From a virus (lineage: Duplodnaviria; Caudoviricetes), in IMG/VR virus record IMGVR_UViG_3300042922_001044, positions 1 to 45,367 of that record: 45,367 bases of DNA. One strand, 5' to 3'. The number at the start of each line of letters is the position of its first letter. The first letter of the stretch is position 1. The notes beneath the pieces were generated by a model. That model did not search any database. It was not told the origin of the DNA and saw nothing but the letters and a program-made list of their open reading frames with translations. The translations under genes and the position numbers were made by a program. This document shows, piece by piece, positions 1-45,367 of this stretch.

Positions 1-127
1 TTCCCCCTTTCTTTTTTATAATTAAGGGTTGAGGGTATTGTTACGTTGATAAGTTAATACCCATTACAAGCTCGCAATACGCCTGAATACAGCGCATTTT
101 GATTGACTTTATGCCGTAAAACTGCTA
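1..127. repeat. Terminal direct repeat, left copy (circular assembly overlap)
   Basis: 1-127 is identical to 45241-45367; 127 is a common assembler k-mer length. Confidence 0.95.
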
Positions 128-131
128 TACT
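103..131 (+). promoter_or_regulatory. Sigma-A promoter, antisense to the early operon
   Basis: TTGACT (103-108), 17 nt spacer, TGc-TATACT (126-131). Confidence 0.75.
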
Positions 132-137
132 TTTATT

Positions 138-210
138 AGAGTTTATGGCAGTTTTATCCAAAGTCTTTAGTGGTAAGCACCTTGTATTTGGTAGATACAA
201 GGTGCTTTTT
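138..210 (+). ncRNA. Putative ~70-nt countertranscript (antisense) RNA upstream of the HUH rep gene
   Basis: Lies between a consensus sigma-A promoter and a strong hairpin plus T-run that terminates only on the + strand; no supported ORF. Confidence 0.55.
175..210 (+). terminator. Rho-independent terminator
   Basis: AAGCACCTTGTAT-ttggtag-ATACAAGGTGCTT followed by a T-run. Confidence 0.8.
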
Positions 211-217
211 ATTTCTC

Positions 218-349
218 TTAATTATTAGGTTCTGATTGAGTTTTGCTATCAATGGAAGGTGTGTCTTGTTCAACAATCTCAGCTCCCTCGTCACAATCGC
301 ACTTTTCGCCTGGATCAAGATATGCACCGCATTTTTTGCAAATATACAA
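218..349 (-). CDS. Small Zn-binding phage protein (43 aa), missed by the ORF track
   Basis: TTG start with GGAGGTG RBS; MYICKKCGAYLDPGEKCDC motif common in clostridial phages. Confidence 0.8.
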   Translation of the reverse strand: MYICKKCGAYLDPGEKCDCDEGAEIVEQDTPSIDSKTQSEPNN

Positions 350-361
350 TTTACCACCTCC

Positions 362-517
362 TTACTTTTTATCTAATATCTTTCTTCTACTAGTCTTCCG
401 ATTCACAACTTCCATGACTAATGGTGTGTCCTTAACAACCAACCAATTATCAGGTTCTAAGCCATGGTTCTCAATAAATATTTTCTGTTTAACTCTTGGC
501 CGCTTCCCGTGCTTCAC
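362..517 (-). CDS. Small basic phage protein (51 aa, DUF6906-like), missed by the ORF track
   Basis: GTG start overlapping the upstream stop; MKHGKRPRVKQK...NWLVVKDTP. Confidence 0.75.
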   Translation of the reverse strand: MKHGKRPRVKQKIFIENHGLEPDNWLVVKDTPLVMEVVNRKTSRRKILDKK

Positions 518-735
518 ATCCACGCCCCCTTTACTTCATCAACCACCTCTTTGATTTCTGATTTTAAGGCTACTAATAAAGCGAATAATATGGGTAACAG
601 TAGTTCTCCTCCCGCTGCGTGATATCCTCGCTCCACGAATGCCACTTTAACAGCTATAGGTAAAATCAAAAGACCCAAAACGAAAGCTAATATGTATGAA
701 ATGCTTGTCCTATTTTTAAACCTGAATTTCCTCAT
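514..735 (-). CDS. Small membrane protein (two hydrophobic segments)
   Basis: RBS GAGGTG; ERGYxAxGGE motif between the hydrophobic helices. Confidence 0.75.
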   Translation of the reverse strand: MRKFRFKNRTSISYILAFVLGLLILPIAVKVAFVERGYHAAGGELLLPILFALLVALKSEIKEVVDEVKGAWM

Positions 736-753
736 GTGCTTTCACCTCGCTAT

Positions 754-1458
754 TTATTTATCTTTTTCTATTAATTCTTTAACGCCAATTGCTAATTCGG
801 CAAAAGCCCCTAACTGACCAAATCCTATATTGATTTTTTGACCTTGGTCTTCATCGATAAAACTTACATTTTTAATCTTCCTATCAATGTCAATCAGAAG
901 ATGATCAAATTGTAATGTTTTAACAATAAGCTTTATGGCTTGTACACTTTTTTCAATAACTATAGTGTTCTCAGGTACCTTTGTAATGATTTCACTTTCA
1001 ATAGCAGTATCAACAGTCTTTTCGATTGTTAAGTTGACTGGCCTAGGAGCTTCTTCAATGCCTGTCCAACTATCAATTGAGTAATTCTTAAACCAACCAT
1101 ATACTGTAGCAGGAGAAACTTTAAGACTCTTTGCAATACCATTGGCTGCTTTCGCCTTAGTAGGGTAGTTTTGAGTCATTTCTAAAAGCTTTTCTTTTGT
1201 AGGTACTTCAATTTTCTTCATATCTTCAACCCTTTCTATTTCCATCTCATTTTGTAAAACCAATAGCTTGTCCACCGTGTCTTTATAATTTCCTCGGTCT
1301 ACAGTAATAAAGTTCTTTTGTTCCTGGATCACTGTGCAAACATAAGATTTAGATTTGCCCCTATTCCATTGAGTAACTTCAATTTTCTCTCCAGGCTCTA
1401 ATCCATACATTGTAGGTTTAGTTCTTTGATCCTTACTAGAATCTTGGGTAGTGTGCAT
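754..1458 (-). CDS. Hypothetical protein with a central HTH
   Basis: RBS GAGGT; IAKSLKVSPATVYGW HTH signature. Confidence 0.7.
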   Translation of the reverse strand: MHTTQDSSKDQRTKPTMYGLEPGEKIEVTQWNRGKSKSYVCTVIQEQKNFITVDRGNYKDTVDKLLVLQNEMEIERVEDMKKIEVPTKEKLLEMTQNYPTKAKAANGIAKSLKVSPATVYGWFKNYSIDSWTGIEEAPRPVNLTIEKTVDTAIESEIITKVPENTIVIEKSVQAIKLIVKTLQFDHLLIDIDRKIKNVSFIDEDQGQKINIGFGQLGAFAELAIGVKELIEKDK

Positions 1459-1471
1459 TTACCTCATCCCC

Positions 1472-1711
1472 TTACTTCCTTAACTCTGCTCTACATATCT
1501 TGCAGATATTCTTACCTTTATGAGCTGTTACTTTATCTGCTTGTCCACAAAACACACAGGCTGGTTCGTATTTTCTGAGGATAATGTTTGCACCATCTAC
1601 AAAAATTTCCATGCCATCCTTTATCTCAATGTTCAGGGTTCTTCTGAGCTCTATTGGTATTACTACCCTTCCGAGCTCATCAACCTTTCTAACTATGCCG
1701 GTACTCTTCAT
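1472..1711 (-). CDS. abrB: AbrB-family transition-state regulator
   Basis: MKSTGIVRKVDELGRVVIPIELRRTL is the AbrB N-terminus; C-terminal CxxC...CxxC as in clostridial AbrB. Confidence 0.93.
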   Translation of the reverse strand: MKSTGIVRKVDELGRVVIPIELRRTLNIEIKDGMEIFVDGANIILRKYEPACVFCGQADKVTAHKGKNICKICRAELRK

Positions 1712-1732
1712 TTGTTTTCCCCCTTTAAATTT

Positions 1733-1921
1733 CTATATTTCATTTTCGCTGACACCTACATATTCGCTAAACTGCTTAGGAGATATGTAGTAAGTCCATT
1801 TACTGCTTAACTTTACAGCTGTTCCAAATGGTAATAATCCTCTTTGTAGTCCAATTCGGATGAATTGTTGCGACTTGCCCATGATTTCAGCTGCTCTTAT
1901 GACTGACAAACTCTTACTCAT
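1733..1921 (-). CDS. Small HTH DNA-binding protein, possible excisionase (62 aa)
   Basis: Start moved to ATG 1921 (GGAG RBS); LSVIRAAEIMGKSQQFIRIGLQRGLLPFG resembles Xis/MerR-type HTH. Confidence 0.65.
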   Translation of the reverse strand: MSKSLSVIRAAEIMGKSQQFIRIGLQRGLLPFGTAVKLSSKWTYYISPKQFSEYVGVSENEI

Positions 1922-2423
1922 ACAAACTCCCTTCTCCATCAAGCTGAAAATCAAACCTACTTCTTTCAAGCAATATCTCCTCAATCTTTGCTGCATCATA
2001 TTGCCTATTTGCGAAATTATTAAAGCTTGGTTTTGCAGCTGCATTATTATTTGGTTTAGTTTTATTTAGTTTATTAATAGCGACATGTTGCGAGACAATT
2101 TGCACCCCAACTTGTGAGACACTTTGAGAGACAGTTTGTGCGTCTATTAGACTCACAAGACGGTATACAGCGCTTTGATTACCAGAACGAGAATTCCAAG
2201 TTATCCTTCCCTTTTGAGCCAGTTCATTACGAGCTCTCTCAATTGTCTTTTTACTCATCCCCGTTTTTAGTTCAAGAACTGATATAGCTACAGCAAACTC
2301 TCGTTGCCAACCTGCCTTATTGTTGATATGCATTAGCGCATACCAGAGACCAATTGCATGTTCAGACATAGTGTTTGTTTCGAGCCAATCATACAGGGCA
2401 TTTATTTCAGTTAAATAATTCAT
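1914..2423 (-). CDS. Phage replication initiator (DnaD-like N-terminal wHTH)
   Basis: MNYLTEINALYDWLE...LWYALMHINNKAGW N-terminus; internal iteron-encoded repeats; C-terminal FNNFxxRxYD motif typical of clostridial DnaD/DnaB-like proteins. Confidence 0.75.
   Translation of the reverse strand: MNYLTEINALYDWLETNTMSEHAIGLWYALMHINNKAGWQREFAVAISVLELKTGMSKKTIERARNELAQKGRITWNSRSGNQSAVYRLVSLIDAQTVSQSVSQVGVQIVSQHVAINKLNKTKPNNNAAAKPSFNNFANRQYDAAKIEEILLERSRFDFQLDGEGSLYE
2049..2139. repeat. Putative theta origin: five 12-bp iterons plus an AT-rich tract inside the initiator gene
   Basis: gcgacatgttgc / gagacaatttgc / accccaacttgt / gagacactttga / gagacagtttgt at 2080-2139; T-rich tract at 2049-2076. 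Confidence 0.6.
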
Positions 2424-2461
2424 CAGATCACCTTTCTAGTAAAACCCCCTATACATGGTTA

Positions 2462-2671
2462 CTATGGTTCTCTGTCCTCGCATTCACAATCAATCAAATC
2501 ATTAGGCGTGCATCCAAGAGCTCTACAGAGTTTGCAAATTGTATCTGCCTTTGGCATATAATAGCCGCTCTCTAACTCTGATATATGATGTCTGGCCACT
2601 CCTGAGTAAATTGCCAACTTCCCTTGACTCCAACCTCTTATCTCCCGAACTTCCTTCAGCCTAAGCTTCAT
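2462..2671 (-). CDS. XRE-family HTH regulator
   Basis: LKEVREIRGWSQGKLAIYSGVARHHISELESG; RBS AAGGAGG. Confidence 0.88.
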   Translation of the reverse strand: MKLRLKEVREIRGWSQGKLAIYSGVARHHISELESGYYMPKADTICKLCRALGCTPNDLIDCECEDREP

Positions 2672-2727
2672 GTTCGGGTCCTCCTTTAAATTCCAGTAAA
2701 TTAGTTATCTCAAGTGGGATACTATTA

Positions 2728-2958
2728 TTAAGCGGATGATTCCGTACTCATTTTGAGTATTTCGGTGTTAAAAAAAATTTCCTCGTAGGTCTGCTTAAAA
2801 ATGTCTTTGATAATTTCTATCTCTGTCATTGTAAAGTCGTACTCCCCATTTATTTTCCGGCTTAATGTAGATGGAGAAATATTCAATTTTTTAGCTAAAT
2901 CAGGGTTTTTGATTCCGAACTTTACCATGAGGGCTTTTAAGTTATTATGTTTTGGCAT
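2728..2958 (-). CDS. cro: Cro-like XRE HTH repressor
   Basis: First gene after the leftward lytic promoter, divergent from cI; HTH DLAKKLNISPSTLSRKINGE; start moved to 2958 on the basis of the RBS. Confidence 0.8.
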   Translation of the reverse strand: MPKHNNLKALMVKFGIKNPDLAKKLNISPSTLSRKINGEYDFTMTEIEIIKDIFKQTYEEIFFNTEILKMSTESSA

Positions 2959-3104
2959 TTCATCACCACCTCTCGTACTCAAATTGCGTATCGCTTAATT
3001 AATAATATAATACTCATTTTGAGTACTGTCAATAGTATTTTGCTATAAATCTAAAAAAATATACGAGTTTTGAGTAATATGTTTCATAATTCGCAATATG
3101 AATA
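2745..3104. promoter_or_regulatory. Genetic switch: five 15-bp palindromic operators (TACTCA-NNN-TGAGTA)
   Basis: Perfect copies at 2745-2759 and 3011-3025; variants at 2976-2990, 3062-3076 and 3090-3104. Confidence 0.8.
3004..3032 (-). promoter_or_regulatory. Lytic sigma-A promoter with an operator in its spacer
   Basis: TTGACA, 17 nt, TATATT on the minus strand; operator 3011-3025 lies between the boxes. Confidence 0.8.
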
Positions 3105-3138
3105 TATAATATAAATATCAATGTTGGAGGTATATACT

Positions 3139-3501
3139 ATGAAATTTCACGACAGATTAAGAGATTTAAGAGTAGAAACAGATTTAAATCAAAAAGAGTT
3201 TTCGCATAAGATAGGTATGCCTTATACAACATATAATGGATATGAATCTGGTAAAAGAGAGCCAGATATAGAGACGTTGAAAATGCTATCAAATTATTTT
3301 AATGTCTCGCTAGACTACCTACTTGGAAGAGTGGATCAACGCACATTTGTTATCCATAAGGATAATGTAGATGGGCATGAAATTGAATATTCTTTAGATA
3401 AAGATAAATATCCCGATGGATTAACCCATGAAGAAGTATTAGAGGTGTTAGAAAACTTTAAGAAGATGGGTATGGATTTTAGTAAATTTAAGAAAGATTA
3501 A
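3139..3501 (+). CDS. cI: CI-like XRE repressor (120 aa, no S24 peptidase domain)
   Basis: HTH RLRDLRVETDLNQKEFS...YESGKREPD...VSLDYLLGR; RBS GGAGGT; divergent from cro. Confidence 0.88.
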   Translation: MKFHDRLRDLRVETDLNQKEFSHKIGMPYTTYNGYESGKREPDIETLKMLSNYFNVSLDYLLGRVDQRTFVIHKDNVDGHEIEYSLDKDKYPDGLTHEEVLEVLENFKKMGMDFSKFKKD

Positions 3502-3589
3502 TATAAAAATATATTCCGAGAGGGATATTTTTTTATGCCTATATAAGGTAATATGTTTATAAATAGTAAATATTAGGGAGGACTTATAA

Positions 3590-4936
3590 ATGTTTAAACA
3601 ACAAATGAAGGGATTCTTATGTGGAATCATCGTAACAGTTCTATTGTTTTCAATGGTTTTTGCAGCTCCGGTAACAAAAACACTTAAAGTAGTAATGAAC
3701 AATATAAATATGCAGATAAACGGAAAAGCTGTAAAGTCAGATATTATTGTCTATAACGATATTCCTTATGCTCCTATTAAGACAGTTTCAGAAGCATTAG
3801 GGAAACAATTTACATGGGATGTAAAAACATATGCTGTAACAATTAAAGACAAGGCCATGGCTCCTGTTCCTAAGCCTGCTCCTGCGCCAGTTCCTAAGCC
3901 AATAGATAAAATCAGTTCTAGATCAAATCCAGCTAATATTAACGAGACTATCTTTGTAACTACAAGCACATATGATAAAACAGTATTTGAGTCCGCAATA
4001 ACAATATTAGAAATAATTAGAGGAAATAGCGCATGGGAAACTATATATAACAGAAATAAATATAATGAACCTGCACCAGATGGATATGAATATATTCTTG
4101 CTAAGATTAAGGTAAAGCTTAACAAGTCTTCTGTTAAAGATCTTCAATTTCAAGTAAGCGATTATGATTTTACACTGGTATCTAGTACAGGTGTGGATTA
4201 TGAGAGAAAATCTGTTGTTGTACCAAGTCCTGAATTAAATGCTAAATTATATGAAGGTGGAGAGTCCGAGGGATGGGTAGTATTTACAGTTAAAACTACT
4301 GATAAATATCCTTTAATAGCATTTGGAAGAGATTATAGTGGAAAAGGCGGGGTCTGGTATAGGGCATATAACCCCGATACTCCAACTCAAAACCAAACAA
4401 CGACTATAAATCCAATTGTAGATACTTCTAATACAACTATTTTAAACCCGAGCAAATCACAAACGCCTTTAACAACATATGATGACTTGAAGAACTTTTT
4501 AAATAATAACTACGCTACTCTTGAAACTGTTATTGGAAAGACAAATTTCACCTTTGAAATAACTGAAAATACAAAATCTTTTGAGCCCTCTGATTATTGG
4601 ATTCGAGTCAAATATGACTACAATTTCTTTGGTGGCGCTATGTCGAACATCAAATATACTGACGAACAAAAAAACTTACTAAGACAACAACTCAAAGGGC
4701 ACCAAGAGTCATTAGCTAGAGCCGTAATAGCTGCTATGCCAACTAAAAAGTTCTATGGTGGTTATTATGATTCATGGTATAAATACCCAACCCTAAAGGT
4801 TGATTTACAAACACGTTATTATTATAGCTGGACTAATTATGATCAGCCTGACATGAGCGGTGATATTAACCAGATTTACAACAAAGCTAAACCTTCTCAA
4901 TTCCGTTGGTATAGCCTAATAGATAATACTTTATAG
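3590..4936 (+). CDS. Secreted/surface protein (signal peptide, copper-amine-oxidase-like N-terminal domain, DUF4352-like Ig-fold domain)
   Basis: Signal peptide ending SMVFA; YNDIPYAPIKTVSEALGKQFTWD; Pro-rich linker; LYEGGESEGWVVF. Confidence 0.75.
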   Translation: MFKQQMKGFLCGIIVTVLLFSMVFAAPVTKTLKVVMNNINMQINGKAVKSDIIVYNDIPYAPIKTVSEALGKQFTWDVKTYAVTIKDKAMAPVPKPAPAPVPKPIDKISSRSNPANINETIFVTTSTYDKTVFESAITILEIIRGNSAWETIYNRNKYNEPAPDGYEYILAKIKVKLNKSSVKDLQFQVSDYDFTLVSSTGVDYERKSVVVPSPELNAKLYEGGESEGWVVFTVKTTDKYPLIAFGRDYSGKGGVWYRAYNPDTPTQNQTTTINPIVDTSNTTILNPSKSQTPLTTYDDLKNFLNNNYATLETVIGKTNFTFEITENTKSFEPSDYWIRVKYDYNFFGGAMSNIKYTDEQKNLLRQQLKGHQESLARAVIAAMPTKKFYGGYYDSWYKYPTLKVDLQTRYYYSWTNYDQPDMSGDINQIYNKAKPSQFRWYSLIDNTL

Positions 4937-4950
4937 AAAATATTTAATTG

Positions 4951-4977
4951 AGAAAGCTTAATTGCTTTCTTTTTTTT
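4951..4977 (+). terminator. Rho-independent terminator
   Basis: AGAAAGC-ttaatt-GCTTTCT followed by a long T-run. Confidence 0.7.
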
Positions 4978-5144
4978 GTTTTGACTTGTCGTAATTTGTC
5001 ATAATTGCTTGTACGATTCTTATAATATGGTAGAAACTCCGACGGGGAAAGAGATTGACTGAAATAGAATACTCTTAGTATGAAAATATAACCAAATTTT
5101 GGTTAGTAACTATTCAACAATGGTGATACAATGAAAGAACAAAA

Positions 5145-5166
5145 TACGAACATATGTTCGTATAAT
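5145..5166 (+). promoter_or_regulatory. LexA (Cheo) box abutting a -10 element
   Basis: Perfect palindrome TACGAACATATGTTCGTA (consensus CGAAC-N4-GTTCG) overlapping TATAAT at 5161-5166. Confidence 0.88.
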
Positions 5167-5186
5167 TTTAAGGGGGTGCACATATA

Positions 5187-5345
5187 TTGTTGCATGATTT
5201 TGGATTTTTTAAGATTGATGGAGATATTATTTACCAAAACAAACCAGTCGGAATACAGGACATGGAACGATATACCTCCACTAATAAGCCTGATTCTGAA
5301 GTAAACTTATTTCAGAAGGCTGGTGATGATATTGAAGAAATTTAA
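5187..5345 (+). CDS. Small acidic SOS-controlled protein (52 aa), candidate antirepressor; missed by the ORF track
   Basis: RBS AAGGGGGTG, TTG start; MLHDFGFFKIDGDIIYQNKPVGIQDMERYTSTNKPDSEVNLFQKAGDDIEEI. Confidence 0.6.
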   Translation: MLHDFGFFKIDGDIIYQNKPVGIQDMERYTSTNKPDSEVNLFQKAGDDIEEI

Positions 5346-5354
5346 TAAAAGGAG

Positions 5355-6392
5355 ATGTTTATTATAAGATTGCCAAATGGTCATGGAACTGTATATAAAC
5401 TCTCCGGCAAAAGAAGAAAACCTTGGATAGCTAGAATAACAACTGGATGGGATGCAGAAGGAAAACAATTGTTTCAGACTATAGGATATTTTAAAGAAAA
5501 AACAGAGGCATTGGATGCGCTAACCCTTCATCGAGTAAACCCAGTGTCACCAAAATCAAATATAACACTCAAAGAGCTATACGATGAATGGTCAATTGCT
5601 AAATATGAATATATATCAAAGTCAACCGTTGATGGCTATAAGGCTGCCTGGAAGTATTTATCTAAATTTGAAAACGCAAAATTCAAAGAACTTCGCACTT
5701 CTCATATACAATCAGTAATAGATGGTTATTATAAATCCAAGATGAGTAGATCCTCGTTGGAAAAAATAAAAGCTGTTGCTACAATGCTTTATAGCTATGC
5801 TCTAGAAAATGATATTGTAAATAAGAGTTATGCAGAATTCTTAAGGCTTCCTAAATCTGAGAAAGAAGAAAAAGAAATATTTACAGATTTAGAAATTCAG
5901 AAGATAGAAAAGAATGTCGGTGAAGTAGAATGGTTAGATACAGTGCTTATATTAATTTATAGCGGTATGAGAATATCAGAGCTTTTAGAGCTTACTAAGT
6001 TTAGCCTTGATATGGATAAGCAGCTCATCACTGGCGGCGTAAAAACTGATGCCGGTAAAAATAGAGTTATTCCTATTCATCCGAAGATATTCCCACTTAT
6101 AAAGAAGTGGTATGATAAAAATGGCGAGAGGCTTATATGCACTGATGAAGGCAAGAGCCTCTCTGTCGACTATTTTAGGAGAAAGAAGTATTATATCGCT
6201 CTTGAGAAAATTGGAGTGCGAAAACTAAGCCCACACGCATGCAGGCATACTTTTGCAAGCTTGATGGCCAAAGCAGGTGTGGATACTCTTTATATTCAGA
6301 AAATTATAGGACACGAAGATTATGCTACAACTGCTAACCTTTATACTCATACTGATGTTGATGAACTGAAAAAAGCAATTGGTAAAATATAG
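5355..6392 (+). CDS. int: Tyrosine integrase
   Basis: RLPNGHGTVYKLSGKRRKPW arm-binding N-terminus; SGMRISE, KT, HACRH, IGH and LYTH catalytic motifs. Confidence 0.96.
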   Translation: MFIIRLPNGHGTVYKLSGKRRKPWIARITTGWDAEGKQLFQTIGYFKEKTEALDALTLHRVNPVSPKSNITLKELYDEWSIAKYEYISKSTVDGYKAAWKYLSKFENAKFKELRTSHIQSVIDGYYKSKMSRSSLEKIKAVATMLYSYALENDIVNKSYAEFLRLPKSEKEEKEIFTDLEIQKIEKNVGEVEWLDTVLILIYSGMRISELLELTKFSLDMDKQLITGGVKTDAGKNRVIPIHPKIFPLIKKWYDKNGERLICTDEGKSLSVDYFRRKKYYIALEKIGVRKLSPHACRHTFASLMAKAGVDTLYIQKIIGHEDYATTANLYTHTDVDELKKAIGKI

Positions 6393-6468
6393 ACAACTAA
6401 CAAAAAAATAAAAACTAACAAACAACTAACAACAGGGTTCAAAGCATTGGCTTTGCTTGCAGGATGTT

Positions 6469-6517
6469 TTGAATGGGGTTCAAGAGGTCGCAGGTTCAAA
6501 TCCTGTTACCCAGACCA
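6469..6517 (+). other. attP core: 3' half of tRNA-Pro(GGG)
   Basis: TTGA-ATGGGGT-TCAAG anticodon arm, GCAGGTTCAAATCCTGT T-arm, ends ACCA; no D-arm or 5' half; directly downstream of int. Confidence 0.9.
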
Positions 6518-6530
6518 TGAAAAGAATAGT

Positions 6531-6567
6531 AAAATCCAGCAATCTGAGTGATTAGCTGGATTTTTTA
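6531..6567 (+). terminator. Terminator after the tRNA fragment (possibly bidirectional)
   Basis: AAAATCCAGC...GCTGGATTTTTT. Confidence 0.75.
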
Positions 6568-6654
6568 TTTTATCCATTTTGACTAAAAAACCTTATGAAA
6601 TCCTACGAAATTTCACCCGTAACTAACATAAAACTAACATTTATTTGTGTTTTA

Positions 6655-8973
6655 TTATACAGGCTTTGGTAATTTACTTATGAATTTTGCATATCCCTTT
6701 TGATACTTAATAAGGTTAAGAGAAGTAAACCTTTTGAGATTCAGTAAATCTTCAACCTCATATGGTTTCAATTCATCTTCAAGTTCTTTATATATTGCCT
6801 TATCTGCTCCATGAAGTAGCATATATGAACTATTCCCACTTTTGAGTTCTTCCTTCAGTGTACCAATCTGATTTAAGTAATGGCAGCTGAATACATACTT
6901 ATTTCCAAACTTGCGCACCTGGTTAATTGTTTCCTTAATGAGCCTTGCTGCAGTCGGAGCTTGATATAGTTCATCAATAATCTCATGGCAGCGTGTGGGT
7001 TGATTATGCATAGATCCTCTTATCTTGGTGGCTAAAATAATCTTACTGCAGAAGTAAGTAACTAACACGTTTTTTACCATCTTACTGCCAAAAGTATCTT
7101 CGGGCATCTTTATAAGTATAACCTTTCCTTGCTCCATGCCTCTAACAAAGTCAATATTACTACCACAGCTCTTGCTGTACATGTACTTTAAATATATATT
7201 TTCCCTTATAAGATTAATACGGTCCAATATCCCATCAATCTTACTATCTCTCGTTCCGGTTAATTCTGATAAAACTTCCTTTGTATTAGGATCCTTTTCC
7301 AAGGTATATTCATTAAGCTCTTCTAGCGCTCCTATTTCTTCATCCAGCAGGCTCCTCATTGACTCTGGTATTGCTTTAATATACTCTTGCCTCCTTCTAT
7401 AGTCCTGCAGGCACATTATTGCAGATTTTATATTAATGTCAAATAGAAATGCCACATTGCATGCAGCAGATAAATATCTGCGCATTTTTGAAGTGAGTGG
7501 AAGTCCTTCATTATTGATACTATCAACTAAAGCTAGCGTCTGCTCAGCCATGAGGTTTGCGGCTTTAAGTCTTTCAAAATCACTTTTATTGGTGTGTTTT
7601 ATCTCATTATAGCCGAGGCCTTGAAGTTGTTCTTCGTTGGAGCAATCTATAATAATGAGATCTTCCTTTGAAACTACCTTCTCAATATCATCTGACAGTT
7701 CGCAATTTTTTATAAAATCAATAACTATTACAGCCTCTTTGCGCATCCTAGCATACTTTACATAGTTGGCAATGTAAGTAGTCTTCCCACACCCAGGTGG
7801 GCCCACAATCGTCAACGGTAGATTCCCAAGGTTGTATTCGTCCGGCAGGTAAGAAGGGTATTCTTTGCCCTTAAATGTGGCATCTCCAAGGTATATATAC
7901 CCTTTACTTATTTCCTCAGGGATTGGAGATTCAAGCACATCTACTTTTTCAATATTAGAGTGCTGTTGTAATAATGTCCTGCCCGGTATTTGAATTAAGT
8001 TAGAAGCTTCTTCTGTGCTAATAATGTTAGTGGATACACCTTTGATTTTGAAGTCTTCTATATTATATACACACTTAACCGCCCTGTAAGAAAGGCTATT
8101 ATCCTCTGACAAAGTTTTATAACTTTCACATACAGCTATAGCATTATTCTTAGCTCTTATTTCACTTTGGCTCTCGCTGATCACCAACATCTGCGAATCT
8201 AAAATATTTCTATCTGACTTTCTCAATGTTGTAGCAGAAAGCATTTTAAACAGCTGCATACCTGGACCTTCATCCTTACGACCTTCAGTTATATTTTTGC
8301 CATCTCCTATGAAATTGGCCATTTCTTCAAAAGTCATAATGAATATCTTCATAATTTCATCTATTAGATACATCATCATATAGCCAAAATTAAGCTTTTG
8401 CTTATCAATAGGACTATTCTTTTTTATCTTCTCCATGGTGTCACGGTGTTTATTGTACCAGGAGGATTGATTAGTCGGCATAAAGTTATATAAAACCCCT
8501 ACCCGGTCATCCTGCTCCATAATATCAATTATATTAAGTATGCTATTTAGCGGCTCATTGCTCTTTTTATCTACCTTAAGACTCAGGGCATCCTCTTTAC
8601 GATATACCAATTCATGCTTCACAGCTTTGCTAGAGAACATTGGAACCAATGCAACTCTCTGTATTGTAGCTTTTGGCCAAGTATTACTGCACTTTTCTAA
8701 TATCAACTTTTCAAACTCTTCCGGAGTTATTATATAAAAACATACATCTTTTAAGCTTATATCAATAAAGAACGCTGTTTTATTTGGCAGCCGGTAAGTC
8801 AGCTGATGGCTTTTAAACTTTAGTCTATCAATAGGTTGGTCATACATATTACAGATAACCCTTGCAATATTTTCGCTATCATAGTTTCTTATGGAGGTAT
8901 CAGGGATTATCTTTAGTATGCTGTACTTTGGATTATAGATTTTGAAGAATTCGCTTGCCTTCATCCATTTCAT
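6655..8973 (-). CDS. VirD4/TrwB-HerA-FtsK superfamily P-loop ATPase (772 aa)
   Basis: Walker A GPPGCGKTT, VIVIDF strand, Walker B EIIDELYQ, and QVRKFG...SCHYLNQI (equivalent to the xRKyG...xQ motif of coupling proteins and HerA). Confidence 0.8.
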   Translation of the reverse strand: MKWMKASEFFKIYNPKYSILKIIPDTSIRNYDSENIARVICNMYDQPIDRLKFKSHQLTYRLPNKTAFFIDISLKDVCFYIITPEEFEKLILEKCSNTWPKATIQRVALVPMFSSKAVKHELVYRKEDALSLKVDKKSNEPLNSILNIIDIMEQDDRVGVLYNFMPTNQSSWYNKHRDTMEKIKKNSPIDKQKLNFGYMMMYLIDEIMKIFIMTFEEMANFIGDGKNITEGRKDEGPGMQLFKMLSATTLRKSDRNILDSQMLVISESQSEIRAKNNAIAVCESYKTLSEDNSLSYRAVKCVYNIEDFKIKGVSTNIISTEEASNLIQIPGRTLLQQHSNIEKVDVLESPIPEEISKGYIYLGDATFKGKEYPSYLPDEYNLGNLPLTIVGPPGCGKTTYIANYVKYARMRKEAVIVIDFIKNCELSDDIEKVVSKEDLIIIDCSNEEQLQGLGYNEIKHTNKSDFERLKAANLMAEQTLALVDSINNEGLPLTSKMRRYLSAACNVAFLFDINIKSAIMCLQDYRRRQEYIKAIPESMRSLLDEEIGALEELNEYTLEKDPNTKEVLSELTGTRDSKIDGILDRINLIRENIYLKYMYSKSCGSNIDFVRGMEQGKVILIKMPEDTFGSKMVKNVLVTYFCSKIILATKIRGSMHNQPTRCHEIIDELYQAPTAARLIKETINQVRKFGNKYVFSCHYLNQIGTLKEELKSGNSSYMLLHGADKAIYKELEDELKPYEVEDLLNLKRFTSLNLIKYQKGYAKFISKLPKPV

Positions 8974-8974
8974 A

Positions 8975-9247
8975 CTACATCACCTTATTGAATATCATGA
9001 TTGTCAGATACACGAAGAACGCCATCTGAGCATATAACCTAGCCTTTTTTACCCCTAAAAGGTAAACAACCAAGCTGATACAGAATATCGATAAGCAAAC
9101 ATAGAAACTAAGATTAACTGCAGTATCCCATAACCAGAGCAACAGCTCCTTTGGATGAGTAATATAATGAAAGAATGTCTTAATAATTGTGAAGTACTCC
9201 TGTGTAGATTCATTGAACCTTTTTAGATTATCTAACATATCCCACAT
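8975..9247 (-). CDS. Small integral membrane protein (two C-terminal TM helices)
   Basis: Hydrophobic helices; ends 1 nt before the ATPase start. Confidence 0.75.
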   Translation of the reverse strand: MWDMLDNLKRFNESTQEYFTIIKTFFHYITHPKELLLWLWDTAVNLSFYVCLSIFCISLVVYLLGVKKARLYAQMAFFVYLTIMIFNKVM

Positions 9248-9255
9248 ACCTACAC

Positions 9256-9537
9256 CTACTTCCCAAAAGTTTTATCAATCATTACGAATACATTTGGCAC
9301 CACGTAACTAGCAATATAGGTGAGCACACAGGTTATTACAAGTTTCTTACCCTTATCATCATGTTTAAGCATTTGTAAATATAGGCCATAGATACTGGAG
9401 AATATCCCTACCCAAAATAAACCTTTTCTAAAAGCTGTGAGAAGCTTCCAGAAGTCATCATCTTCACTGGCAGCACTTACAGTTGTGGTTAATATTAATA
9501 TAGCAATTAGTAAGAATACTAATAGTTTTTTATACAT
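9256..9537 (-). CDS. Pilin-like (TrbC/VirB2-like) membrane protein
   Basis: Signal peptide ending VSA, then two hydrophobic helices separated by a charged loop (KHDDKGKK); RBS AAGGAGG. Confidence 0.55.
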   Translation of the reverse strand: MYKKLLVFLLIAILILTTTVSAASEDDDFWKLLTAFRKGLFWVGIFSSIYGLYLQMLKHDDKGKKLVITCVLTYIASYVVPNVFVMIDKTFGK

Positions 9538-9563
9538 AAAAACCCTCCTTTTTGTAAATAATA
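9534..9563 (+). promoter_or_regulatory. Sigma-F/G-like promoter overlapping the RBS of the pilin-like gene
   Basis: ACATA, 15 nt, GTAAATAATA vs sigma-F GYATA-N15-GGnnAnAHTR; also fits sigma-G spacing. Confidence 0.4.
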
Positions 9564-9579
9564 TAAACGAGGTGATATT

Positions 9580-9657
9580 ATGGGATTTGTAATATTTGGC
9601 GGTTGCTGTTTAGCAGCTTCAGGCGTGCTTTATCTTTTAGAAATGACTTATCGTTAG
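9580..9657 (+). CDS. 25-aa hydrophobic peptide, missed by the ORF track
   Basis: RBS GAGGTG; MGFVIFGGCCLAASGVLYLLEMTYR. Confidence 0.55.
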   Translation: MGFVIFGGCCLAASGVLYLLEMTYR

Positions 9658-9675
9658 ATTATTTCATGTGTACTG

Positions 9676-9704
9676 GCATAATTTGAAAATTTCAATCATA
9701 CGCT
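9676..9704 (+). promoter_or_regulatory. Sigma-E-like promoter, antisense to parR/parM
   Basis: GCATAAT, 14 nt, CATACGCT; the spacer holds the palindrome TTGAAA-A-TTTCAA. Confidence 0.5.
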
Positions 9705-9765
9705 ATATTGCGTAGCGCAAACGGGCTTGCACGTTGGAGCTGCAGTATACGCGGCTATGGCCACA

Positions 9766-9963
9766 CTATATGCTTTCAAGAATGTCAATAATTTCCTCAC
9801 TCTTTACCTCAGTTACAGCTGGGGTAATATTTATTTTTTGGTCTTTGTGCTTAAGGTAGAACTTCAAAGCATCTTTCATAAAATTGCTTTTATCTCCCTG
9901 CTCTGCTACTACTTTGAATAGATCCTTTTCTTTTTCCTTGAAGCTGACTAATACCTTTGCCAT
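9766..9963 (-). CDS. parR: ParR-like ribbon-helix-helix adaptor
   Basis: N-terminal beta-strand VLVSF, then SNFMKDALKFYL helix and an acidic tail; overlaps the end of parM. Confidence 0.7.
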   Translation of the reverse strand: MAKVLVSFKEKEKDLFKVVAEQGDKSNFMKDALKFYLKHKDQKINITPAVTEVKSEEIIDILESI

Positions 9964-10838
9964 AAGCTCACTCCTATCTTTTTAAAACCTAGTGCATTTG
10001 CAAACTGTGCATTTGGTATTATAGAAGTTCCTGGTATGCGCTTATCAAATAAAGATTTCAGCACATAGGCACCACCGCCTATTAAGGTAACTTTAGCTGT
10101 CTTTACTGGATATTTTAGTAGCAGTTCTTTCATGATTTTATCTGTATGTTCTTCTATGATATTTTTTATAAACCCTATTTCCTGCTTCTCTCCATAAATA
10201 CTAAGTCCGTTCTTAAGGATCCTCTCGCCGTCCTCAATCTCAAATAGGGTTTCATATTTTGAATTGATAGCTGAAACTATTTTAGAGAATAAAGTGAGAG
10301 TGCCTTCATATATGGTTGAGTGTTGGGTAACTTTCCTTTTGCCGTTAAACACCTGCAGTAAGGCAATAATAACTGTACGACCTCCTATATCGATGTAAAT
10401 TCTATCCTCAGTATCATCTATGGTATCAAGTGAGTAGTGAGCTCCGAGGCACTGTGGAAATACCTCTGCTTTAGTAATACCAATTGCTCTCTTTTGTTTA
10501 TTCACCTCAAACTCAACATATCTGTTATTCAAAAGCATTTGTTTCATCTGGTCCTTTTGGGAGTTAAAAAGTCCTAAAGGTAAGCCTGCAACAACTTGAA
10601 AATCATTCTGATTACTCGATTTTGATAAAGCTTCCAATAGACATACCCTTGTAAGTTCTTTATTTATTCTGTTTAAATCAACTTCAACATTACCTTCTCC
10701 CACTATATAAGCCTTATTATCAAGAATCAACATATTGCCTTCCCCTAAAATGGTTTCATGTGTGCTAATTTTAGAAGGAAATACAATCCCCTCAGATGTC
10801 TTTGTGTAACCGTATCCTAGGTCTACTCCGATGATCAT
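9948..10838 (-). CDS. parM: ParM/StbA actin-like ATPase
   Basis: GVDLGYGYTK, AGLP, VFPQC, IDIGGRT, LIGGGA and QFANALG actin-fold motifs. Confidence 0.92.
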   Translation of the reverse strand: MIIGVDLGYGYTKTSEGIVFPSKISTHETILGEGNMLILDNKAYIVGEGNVEVDLNRINKELTRVCLLEALSKSSNQNDFQVVAGLPLGLFNSQKDQMKQMLLNNRYVEFEVNKQKRAIGITKAEVFPQCLGAHYSLDTIDDTEDRIYIDIGGRTVIIALLQVFNGKRKVTQHSTIYEGTLTLFSKIVSAINSKYETLFEIEDGERILKNGLSIYGEKQEIGFIKNIIEEHTDKIMKELLLKYPVKTAKVTLIGGGAYVLKSLFDKRIPGTSIIPNAQFANALGFKKIGVSLWQRY

Positions 10839-10857
10839 ATATACTTTTACCTCCTTT

Positions 10858-10971
10858 TATATATTTGTTTATACTCTTCATTTTGTATTAGGTGATATTT
10901 GTATATATTTATTATTAGTTTTATATATTTATGCATGTCCTTTAACAAAAAGTTAATCATCTTTAACGAAA
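10858..10971. repeat. Candidate parC-like iterons and operator upstream of parM
   Basis: ATATTT(G/A)T four times in 10858-10932; CTTTAAC(A/G)AAA at 10940 and 10961; palindrome TTAAC-AAAAA-GTTAA. Confidence 0.4.
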
Positions 10972-10980
10972 TATTCCAAT

Positions 10981-11006
10981 AAAAAAGATGGTTATTCAAC
11001 CATCTT
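10981..11006 (-). terminator. Terminator after the HTH gene
   Basis: AAGATGGTT-GAAT-AACCATCTT-TTTT. Confidence 0.7.
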
Positions 11007-11198
11007 ATAAAATATCTCTTCAAACTTCCTATTAGTTTTTTCTAATATTAGCATTATAGCATCAAGTTCAGGCTGTAGCTTATTATTCTCCCATCTATTA
11101 TAATGGCTCCTATCGACTCCTAGGAACTCGGCAAACAAAGTTTGATTCTTATATCCCATTTGAAGTCTTATATCAAGCAGCCTATTTCTAACCCCCAC
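10992..11198 (-). CDS. XRE-family HTH regulator heading the ParM/ATPase cassette
   Basis: NQTLFAEFLGVDRSHYNRWENNKLQP; GTG start, RBS GAGGTG. Confidence 0.88.
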   Translation of the reverse strand: MGVRNRLLDIRLQMGYKNQTLFAEFLGVDRSHYNRWENNKLQPELDAIMLILEKTNRKFEEIFYKMVE

Positions 11199-11242
11199 AG
11201 AATCACCTCATTACTAGGATTTTTTGAAATTTTCCTTTGCCA

Positions 11243-11926
11243 TTAAAATTTACTTATTTTGCCTTTGAATTTATCTTTAAATATTGTTTTACAGTTTGGA
11301 TATTGATTGCATGCCATGAATTCTCCGTATACTGATTCTTTTAGAACCATTTTACCTGTGCAATTAGGACATTTGCCAAACAACTCTATCCCAAACCTAT
11401 CCATAAAGTAATTTCTGTATATCTCTTCAATCCGATCTGCAATACTCTCGGCAGCTTCGTTTGAAATCAAGTCATCTTGAAGTAACATCTCAATTGCAAA
11501 GTCATAACCCAGTTTATCCTCGACTACCCAGTGCCACGTATCTCTTACAATATCATTGTCTGTTAGTGTCTTTCTTTCAAGTGCTGTATTGCTCTCAAGT
11601 ATAGCCTTACTTTCGGGTATTATTTGGCTATTGGGCTGCTCATTCACGTTATTCTCACTAACTAACGACCATTGGTATGAACCGCAATTGGGAATAATCC
11701 GTTCTTCCCTCCACCGCTTATCATAGCTAAAGTGATCATTTTTCTTTCCATTATACATCGGGTAGCCATAAACATTGCCGTAAGGATATTTAACGACTTC
11801 TACCTTCTCCACAACTACACAATATTCCGCACTCCAGTTATCTCGACTAGCCTTAAATGGGACTTTGCAATCGTTCTCTTCCCATAATTGGATTAGATTC
11901 TTGCTCACTTTCATCTTCCCTTCCAT
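11243..11926 (-). CDS. Moron protein with a C-terminal topoisomerase-type C4 zinc ribbon
   Basis: CPNCTGKMVLKESVYGEFMACNQYPNCK; true start may be 11914 or 11908. Confidence 0.7.
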   Translation of the reverse strand: MEGKMKVSKNLIQLWEENDCKVPFKASRDNWSAEYCVVVEKVEVVKYPYGNVYGYPMYNGKKNDHFSYDKRWREERIIPNCGSYQWSLVSENNVNEQPNSQIIPESKAILESNTALERKTLTDNDIVRDTWHWVVEDKLGYDFAIEMLLQDDLISNEAAESIADRIEEIYRNYFMDRFGIELFGKCPNCTGKMVLKESVYGEFMACNQYPNCKTIFKDKFKGKISKF

Positions 11927-11944
11927 TGATATTATATGATGATA

Positions 11945-11971
11945 TTTCTATACAAATTGTGGAAATCCTTT
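11945..11971 (-). promoter_or_regulatory. Sigma-H-like promoter
   Basis: AAAGGATTT, 11 nt, ATAGAAA. Confidence 0.6.
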
Positions 11972-12013
11972 ATTTCAATCCGGTTGGGGAAGAGTACTGG
12001 TATTGGCGTCTCT

Positions 12014-12295
12014 TTAACCTACTTTAAGCATATGCCATTTACACGATTGCTGATCATACTGCAGCTTAAAAGTTACTAATATATCCTCAATTATTGATTG
12101 ACAATTAAATGTATAAGCTTTATTCTGGTTACCATTCATTGTACCAAATGTATTTTTGAAATCTTGATCAATAACCTTATCGACCTTGATAACATGAACT
12201 CCTTCTTCATCTTCAAACTTTATTCTATTAGGTCTAATACCGCCTTTTGGATCAAACGTAGCTATGCACTCAACAAGATATTTTTCTCCGGCCAT
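12014..12295 (-). CDS. SOS-regulated small protein (93 aa)
   Basis: Start moved to ATG 12295 (RBS GGAGGG); VECIATFDPKGGIRPNRIKFE...KW; LexA box in its promoter. Confidence 0.7.
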   Translation of the reverse strand: MAGEKYLVECIATFDPKGGIRPNRIKFEDEEGVHVIKVDKVIDQDFKNTFGTMNGNQNKAYTFNCQSIIEDILVTFKLQYDQQSCKWHMLKVG

Positions 12296-12322
12296 GCTAT
12301 CCCTCCACACACATTTTAATAC

Positions 12323-12342
12323 ATTATACCAAACATGTGTTC
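12323..12342 (-). promoter_or_regulatory. LexA box plus extended -10
   Basis: GAACACATGTTT immediately before TGgTATAAT on the minus strand. Confidence 0.8.
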
Positions 12343-12362
12343 TATTTAAAACTGCAAAAAAT

Positions 12363-12387
12363 AAAAAAGCAGCTCTAAAGCTGCTCA
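12363..12387 (-). terminator. Terminator
   Basis: GAGCAGC-tttaga-GCTGCTT followed by a T-run. Confidence 0.7.
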
Positions 12388-12391
12388 AATA

Positions 12392-12742
12392 CTAATTTGC
12401 AAATGTTGTATTTTTTACTTTCCATTTTTCAAGTGCTATTCCTAGCCAAAAACTATATATCCCGAAAGTTATAATTGTTAACAAGAACCATTTAATCCAA
12501 TTGCCGAAAAGCCCTATAGCTGAGCCTGTAAACTTTAGCCTCTTACCGTCTATAACTGTATGATTAGTTTTCCATCCATATACCATGCAAAGAGCCCATG
12601 GATAACAAATCCCAAGTGTAAAAACTGTAACTAAATAACCTAGTATTGACCACCCAATCAATTGAAGAAGTCCTCCATCAAAATATGATCTTTCTACGGA
12701 TGCAACTGTTGCAGTCTGAACATTAATATTAACCTCTGTCAT
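12392..12742 (-). CDS. DUF898 (YjgN-like) membrane protein
   Basis: SYFDGGLLQLIGW...TLGICYPWA...DGKRLKFTG...ITFGIYSFW; start moved to 12742 (RBS GGGAGG). Confidence 0.85.
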   Translation of the reverse strand: MTEVNINVQTATVASVERSYFDGGLLQLIGWSILGYLVTVFTLGICYPWALCMVYGWKTNHTVIDGKRLKFTGSAIGLFGNWIKWFLLTIITFGIYSFWLGIALEKWKVKNTTFAN

Positions 12743-12777
12743 ACAAAATCCTCCCATGTCATGTATTTTATAGTATA

Positions 12778-12804
12778 TTTCTACAAATAATTCCAATACC
12801 CTTT
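12778..12804 (-). promoter_or_regulatory. Sigma-H-like promoter
   Basis: AAAGGGTAT, 11 nt, GTAGAAA. Confidence 0.5.
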
Positions 12805-12842
12805 AACATTCAATAAGATTTGTATAAATTCTCCAAAAAAAT

Positions 12843-12868
12843 AAAAAAGGTGCAGCCGAAGCTACACC
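12843..12868 (-). terminator. Terminator ending the late/lysis operon
   Basis: GGTGTAGC-TTCG-GCTGCACC-TTTTTT. Confidence 0.85.
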
Positions 12869-13587
12869 CCATACAGTTTATCCAATGTCTTTTGACCTAC
12901 CACACCATCATCTATAAGCCCCCTCTTGCGTTGAAAATCTCTAATTGCATCCTCTGTTTTTGCTCCAAAGTCACCATCAACAGTAAGTTTATATCCAAAC
13001 TTATTAAGAAGCTCTTGAAGAGTCTTAACATATTGATTGTTCATGCCTCGCTTAAGCACTGGGAGCTTTGGCATATCAATCTTCTGATTAACGAAGAATA
13101 TAAAGTACTGCTTACACTCTGTTTCAAAGGTTTTAATATCACCAAATGTGCGTGATTGAAGAGCACTAGCAGGATCATGAACTATTATATCGTTATCTTT
13201 AAAATCCCAAGCTAAGATATAATGACCACCTTTAGTAAACTTACCTGGTTTCATGCTGCATACCACATATGCGCCAATCTTTAAGGCTTCTATAGCATCT
13301 TTAGTGCTTCCTGATTGCTTAAAAGGAATACCATATTTAGCAGCTACCTTGCCGAAAAACTCCCACTCTGTACCACTGTTAGCAGTTCTGTCTTTTAGCT
13401 CTATTGCAAGTTTGCACATTTCAACAGGAGTAATCTTAGCATCCTTTACACTAGCAATTATCATTGCTGCAGATGTAGGTCCGCATCCAGAAGCTCCTAT
13501 TGTTTCTTTTTTGTCACCATCAATTGTATAGGGTATCTTTCCCCATTTGGGATCTGACTGCTTATAATATACAGGTCTTTTATTCAT
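12862..13587 (-). CDS. Endolysin: C39-like peptidase plus C-terminal PG_binding_1 domain
   Basis: YYKQSDPKW...SGCGPTSAAM...GHYIL...VHDP; LQELLNKFGY...VDGDFGAKTEDAIRDFQ...DGVVGQKT. Confidence 0.88.
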   Translation of the reverse strand: MNKRPVYYKQSDPKWGKIPYTIDGDKKETIGASGCGPTSAAMIIASVKDAKITPVEMCKLAIELKDRTANSGTEWEFFGKVAAKYGIPFKQSGSTKDAIEALKIGAYVVCSMKPGKFTKGGHYILAWDFKDNDIIVHDPASALQSRTFGDIKTFETECKQYFIFFVNQKIDMPKLPVLKRGMNNQYVKTLQELLNKFGYKLTVDGDFGAKTEDAIRDFQRKRGLIDDGVVGQKTLDKLYGV

Positions 13588-13622
13588 TATTACACCTCCA
13601 AAAAGAAAGAGCAGGCTTTCGC

Positions 13623-13958
13623 CTACTCCAATTTATAAGTATCATTTAATATTCCATCATCTATATAATCGCCTAATTTTGAATATAAAGATTTGACTAA
13701 TCTCCTAATTAACTTTTCACTTAAAAATATTTTTAACGATAAAGGAAGATACTGCAGAGCCAATTTAACAACATACTCTTCTTGTTGATTTCCATTCTTC
13801 AGTACCTGGTCTTTTGCATATCTCTTTGCCTGAGCAATGCCAGCATAGATGAATGTCTTTGCCCTTTCCCACTCAAACAGGCAATACAGCATACCTGCCA
13901 CCGCCAATAATATAATAAATCTCCACTCCCAAAGTATAGTTAATATTTTTTCTAACAT
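13623..13958 (-). CDS. Putative holin
   Basis: Single N-terminal TM helix; directly upstream of the endolysin. Confidence 0.65.
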   Translation of the reverse strand: MLEKILTILWEWRFIILLAVAGMLYCLFEWERAKTFIYAGIAQAKRYAKDQVLKNGNQQEEYVVKLALQYLPLSLKIFLSEKLIRRLVKSLYSKLGDYIDDGILNDTYKLE

Positions 13959-13974
13959 TCTAATGACCTCCTAT

Positions 13975-14205
13975 TTATTTTATTAATCCCTTTTGAGCAG
14001 CATAAAAAAAGAATCCTACCAAGGACCCTCCTAGCAGCCCCATAAACCACCGTATAGTGGTTACAAGACTGTTTATATCTTTGCATAGATTTTGTATCTG
14101 TACTTTGTATTCCCTGCCATCCTCTGATAATTTATCTAATTGCTTTCCATGATCCTTTAACCTTTCATCAATCACTCTGTGCCTTTCTTTACATATCTCT
14201 TCCAC
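13975..14205 (-). CDS. xhlA: XhlA-family lysis protein
   Basis: CKERHRVIDERL coiled coil and C-terminal TM helix (WFMGLLGGSLVGFFFY); GTG start at 14205 after AGGTGA. Confidence 0.8.
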   Translation of the reverse strand: MEEICKERHRVIDERLKDHGKQLDKLSEDGREYKVQIQNLCKDINSLVTTIRWFMGLLGGSLVGFFFYAAQKGLIK

Positions 14206-14242
14206 ACGCTCACCTGCTCTCATGTTATTTTGACATAATAAT

Positions 14243-14268
14243 AGAGCCTACCCTATTGGGTAAGCCCT
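14243..14268 (-). terminator. Hairpin/terminator closing the moron
   Basis: AGGGCTTACCC-AATA-GGGTAGGCTCT. Confidence 0.55.
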
Positions 14269-14341
14269 TTTGTTACTTTATGTGGTTTTGGTTCTGGCTT
14301 TATAACTTCTGGTCCCATCGGCAATTCTAAATAATTCTTTA

Positions 14342-14581
14342 TCATAGGTGATTCTCTGACTTTCTTGGTTTTATATTGTCGCCACTATATGAATCATCTT
14401 CTGTTGATATTTCAGCAAATTCTTTTCTTCCTCTTTTGCTACTTATGAATATAAAATAAATCGTAGCGGTAATCACCATTAACGTTCCTACAATGAATGT
14501 GAGCAATTCGAGTTGAAAAACACTGAATATCATAGTGGCAATAAACAAGACAATAAGTGTATATGCTATTATTTTAGTAAT
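14342..14581 (-). CDS. Small two-TM membrane moron protein
   Basis: Frame is open up to ATT 14581, just downstream of SD AAGGTG; own sigma-A promoter; start uncertain (14548 alternative). Confidence 0.55.
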   Translation of the reverse strand: MTKIIAYTLIVLFIATMIFSVFQLELLTFIVGTLMVITATIYFIFISSKRGRKEFAEISTEDDSYSGDNIKPRKSENHL

Positions 14582-14632
14582 CTTTAATCACCTTCTTTTT
14601 GAATTTTCCCAAGCTTTTACTGTTTGATTACA

Positions 14633-14661
14633 ATTATATCCATAATCTCTCAATTTCGCAA
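14633..14661 (-). promoter_or_regulatory. Sigma-A promoter of the moron
   Basis: TTGCGA, 17 nt, TATAAT. Confidence 0.7.
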
Positions 14662-14668
14662 TATTGTC

Positions 14669-14806
14669 CTATTGTGTAATTAAATCCTCTCTGCCCTCAT
14701 CAGTTAAATAAGTATCTATTCCCTCTTTCAAGTCTGGTCTTTTACCTATCACATAGTCATAGGTGTAAACTCCATCAATTATTCTTTGTCCCATATATGC
14801 CGCCAT
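14669..14806 (-). CDS. Small post-tail-fibre phage protein (45 aa), missed by the ORF track
   Basis: RBS GGAGGTG, TAATG overlap; MAAYMGQRIIDGVYTYDYVIGKRPDLKEGIDTYL. Confidence 0.8.
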   Translation of the reverse strand: MAAYMGQRIIDGVYTYDYVIGKRPDLKEGIDTYLTDEGREDLITQ

Positions 14807-15114
14807 TAGAAACCACCTCCACTATTGAGTATTAAATCGTCGATGGCGGGTTGTATAAGTTCTATTTGCTGTCTCAATGCTTTGTTTTCCCTTATCATAA
14901 ATGTAATTGATGGTGGTGCTAATACTTGTGTAAAACTTATTAGTTCTTGTGTTTCAGCATTGATTTCCTGAATATTGATTAAGTTTAATTCCTCATCACC
15001 AACATTCAGATTTTCGCTTGTACAAACCTCGCAACCTGCTCTAGCAACTATTGGATTTTCAGCTATTCTTGCGACTGTTTTTGTTGCTATGTCATATTCG
15101 ATATATTTAATCAT
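14806..15114 (-). CDS. Tail-fibre-associated protein (possible chaperone)
   Basis: Directly after the tail fibre gene; C-terminal coiled coil. Confidence 0.6.
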   Translation of the reverse strand: MIKYIEYDIATKTVARIAENPIVARAGCEVCTSENLNVGDEELNLINIQEINAETQELISFTQVLAPPSITFMIRENKALRQQIELIQPAIDDLILNSGGGF

Positions 15115-15129
15115 AATATCACTCCTTTA

Positions 15130-16749
15130 CTATTGTACTAGAAACATACTTCCCACTGTCATTGTGTTATTCACGCCCGAATATGTTGCGTTGGAAACCC
15201 TTATCTTTAAATAGTGTAGTCCAGTGATTGCTCTTACGTCTATAACCGCACTAGTTACATGAGTGTTTTGTGTCGCAGGAGGAGTAAAAGAAGCACTTGC
15301 AGCAAAGGTTGCATTATCTGTATTCGCAAGCGAGACTCCTGCTTGTATTGTTGGAGTTGTGCCTCCAGTGCTCCCTATGTTCGCAGAAAATTGAATAGTA
15401 ATGAATTGTACATCAGTCAAATCAACAGGTGCTCCACTATAAACCGTTAAATACGCGGGTATAGCACCATGATTACCTACAACTATATTCATACCACCCG
15501 CGCTTATATTAAAGGTTAAGTCTATATCGCTTCTGTAATATAGAGCCATGCCTAATTGGTTCAAGTTGTTGTAAGCAACTATTTGACTAGGTATTTTTGC
15601 GATTAACGTTCCTACTAAACCATATAAATTTTCGCCTAGTTTAATTTTTGCAGCTTGTACAGCAGCGCTATACTCATATATTTCCTGTACCCCATCATAA
15701 TAACCTTTTGCTGGCTTATATATTACGTAGTTTGTCTGAGCTCTTGTGCCTGCCGGTGCAACTGCCCCATCAGGCATATCGCCCACAATATCGCCCGCGT
15801 CCGTAGATGCTTTTTTACCAAGGCGAAGGTCGGACGCTACTGCATCACCAGAGCCACCATCACCCTGTAATATAAAATTTGTGCCATCATACCTCAATGT
15901 ATAGACTCCATTAAGTCTAAGCTTTCCTGAAGTAAGAGCATTACCCTTACTATCAAGTATGGTTTTTGCATCTTTAGCATTTACGTTAAGAGTTGATGCT
16001 CCAGTATTAGCAACATTTACCTTTATACATACCGCCATTCCTGCAACATAAGCTGTAATTGCTGGATTTAAAGTTATAGCATATGTATTTGCTGTTCCTG
16101 TTGTAACTGCATAAGGTACTTGTAACGTGTAATCAGCCGTATGCGTAGTAAGCGCATTTCTTATTTCATTTATGGCTGCCACAATATTTGTCTTTACTGT
16201 AGTAGCAAGATCAGTTAATGTTCCTATTAAACCGCTAGCAAAAGTATTAGCACTATCCTCTGCTTCATCTGCTTTTGACTGGGCTCCTGCAGGAGTTTCA
16301 AAGATTAATGACTGTTCTATAGTAGCCGTCACATTTGCTGCATTCCCAACAATTGAAATAATGTCAATTGACTTCTCCAATACGTCAGGGCCACCATCAG
16401 CTGGGATGTACTCTGCATTTACTCCTGAGTTTCCATAGCAATAAAGTATTTCCCCTATATCAGGATCCTGCGCAAATAATCCAAGTTCTCTCCAGTAAAA
16501 TCCTGACGCTAGCCCTTGATTTGAAAGCACTCCACCAACAGCTGCTTTGCCGCCTGTGAGTGATTTTAATTTTGTTATGTTAAGGGTTTTAACCTCATGC
16601 TTCAAAGCATTCAACTCTAATATTGAGCTTCCTGCGAGCTCACCATCTCCCACACCAATACGGGTGAAATTCAGTTGAGCTCCAGCTTGGGCTTTAGCTT
16701 GCAAATTTCTACCTTTAGTAGTTAATACCAATCCACCAAAAGCGCTCAT
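15130..16749 (-). CDS. Tail fibre / receptor-binding protein
   Basis: N-terminal tail-collar domain (LTTKGRNLQAKAQAG...FYWRELGLFAQDPD...LYCY); TTVKTNIVAAINE repeat; variable C-terminus. Confidence 0.88.
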   Translation of the reverse strand: MSAFGGLVLTTKGRNLQAKAQAGAQLNFTRIGVGDGELAGSSILELNALKHEVKTLNITKLKSLTGGKAAVGGVLSNQGLASGFYWRELGLFAQDPDIGEILYCYGNSGVNAEYIPADGGPDVLEKSIDIISIVGNAANVTATIEQSLIFETPAGAQSKADEAEDSANTFASGLIGTLTDLATTVKTNIVAAINEIRNALTTHTADYTLQVPYAVTTGTANTYAITLNPAITAYVAGMAVCIKVNVANTGASTLNVNAKDAKTILDSKGNALTSGKLRLNGVYTLRYDGTNFILQGDGGSGDAVASDLRLGKKASTDAGDIVGDMPDGAVAPAGTRAQTNYVIYKPAKGYYDGVQEIYEYSAAVQAAKIKLGENLYGLVGTLIAKIPSQIVAYNNLNQLGMALYYRSDIDLTFNISAGGMNIVVGNHGAIPAYLTVYSGAPVDLTDVQFITIQFSANIGSTGGTTPTIQAGVSLANTDNATFAASASFTPPATQNTHVTSAVIDVRAITGLHYLKIRVSNATYSGVNNTMTVGSMFLVQ

Positions 16750-17310
16750 CTATACCACCTGCCTTATTTCTAAAAAATCGCCAGTATGAACCACACCGGC
16801 GTAATATAAATTCATTTCTCCGGATAGAGCAATTACTATTTCTTCTAAGTGAGCTGAGTTTCTTTTAACTGCATTTAATACCTGAATAAACTGTTCAGCA
16901 AGCTCACCTGTTACTGAGGAGTTTGTTGTAATAACCTTGAACATAAAAGGCTCTCCGCCGTATTCATACCATTCTTGAGTGTAACCATCTCCGAAATATA
17001 TCTTAATTACTTCTTCAACTGCAAAAGGAGTGCCTAAGCATGCCTTAATAATTGGAGCTGTCTTTACCAGCTGTCTTTTGATTTCTATATCAGCCTTGGC
17101 ATCATACCAGTCAATTTTCTTTTGCCATGCCAGCTCATCAAGTATCATTTCAGGAAGAGAGTCAATCCTCGAATATAATAATGTCAGTTTTGACTCCTGA
17201 GCTATTTGCTGAAACTGTGGAGTTAATGCAGCACACAAAGCCATCGTAGTTGGGTCCTGCTTCATATAGTTGGTTTGAAGGCTTAACAAATTAACATCTT
17301 CAAGTTTCAT
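16750..17310 (-). CDS. P2 gpI-like baseplate/tail protein
   Basis: LDELAWQ..IDWYD...GTPFAVE...EWYEYGGEPFMF. Confidence 0.88.
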   Translation of the reverse strand: MKLEDVNLLSLQTNYMKQDPTTMALCAALTPQFQQIAQESKLTLLYSRIDSLPEMILDELAWQKKIDWYDAKADIEIKRQLVKTAPIIKACLGTPFAVEEVIKIYFGDGYTQEWYEYGGEPFMFKVITTNSSVTGELAEQFIQVLNAVKRNSAHLEEIVIALSGEMNLYYAGVVHTGDFLEIRQVV

Positions 17311-17311
17311 A

Positions 17312-18412
17312 TTATATCAAACCTCCATATGTTATTGTTACAGTTCCCTCTTTGCCCACATGATCCTCTGCTACAGGCGTATATACAGGGCTAGTTATAT
17401 CAATTTTGTACGCACCGGCTTTTAACATCAATTGTTTTAAGTCGTCAGGATTTATAGCTCTATTCATCTTTGATTTCTGCCATAGGATGTATTGGTCTAT
17501 TGCTCCGCCATCATCCTCTACAGCCGCCACTATAGCACTTTCCTCAATCTTTCTTTCATTTGAAATGTAATACGTCAACTGTATGTTATAAGTATCTTGT
17601 ATTGCTGCAGTTGTTTGGACTAAATCAGTCTGTGGTCTTCTATTTTTAGGAGTCAACGCTGCTTGAACTGCATCAAGCACAGACTGTGATGGAAGCTCGC
17701 CATTTTTCATGAGTATGCTTACTTTAGTTACTCCCGGTGCTGGTGAAGTAACTTTGACATCAGCAATGTTAGCGTCTGCTGTCTTTGCCCAATACTCATA
17801 GCCACCAGTAGGTCCCGCAGTGGAGATACTATCAGGAGCCAGTCTAATTCTCTCTCTATAACTTTCATCATCTTCAATATCGGCACCACCGCTGCTTGTC
17901 TCAGTATTTGTAACTGAAGCAACAAAGGCTGTAAGGTCTACAATTTTATTTATTTGATCTGGTGCAAAGCCATTATATAAAGCACCTGTCTCAGTGGCTT
18001 CTGCCGATACAATGCCAAAAGTTTGCCCTGCAGGTATAACTAGATCTTCAATAGTTGCGAAGAATAAAGCTCCATCAGGTGTTGCTCTTTTGCCTTTCGC
18101 TACTGTCACTGCAATTGCTTGAGCCGCTGATAATGTCCATTTCAACTTTGTCTTTGAATACTTGTCAGGAAGTCTAGTTGTTGCTCCACCAACTGCATCT
18201 AAGTATTCATCTTTGGCATATCTCAAAAGGTTGAGTTTACCTGTTTCATTAATTTCATTCTTTGCACCAACAATTACAGGCAGAAAATTTAAAAGAAACA
18301 TTCTCCGTTCATCTCCCGGATACAATGTTTCTTCTATAGATTGCTCAAATGCTTTTATGAGCTCATTTTCAGTCGCTTTTGCATCAATAATAACAAATTG
18401 GATCTCACTCAT
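17312..18412 (-). CDS. Baseplate J protein
   Basis: GGADIEDDESYRERIRLAPDSISTAGPTGGYEYWA. Confidence 0.92.
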   Translation of the reverse strand: MSEIQFVIIDAKATENELIKAFEQSIEETLYPGDERRMFLLNFLPVIVGAKNEINETGKLNLLRYAKDEYLDAVGGATTRLPDKYSKTKLKWTLSAAQAIAVTVAKGKRATPDGALFFATIEDLVIPAGQTFGIVSAEATETGALYNGFAPDQINKIVDLTAFVASVTNTETSSGGADIEDDESYRERIRLAPDSISTAGPTGGYEYWAKTADANIADVKVTSPAPGVTKVSILMKNGELPSQSVLDAVQAALTPKNRRPQTDLVQTTAAIQDTYNIQLTYYISNERKIEESAIVAAVEDDGGAIDQYILWQKSKMNRAINPDDLKQLMLKAGAYKIDITSPVYTPVAEDHVGKEGTVTITYGGLI

Positions 18413-18714
18413 ACTTCAATCACCACCTTACATTGGATATTCCCATCACTGTCTATGCTGATTTTGTTGACTTGCTTTACTGCTGCTCTTGGCTCATGAT
18501 CTGCAACTACTCTAAAAACTTCAGCCGCATATAAGTCAGCTGCCACATCTCCAGGCTTATCCAAGAGAGCAGGGTCTATCCCTTGAACTCTCGCATAAGC
18601 GACTTCATATCTCCAAGTGTTGATAAGATTAATTACATTCTGTATTATTCTAGCCTTGCCTTTAGCTATCCAATTTATCTGTAACGGTTGTGATGTGTCA
18701 ATTTCATAAGTCAT
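18409..18714 (-). CDS. gpW/gp25-like baseplate wedge protein
   Basis: IIQNVINLINTWRYEVAYARVQG...HEPRA; synteny. Confidence 0.8.
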   Translation of the reverse strand: MTYEIDTSQPLQINWIAKGKARIIQNVINLINTWRYEVAYARVQGIDPALLDKPGDVAADLYAAEVFRVVADHEPRAAVKQVNKISIDSDGNIQCKVVIEV

Positions 18715-18719
18715 TCTTA

Positions 18720-19262
18720 TCACCCAACCTCATATAGTTTTTCATTTTTACGCTTTAGATACGCTTTTTCTGATGGGCTCAACATTGTAACTTCGCCACT
18801 TATCGGTGGAAGGCTAAACCCCGGAGCAGATGAGTTCTGCGCTGTTGTTTTCTTAGCTGCCGTACCTGGACGAACATATTCTTCCAAGCTTACTGTTATC
18901 TCTGCATACAACATATTACCTTTGTTATCAATTATCTCTTCAGAAGCTTGTATATTTAAAATACGCCACTTGTTCCCTCCAAGAGGTCTACCGCCAAGTA
19001 TAAAGGGATGGGCAATTTTTGAATCCTTCATATTCTCCCATTCATCTATTTCTCTACGGGGATTAATCCCATGCTCTACGTTAAGCTTAATTTTAAAGCC
19101 TATAGTATTAAGTCCAGGACCCTTATCATATGTAGATGGCTTTTTCCCTATAGCTTCTTGTTTTTCAGTCTCAAAGCTGGAGCCATACTGAAAATCTTCA
19201 AAGGTGTGAATTTTATTCTGAGTCACATCAAATACTTTGCTGCCAAATACAGCAATTGACAC
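18720..19262 (-). CDS. P2 gpU-like tail protein
   Basis: GKKPSTYDKGPGL...GINPRREI...VSLEEY; synteny. Confidence 0.8.
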   Translation of the reverse strand: MSIAVFGSKVFDVTQNKIHTFEDFQYGSSFETEKQEAIGKKPSTYDKGPGLNTIGFKIKLNVEHGINPRREIDEWENMKDSKIAHPFILGGRPLGGNKWRILNIQASEEIIDNKGNMLYAEITVSLEEYVRPGTAAKKTTAQNSSAPGFSLPPISGEVTMLSPSEKAYLKRKNEKLYEVG

Positions 19263-19275
19263 TTTAATCACCTAC

Positions 19276-19470
19276 CTAACATTTTGCTATTATTAATCCA
19301 TCCTGCATATTATCTGAGAAAAAAGTTACAGCAACTTCATCGCCAGGGAGCAATTCTCCGATATGCGTGGCTATCTTTATCGCTGTTGATACGACATTCT
19401 CTAGGGTAGAGAATGTCACTCTAGCTTTGTCTAATTCCACACTGGAGACTTTACCTTTATATATCATCAA
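19276..19470 (-). CDS. Short gpV-like baseplate spike (OB-fold) protein
   Basis: GKVSSV...KARVTF...PGDEVAVTF...DGLII; synteny. Confidence 0.7.
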   Translation of the reverse strand: MMIYKGKVSSVELDKARVTFSTLENVVSTAIKIATHIGELLPGDEVAVTFFSDNMQDGLIIAKC

Positions 19471-20381
19471 TATCCCTCCAATGGCTTATGTAGTTTACTA
19501 AGAGTTGTCTTCCTTTCTTTAAGCCTATGAATTACTTGGTCACAGAAATATTTATTATCTAAAGCACCTATTCCAAATATATCAATTGTATTTCCTGCAG
19601 CTATTCCTGGTTCATACGCTATAGTACAAAAGCCTGCCTGCTCAAACTTATTTGTTGAACGCAACAAGCCTCTAGTATATCTCTCTGCTTCACCTATGCT
19701 ACTTAAATACATATTTCTAATCTTTAATGTTGGACCATTTACTCCCGATGGTACAAACTTTTTTTTAATTTCGCCGTAGTTCATTTCACAGCTTCCATAA
19801 ATTCCTGTTGATTTTAATTTGAAACGATACCGCCCATCGATGTCACTCAAATCAATTCGCTTAATTGGAGCTAAACTTTCCATATATCGCTCATCATATA
19901 TAACAACATTATTATCTGTTATTTTAAGCATATATCCTTCGAGCATGCACCGATAAGCTAAGAACTCAAAGTCCGCGGTCTCAAACTGATTTACACGCAA
20001 GTAATTATGATTTTTAACATTGTATGTTTTCAAGCCGTATCCATATTTATCTGCAATGTCTTTAGCAAAATCGATAAATGAAATATTATCCCATCCACGG
20101 ATCCTGTCTGTCTTTGCCTCTTGTTTTATAGAAAGAGCCTTTATAATAAATAAGCCTCTCTCCTGTTCTAACTCATCTATATACATATCTCCAGAAGAAA
20201 GGCCCTCTTCTATTATCTTAACTTTACGGTCTTTAGCTGGTTTCCATTTACTCCATAACCCATCAGGATCGTTAAAGTGCAGCTCTATGCTGTCTGCAAT
20301 CCCACCAGCATTATCTATTATATCCGCCTTTCGAATGTCTACGTATGGGGCTATGTCTTTATCTTCATATATCAGTTGCAT
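19467..20381 (-). CDS. P2 gpD-like baseplate hub protein
   Basis: DNAGGIADSIEL...NQFETADFEFL...AAGNTIDI; synteny. Confidence 0.85.
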   Translation of the reverse strand: MQLIYEDKDIAPYVDIRKADIIDNAGGIADSIELHFNDPDGLWSKWKPAKDRKVKIIEEGLSSGDMYIDELEQERGLFIIKALSIKQEAKTDRIRGWDNISFIDFAKDIADKYGYGLKTYNVKNHNYLRVNQFETADFEFLAYRCMLEGYMLKITDNNVVIYDERYMESLAPIKRIDLSDIDGRYRFKLKSTGIYGSCEMNYGEIKKKFVPSGVNGPTLKIRNMYLSSIGEAERYTRGLLRSTNKFEQAGFCTIAYEPGIAAGNTIDIFGIGALDNKYFCDQVIHRLKERKTTLSKLHKPLEGY

Positions 20382-20387
20382 TTGTTA

Positions 20388-20600
20388 TCACCTCTTCCAC
20401 GGCGGTAGAGTCTCAATCGCTTCCTGCTCTATTATGGGGATTTTGATTTGTTCACCACCGGAGAATACCAGAACGTGAGCATATTGCGGGTTTGCTTGAA
20501 TAAGACGAGATGCTTGATATTCATCGTTGTAAGCATCTAAGGCGATAATATCAAATGTATCTCCGGTCAAAGTGGTGTAATTTAAATATTTATCAAGCAT
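20388..20600 (-). CDS. Tail protein X (LysM-like)
   Basis: YTTLTGDTFDIIALDAYNDE...LIQANP...LPPWKR; start moved to 20600. Confidence 0.88.
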   Translation of the reverse strand: MLDKYLNYTTLTGDTFDIIALDAYNDEYQASRLIQANPQYAHVLVFSGGEQIKIPIIEQEAIETLPPWKR

Positions 20601-22152
20601 ATGACACCCTCGCTTTCTCTTCGAAAATGTCTTCAACCATCTGGCGAAGCTCTGATTTATGTTGTTGCAGCACGGGTTCAATTTCTGATCTATTTGCTCC
20701 AATGATTGTAGGATGATAATCTATTGAAAGCCCACTGCCGCCGACTGAGACGCCCAATGCCTTTGCGGTTTGATCAAGTAAGCCGAAGCTCCTTTGTGAC
20801 TTAACCAACGGAATATTCATTTCATCATATGGACCTTCACCAGTAATTGAAGGTTTTGTTGCAATACCGCCATAAGCAAACTTTTTCTTGATGTTTAATG
20901 CTTGACCGGCATTCTTATCAATTCCCATGCCTCCTGTTATTCCGCTACCTACCATAGTAGGAGTTCCAATTTTAAGCTTTCCTAGTTTTTCAAATACCCA
21001 ATTCAAACTATCTAATATAAAAGTTAAGAGGGTAGCAAGCCCTTCCAACAGTGGCATTGCAACTTGCAACGCTCCTACTAGTACAGCTCCTAGTACTCTT
21101 GCTATTGTAGCTATTACAGGTACAAGGGGTTTCATTACTCTCCCTATCAATGTAACAATATCTCCAAGTGGTGGAAGCAAAGACATTACTAACTCACCTA
21201 TAACTGGAAGTAAAGGTTGAATGGCAGAAGATACTATTGACACTGCATCGCTAAGTATAGGAAATGCCTTTTCACCTATTTTACTTAATAAAGGCAATAG
21301 TTTTATAAAACCATCTATCATGCCTCCTGCCATATCTGCTGCCATTGGCGCTAGTTTAGGCATCTTAAGAGCAAGTTTATCCAGCAAAGGCAAAAGCTTC
21401 GGTATAAAAGCTCCTACTGCTTGATTTCCAATCCCTTTGGCAGCCATTATCACTTTATCCAGCGTATCACCAAAGTTATCCAAGGCTTCAACTTTGTCAC
21501 TACCTAAAACAATTCCTAGCCGGTCTGCTTCCGAGGCTAACCTCTCAATTTCACCTGAGCCAGCATTCAAAATTGGAAACAGATCAGAAGCTCCTTTACC
21601 AAATAACTGGAACGCTAATCCATTTCTATATGATTCATCTTTAATTTTAGATAGCTGCAGTAATGTTTCTTTGAAAACTTGTGATTGAGGTTTCATTTTA
21701 CCTGTTGCTGTATCTTTAATAGTTATCCCTAGAGTCTTAAATGCACGTTGTGCTTCTTTACTACCCTTTGTGGCAGCAAACATTTGCTTTGTCATAGCGC
21801 TAACTGCAGTTGGGATAGCTTCGAAGTTTGCACCTAATTGACCTGATACATATTGCAACCGTTGAAGTTCTTCTGCCGTCAATCCAGTTTTGTGTCGCAT
21901 TTTTATTATATTGTCAGCTGCTTCAGATGCTTTTACTGCGAGTGTACTTAATGCTGCAGCTCCTACTGCTGCTCCGGCTATAGCTGCTGTACCTATTGCC
22001 TTCATACTTTTAACTGCAATACCACCAAGCTTAGTAAATTTACTTGATGTCTTAGCAGTTTGTCCTGATGCCTTGGTCATGGCAGCTTGGAGTGAAGGGT
22101 CTATTTTACCTGCTATCGTAATCAATGCGCGAAGTTCTTTGTTACTTGCCAC
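20593..22152 (-). CDS. Tape measure protein (519 aa)
   Basis: Ala/Gly/Leu-rich helical repeats; follows the tail chaperone. Confidence 0.88.
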   Translation of the reverse strand: MASNKELRALITIAGKIDPSLQAAMTKASGQTAKTSSKFTKLGGIAVKSMKAIGTAAIAGAAVGAAALSTLAVKASEAADNIIKMRHKTGLTAEELQRLQYVSGQLGANFEAIPTAVSAMTKQMFAATKGSKEAQRAFKTLGITIKDTATGKMKPQSQVFKETLLQLSKIKDESYRNGLAFQLFGKGASDLFPILNAGSGEIERLASEADRLGIVLGSDKVEALDNFGDTLDKVIMAAKGIGNQAVGAFIPKLLPLLDKLALKMPKLAPMAADMAGGMIDGFIKLLPLLSKIGEKAFPILSDAVSIVSSAIQPLLPVIGELVMSLLPPLGDIVTLIGRVMKPLVPVIATIARVLGAVLVGALQVAMPLLEGLATLLTFILDSLNWVFEKLGKLKIGTPTMVGSGITGGMGIDKNAGQALNIKKKFAYGGIATKPSITGEGPYDEMNIPLVKSQRSFGLLDQTAKALGVSVGGSGLSIDYHPTIIGANRSEIEPVLQQHKSELRQMVEDIFEEKARVSYA

Positions 22153-22336
22153 TGGAGTTCACCTCCTCTCTTAAAAGATTAATCTCATTTATGAGAATCT
22201 TAAAATGCTCTATGAATTCCACAAGTGGCATGTTATAGCATTCAGTTGCCGATGTTGAAGATAGAATTGAGGTTCTTGCAATAGCCCTTTTAATATAATT
22301 ATCTGAGACTATTCCTCCGAACCTAGATAGAAAAAA
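22142..22336 (-). CDS. -1 frameshift extension of the tail assembly chaperone (gpGT / E+E'-like)
   Basis: Slippery T TTT TTC at 22336-22330; the -1 frame stays open to TAA at 22142 (FLSRFGGIVSDNYIKRAIART...MPLVEFIEHF...SSGK). Confidence 0.8.
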   Translation of the reverse strand, partial: FFLSRFGGIVSDNYIKRAIARTSILSSTSATECYNMPLVEFIEHFKILINEINLLREEVNSSGK

Positions 22337-22617
22337 TCTCTTGCTTTATCTCCAGCTCTTTGTGAATCCTTTGCGCTAATTCTTAAAACATCAGAAACGT
22401 CTATCTTATCATCTGCTTTATGTACTGCAGCTGCGAATAAGTATATATGTAAATTGGAATCCAACTCCTCAGCTGTTGACATTGGTACTCCATCAGCCAT
22501 CATATTTTTACCAGCATTGATTTTGTCTCTAGCTGTCATATTTTCAAAGTCATAAGGAAGTTCAGTTACTTCTTTACCATCAATTTTTATAGGCTTTTTA
22601 AGAACTAATTTTTCCAT
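22309..22617 (-). CDS. Tail assembly chaperone
   Basis: LKKPIKIDGKEVTELPYDFENMT; between the tube and tape measure genes. Confidence 0.85.
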   Translation of the reverse strand: MEKLVLKKPIKIDGKEVTELPYDFENMTARDKINAGKNMMADGVPMSTAEELDSNLHIYLFAAAVHKADDKIDVSDVLRISAKDSQRAGDKARDFFYLGSEE

Positions 22618-22648
22618 GTTTTTTCCCTCCTAAAAAAGTAGCAGCCCT

Positions 22649-23158
22649 CTATCCGAGGACTGCTCTTATTTGTGCCATATAGTCTATACCATTAATTTTG
22701 TAGATATAATTTAGCTTATCAATTAACAGCGTTTCTTCGCCATTAATTACTTGCCTATATCTTAATACTTCAAAGTCTATACTGCCATCCATCGTTGTTG
22801 AACCTTCAACCTTGCCCGGGTCATACTTCTTATTTCTACCTGTGATAAATATCTTAGTGCCTTGTGGCACTGTCTGTCCGTCAGAAGTTATTATATCTCT
22901 TGCAAATCTTAGTTCAAGATTTTGTATTCCAGGCTTTGCAAGGTTTGATGCTTTCTTGTTAATACCTCTCTGGCTAATTGAAAAAACCATACTATTTACT
23001 TGACCAGTTACAGGCATATCTATTGCACCAAGGATGCCTGCGCCTTTTATTTCACCTGATTGAGTTTCTATTGAAGGCAATTGGCAAGATACATTGTCAT
23101 CAATATCAATGTTATCTGCTAAAAACTTATGAGCTATTACATTTCCTGATACAATCAT
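22649..23158 (-). CDS. Major tail tube protein (P2 FII-like)
   Basis: QLPSI...GAGILGAIDMP...LIDKLNYIYKINGIDY. Confidence 0.9.
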   Translation of the reverse strand: MIVSGNVIAHKFLADNIDIDDNVSCQLPSIETQSGEIKGAGILGAIDMPVTGQVNSMVFSISQRGINKKASNLAKPGIQNLELRFARDIITSDGQTVPQGTKIFITGRNKKYDPGKVEGSTTMDGSIDFEVLRYRQVINGEETLLIDKLNYIYKINGIDYMAQIRAVLG

Positions 23159-24609
23159 GCCTGTTCACCTCCAAATAAAGCTTCTATGCCCTTAGTAGTA
23201 TACTGCAGCTTAGCAGTAATACTCTTTCCAGGAGGAGTTATAGTAGTAGCAATATCAAAATCAAAGTCACCTTCAACCAAATCACTTGTTGGATTGCTAG
23301 TTTCATTGAAGGCTATTATGCCGTACAATAAAGCTCCTCTTGCAATAAGGTTGTCCATACGTTCTTGGTAATCATTGAGAATTGTATCGACTCTAGCTCT
23401 TGTCATTGGCTTATCAGTCATAATTCCATAACGTACTTGGAATTCGTTTAGCATGAATTGAAGCATCCTCACGCTGCAGTCAAATATATCTCTTGGATCC
23501 ATATCCTTGCCATATTCATAAGCACCTGTATGAGGTCCCCACAGCACCCATCTACCGCCCCAATAAGTTGCAGTACGAATGCCTTTAGCATTTAGATCAT
23601 TTGCTTGTGTCTGGTCAAATATGATATCAGTACCATCTGCCAAACAAATACCGGTTATATCAATAGGCTTATTTGATGGAGTCTCATATGGGATATTATC
23701 GTTAAGATAGTCAACCCACTGCATTGTAACAGTGGCCAAAGTGGACAAATGGAACTTTCTTGTTCCACTCTTAGCCATCGGCCAGCATGGAGCTTCACCA
23801 GCACCTAAATAATTGTTAGCAGTTTTCCAAGTCTTTGCTTCTTCTATGGTATCAGCATCACCGCTTGTAACTAAATTACTATTTACCCATGCAAAGAAAT
23901 GCCCATTTATCTTTTGGGATGCAGATTTTAATGCCGCATCAACCTCAGGTATATGACTCCACCCTGGAGCATCCAAAATTGTTGGTATCATATTATGTGT
24001 GACATATACCATGTCTACTGCATATATACCTGTTTTTTCTCCAGTACCTGCAGTAACTCCACCAATAACCTTTGCAGAATCAGCTGCAGCTATATTTACA
24101 ATATCAAAAGTTACTGCGACAGGAGAAACTAGCTCACCTGTAAGGTCCTTAACTAAAACTTTTTTTCCATCAGGAGTATATTCCACGCTGAAGTCAGTTC
24201 CTAATACCTTACCCGCGATAGCTGCTGTTTTCAAGATTACTTTATCATTATCAATGTATCCTTGACCGCCGACTAATGCAACATTTGCTGTCTGGTCTTC
24301 AGTCTTCATTGTATCTGGATCCAATACATTGATTAGTATTATTGGGCCAATTGGCTGAATGCTGTTCTTAAAATGTGCATATACTGGCTCACAAAGATCG
24401 AAATGAGCCCAATTACTATCATTGTAACCAACCTTTTGAGCTGCATCACCATAACTTTGTACTAATATAGGCTTATTCACCTTGCCGGTATAATCCATCA
24501 GCTGGTGAACAGGAGCCACGCCAATATAAACTGGCAATGTAGCAACACCTTTTGCTGATATAAAATCAGCCGTACCTTGCATTTCGCCAAATACACCATG
24601 TTTATACAA
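23155..24609 (-). CDS. Tail sheath protein
   Basis: YKHGV...YIGVAPV...INVLDP...APGWS...PSNKPI...LWG; TTG start. Confidence 0.92.
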   Translation of the reverse strand: MYKHGVFGEMQGTADFISAKGVATLPVYIGVAPVHQLMDYTGKVNKPILVQSYGDAAQKVGYNDSNWAHFDLCEPVYAHFKNSIQPIGPIILINVLDPDTMKTEDQTANVALVGGQGYIDNDKVILKTAAIAGKVLGTDFSVEYTPDGKKVLVKDLTGELVSPVAVTFDIVNIAAADSAKVIGGVTAGTGEKTGIYAVDMVYVTHNMIPTILDAPGWSHIPEVDAALKSASQKINGHFFAWVNSNLVTSGDADTIEEAKTWKTANNYLGAGEAPCWPMAKSGTRKFHLSTLATVTMQWVDYLNDNIPYETPSNKPIDITGICLADGTDIIFDQTQANDLNAKGIRTATYWGGRWVLWGPHTGAYEYGKDMDPRDIFDCSVRMLQFMLNEFQVRYGIMTDKPMTRARVDTILNDYQERMDNLIARGALLYGIIAFNETSNPTSDLVEGDFDFDIATTITPPGKSITAKLQYTTKGIEALFGGEQA

Positions 24610-24626
24610 ATTACTTCACCTCTCCT

Positions 24627-25166
24627 TTATAGAAACTTTGCAACGTCTACTTTTGGGTATGCAGGTCTTTTTACAGAGAAAGTTATCCAACCATACCAGA
24701 AGGGGTACGGTTGTTCCTGATACATTCCTGATTTAACTGGATAAACTAAAGGCACAGAGTTTTTTATTACCTGTGCCTTTATAAGTTTAGCCGTGGTCCT
24801 ATCCAATAGGTTTAGCAAATCAACATATCCTTGAAAATCTGCTTTAAACTCTGTTGTTGAAGCCTCCGCCACACCAGCTATTTTATGCATGCCTGGACTG
24901 TAAACCGCTGCGCTTATCCGGATGTTGATTTCTCCCTCATTTCCATCATCGCTACTGTCTTCAAGTCCAACAAGTAAACAAGGGATAGTATGAGTTAATC
25001 CTTCTGGAATACATCCATTAGGCGGCAACCATCCTATAAATACCTGAGGATTAACCAGCTCATACGAGTCAACATTATTGTCACTAGCCTTCTGAAGTTT
25101 TATTTTAGGAGCAACCTCTTCTTCAAGGAACTCTTTTATTTTACCTAGAATCGTTACTGTTGACAT
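24627..25166 (-). CDS. Tail completion/terminator protein
   Basis: Directly upstream of the sheath gene; EQPYPFWYGW. Confidence 0.65.
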   Translation of the reverse strand: MSTVTILGKIKEFLEEEVAPKIKLQKASDNNVDSYELVNPQVFIGWLPPNGCIPEGLTHTIPCLLVGLEDSSDDGNEGEINIRISAAVYSPGMHKIAGVAEASTTEFKADFQGYVDLLNLLDRTTAKLIKAQVIKNSVPLVYPVKSGMYQEQPYPFWYGWITFSVKRPAYPKVDVAKFL

Positions 25167-25167
25167 G

Positions 25168-25791
25168 TTATCCCTTCTTTATATCATTTTTCATTTTATC
25201 TAATCGATAATTAACCTCATGTGTAATACGTTCTTCAAGCTTTTCATTAGCAATTTTCTGTATCTGCTCTCCCACACCTTCATTACCTATCATCTGTGGA
25301 ATTGAAAGAGTTCTAATAATCTTTATAGGAAGTCGTTTGCTTCCTATTCTGCGAAATATATTGTATTGTACTTTATCATCACTCTTCGCTCCAGTAGATG
25401 CAACAAACGGCTTTGGGTTTGTGTTTATTGTTTGATTGCCGTTGCCCTTCTTGATCGTTGCTTTAACTTTATACTTTTTCCCTGATGTTGCAGGTTGTTT
25501 GGGGCTATGAGGGAAATTTGCTAATGACAACGTATGACCTTTTGAAGTAATACTAGCGGTTAAATCAGTTTTAGTAGGCCGTTTGATGCCTCCACTAAAG
25601 CTGTTTTTAACGTCCTTGGACTTAACAGCATAAGCTTTTGGCACAATACGGCCTACTTGAGTTATTGCGTGATCAAGAGTTCGGTTAAGTGCACTAAATA
25701 CGGCTCCAGGTATCTGTTTCTCAAAACCCTTTAGTTCAATAGTTAATCGATTTAACTGTTTTGTATCAACAAATACTTGATCTTTTGCCAT
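25168..25791 (-). CDS. Lambda gpZ-like minor tail protein
   Basis: Basic protein; SALNRT...RLPIKIIRTLSIPQM; synteny. Confidence 0.75.
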   Translation of the reverse strand: MAKDQVFVDTKQLNRLTIELKGFEKQIPGAVFSALNRTLDHAITQVGRIVPKAYAVKSKDVKNSFSGGIKRPTKTDLTASITSKGHTLSLANFPHSPKQPATSGKKYKVKATIKKGNGNQTINTNPKPFVASTGAKSDDKVQYNIFRRIGSKRLPIKIIRTLSIPQMIGNEGVGEQIQKIANEKLEERITHEVNYRLDKMKNDIKKG

Positions 25792-25792
25792 A

Positions 25793-26104
25793 CTAAGCAC
25801 CATACCTTCGTAATATTATCTCGTACATACCTTCATCAACTCTTACATCAAATACCTCGCATAACTTATTATCAAATTTTTGCACTGCATCTACCTTAGG
25901 AGGAGGACCATAATCTTCTGCAGATACAAAATAAAGCAGCTCACCCACAGATATCCCATCAAACTCTTTCTTGCTTCGTTGCATCAATCTATCATTATCA
26001 ACGATTACATTTAAGGTTCGACCATCTATAGTGTGGGCAGCTGCAAACTCATTTGAGTCTATGAAGATTTGTAGGTCTCGTTCTGCAAATTCCTTGAAAT
26101 TCAT
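25793..26104 (-). CDS. Head closure protein (FII-like)
   Basis: MNFKEFAERDLQIFIDSNEFA..HTIDG; synteny. Confidence 0.7.
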   Translation of the reverse strand: MNFKEFAERDLQIFIDSNEFAAAHTIDGRTLNVIVDNDRLMQRSKKEFDGISVGELLYFVSAEDYGPPPKVDAVQKFDNKLCEVFDVRVDEGMYEIILRRYGA

Positions 26105-26120
26105 AATAGCACCTACTTTG

Positions 26121-26567
26121 TTATTGAGCTCCTGTTATAATTGTATCTCCAACATTGAAATTTCCTACTAACCCTTTAGTATCTTCTGGGTTAGTGTTGC
26201 TGTGATCATTGTCATTATTGTCTTCGCCATTGGCATCTTCTTTTGACAACTCAGAAGCACGTTTACTAATTGCTTCAAGCACAGTCTTCCTTTTCTTGTC
26301 TGCGGTCTCTTCTTCCATCAGTTTCTTAAGCAATTCAATGTCTTCAATTGTAGCAATATACTTGGCCACATAATCAACATTGCCTTCAGGAATAAGCTTA
26401 TCATCCTGTTTAGTTTGCTTAACTTTTTGTGCAACTGTATGCTCATATTCAGCTATGCCAGAGGCAACAAGACTGGCCTCCTCTTTTTCAGAAAGGCCAG
26501 AAAATGGTTCCCCTATTTCGTACGTCTTACGATTGAATCTTAGTTTAGTGGTTTTACCTTTGATCAT
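26121..26567 (-). CDS. Capsid-downstream hypothetical protein (FI-like position)
   Basis: KTYEIGEPF...LVASGIA; KRKTVLEAI. Confidence 0.6.
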   Translation of the reverse strand: MIKGKTTKLRFNRKTYEIGEPFSGLSEKEEASLVASGIAEYEHTVAQKVKQTKQDDKLIPEGNVDYVAKYIATIEDIELLKKLMEEETADKKRKTVLEAISKRASELSKEDANGEDNNDNDHSNTNPEDTKGLVGNFNVGDTIITGAQ

Positions 26568-26582
26568 CTTACATCACCCTCC

Positions 26583-27635
26583 TTAATAAACGACAGCGAC
26601 ATACCAGTCGTCTATGTCTTCAGGCACTGGCAACGGTCTTGAGCTGACCTTAACCATCTTAACTTCGTTGTTTTTGTCTGCCCAAACTTTAGGTACTCTC
26701 TCGCCTTCGATAGTAACAAAGTCTTCACTTTCATCCATCTGGGTGATAGCACCATACATTCTTTTTGCCATGCCGACTCTTGCAAGAAGAATTGTTTTTT
26801 CAGGCATCATTGGTTGCTCTACACCAGCGTCATCGATGAACCACTCATCATAGCTGTATATTTCAAGACCAAGGCCTGAAAGTGTTCCGATATAAGTTAC
26901 TGCATCATCCTTTATTTTAGGCTCTACAGTTCCAAATTTCATATTGTACATGTTAAACATCTTTTGGATTGCAGCATCTGCAACAAAAATGTCAACAACA
27001 TCAGATGCCATAATGCAGACATTTGGAGCTTTTCCTGAAGATTTAATTACTGCCAATCTCCAACTCTTAAGATCTTCATATTTCTTAGATGTCGCTTGGT
27101 CCCATTTGTCTACACCAAGTAAAGTCTCTTTGTTTGTCAGTGCATAGTCAACTTCCTGCTCTATGTACTCACCAGAAGTTTCATCTATTATGCCTTTCAT
27201 TGTAACCTTACCATTGATAAGAACTTCACGGCACATCCATTCCTCTCTGCGAGTGATCATTTCATCAAGCTCAGAAAGGTCTTTACCTAACAGTTGCCCG
27301 GCTCTTTCTTCAGGTGTAGTTCTGCTGTATACATTTTCCCCCATGGCTCTGGATGAGATGTCATCCTTAGTCAAGACTCTTTGTGGAGCCATTCTTGGTA
27401 TTTTGTAATTTCTAGTTGAGAAACCTTGTCTATTCATTGTAACCCCACCAACTCTAGGAGCTACAAAAGGAGCCATTTTTCTTTTACCCTTTTTGAAATC
27501 GACATCAATGTTCTCAGTTACATGGGTTTCCACAAAACTAAAAAATGTGTCTCTGAAAAAAGTTCTTACTGGCTTCATTTTTTCAATTGCCGCCATCATG
27601 GTTCTAGTTTGATAGATTTCAATTACATTTGCCAT
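26583..27635 (-). CDS. Major capsid protein (lambda E-like)
   Basis: FFRDTFF...KMAPFVAP...ITRREEWMC...SRPLPVP. Confidence 0.93.
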   Translation of the reverse strand: MANVIEIYQTRTMMAAIEKMKPVRTFFRDTFFSFVETHVTENIDVDFKKGKRKMAPFVAPRVGGVTMNRQGFSTRNYKIPRMAPQRVLTKDDISSRAMGENVYSRTTPEERAGQLLGKDLSELDEMITRREEWMCREVLINGKVTMKGIIDETSGEYIEQEVDYALTNKETLLGVDKWDQATSKKYEDLKSWRLAVIKSSGKAPNVCIMASDVVDIFVADAAIQKMFNMYNMKFGTVEPKIKDDAVTYIGTLSGLGLEIYSYDEWFIDDAGVEQPMMPEKTILLARVGMAKRMYGAITQMDESEDFVTIEGERVPKVWADKNNEVKMVKVSSRPLPVPEDIDDWYVAVVY

Positions 27636-27653
27636 TTATTAATCCTCCAATCC

Positions 27654-28025
27654 TTAATATGCTATGTTGTCTTTTAAGAATATGCCGTATTGTCTCAAGC
27701 TGTCCTCATGATCAGCTGCTGTATTAGCAGCAGGGAAGATAAGCGCTTCACGGTTAAACAATCCGGATTGATAACACTGAGCAACCACATCAGCTGTTGT
27801 ATCTACATCGTCAGCTAATATGAATTTTGCAATTTCTGAGCCATCTACAGATGCTTTTGCAACATGTTTTCCTTTGCCACTAGCAGTGATTATACCAATT
27901 ACACTGCCTCTTTTAAGAACGCCTTGTCCTGCCAAGATTGTAATTCCATTGAGTTGAATAGGCACATTTTCTCCAGCAATAAGATTATCTGGAGCGAAAG
28001 TTCCGATTTCTTCATACATTTTCAT
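27654..28025 (-). CDS. Head decoration protein (lambda D-like)
   Basis: LKRGSVIG...ILADDVD...YQSGLFNREAL. Confidence 0.88.
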   Translation of the reverse strand: MKMYEEIGTFAPDNLIAGENVPIQLNGITILAGQGVLKRGSVIGIITASGKGKHVAKASVDGSEIAKFILADDVDTTADVVAQCYQSGLFNREALIFPAANTAADHEDSLRQYGIFLKDNIAY

Positions 28026-29203
28026 TATTTGTTCCTCCTTTTATCTCCACCTGCAGCAATTAGATCAACTGCTTTGTTGGTGGCTTCTTTCTTTTCTTCT
28101 TCAGTTTTCTGTTCTATTGGAGTTGCTACAACCTTTGCTGCCCCAGATTTGTTTGAATCATCTACTAAGTTAGCCAAGTATGCATTGCCCTTGTTACCAT
28201 CTAACTGCATAGCTTGAAAAGCTAATTCCTTAGCATCAATTGGCTCTGTAAACTTTGCCTTATCAACTAGCAGTGGATCCACATTCTTGGCTATCTTCTC
28301 GATGTCCTGAATTCTAGTTCTTTCTACGTTGACTGCTGATGTAGCTGCGGCTGTTTCAATTTGATTAACAAGTTCTGGATAAGCTTTTTTCAAATCGTCG
28401 ATATTTTTTATTTCCATCTCTTCATTTACCTCCTGGTTATTTATTATATTTGCAACAGGCACTGGTGTAGCCGGTACCTGTGGTGCACCTTTTAAGAAAT
28501 CTAATACTCTTTGAACCAGCGAAGGTTCAGGTTGGCTTTCTGTAGATTGCTCATTTGTAAGCTGTGGCCTAGTTTTGTACTTTGACAAATCATGACTTAC
28601 ATTATTAACAACGAATAAGTTGCCGTTAAGCACTGCTTTATTTGAGGTCGTTGTGGAGGTTTCCACCTTATCCGCAAAGCCCTCTTTTACTGCATCCTCG
28701 CCAGTCATCCAAGTTTCATCATCCATCATCTTTGATATAGTCTTTTTGTCTTTGCCTGTTTTAGCAACATAAGCATTAATTATTCCATCTTTTATAACGT
28801 TAAGAGTTTCAGCCATCTTCTCAAAGTCTTTTGCTTCACCCCACGCTACAGATGATGGATTGTGTATCATTAAAAATGATGTTGCCGGCACTATTATTTC
28901 ATTGCCTGCCATAGCAACCACACTTGCGGCCGAAGCAGCTAATCCCTCAACTTTTACGATGATGTTTGCCGTATGATCCTTAAGCATTTGATATATAGCA
29001 TGTCCAGCAAAAACGTCTCCGCCACCAGAGTTTATTCTTACTGTTATGTTCTTTACATCGCCTAAGTCTTTTAAATCTTGTGCGAATTTCTTTGAGGATA
29101 CTACATCATCCCACCAAGAGCTTTCAGCTATATAACCATAAAGCAGAAGTTCTCCTTCAATGTCTGAGACGTTTCTAAAATTCCAAAAGTTATTTTTACT
29201 CAT
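28025..29203 (-). CDS. ClpP-like prohead protease with C-terminal scaffold region
   Basis: INSGGGDV, GLAASAAS, MIHNP, ETWMT..AV..GFAD. Confidence 0.92.
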   Translation of the reverse strand: MSKNNFWNFRNVSDIEGELLLYGYIAESSWWDDVVSSKKFAQDLKDLGDVKNITVRINSGGGDVFAGHAIYQMLKDHTANIIVKVEGLAASAASVVAMAGNEIIVPATSFLMIHNPSSVAWGEAKDFEKMAETLNVIKDGIINAYVAKTGKDKKTISKMMDDETWMTGEDAVKEGFADKVETSTTTSNKAVLNGNLFVVNNVSHDLSKYKTRPQLTNEQSTESQPEPSLVQRVLDFLKGAPQVPATPVPVANIINNQEVNEEMEIKNIDDLKKAYPELVNQIETAAATSAVNVERTRIQDIEKIAKNVDPLLVDKAKFTEPIDAKELAFQAMQLDGNKGNAYLANLVDDSNKSGAAKVVATPIEQKTEEEKKEATNKAVDLIAAGGDKRRNK

Positions 29204-30812
29204 TAATTGTATTTCCTCCTTCCTGAATTCCTCGGGCTTGTTTTAAAAGCTCATTTTCTCTTTGTACCTGGGCAATGTTCTTGTCCCAATTCCCACCTGT
29301 TAATCCAATAGTCTCTTCCTCTCGAGTCGAATATCCCTGCTCAACTCTCAATGTTGCGGCTGTAACTTCCTTTACAGGGTCAATCTGACCTGGAGCAGGT
29401 CCATTCCAATCAGCTTTACTCCATGCTTTTCTTATAGACGGATCATTGAAGAATCCTGGAGCCTTTACCCTTCCCAATGCAACTGCTTCAGACAACCAAA
29501 GTTCGTATACTGGCTGACAGAAGTCATTTGCAAACCAAGTGCGACGCATTCTAAATGACTTCCAAGCCTCTAATAACGCTGCTCTGGAAGCAGAATAGCT
29601 GGCTAAGAAAGATTTCGTGAGTAACTCGGATGGAATTTCAAGTGCAGCTCCCATCAACCTAGTCATGGCTGTAACAAATGTGTCAAATCCACTACTCGGC
29701 CTTTTAGGGTCTGCAAATACTACATCTTCATTTGGCCCTAAAACATTTATACTTCCGGAACCCAATTCATAATCGTTAGGATCAGAAGATACCTGTTCAT
29801 CTTCTAGTATTGAACCCGAAAGTGGATTATCACTTTTGGGTCCTTCGACCTTAATAAAGGCAGTAAAAAATGACTGCACTACTGCAGCCATCAATTCAGC
29901 TTCTGTATATCTACTTATCTGTTTTAATACCTCGACTACCGGCGCTAGATAAGGAACTCCCCTATATTGTTCACATCTCTCAGACTCCATAAGGTGTAAA
30001 ATGTTAGGCTGTCCAGTCTTCTTCCCATAAGCCTCAACTCTCTGCCATTTTATTAATTCACCATTTGTTAACGAACTATTAGGGTATTGGTTGCAAATGT
30101 GATAAGCAATGATTGCTCCGTCACTGTCAATTTCCACACCGTTATATACTCTGTTCCCTGCTTTAGTCTTTCCTATTAAACCATATGAGTTAACATTGTT
30201 TGGATTGCTTACTCTATCTGCTTCAATCAGGTGTAATCTCAGACCATAAGGCATCCATGGGGTTGGTTCTGCATGCTTTATTATCCCAATGCCATCACCA
30301 TTTAAAAGCCAAGATATTAAAGCCAATTGCTGAAGCTCATAGAAATTATTCAACCTTTGTGCATCACACCAAAAGGATTCTGCCCATAGCTCAAATTCTC
30401 TCTCGGTATTTATTTCCCATTCATCAGCCTGTTCTTTGGTGATTCCTAAAAACTTATAATCAATTCTTCCTTTTAGCTTGAGCCCAGCACCAACAACATT
30501 TGTACGCTGTGTTTTTATGGCCGATGTAGCTAGAGGAGCTGACATAAATAAATCTCGAGATCTTTGACGCAAGGTGTCAAGATTCAGATCAATGTCTTCC
30601 TGTGGAGTTTTACTGTTTACTTTCCAGCCTTTCATTGACTTCTTACTTCTACTAGCACCACTTTCAGAGTAACCAGAGTTAGTAAAACTTTTCATAATTT
30701 GCGCCTGAGCTTTCGCCACTTCAATCCTCGTCCTAGACTGCTCTATGTCAGCCTTAGCGGCAAGTTCTCTTGCTTTTGATTCTGCAATGTTTGCCTTTTC
30801 TAATGGGTCCAA
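29196..30812 (-). CDS. Portal protein (lambda family)
   Basis: LRQRSRDL...QYRGVPYLAPV...SYSASRAALLE...IDPVKE. Confidence 0.93.
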   Translation of the reverse strand: MDPLEKANIAESKARELAAKADIEQSRTRIEVAKAQAQIMKSFTNSGYSESGASRSKKSMKGWKVNSKTPQEDIDLNLDTLRQRSRDLFMSAPLATSAIKTQRTNVVGAGLKLKGRIDYKFLGITKEQADEWEINTEREFELWAESFWCDAQRLNNFYELQQLALISWLLNGDGIGIIKHAEPTPWMPYGLRLHLIEADRVSNPNNVNSYGLIGKTKAGNRVYNGVEIDSDGAIIAYHICNQYPNSSLTNGELIKWQRVEAYGKKTGQPNILHLMESERCEQYRGVPYLAPVVEVLKQISRYTEAELMAAVVQSFFTAFIKVEGPKSDNPLSGSILEDEQVSSDPNDYELGSGSINVLGPNEDVVFADPKRPSSGFDTFVTAMTRLMGAALEIPSELLTKSFLASYSASRAALLEAWKSFRMRRTWFANDFCQPVYELWLSEAVALGRVKAPGFFNDPSIRKAWSKADWNGPAPGQIDPVKEVTAATLRVEQGYSTREEETIGLTGGNWDKNIAQVQRENELLKQARGIQEGGNTINE

Positions 30813-30825
30813 CTATTTCACCTCC

Positions 30826-31077
30826 TTATAAATCCCTTGGAATTATTCGAAATGCTTTGCGAGGTCCTTTGCCATTGCTATCAATCTGCTTTTGCAGCTC
30901 TATGCATTTATTTTCAAGCTGTACAATATTATCTTTAATCTCTTTTAAGTCAGCTCTTCTTAATCTTCTGCTCCCAATACTGTATTCTTGCCCTGTAAGT
31001 ACTGCTTCTTCTGCTGCTAAATACAAATCTAATCTTCTTTTTGCACTTTCAAGCCTAAGTTTTAACTCATCGCTCAT
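30826..31077 (-). CDS. gpW-like head completion protein (DUF6148-like)
   Basis: RLDLYLAAEEAVLTGQEYSIGSRRLRRADL. Confidence 0.8.
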   Translation of the reverse strand: MSDELKLRLESAKRRLDLYLAAEEAVLTGQEYSIGSRRLRRADLKEIKDNIVQLENKCIELQKQIDSNGKGPRKAFRIIPRDL

Positions 31078-31094
31078 GATTTACCCCCTGAATG

Positions 31095-32954
31095 TTATAT
31101 TTCATCACTTCTTTTTACTACACCACGCTTTCTTTGCGGCTTTTTAGGAGCCAAATTCAATGCCTTTACCCCTAAAATAGCAGCATTTTGCAGCCGTTTT
31201 TCAACCTCTTCAAGGTTGGGATTGAGTATTTCAAAGGCTGCTTGAGCGTAATTCCTCAAGTCAAGAGGCTCATTTCTCTTAGTTGCTGCAGCGACTTTCT
31301 CCCAAATTAGCCTTATTTGACCTCTTTGCTTACGTCTTACCAGCTTTTCAGATATAAGACCTTTGAAATATATGCGGTCATAGCCTCTACTATCGTCATC
31401 AGGATAATGACAATAGCCTGCGCCGGGTTCTTTAATCTTGAGTCTGCCCATAATCTTAGCTTTACCAGTATCAACACCTAAAATAAATACCGCAGCATTT
31501 TCTTCCTTGCTGCGGTACAGTTTATATAGCAGGGGATAGCCAGAGCCCCCCATACCTTTTATAGCAAATATCCTTCTATGCTCATTTCTCTTGCAGAACT
31601 TATAAACCTCTCCGGTAAAGTGTCCTCCAGAGTCAACGCAAGTGCATGATATCTTCAAGCCAATCCCATTTTCAAAATGATATACAGTATCAAGCTTGTC
31701 AGAAAGCAATTGCCATGTTTCCTTAGAATCAGGGGCACCCATAATAAGACCCTTCTCGATACCCCAAGTTTCTTCTCCCTTGCCATAACCTACGACTTCA
31801 TATTCTAGTCTGTCATCTTGAACGTCAACTGCAGCTGTTAATATTAAGACTCCTTCAGGCAACTCAGCAGGGTATTTTTCTCTTCTTTCAAGTAATATAT
31901 CCTCACTTTCAAACTCGCCTTCTTCTTCCCATGGCTCACCAAATATAGTATTCTTAACAACTTTATGCTTTTCAGGGTCTTTTTTATCCTTTAGCCAGGT
32001 AACAACTATATCTTCCCATCTCCACCATGGAGAGACAAAAGCATTTACATGAAAGCTTCTTACCTTTTCTGCACTTGGATTATCTGCAATATACTTGCCT
32101 TCTGTATTGTTCCAATCAAATTCATCAAACTCAGCACCACAATGAGAGCATTTATATACTATATTCCATACTTTGTAGTTGCCTTTTTCATCCTTCGTGT
32201 AATCAAACTTGATACCATGAATGTTTATATATTCATATGAGCCACAATCAGGGCACTTCTTACACCATTTTTCTTGGGTACCACCTAAATACTCTTCTTC
32301 AATCCGGCATACATCTTTTATACCAGGAGTTGATACAAATATCTTCTTACGGTTAAAGAATGTTATTGTTCTTTTTTCACCAAGTCCCAATGGATCTCCC
32401 TCATCGCCAGCTGATACAGGGAAACGCCCAATCTCATCACCGATTAATATTCTTATAGGCTTTGAAGCCAGCCCACTTGGACTATTCGCACCTACAAGTG
32501 ATAAGGATCCTCCAGGGAATACTTTGTTTAATATTGTGTTATTACTGGTTCGGCTCTTCTTGTCAGCTATTTTTTCTCTCAACACTTTTGTATCTCTGAA
32601 TAATGGATCTAATCGTCTTTTCGAGTAATCTTCCGCTAGTTCAAGTGTTGGTTCTATTAGCATCATGGGACAGGGATCAATATCTATAAAATATCCAATG
32701 ATATTATTGATTATTTCGTTCTTTCCCGCTTGCGAGCAGGTCATCATGACAATCTTTTCTATAAGTGGATCATTAACTGAGTCCATAATATCAACTTGGT
32801 ATGGAGCTCTGTCGTTACTCCACTTACCGGGTTCTGCTGATGATTCAGAAGAAAGCACTCTGTTTTGCTCGGCCCATTGACTAACTGTAATCTGTGGGGG
32901 CGGAGCAATCGATTTAATTATTCGCCTAAATAGACTAATTGTCTTCTTCTTCAT
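31095..32954 (-). CDS. terL: Terminase large subunit (GpA family)
   Basis: SQAGKNE Walker A, LIGDEI Walker B, STP, VDVQDDR, VDSGG, RNEPLD. Confidence 0.96.
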   Translation of the reverse strand: MKKKTISLFRRIIKSIAPPPQITVSQWAEQNRVLSSESSAEPGKWSNDRAPYQVDIMDSVNDPLIEKIVMMTCSQAGKNEIINNIIGYFIDIDPCPMMLIEPTLELAEDYSKRRLDPLFRDTKVLREKIADKKSRTSNNTILNKVFPGGSLSLVGANSPSGLASKPIRILIGDEIGRFPVSAGDEGDPLGLGEKRTITFFNRKKIFVSTPGIKDVCRIEEEYLGGTQEKWCKKCPDCGSYEYINIHGIKFDYTKDEKGNYKVWNIVYKCSHCGAEFDEFDWNNTEGKYIADNPSAEKVRSFHVNAFVSPWWRWEDIVVTWLKDKKDPEKHKVVKNTIFGEPWEEEGEFESEDILLERREKYPAELPEGVLILTAAVDVQDDRLEYEVVGYGKGEETWGIEKGLIMGAPDSKETWQLLSDKLDTVYHFENGIGLKISCTCVDSGGHFTGEVYKFCKRNEHRRIFAIKGMGGSGYPLLYKLYRSKEENAAVFILGVDTGKAKIMGRLKIKEPGAGYCHYPDDDSRGYDRIYFKGLISEKLVRRKQRGQIRLIWEKVAAATKRNEPLDLRNYAQAAFEILNPNLEEVEKRLQNAAILGVKALNLAPKKPQRKRGVVKRSDEI

Positions 32955-33444
32955 CCTCCACACCCTCAATCTCATTACAAAACATTACTGGTTCATAATC
33001 TGAAAGTTCTTCTAATGCTTCTTTTATAGCTTTTTCAAGTTCATGACTAATAACATTAATGCTTTTCTGCCTTACTAATTTACCAGCAAGCCTAGAAGGT
33101 AAGCCTAGCATTTTACTTCTGAAATTAACTAACATGTTTGTCATTACTTGTTCAACATCTTTAGCGTCATGCAGTTGGCCTTTAACCTTAGCATTAATCA
33201 TTTCTGCCTTTTCCCTCTTAGCTTTTTCATGCAATGCTTTTTCCACATCATAATCTGCATTGCTGGAGGGTTGCAGTTTCCATGTATAGTATAATTCTAT
33301 GTTTTTAGATAGCTCAAATTTGCCATTAGAGGTTTTTAATAGCACGTCATCCGTCTCTAATTGCTGTACTCTTCTTTGAGTTATTCCGAGCACCTTAGAT
33401 AAATCAGAGGAAGTAACAAATATAGGCAACATTTTCGCCACCAC
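32935..33444 (-). CDS. terS: Terminase small subunit (Nu1-like)
   Basis: N-terminal wHTH LSKVLGITQRRVQQL and coiled coil; overlaps terL. Confidence 0.88.
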   Translation of the reverse strand: MVAKMLPIFVTSSDLSKVLGITQRRVQQLETDDVLLKTSNGKFELSKNIELYYTWKLQPSSNADYDVEKALHEKAKREKAEMINAKVKGQLHDAKDVEQVMTNMLVNFRSKMLGLPSRLAGKLVRQKSINVISHELEKAIKEALEELSDYEPVMFCNEIEGVEDEEEDN

Positions 33445-33475
33445 CTTCGTTTTTGTTTAATTAATGTAAGAATGC

Positions 33476-33569
33476 CAGATACGCACGAAATGAATAATTT
33501 TTTTTTTGTATCTGCACGAAATCCGGGACTCGCCAGCACCGCAATAGAAACAAAGTGCCAGAAGTACCT
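33476..33569 (-). other. Putative lambda-like cos region (cosQ-cosN-cosB)
   Basis: Minus strand: AGGTACT, 18 nt, TTGCGGTGCTGGCGAGTCCCG, then ATTTCGTGC twice; directly upstream of terS. Confidence 0.65.
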
Positions 33570-33573
33570 ACGA

Positions 33574-33735
33574 TTACAGTAGCAATGAAAAGATTGTAAT
33601 TCCTCCAGCTGTTAGTATAGCCCATAACACTACAACCACAATACCAATACTAATACATATCAAGTCTTTTAACATTAACTTATTATCTTTAGTATTACAT
33701 CCTGGGACGCTTGGTGCTTTAGGTATTGCACTCAT
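33574..33735 (-). CDS. Small membrane protein (53 aa), missed by the ORF track
   Basis: RBS AGGAG; long hydrophobic C-terminal segment. Confidence 0.65.
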   Translation of the reverse strand: MSAIPKAPSVPGCNTKDNKLMLKDLICISIGIVVVVLWAILTAGGITIFSLLL

Positions 33736-33752
33736 ACTCTCAACTCCTAACT

Positions 33753-33789
33753 AAATAAAATGCTGGTGAACGCATTGCGAACACCAGCA
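33753..33789 (-). terminator. Terminator
   Basis: TGCTGGTG...CACCAGCA-TTTTATTT. Confidence 0.75.
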
Positions 33790-33800
33790 AAGGAATGTTT

Positions 33801-34220
33801 TTATACTAATAGGGCCGGGATTACTCCAACTATTTGATCAACGAACAAAATATAGAAATTAGATGTAAGCAACTCTTTTCGATCAAAATTGTAGACTACA
33901 ACATCACTTAAGTACAAGTTGGTTGAATCAATATCATGTCCAAGTTTTTTTTCTTTAGCCTTGACTAAGAAGTCAGTAATCTCCATAATTCCAACGCCTT
34001 CTTTTGCACTGATACGGTTTGCAACTTCCTCATGAAACTTTTCATATTCGACTGTTTCAAAAGGCTTATAGCTACTAATCCTCCCAACTACATAACCAAA
34101 AGAAGTAGCAAATGTTAGGATTGGTTCCAAGTCGCTTTCTTCCTTCTTATTTGTGTTAGCAATGATCCTTACACTATCCGATAAATGTATGATGTATTCC
34201 TTTTTATCCGAGTTATTCAT
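33801..34220 (-). CDS. Hypothetical moron protein
   Basis: 139-aa ORF; RBS AAGGAG; flanked by its own extended -10 and terminator. Confidence 0.75.
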   Translation of the reverse strand: MNNSDKKEYIIHLSDSVRIIANTNKKEESDLEPILTFATSFGYVVGRISSYKPFETVEYEKFHEEVANRISAKEGVGIMEITDFLVKAKEKKLGHDIDSTNLYLSDVVVYNFDRKELLTSNFYILFVDQIVGVIPALLV

Positions 34221-34458
34221 GTAATCATCTCCTTTTATTCCATAATATCACAATAAAGGAGGTTTATCTTAATTATCTTTATTCGACTCAGGTAATTTAA
34301 AAGGCCGGTAATCGCATTACGACATCCGGCGGTCTCTTTGTACGCATGGCACATGAGCTAAAGCAAACTCTTGATCAAAGAGTCAGATTCTCATATTACA
34401 ACAAAGGTAAATGAGCAAATGAGCAAATGAGAAAAAGCCTATTGGCTCTCTCTTAATA

Positions 34459-35154
34459 TTAAATTAAATTGATCATTTTCAGACACATTTCGCCGCTATT
34501 TGTTATTTCGTATGGAGCAAATTTCGTATGAGAAAACATGCTAATATGCTGTATCACAAATCCATCTTTTAATAATTCATTTATACAATAATCAAAACTC
34601 AACTCAGGCATGTCACCTATCTTCTCCTTTTGTTGTTTAATATCATTATCCTTCTCTTCATTTGGCCAACCATGTTCTATGCTATCATCGTATGCAAACT
34701 TTAATACCTTAAAGTGTGCACTAGAGTACTTAATGATTTTATTTAACATACTTAACTTGTGTTCATTTTCATTAAAATCTTTATTTATACAATTTGCAGC
34801 ATATACCGATAGATACTCAATAGACTTCTCATCATAGTTATTCAATACAGATGTTAAAAATAATTTATATAAAAAATATGTTTCTTTTTCTATTCCAGTT
34901 ATTAATTGCATGTCGATTTTTTGCTTTCTATCTAGTTGCTCAATATTTTTATTAACCAGTTTTACTGCATTAGTTAAGTTTTCGAACTCTAATCGATTTG
35001 TATAACTTTGATATACAGAAAAAAACGGGCCTACAACCGCTATATTTTTCATAACTTCTATAATGACATCTTTTATAGCTTTATTTCTCCAAACATGCTC
35101 AAGTGATTCATTAATATCTTCTATGTTCTTAATTAGCATTTCTATTTCATCCAT
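34459..35154 (-). CDS. Hypothetical AT-rich moron protein with C-terminal winged helix (candidate defence protein)
   Basis: KNIAVVG N-terminus; INELLKDGFV...YEITNSG wHTH-like end; own promoter and terminator. Confidence 0.7.
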   Translation of the reverse strand: MDEIEMLIKNIEDINESLEHVWRNKAIKDVIIEVMKNIAVVGPFFSVYQSYTNRLEFENLTNAVKLVNKNIEQLDRKQKIDMQLITGIEKETYFLYKLFLTSVLNNYDEKSIEYLSVYAANCINKDFNENEHKLSMLNKIIKYSSAHFKVLKFAYDDSIEHGWPNEEKDNDIKQQKEKIGDMPELSFDYCINELLKDGFVIQHISMFSHTKFAPYEITNSGEMCLKMINLI

Positions 35155-35161
35155 ACAACCA

Positions 35162-35207
35162 ACCTCCCTTCAATTACCATATTCTGCAATTAAAAGGAGA
35201 ATCCTCT
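35162..35207 (-). promoter_or_regulatory. Sigma-H promoter / anti-SD hairpin / RBS module, copy A
   Basis: AGAGGATTC, 11 nt, GCAGAAT, then AATTGAAGGGAGGT. Confidence 0.7.
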
Positions 35208-35219
35208 ATATGTAAAAGT

Positions 35220-35238
35220 AAAAGAGCCCATTGGCTCT
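35220..35238 (-). terminator. Terminator (related copy at 34432-34448)
   Basis: AGAGCC-AATG-GGCTCT-TTT. Confidence 0.65.
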
Positions 35239-35259
35239 AATTATTTTATAGTCTATAAA

Positions 35260-35436
35260 TTATTCTTCATATAAAACCGTTATTGCTATAAATGCCGTAT
35301 TAGACGTTTCATTAAAACAAGTAGATTGCTGAATACTTACTACCTTTTTATCTCGAATAAAACTATTTACATTAGCCTCAATATTATTTGAATCATAGTT
35401 TTCAGCAATATGACTTTTAAATATTTTAACTTTCAT
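35260..35436 (-). CDS. Cse60-like (DUF2758) small protein
   Basis: MKVKIF...IEANVNSFI...VVSIQQS...ITVLYEE pattern; start moved to 35436. Confidence 0.6.
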   Translation of the reverse strand: MKVKIFKSHIAENYDSNNIEANVNSFIRDKKVVSIQQSTCFNETSNTAFIAITVLYEE

Positions 35437-35443
35437 GTTGTCC

Positions 35444-35490
35444 ACCTCCCCTTCAATTACCATATTCTACAATTGAAAGGAGATTCCTTT
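35444..35490 (-). promoter_or_regulatory. Sigma-H promoter / anti-SD hairpin / RBS module, copy B
   Basis: AAAGGAATC, 11 nt, GTAGAAT, then AATTGAAGGGGAGGT. Confidence 0.75.
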
Positions 35491-35517
35491 ATGCAAAAGA
35501 AAAAAGAAATAGCTCTT

Positions 35518-36123
35518 TTATACTCCAAGCATTGATCTAAACTGACTTTCTAGATTGTCTATTAAATCAGGGATATCTTTTTCATAAATATGCTCAAAAA
35601 TTTTGATACTGAAATTAAACTCATTAAATTCTTCAAACGCATACTTACCAGCGACATCGCTAAACTTGCTATTTAATCGTTCTAATTGTTTACATGTATC
35701 AATATCAAAATACAACTTCACAGATTGATAAAATTTCAAATAATCAATTAACGATTCCCTTAGTTTTTCCTTTTCTAATGGCATAAGTTTCTTCAGCTCT
35801 TCATCACTAGTTAAGTCAATGGCGATCGTGGTACTGAGTAAATTCTCTAAGTTTAGCAGCTTATTATAAAGGTCTTTTATTATTTCTGCTCGTTCTTCAT
35901 GTAATCTTACGAACTTTATTTCATCTTGTCTTGCAAGCATATTTAACTCTGTTTTGTGACTTTCTACTGCAATTGCAAGCTCAGATTTATACTTTTCTAG
36001 ATCTTTATTTAGAATTAATTTAAATAACAGCTTTGACACATACATAATTATTGCTACAACTGAAATTCCTTGAACCGATAAAACAAGTACCCCTTCAATC
36101 GCTTTAATTATATTTACTAACAT
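35518..36123 (-). CDS. Hypothetical moron protein with N-terminal TM helix and helical domain
   Basis: Hydrophobic N-terminus; LEKYKSEL...LHEERAEIIKDLY; AT-rich. Confidence 0.72.
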   Translation of the reverse strand: MLVNIIKAIEGVLVLSVQGISVVAIIMYVSKLLFKLILNKDLEKYKSELAIAVESHKTELNMLARQDEIKFVRLHEERAEIIKDLYNKLLNLENLLSTTIAIDLTSDEELKKLMPLEKEKLRESLIDYLKFYQSVKLYFDIDTCKQLERLNSKFSDVAGKYAFEEFNEFNFSIKIFEHIYEKDIPDLIDNLESQFRSMLGV

Positions 36124-36130
36124 TAGCCAG

Positions 36131-36176
36131 ACCTCCTTTTAATCGCTATATTCTATAATCAAAAGGAAATTCCTGC
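36131..36176 (-). promoter_or_regulatory. Sigma-H promoter / anti-SD hairpin / RBS module, copy C
   Basis: GCAGGAATT, 11 nt, ATAGAAT, then ATTAAAAGGAGGT. Confidence 0.75.
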
Positions 36177-36235
36177 TATTAATTAGGGCTCGACACGGAG
36201 GAGTATGCCGAACCCCCGAGTTATCAACAAACACA

Positions 36236-36451
36236 CTATCTATCCTGTCTCACTCTGCCATTCTCTCTATGATAAGTATGTACACCTAGTTGCATGCACT
36301 GGCTTGTTTCTCTATCTATTTCATCTTGAGTGTATATCCTGCATATTAGTACTTTAGATTCTCCAGGCCTGCCTGTTACCTTATTAATTGGCTCCATTCT
36401 CATTATCTTGCCTTCTAGGTTTTCTCGTACTAATATTTTCATTTCTTTCAA
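36236..36451 (-). CDS. Hypothetical protein
   Basis: RBS AAGGAG; TTG start at 36451 (or ATG 36442). Confidence 0.55.
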   Translation of the reverse strand: MKEMKILVRENLEGKIMRMEPINKVTGRPGESKVLICRIYTQDEIDRETSQCMQLGVHTYHRENGRVRQDR

Positions 36452-36477
36452 GGTTATCACTCTCCTTAAATGCATAT

Positions 36478-36512
36478 AAAAATAGCTAGTACATAAATAC
36501 TAGCTATTTTTT
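36478..36512. terminator. Bidirectional terminator-like hairpin
   Basis: AAAAATAGCTAGTA-cataaa-TACTAGCTATTTTTT. Confidence 0.7.
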
Positions 36513-36584
36513 ATCTTATTTTAGGGCCCGAAGTTTGTTACAGCTACTAACAATTTTTTCTATACTAAATATATCATCATTTTT

Positions 36585-37013
36585 TCAGGAATTGTGGGAA
36601 ACTTCTAAAAATCTATCACATTTCTTTCTTTCTGTACTTCCATCCCCTTGATTCCCCATCTTTATCGCTACTTGCTGCCAGGTCAGATTGTTTATATACC
36701 TCAACATTACTATCTGCCTCATCTCACTATCTTGAATGACTTCTATTTGAGAATTTAGTTTCTCAACCTTATCAAGAGCTGCTTTGAGCATTTTGGTTAA
36801 CCTTTTCTTCAATCTATCCATCTTATCTCCTAAGTCTTCAACTCCCGATATTATTACTAGATGTTCTGTATATGGGAAGCTACTGCTAGAAGCTTTTACA
36901 GAATCAGAAACTACTTTAGGCTCACCCCATATATTTTCTATTTGTCTTTTTAATAACTCTATTTCTCTATTCAATTGATACAGCTGCTCTAGTTGCTCTT
37001 TATCCAATAGCAT
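36585..37013 (-). CDS. RinA/ArpU-like late transcriptional activator
   Basis: IQDSEMRQIVMLRYINNLTWQQVAIKMG; last gene of the early region. Confidence 0.8.
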   Translation of the reverse strand: MLLDKEQLEQLYQLNREIELLKRQIENIWGEPKVVSDSVKASSSSFPYTEHLVIISGVEDLGDKMDRLKKRLTKMLKAALDKVEKLNSQIEVIQDSEMRQIVMLRYINNLTWQQVAIKMGNQGDGSTERKKCDRFLEVSHNS

Positions 37014-37029
37014 TCACCTCACTTAATAC

Positions 37030-37215
37030 TTAAATACTAATTTCCGCTTCTTGTACTCCATAAGAGCGCCCTTCGTTTCTGCTTTGTACTTTCATCCGGC
37101 TCAGTTGCACCTCTACTACTTGCTGGTCTAACTCTTGACTCAGTTTCAATGCTAGGACAGTATCTCTCGATATATAAGCTATTCCCATCCTCTTTCGAAG
37201 CTCTTCATCTATCAT
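37030..37215 (-). CDS. Small hypothetical protein, possibly Spo0E-like
   Basis: IDEELRKRM...TVLALKLSQELDQQV contains the SQELD motif. Confidence 0.55.
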   Translation of the reverse strand: MIDEELRKRMGIAYISRDTVLALKLSQELDQQVVEVQLSRMKVQSRNEGRSYGVQEAEISI

Positions 37216-37251
37216 AAGTAATCCCCCTTAACATGTTTATTTGGATAAATG

Positions 37252-37383
37252 TTACAATCCTAAACTATCGCTTTCCTTTTGAAACTCTCTTGAAAGCCTT
37301 CTCCATTTGGTCCTGCAGGGTTTTGAACTACGGTCTTTCCAAAATATATTAATACACTTTAACCAAAATTTTATTTTTCTCAT
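37252..37383 (-). CDS. Small basic hypothetical protein
   Basis: ORF in operon order; weak RBS, start uncertain. Confidence 0.4.
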   Translation of the reverse strand: MRKIKFWLKCINIFWKDRSSKPCRTKWRRLSREFQKESDSLGL

Positions 37384-37420
37384 AATGTAACTTTCTTCAC
37401 ATCGTACTTGAGTTGCGTAA

Positions 37421-37843
37421 TTATCCCTCTGATTCCACATCTGGATAATAATGCTCTGCAACTTGACTGCAAACAAATGTGCAACTCATTTCTATTGCTC
37501 CTTTGCAGCCTAGACAACATTTATAGCATGGGTTTTTATATTCATTTTGGCCATAATCTCTTGTGCTGCAATTGCCATCATTCCTTGATTCGCAGAATAT
37601 AGCATCAATAGTATTTTGACTGCTCAACGCTCTTACCTGTTCAGGACTAAACCCACTATCCTCATATGCCGCAAGACGTGCAAAAGATTCTTGCACTGGA
37701 CAGCCAACACAATTGTTATTTTGGTATTCTTCACAATTAGCATCACATCCATCTTCACCGCAACTTTCACATAGAGCAATCAATGTTGCAGACTCTGTTA
37801 TTTCACTTGTTGTTGTTAATCTTTGATATCCCATCTTTTTCAA
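37421..37843 (-). CDS. Cys-rich hypothetical phage protein
   Basis: Multiple Cys clusters; RLAAYEDSGFSPEQV motif common in clostridial phages. Confidence 0.75.
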   Translation of the reverse strand: MKKMGYQRLTTTSEITESATLIALCESCGEDGCDANCEEYQNNNCVGCPVQESFARLAAYEDSGFSPEQVRALSSQNTIDAIFCESRNDGNCSTRDYGQNEYKNPCYKCCLGCKGAIEMSCTFVCSQVAEHYYPDVESEG

Positions 37844-37903
37844 CCACCTTTCTGTGTCACAATATATTCATATTATTTAACGTTACGTTCGCTTTGCGTT
37901 GCA

Positions 37904-38278
37904 TCATTTAGTAGGCACATAACACCAACTTTGAGGTGCCCTTGATAATTTTAAAACCGATAAAGGCTTTGGTGTATCATACTTAATAACATTTGAAATG
38001 TCCCAACCACACAATTGACCTTTACCCATGTATTTTACAATTTCCGCTGCTGTAACACAGCTTCCAATTCCAACGATTAATGCTAGATTTGACTTCACTG
38101 TGCCCCCGCAGGTATACTCTCCTACTATTGCACCAACGCCAGGCTTTGTCTCGTAAATATATACTTTGAATGGGTACTCTATATTTACAGGCTTTGATTT
38201 TCTCAATTCTCTAGTCTTTTGACCTTTAAATATTAAATTTACCCATTTAGGTTTTATACTCTGAACTATTTCTTTCAT
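37904..38278 (-). CDS. ASCH-domain protein
   Basis: SIKPKWVNLIFKGQKTRELRK...YIYET...RAPQSWCY. Confidence 0.85.
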   Translation of the reverse strand: MKEIVQSIKPKWVNLIFKGQKTRELRKSKPVNIEYPFKVYIYETKPGVGAIVGEYTCGGTVKSNLALIVGIGSCVTAAEIVKYMGKGQLCGWDISNVIKYDTPKPLSVLKLSRAPQSWCYVPTK

Positions 38279-38643
38279 TTCCGCTTCACCTCATTAACTA
38301 CGTCGTGACGATGGCATTCATCATATTCATCGCAACCTATACATTCATTTACTATCAACTGCTCATTCATCCAGTCAGTAGCATAAGTAGTCTTTAAGAA
38401 TTCCTGAACCTTAACAGCATTTACACAATAATCTTCAACTGATAAGTCAATATCATAAAAAGCAAACTCCTTTAGTAATTCAATAGCTGCGTTGAATGTA
38501 TTTACTCGGCTTATCATATCCAATGCCTTCTCATCATTAACTCCTAAAGATCCACAAATAAGACAAGCATCGTCATGTATAGAATATCCGTCTTCCATCT
38601 TTTCAAGAACTACTCTTCCAGTCACTTTCTTGAACTTTTCCAC
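38275..38643 (-). CDS. Hypothetical protein
   Basis: GTG start at 38643 after AAGGAGG. Confidence 0.65.
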   Translation of the reverse strand: MEKFKKVTGRVVLEKMEDGYSIHDDACLICGSLGVNDEKALDMISRVNTFNAAIELLKEFAFYDIDLSVEDYCVNAVKVQEFLKTTYATDWMNEQLIVNECIGCDEYDECHRHDVVNEVKRK

Positions 38644-38668
38644 AATAACCCTCCTTCGCATATTCAAA

Positions 38669-38902
38669 CTATTTAATATCGCCACGCCATCTATGACCTA
38701 CTGGTAACAGCCTGTCCATTCTGCTAATAAGCTTTATGTATGATGATTTAAGCTTTAGCTTTGTAGATACATCTTTGCACTTAGGTAACATCCGTATGAG
38801 ATACCCTTTAATGTCGTTCCAAACTATTCGATTGCATATTCTTTCTATCCTAAGGTAATTTCTATATAAGTCGTCATATCCGTAGCAACCACATCCCATC
38901 AT
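38669..38902 (-). CDS. Hypothetical protein
   Basis: RBS AAGGAGG; coupled to the upstream gene. Confidence 0.6.
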   Translation of the reverse strand: MMGCGCYGYDDLYRNYLRIERICNRIVWNDIKGYLIRMLPKCKDVSTKLKLKSSYIKLISRMDRLLPVGHRWRGDIK

Positions 38903-39066
38903 TAGCCCTCCTTAATACCTACACTATCGCTTGCCTTATGAAGCTCCATGTATAACTTTTCTTGAGTTTTATGGTCCTCAACTTCCTTCCCAAGAAAACA
39001 TGGCATCCCTATACAGAAACCATCCCTATTGCTTTGGCATTTCCTATCACACTTAACTTGCCTCAT
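38902..39066 (-). CDS. Small Cys-containing hypothetical protein
   Basis: ORF in operon order; RBS AAGGGTG. Confidence 0.55.
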   Translation of the reverse strand: MRQVKCDRKCQSNRDGFCIGMPCFLGKEVEDHKTQEKLYMELHKASDSVGIKEG

Positions 39067-39232
39067 AATGTACACCCTTTGCCTCAAGGATCTCTCTTAT
39101 CGTTGCATGCAACCTCGTCTGCTTCTGATGTATTTCCAATGCTTGTTTTATCCACCTGTTAAATTGCTCTGTATCACCATCCAAATACTGTACCACTGCC
39201 TGTCCAACTAGCTTTTTCACTGTAGGACTCAT
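39053..39232 (-). CDS. Hypothetical protein
   Basis: RBS GGGGGT; ATG 39232. Confidence 0.55.
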   Translation of the reverse strand: MSPTVKKLVGQAVVQYLDGDTEQFNRWIKQALEIHQKQTRLHATIREILEAKGVHYEAS

Positions 39233-39249
39233 ATTAATACCCCCAATAC

Positions 39250-40053
39250 TTATATTTGATCTTGTATTTTCTCTGGCCAATTCAAATTGTCTTTTAGAAA
39301 TATTGGTACTTCTTCATGTCTGCATGCATCAATAATGCATTGTACCCATTCCGCTTTTGGTGCTACTGCACCAGGTCCCGTCTGAGCTCCAACTATTACC
39401 CAATCACACCAGTCGAAAGGTTGTCCCTTTAGATGATCCCATTTGAACTCATCTACTACATTTTCAAGCAATGGTTCTATTGAATAGAAAGTCCTTATAT
39501 TGCTTTCCCATTCTCCATTGTGGATCACAATATCATAAAACACATTTCTTGCTGCATATAGCATGTCCTTAGAATCTGCAGAAGCTCCATATATAGCATT
39601 TGTAGGGAAGAATCCGCTTCCGTATGCACCTAATAATTCCAAGTATCTCGTAGGATTCTTTGTAAGAAATATGAATGTGTGCTGCGGACACTGTCTTACT
39701 ATTTCAAATACTTGTTTTATCCAATCCTCAGGTACCCACTCTCCAAATAAATCTCCCATGGATGATACAAATATCCTCGATGGCTTAGTCTTTTGCTTTG
39801 GTTCGTCAAGGCGATAACGATGGAAAGTCGGTTGAAAACCAGCTGGATACGGCTCAATCTTTCCTTCGTTAGATTTATAAGGTATATGTAAATCAGACTT
39901 AAAATCTTTTGCAAGATTACTTTTGTTTTTCACATACATCTTAGAAGCAAACCTATTTGCAATTCTCTCTGCATAACAATATTCACATCCATGTAAGCAG
40001 CCGGTAACAGGATTCCATGTATAATCACACCATTCAATCTTGCTTTTATTCAT
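39250..40053 (-). CDS. Phage Gp37/Gp68 (DUF5131) family protein, radical-SAM-like CxxxCxxC
   Basis: SKIEWCDYTWNPVTGCLHGCEYCYA; IFVSSMGDLF; LTKNP; SIEPLL. Confidence 0.9.
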   Translation of the reverse strand: MNKSKIEWCDYTWNPVTGCLHGCEYCYAERIANRFASKMYVKNKSNLAKDFKSDLHIPYKSNEGKIEPYPAGFQPTFHRYRLDEPKQKTKPSRIFVSSMGDLFGEWVPEDWIKQVFEIVRQCPQHTFIFLTKNPTRYLELLGAYGSGFFPTNAIYGASADSKDMLYAARNVFYDIVIHNGEWESNIRTFYSIEPLLENVVDEFKWDHLKGQPFDWCDWVIVGAQTGPGAVAPKAEWVQCIIDACRHEEVPIFLKDNLNWPEKIQDQI

Positions 40054-40066
40054 TTACCTCACCGCC

Positions 40067-40444
40067 TTATTCAAAATTTAGTTCCGGTATCCAGTACCCA
40101 TAGTCAGTTAACGCATCACCCTCTACCCAACCATCTACAGGAAGGATACTTGGGAACCAAATAGGCTTAAAAACTGTACTTCCTTTTTCTTTGTAAAATA
40201 GATCTTGTCCAATTTTATAGTATTCTGTTATATAGATTGCATTGATCCAGCCTCCGTTAGGATAATGGATAAGTGTATATTCCCCGAATATAATTTTCGG
40301 TGCTTCCACTAGCGGCCTGTTCGCTAATTGTTCCTCAAGCTTTTCTATCCTAACTTGCTCTTTTGCGATTCCCCCCACAAGTACAAATATTGCAATTATT
40401 AAACATAAAAGTATTACCTTTTCTCTTGATATGTTATTTTTCAT
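40067..40444 (-). CDS. Hypothetical membrane-anchored protein
   Basis: N-terminal TM helix; RBS GAGGAGG; start 40444. Confidence 0.65.
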   Translation of the reverse strand: MKNNISREKVILLCLIIAIFVLVGGIAKEQVRIEKLEEQLANRPLVEAPKIIFGEYTLIHYPNGGWINAIYITEYYKIGQDLFYKEKGSTVFKPIWFPSILPVDGWVEGDALTDYGYWIPELNFE

Positions 40445-40601
40445 GATTGCCCTCCTCGACTTCTGTTTCTGCATCTGGACCCTCTCCGTATTCAGCAGCG
40501 CATCTTTTAGAATCAGGTATCATATACATGCAACCACTACCACTTACAGAGCAATTATATCTTCCTTCCTCAGTTTCATATTTTGCACATTCACAACTCA
40601 T
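40434..40601 (-). CDS. Small Cys-rich protein (55 aa), missed by the ORF track
   Basis: RBS AGGAGGT; MSCECAKY...CSVSGSGCMYMIPDSKRCAAEYGEGPDA. Confidence 0.75.
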   Translation of the reverse strand: MSCECAKYETEEGRYNCSVSGSGCMYMIPDSKRCAAEYGEGPDAETEVEEGNHEK

Positions 40602-40634
40602 AAATCCGACCTCCTATACTTCTTTAATATTGTA

Positions 40635-41636
40635 TTAGCTGACTTTTTCACTCATCTTCCCAAGCAGTGCATTAATAGCATTCTTATATTTACTATGTGT
40701 CTCTTGGTCGGTATCTTCTATTTCAGCAAGCACTCCAAGAAGTTTCTGAAAATCTTTTACCAACTCATCAAAATAGATTGAGAATTTTTCTGCTGCACTA
40801 CCCATCAGTGCCTTTTTTCTAAGGTCCTCGAGCTCCCGCTCCACTTCCTCAGGAATAATTTCTATAGTTTCTACAACAGGTTCTGCAGGTTTTTCTTTAA
40901 GCTTGTTTTCAAGTTCAGTAATCTTTCTATTTGCGCTTTCCAACCCTTTTTCAGTTTCTTCTAGTGAAACATTTAATCGTTCAACTTCAGAATTGTCTCC
41001 AGAAGCATCTGCTGCTTCGATGGCTTCACGTTCTTTTTTGAGAGCTTCCTGCAATTTCTTTACATCAGCTTGAGTCTCCCGGAGAACTCTTTCACTTAAT
41101 CTGTTCTCTGATTCTGCCTTTTGCTTTTCTTCTAGTAACTTTAGAGCTTCATTTGACTTGTCACTAGCTATTTGTTTGAAGTTCTCTATCTTATTTAGAG
41201 CATCATCCCTCTCTTTGATAGCTTGCTGCAGCTCCCTAGTAGACATACTATCCAAATCATTGTTTTCTACGAACTTTTCTCGCTCCTCTTCGGGCAGTCC
41301 AAGCATTGAAATTGCTTGTGTGTAGCTCAAATTGGCAAGCGCTTGCGATTTTGCATTTTCCCCTAAAAGCGATAATTGCTCCGCTCCGTACTCTTCAAAT
41401 ATTCTCATAAGGTTAGTCGCAGTTCTCTGAGAATAATCAACTGACTCTACTAACCACTTTCCCCACTCTCCATGGGCTACCAGTGTCTTTGCTTCTATCA
41501 GTCTGCGACCTATTTCAATACTGTTATAAAGCATCATCTTTCTAGTCTGGTTCTTTATATTGTTAATTTCAGCTGCTATCAGCTCAGGTGATCTACCTAT
41601 AAGCATTGATGCATTATTTACTCTTAAATCATTCAT
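40635..41636 (-). CDS. DUF3102-domain coiled-coil protein
   Basis: IEIGRRLIEAKTLVAHGEWGKWL...YSQRTATNLMRIFEEYG. Confidence 0.88.
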   Translation of the reverse strand: MNDLRVNNASMLIGRSPELIAAEINNIKNQTRKMMLYNSIEIGRRLIEAKTLVAHGEWGKWLVESVDYSQRTATNLMRIFEEYGAEQLSLLGENAKSQALANLSYTQAISMLGLPEEEREKFVENNDLDSMSTRELQQAIKERDDALNKIENFKQIASDKSNEALKLLEEKQKAESENRLSERVLRETQADVKKLQEALKKEREAIEAADASGDNSEVERLNVSLEETEKGLESANRKITELENKLKEKPAEPVVETIEIIPEEVERELEDLRKKALMGSAAEKFSIYFDELVKDFQKLLGVLAEIEDTDQETHSKYKNAINALLGKMSEKVS

Positions 41637-41647
41637 GATATTCCTCC

Positions 41648-43252
41648 TTAAACCGCTATATTTATTTTATTTTTTACAGAATTTTTAATATCTGTAGTGT
41701 TGATTTTTATATTTGCTCCTTTGGCCCACTCTAATATTGCATTATTCAATTCTGTATTTTGTGCCACTGGTTTATTGTGATCGAGCTTTGCTTGCACTAC
41801 TGCATTCTCTTTAATCTCCAAGCAAGCAGCCAATTTCCCTTTATCATCCGCTACCAAAACAATCCACTTTGAATTATCCTTCATGGCCTGTCCAAATGAA
41901 GCTACACAGTTATGCAGTTCATGCCCAGCTATTAGTAGTTCCATGGATTCCCTTGGTAAGAAAAACTCAAGTTGTTGTTTCTGCATCGAAAGCCGTCTGA
42001 TTATATGCTCTGGCACTTCAAACCTCATATTTTTATGATTCTGCATCTTATGTTTTATAGACATCCAATCATGCAGATCTGCAAGCTTTACCTTTTCGCT
42101 TTTAATTAAGTTTTTATTTACATCTGCAAGCTGCTCGTATAGTCTTTTACAGTCCCAGAAGTTCAGTTCTTTTTCCTCATTTACCAATCGTACTATTCCA
42201 GGCTCTCCATAGGTGTACTTCATTGCTTTCAAGAAACTATAGATTGATTTAAAATCCCTTGTATCATTTAATTTTGTAAGCCCATGGTATAAGCTAATAG
42301 CGCAATCATAGTTTTCACAAAGGTCAAATGCCTTTGCAATCAGTTTCACCCCAAATGGGTTTTCGAACACGAGCCTTCTTAACATCGGCTTATCTGGCAA
42401 CCTGTTAGCAGATAACATTGCTTTTATAAAGCTTGTCTTTTTTCTTGTCTGTTCTATGATATTTTTCATGAAATCATATTTTGTAATTAAATTTTTATTC
42501 CAGAATGCCTCGATATCCCTAACTTCGTCTCGATAAGTAATAGGTAAATTCGGTGCATCTGGGCAGGTGACTCTGAAAGCCATATTGAAAATTGGTAATA
42601 GGAAACTACCGTGATACTGACCTTGACTGACATACATTGATGAAATTTTATAACCAAGATGCTTTTCAAGTTTCTTATGTACCGCTTCTCTTAATATCTT
42701 CAGGATATGATTAAGCTCTTTCTTCTGCTTTTGGCTTGCTATACTAAACGATTGAAAAAAGAACAAGATGCTTCTGTCAAATACTTCAAGTTTGAACGGA
42801 TCCCCAAGTTCTAAAACTTCTTTTTCTGCTCCAAGTGATGATATTCTTGTAAATGTCACTGTTTGTTTTTCAATGTCAAACTTATAATTTTCTTTGTATC
42901 GATGTGAATGAACGTCCATATCTCCAACGAATTTGACTGTTTGACATGAAACTCCAAAAGTAATTGATGTTTTGAATTCGTTAACAGTGAGGCGAACTTT
43001 ATCTGGTGCATCTACCCCCCTGCCGATATAAGCTACATTATGATGGTGCATCGCTCCACAATTCGGACATATAAACCAGCTTCCAAATTCAACGGCAGGA
43101 TATGTTCCTGGCTTCCGTCCCCATGCAGCCATAAAAACTTGGTTACACTTATTACAGAAATATTGATATTTGTGTAATCCATTTTTTAGGTATCTCATGT
43201 CTTCAGCATAAGCTGTAAACATTTTGTTAATTTCTACTGCAGCAATTAACAT
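41648..43252 (-). CDS. PcfJ-domain protein
   Basis: C-terminal LHD...LPRESMELLIAGHELHNCVASF; N-terminal Zn ribbon. Confidence 0.8.
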   Translation of the reverse strand: MLIAAVEINKMFTAYAEDMRYLKNGLHKYQYFCNKCNQVFMAAWGRKPGTYPAVEFGSWFICPNCGAMHHHNVAYIGRGVDAPDKVRLTVNEFKTSITFGVSCQTVKFVGDMDVHSHRYKENYKFDIEKQTVTFTRISSLGAEKEVLELGDPFKLEVFDRSILFFFQSFSIASQKQKKELNHILKILREAVHKKLEKHLGYKISSMYVSQGQYHGSFLLPIFNMAFRVTCPDAPNLPITYRDEVRDIEAFWNKNLITKYDFMKNIIEQTRKKTSFIKAMLSANRLPDKPMLRRLVFENPFGVKLIAKAFDLCENYDCAISLYHGLTKLNDTRDFKSIYSFLKAMKYTYGEPGIVRLVNEEKELNFWDCKRLYEQLADVNKNLIKSEKVKLADLHDWMSIKHKMQNHKNMRFEVPEHIIRRLSMQKQQLEFFLPRESMELLIAGHELHNCVASFGQAMKDNSKWIVLVADDKGKLAACLEIKENAVVQAKLDHNKPVAQNTELNNAILEWAKGANIKINTTDIKNSVKNKINIAV

Positions 43253-43264
43253 ATTAATATCCCC

Positions 43265-43639
43265 CTATATCAAATCTTCAAGCTTGATATCAAAATCTGT
43301 TGATGCTTTCTTTTCATTTGCCGGCTTCTGTATACTTTGCTCCATGTCCGCAGTTGCAGATGCAGGAATCTCTGATTTAATTTCGAAATATTTTAAAACA
43401 ATGTTAAAACCCTCCTCAGGTGTAAACATGCCACATCGGTTAACTTGTTTTTTCTGCGCTTCTTGTCTCATAACATCAAGGCTCTTGGCTATGGTCTTAT
43501 CAGTGGTAAGTATTTTATCTGCTGCCTCCGGATTCGCTTTTATATGTTGTAATAAGAATCTTCCTACTGTCTGGATATATGGATCCTTGCTGTTTTGGTT
43601 TATTTCATCATTTATTTTTGCAAGTGCTTGATTAAGCAT
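43265..43639 (-). CDS. PcfK-like protein
   Basis: ADKILTTDKTIAKSLDVMRQEAQKK...FTPEEGFNIVLKYF; directly upstream of pcfJ. Confidence 0.7.
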   Translation of the reverse strand: MLNQALAKINDEINQNSKDPYIQTVGRFLLQHIKANPEAADKILTTDKTIAKSLDVMRQEAQKKQVNRCGMFTPEEGFNIVLKYFEIKSEIPASATADMEQSIQKPANEKKASTDFDIKLEDLI

Positions 43640-44060
43640 TTAGATTACCTCCCTCAATTTTCATCTCTAAATATTCCAGTATCACTTTTGTTGCCGCTTC
43701 CCAGCCTTTACAAACTGCTGTGCAATATCCTTGCTCTTTCAATGCCGCTATCCAAAAGTCTTGATTTTCTGTGGTGGTATTACCCTTTTGCTTTTTAAGC
43801 TCTATATATAACCCGTGATACTCTCCTCGTGGTACCGGTAAGTGAATATCTGGCACACCTGCTTTTACACCTTCAGCTTTTAACCTTTTTGCAGTTGTGA
43901 TATTCCGCTTCCCACCATTTGGAATGTGATACATCAATTTCAATTCAGGATGAGCTGCTTCGGAATATGCTGCCCATCTAAACAGACATATTTGTTCAAC
44001 ACTCTCACTTGGTATTTGCTGCTTTGGTTGTTTTGGATTAGTCTGTTTTTGTCCCATCAC
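43632..44060 (-). CDS. VRR-NUC domain nuclease
   Basis: ESVEQ...YHIPNGGKR...GVKAGVPD...LYIELK...Q..W. Confidence 0.92.
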   Translation of the reverse strand: MMGQKQTNPKQPKQQIPSESVEQICLFRWAAYSEAAHPELKLMYHIPNGGKRNITTAKRLKAEGVKAGVPDIHLPVPRGEYHGLYIELKKQKGNTTTENQDFWIAALKEQGYCTAVCKGWEAATKVILEYLEMKIEGGNLNA

Positions 44061-44370
44061 TCACCAAAACCCCTTCCTGCTTAATCTCTTTTTCATAAAA
44101 ATATATATCCATTAACTTTTTGCTGGCATATACCATTTCTAGCTTAGCGCCTTTACTATTTATCCAATCTGGAAGAAACACAATCGCTTCACAGGCATCT
44201 ATCATTGCATAGCATATTGGCATATATATCTCCCATGGAAATCCCTCAGGCAATATTGCTGGTGACATTACCAAGTGTCCTTCCTTTTCTAGCTCTTTCT
44301 GTGCTTCCTCAAATTTCTTCTTGTAATTTGGATCTCCGGTAATCTTACCCGCTATGTACGTCTTTTTCAT
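44038..44370 (-). CDS. DUF4406 (nucleoside deoxyribosyltransferase-like) protein
   Basis: YIAGKITG...SPA...MIDACEAIVFLPDWINSKGAKLE. Confidence 0.88.
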   Translation of the reverse strand: MKKTYIAGKITGDPNYKKKFEEAQKELEKEGHLVMSPAILPEGFPWEIYMPICYAMIDACEAIVFLPDWINSKGAKLEMVYASKKLMDIYFYEKEIKQEGVLVSDGTKTD

Positions 44371-45230
44371 TCCCGCTTCCTCCTCTTATTATTTTCATTA
44401 GCTTCATTTGCTCTCATCCTTGCATACAGATACGCACCAGAGACATAATCGCTATACTTCACATTTATGTCATTGAATTTATAGCCTTTATATATTTTTT
44501 CAAATATTGCTGCTGCATCATTTTCATTCTTTGCAATCTTTTCTGCCTGCCTCTTCGTTATCTTGTGATCTGCTATTGTTATTTTGGGTTCCTGTAAATT
44601 TCTACTAGCACACCATCGCTTTGTACCTTTTGGGTCCTTGGTTATGTACCTTGCAAGTCCCTCTAATCCGAATTCATTTGGTTGAAGGCGGCGAGCATTT
44701 GCGTACCCCTTCCCCCAAAGTTTTTCAGCTACATCCCTATCTATTGAATTCATCAACATATGATGGTGAACTCTCTTCTTCTTTCCATCTGTATCAAACT
44801 CAATGACATACATGTACTTCAGTTCAGGTAATCCATTTTTTCGACGATGCTCTCTAACTCTGCGTATATAATTTTGTATATCCTTTCTTGCTTGCTCCTC
44901 ATCCGGAGGAGATCCTTTATAGGTAAGGTCAATTGTTAAATCTTCATCTGTGAAATTAGTATTTATTTTTCTGATAATATTTTTCTTGGCATTTTTATCA
45001 TTAAGGTTCTTTTGTACCTTACGAGATTCTGTTTCTTTTTTTGCCCTGGATGCTTCACTTCTGTTTTTCCATAATGGATAAATTTCACTTTCAAGCATCT
45101 TTCCAGATTTAATTGTTTTGACTCTATATATAAAAACATCCTTACTTTTTAAACTCTCAAATTTTTCCTCTTCACTATCTTCAAACGATTTATCAAAAAT
45201 ATCTAAATATGATTCACTGCTAAACGGCAT
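44367..45230 (-). CDS. rep: HUH-family rolling-circle replication initiator
   Basis: Motif I LTIDLTY, motif II RVHHHMLM, motif III LARYITK. Confidence 0.8.
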   Translation of the reverse strand: MPFSSESYLDIFDKSFEDSEEEKFESLKSKDVFIYRVKTIKSGKMLESEIYPLWKNRSEASRAKKETESRKVQKNLNDKNAKKNIIRKINTNFTDEDLTIDLTYKGSPPDEEQARKDIQNYIRRVREHRRKNGLPELKYMYVIEFDTDGKKKRVHHHMLMNSIDRDVAEKLWGKGYANARRLQPNEFGLEGLARYITKDPKGTKRWCASRNLQEPKITIADHKITKRQAEKIAKNENDAAAIFEKIYKGYKFNDINVKYSDYVSGAYLYARMRANEANENNKRRKRE

Positions 45231-45240
45231 TCTATTTTTC

Positions 45241-45367
45241 TTCCCCCTTTCTTTTTTATAATTAAGGGTTGAGGGTATTGTTACGTTGATAAGTTAATAC
45301 CCATTACAAGCTCGCAATACGCCTGAATACAGCGCATTTTGATTGACTTTATGCCGTAAAACTGCTA
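45241..45367. repeat. Terminal direct repeat, right copy (circular assembly overlap)
   Basis: Identical to 1-127. Confidence 0.95.

Follow-up and report, generated by a model that had tools for sequence, protein, structure and literature searches.

The whole stretch analysed here, hereafter the window, is a phage DNA of 45,367 nucleotides. Its six cassette open reading frames (ORFs) all lie on the minus strand at 6655-11198 (Table 1), co-oriented as a first-pass annotation of the DNA had described them. The HTH gene, which that annotation counted as a member, probably falls outside the unit, as a terminator-like hairpin lies between HTH and ParM and the closest relative (L007) carries a different gene at this position. 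The core of the cassette is an RHH protein, a pilin-like protein, a small membrane protein and a VirB4/TrwB-fold ATPase. The cassette was also said to be located beside attP; the half tRNA-like sequence between the integrase and the ATPase, found at the same junction in locus L043, likely marks such a site, and no complete tRNA was detected there by ARAGORN. No Rfam match was found in the window. The annotation missed the divergent 25-aa hydrophobic ORF, the sporulation-type promoters and the conserved hairpin element, which are described below.

Table 1. Features of the cassette and its surroundings in the window.
Feature	Position	Strand	Remarks
Tyrosine integrase	5355..6392	+	context
tRNA-like sequence, 3' half	6475..6517	+	likely attP core; read from sequence
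ATPase, 772 aa	6655..8973	-	PHROG 5156; homologue of SPP1 gp32 and SPO1 gp27.4
Small membrane protein, 90 aa	8975..9247	-	VirB3 position
VirB2/TrbC pilin-like protein, 93 aa	9256..9537	-	leader and helical hairpin
sigmaF-type (forespore) promoter motif	9534..9562	+	antisense to operon; one -35 box mismatch
Divergent hydrophobic ORF, 25 aa	9580..9657	+	ribosome-binding site present
Conserved non-coding element	9676..9837	+	sigmaE/K-type motif 9676-9704, hairpin, terminator 9804-9837
RHH-like protein, 65 aa	9766..9963	-	PHROG 18533; putative ParR-like adaptor and/or autoregulator
ParM-like actin, 296 aa	9948..10838	-	Pfam ALP_N, E 2e-23
Three 9-bp direct repeats	10858, 10902, 10922		upstream of ParM; candidate parC/operator, putative function
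Degenerate sigmaE/K-type sense promoter candidate	about 10926-10958	-	fails strict sense patterns
Terminator-like hairpin	10985-11006		between HTH and ParM
XRE HTH, 68 aa	10992..11198	-	adjoins cassette; probably not part of unit
Rep of ORF2/G2P family	44367-45230		elsewhere in window

The ATPase matches PHROG 5156 with an E-value of 6e-104 and SPP1 gp32 with one of 7e-26 (93% of the query aligned, at 24% identity). Homologues are also encoded by CP-51 and SP10, and 311 clusters (50% identity), some of them fragments, reach E 1e-30. The protein has a DUF8128-like N-terminal half followed by a VirB4/TrwB/HerA-type motor with an all-alpha domain. Its Walker A/B and RK motifs, previously noted as intact, are indeed so: all 56 aligned homologues keep G396/K397 of Walker A, D667/E668 of Walker B, Q685 and K688, and 54 of them keep R687. 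The best match in the fold search was the VirB4 C-terminal domain (Z 27.9, rmsd 3.4, 336 aligned), with TrwB at Z 24.2 and HerA chains at Z 23.5; in Foldseek the R388 T4SS/TrwK chains rank first, and the ATPase profile gave no significant match to sequences of solved structures. The earlier label of a VirD4/HerA-like ATPase therefore holds for the fold but not for a classical VirD4, as the 772 residues contain no hydrophobic segment and so no VirD4/TrwB-type N-terminal membrane anchor; the protein is built like VirB4.

One option raised by this motor is a HerA-type anti-phage defence system carried by the prophage. The HerA chains in the fold searches, a PADLOC mad8 match on the motor domain (E 8e-12) and the att-adjacent position, typical of accessory genes, fit it, yet a conserved nuclease or Sir2 partner, a pairing that the first-pass annotation had named as telling against its own reading, is absent. 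Genes for membrane proteins, RHH and ParM surround the ATPase gene, and the partners of the ATPase are small membrane proteins; these, together with the DUF8128-like half and the presence of the module in lytic phages, make a defence role highly improbable.

In the 93-aa protein a signal-peptide-like helix comes first and a helical hairpin follows, in agreement with the pilin shape first attributed to it, and a profile finds homologues in 36/42 loci. Its pilin fold is weakly shown. Only one of 32 family members matches TrbC (E 0.035); the pCLK homologue lies above the TrbC cut-off, with a family-profile match probability of 65% (E 6e-5). For the window protein there is no Pfam pilin match, the Foldseek search with its model gave nothing below E 0.001, and the Atlas matches are all below 0.9. 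The CedA1 pilus appears at rank 5 (Z 7.4, rmsd 3.2, 72 aligned), where unrelated helices score equally, and fold searches with this model are not specific. No match to SPP1 gp31.1 was obtained with the family profile. The 90-aa protein, with homologues in 27/42 loci, matches Pfam TraL at E 0.014, below the cut-off (2/28 family members); its family matches the 93-aa family in a profile comparison (probability 78%), and it could be a second pilin-like hairpin.

Both protein genes of ParMRC are present, the actin-like ATPase and the RHH adaptor, as in ParMRC and AlfA-type partition. The RHH-like character proposed for the 65-aa ORF is borne out by its PHROG match, and homologues are found in 33/42 loci, including loci that lack ParM. 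The actin-like gene proposed beside it is real as well but not a fixed member: ParM lies upstream and co-oriented in 16/38 loci and a co-oriented ParM is absent from 22, so it is an optional part of the cassette. A contig scan with a single protein query reached close relatives only (16 loci); the gene-neighbourhood survey that had been proposed shows that the cassette genes co-occur widely across the loci of relatives.

The cassette had been put forward as an undescribed system, but its three-gene core is not, because SPP1 gp31.1/31.2/32 was proposed as a trans-membrane translocon in 2018 (PMC6316719, available part). SPP1 gp31-gp31.1-gp31.2-gp32 has a full-length homologous ATPase with RHH and two small membrane genes directly upstream in the same order as in the window, and differs in having no ParM beside the module. 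In the available part of that paper, genes 31.2 and 32 are non-essential and the module counts as a set of early genes to which neither a role nor a link to sporulation is assigned. In SPO1, an opposite-strand operon carries pilin-like 29.1, ParM 27.9, 27.8-27.5, ATPase 27.4 and Replic_Relax 27.3, and CP-51 gp97-gp90 has the same arrangement. Both operons resemble the window in joining a pilin-like gene, ParM, small membrane genes and a homologous ATPase; they differ in that ParM stands between pilin and ATPase, Replic_Relax is added and the phages, which keep the module, are lytic myoviruses. In SP10 the cassette lies directly behind a phage sigma factor gene. An M23 peptidase gene lies inside the cassette of Tsamsa and MMB025, the latter also with a GmrSD gene behind the ATPase.

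The reported lack of relaxase, VirB6 and VirB8 is true for the cassette of the window: no relaxase was found beside the ATPase, and no cassette ORF has the size or hydrophobicity of VirB6 or VirB8 (the rest of the genome was scanned in part). It does not extend to all relatives, as relaxase-like Replic_Relax occurs in 5/36 loci, all five with ParM, and is absent from 31, the window included. With the conjugative T4SS core VirB2-VirB3-VirB4 and TrwB/VirD4 the cassette shares gene order, motor fold and a pilin-like leader and hairpin, whereas it is phage-borne, has one ATPase with a DUF8128-like half and sporulation-type promoters, and VirB6/VirB8 are not seen. The archaeal Ced/Ted systems, in the available part of PMC9905601, share two small hairpin membrane proteins, a VirB4/HerA-like ATPase and the lack of a relaxase, but they are chromosomal, import DNA between cells and include the multi-pass, VirB6-like CedA/TedA, of which no counterpart was found among the cassette ORFs.

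A search with the ATPase matched 129 of 50,697 phage records, named for Bacillus (118), Geobacillus (2), Lysinibacillus (2), deep-sea thermophilic phage (2) and, once each, Clostridium, Terrisporobacter, Brevibacillus, Alicyclobacillus and a 'Microcystis' phage; Staphylococcus, Streptococcus, Listeria and Lactococcus do not occur among the names of the 129. The 'Microcystis' phage resembles the Bacillus Slash/Stahl phages in its 80-kb genome, and its ATPase shares 50% identity with that of Basilisk. As a control, the integrase of the window matched 1029 records, including Streptococcus (291), Staphylococcus (61), Lactobacillus (23), Listeria (18) and Lactococcus (14). All 56 plasmid matches of the ATPase are from Clostridium, Bacillus, Alicyclobacillus or Thermoactinomyces, and 401 genomes from the phylum of a clostridial relative gave three strong and three weak matches, which carry no weight for or against a tie to sporulation. 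Many carriers are plasmid-like prophages and some are large clostridial plasmids. The suggested restriction to spore formers is borne out, carriers being almost all phages or plasmids of such hosts, and could be due in part to shared gene pools.

The promoter motifs, first spotted by eye in many of the loci later counted, point to sporulation. With a sigmaF pattern derived from C. difficile SigF promoters, a perfect antisense motif at the pilin start was found in 11/43 dereplicated loci (shuffles 0.23, max 2), and one with at most one mismatch in 23 (shuffles 4.6, max 9); at other genes perfect motifs number 3/345. A perfect sigmaG motif occurs in three further loci and at 0/345 other genes. 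Nine Bacillus loci fetched later show a perfect sigmaF motif in 0/9, sigmaF or sigmaG with one mismatch in 4/9 and the divergent ORF in 4/9. A counterpart of this ORF exists in 27/43 loci; none was found in SPO1 and CP-51. On the sense strand, the sigmaK pattern occurs in 7/22 clostridial loci (shuffles 0.6, max 3; antisense 0) and the sigmaE pattern in 5/15 upstream windows from 14 Bacillus-type loci (shuffles 0.3, max 2); the latter pattern applied to the clostridial loci gives 4/22 (shuffle max 4). A second sense pattern, written after viewing the sequences, gives 9/22 against 0.4, and 3/192 at other genes. Upstream of the first gene in the 22 clostridial loci, sigmaA, sigmaH, sigmaF, sigmaG and the simple sigmaE pattern are not enriched. 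The sporulation sigma consensus is enriched over chance at the family level. Motifs of the window carry one mismatch, and its sense promoter matches none of the strict patterns, the enrichment there being that of the family only; SPO1 has two mismatches to the sigmaE pattern and CP-51 three.

In the conserved non-coding element the -10 box of the sigmaE/K-type motif runs into the hairpin. The inner stem covaries across the family, and in the window itself the hairpin is weak and folds no better than shuffles. An ssoA-type outer-stem pairing was rejected (-35 region pairing 4.7 against 4.8 in shuffles). RNA contigs of locus L053 (three runs, strand not given) cover the element and the small ORF and leave most of the ATPase uncovered; that they end inside the predicted terminator (4783, 4805 and 4814) is a weak hint.

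These promoters also bear on what the cassette does. Phage genome papers (PMC7685451, PMC9658697) read ParM, RHH, Replic_Relax, TrbC and FtsK-like genes as plasmid-prophage maintenance, that is, partition with membrane anchoring in vegetative cells. ParM-RHH with its upstream repeats, and the plasmid-like prophages among the carriers, would suit this role, but the module is intact in lytic SPO1 and SPP1, the core persists without ParM, and it is the sporulation motifs that are enriched upstream, not sigmaA motifs (2/22 against 2.7 in shuffles), which leaves maintenance quite improbable. Another hypothesis is that in stationary phase phage DNA passes to neighbouring cells without virions, in a conjugation-like manner. 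The pilin-VirB3-VirB4 order, the relaxase-like gene and the wall hydrolase all belong to conjugation machinery, the module also resides on large clostridial plasmids, and CS-6-like (single-strand-origin-like) words occur in 10/21 copies of the hairpin element; yet VirB6/VirB8 are absent from the cassette, and both the forespore- and mother-cell-type promoters and the absence from phages of non-sporulating Bacillota would be left unexplained. We consider this transfer improbable. The first-pass annotation had left forespore and neighbour side by side; because of the sporulation-type promoters we favour the forespore.

A sporulation-timed machine may also have other cargo, secreting a protein or breaching the forespore so as to sabotage or redirect sporulation for the phage. 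The same promoter and host evidence fits, most loci have no relaxase, some versions have the M23 peptidase, the SP10 cassette follows a sigma factor gene, and ATPases of the VirB4 type act in the assembly of pili and in protein transport. Against it, a DNA-moving ParM and RHH are tied to the cassette, within the operon in SPO1/CP-51, all five Replic_Relax loci also have ParM, and a conserved effector gene was not seen; other cargo thus appears unlikely, although it deserves some weight.

The mechanism that we favour, and hold to be slightly more likely than not, is that the cassette transfers phage DNA into the forespore after septation. Gene content, fold, host range and promoter motif enrichment are established; the steps of the mechanism we infer. 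In the mother cell the operon would be turned on by sigmaE/K. Unintegrated phage DNA would be pushed to the pole by ParM with the RHH adaptor and driven across the double membrane by the ATPase, which the two small proteins would hold at the engulfing membrane; in large phages the relaxase-like protein and the M23 wall hydrolase would perhaps help. In the forespore, sigmaF/G would fire the antisense gene of the 25-aa peptide, which may be a recipient-side partner, an entry-exclusion signal or a silencer of the operon. The gain for the phage would be to outlive, inside the spore, an infected mother cell whose lysis is certain. Several points count against such a transfer: most loci lack Replic_Relax and a co-oriented ParM, the promoter motifs of the window are imperfect, the pilin assignment is weak, a prophage that sits in the chromosome enters the spore along with it and could do without such a machine, and no VirB6-like channel is seen in the cassette, though Ced/Ted have one (PMC9905601, available part).

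AlfA of pLS32 is an actin partition system with the goal of reaching the forespore. ParMRC, AlfA and phi29 parS-Spo0A position DNA before or at septation and have no membrane pump, and in this they differ from the proposed machine. Spo0A-box (phi29 parS/Spo0A) and Par-assisted entrapment are described in the available part of PMC12991052, where SPO1 is reported to form virospores and its ParM 27.9 is named as a possible aid to entrapment; the ATPase and pilin of SPO1 are not mentioned in the available text of the Discussion on entrapment. Our literature search found no report of the sporulation wiring of the module; the SPO1 genome paper may treat genes 27.3-27.9.

That phage genomes become entrapped in endospores has long been observed, and for the mechanism the available part of PMC12991052 offers no more than possibilities, namely Spo0A boxes and Par-like elements. 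In two B. subtilis model phages the module provides named genes that are non-essential (SPO1 27.4 and SPP1 32), and it predicts a timing, after septation, and a compartment. If the forespore reading is correct, conjugation parts would here serve a new purpose and give phages and plasmids of spore formers a way to persist and spread. A bolder proposal, to which we give slightly less than even credence, is that phages of endospore formers conjugate within one cell: a sigmaE/K mother-cell donor machine would pump the genome across the septal membranes, with the forespore sigmaF/G antisense peptide as recipient partner or exclusion signal. Such conjugation would be what actively brings about the entrapment of SPO1-like lytic phages in spores.

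The cassette is real and widespread, and it was noticed in part before, without a known function. All six open reading frames (ORFs) claimed by the first-pass annotation are present in the window as described, and the ATPase motifs reported as intact are conserved across 56 homologues. The HTH gene, which had been counted as a member, has its own terminator and is replaced by a different gene in the closest relative; it is not counted here as part of the cassette. An integrase and a terminase, portal and capsid of the lambda type mark the window as the genome of a temperate tailed phage, and a scaffold from a bin titled 'Clostridia bacterium' shows 99.5% identity to it across 14.4 kb. A tRNA-like 3' half, which is likely attP, adjoins the cassette end in the window. 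A contig end lies at most 1.2 kb from the ATPase in 18 of 36 viral loci, thus the cassette is usually found at a prophage end. The other features are collected in the table.

Coordinates of features in the window and in relatives (window positions unless an L-number, denoting a relative's locus, is given; L007 is the closest relative)
Feature	Position	Strand	Remarks
79-aa protein	1472-1711	(-)	putative AbrB/SpoVT-family transition-state regulator, judged from its N-terminus
448-aa exported protein	3590-4936	(+)	copper amine oxidase N-terminal and DUF4352 domains; between repressor and integrase
Canonical Spo0A box	4641		inside the gene for the 448-aa protein
tRNA-like 3' half	6475-6517		
Divergent hydrophobic ORF	9580-9657	(+)	ribosome-binding site
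~9-base shared motif	~9665-9680; L067:1933-2379, L068:2015-2491, L069 and L070 upstream regions		
Promoter-hairpin-terminator element	9676-9837; L023:6012-6130; L001:3664-3775	(+) in window	conserved, covarying stem
Variable accessory genes	11243-12796	(-)	between lysin and cassette; zinc-ribbon protein, 124-aa protein (common to L007-L009 and L034), DUF898-like membrane protein
Rep of ORF2/G2P family	44367-45230	(-)	Pfam PF23343, E 1e-12; in a tailed phage
Pilin-ATPase pair	L005:6600-9400		large clostridial plasmids typed non-mobilizable; no RHH or ParM nearby
ATPase of phiCp-D	L002:5959-8374		annotated as two ORFs
Cassette of SP10	L069:2316-3183		directly after phage sigma factor and its accessory gene

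A near restriction to spore formers is supported by ATPase homologues in 129 phage records and 56 plasmid records. These are named for spore-forming genera or for the deep-sea thermophilic phage D6E (in which a DUF4352 gene precedes the cassette), and the sole exception is one 'Microcystis' phage, which resembles the Bacillus Slash and Stahl phages in size and ATPase. Two further queries returned the same genera. The window integrase, used as a control query, reaches phages of Streptococcus, Staphylococcus, Lactobacillus, Listeria and Lactococcus, and therefore the collection contains such phages and a search can reach them. Among the carriers are SPP1, SPO1, SP82G, SP10, CP-51 and Tsamsa, and phage G by structure; this account draws on part of the matches and on 20 annotated regions picked by hand.

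Dereplication of upstream DNA reduced 72 loci with a pilin-position gene to 43; one of them lacked an ATPase call in that count, which leaves 42. The expected co-occurrence of the genes was found for the pilin profile (36/42), RHH (33/42) and the 90-aa family (27/42), but ParM is co-oriented in 16 of the 38 loci with enough flank (divergent in four more) and the HTH falls outside the unit. ParM lies inside the operon in SPO1 and CP-51, and an M23 peptidase is added in Tsamsa and MMB025. Replic_Relax, presumably related to MOB-C relaxases, occurs in 5 of 36 loci, with ParM present every time; the ORF2/G2P-family Rep of the window might do the nicking that would fall to Replic_Relax in cassettes of the SPO1 type.

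For the ATPase, AlphaFold gives a confident model (pLDDT 88). The proposed likeness to TrwB/HerA-type pumps is supported by fold search, in which the C-terminal half matches Thermoanaerobacter VirB4 (Z 27.9), DndH-C (26.3), TrwB (24.2), HerA (23.5) and the Legionella coupling complex (23.1). R388 T4SS/TrwK chains take the top Foldseek rank. For the N-terminal half the resemblance is to DUF8128 (feature score 0.94, TM 0.72), and no membrane anchor was found in the ATPase. A defence role for this ATPase is highly improbable. In Bacillus phage G two adjacent genes, gp155 and gp156, both encode structural relatives in the fold search. By iterated profile, the 93-aa family reaches SPO1 gp29.1, CP-51 gp97, 0305phi8-36 gp204 and one plasmid protein; the latter exceeds the Pfam TrbC cut-off, while the T4SS_pilin matches of the three phage proteins are all under the Pfam cut-off. 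The 93-aa protein of the window, with weak direct support there, may be a pilin, and the 90-aa protein has a sub-threshold TraL (VirB3) match. The order pilin, VirB3-like protein, ATPase is the same as the established virB2-virB3-virB4 order. Such an order could also serve transfer to neighbours, which we consider quite unlikely.

In 27 of 43 loci, including most clostridial and several Bacillus loci, the divergent hydrophobic ORF (12-27 aa, with a ribosome-binding site) occupies the gap from the start of the pilin gene to RHH. On its strand it is preceded by a sigmaF-type motif like that of mapped C. difficile forespore promoters (PMC7438776). The sporulation-type motifs were spotted first and counted afterwards; counted so, the sigmaF motif is perfect in 11 of 43 loci, all carrying the divergent ORF, where 100 dinucleotide shuffles gave 0.23 and other genes had it in 3 of 345 windows, and three further loci have a perfect sigmaG motif. 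Upstream of the operon lie sense motifs of mother-cell type: a sigmaK pattern occurs in 7 of 22 clostridial loci (0.6 in shuffles; antisense 0), and a sigmaE pattern, relaxed by one letter once the sequences had been viewed, is found at near-constant distance in 5 of 15 Bacillus-type windows, SPP1 gp31 included. A second sigmaE/K-type motif is antisense, in 17 of 28 clostridial loci versus 0.8 in shuffles (sense 0). Its -10 box extends into a hairpin with covarying base pairs, followed by a terminator, and this element also precedes gp31 in SPP1. The element has no Rfam match. Since the stem contains -10 box bases, the hairpin would form in single-stranded DNA or read-through RNA; its candidate roles are a small RNA, a 3' UTR, a transfer origin and a single-strand origin. 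Bacillus loci added later support the motifs more weakly, the motifs of the window itself carry one mismatch, and SPO1 and CP-51 fit poorly. SPO1, CP-51, SP10, 0305phi8-36 and the window's clade have a ~9-base motif in common, which precedes either the pilin gene or ParM.

In the literature, SPP1 gp31.1, gp31.2 and gp32 were proposed as a translocon of unknown role in PMC6316719, and the word 'sporulation' is absent from its main text. The system is thus not undescribed as a translocon, but its sporulation wiring is the new part of our findings; literature searches, mainly of open-access papers, turned up no paper that ties the ATPase module to forespore transfer or to the sigma factors of sporulation. 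PMC7685451 takes such genes for plasmid maintenance, as does PMC9658697 for a possibly related, FtsK-annotated cassette. Episome maintenance is, in our judgement, very unlikely here. SPO1 ParM 27.9 was named a possible aid to entrapment (PMC12991052).

Once the septum has formed, a phage genome that has infected the cell or been excised would be in a mother cell fated to lyse, and its way into the spore would cross two membranes. In the forespore-transfer model, for which we infer every transport step, ParM would bring the DNA to the pole and the ATPase would pump it, and the relaxase and peptidase would serve large genomes. A mother-cell pump together with an opposite-strand forespore peptide would suit a device with its donor in one compartment and its recipient in the other. 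The promoters might instead time a protein effector or sabotage to sporulation, which we regard as rather unlikely. The promoter architecture and the host range point to sporulation, and through both the forespore-transfer model is directly testable.
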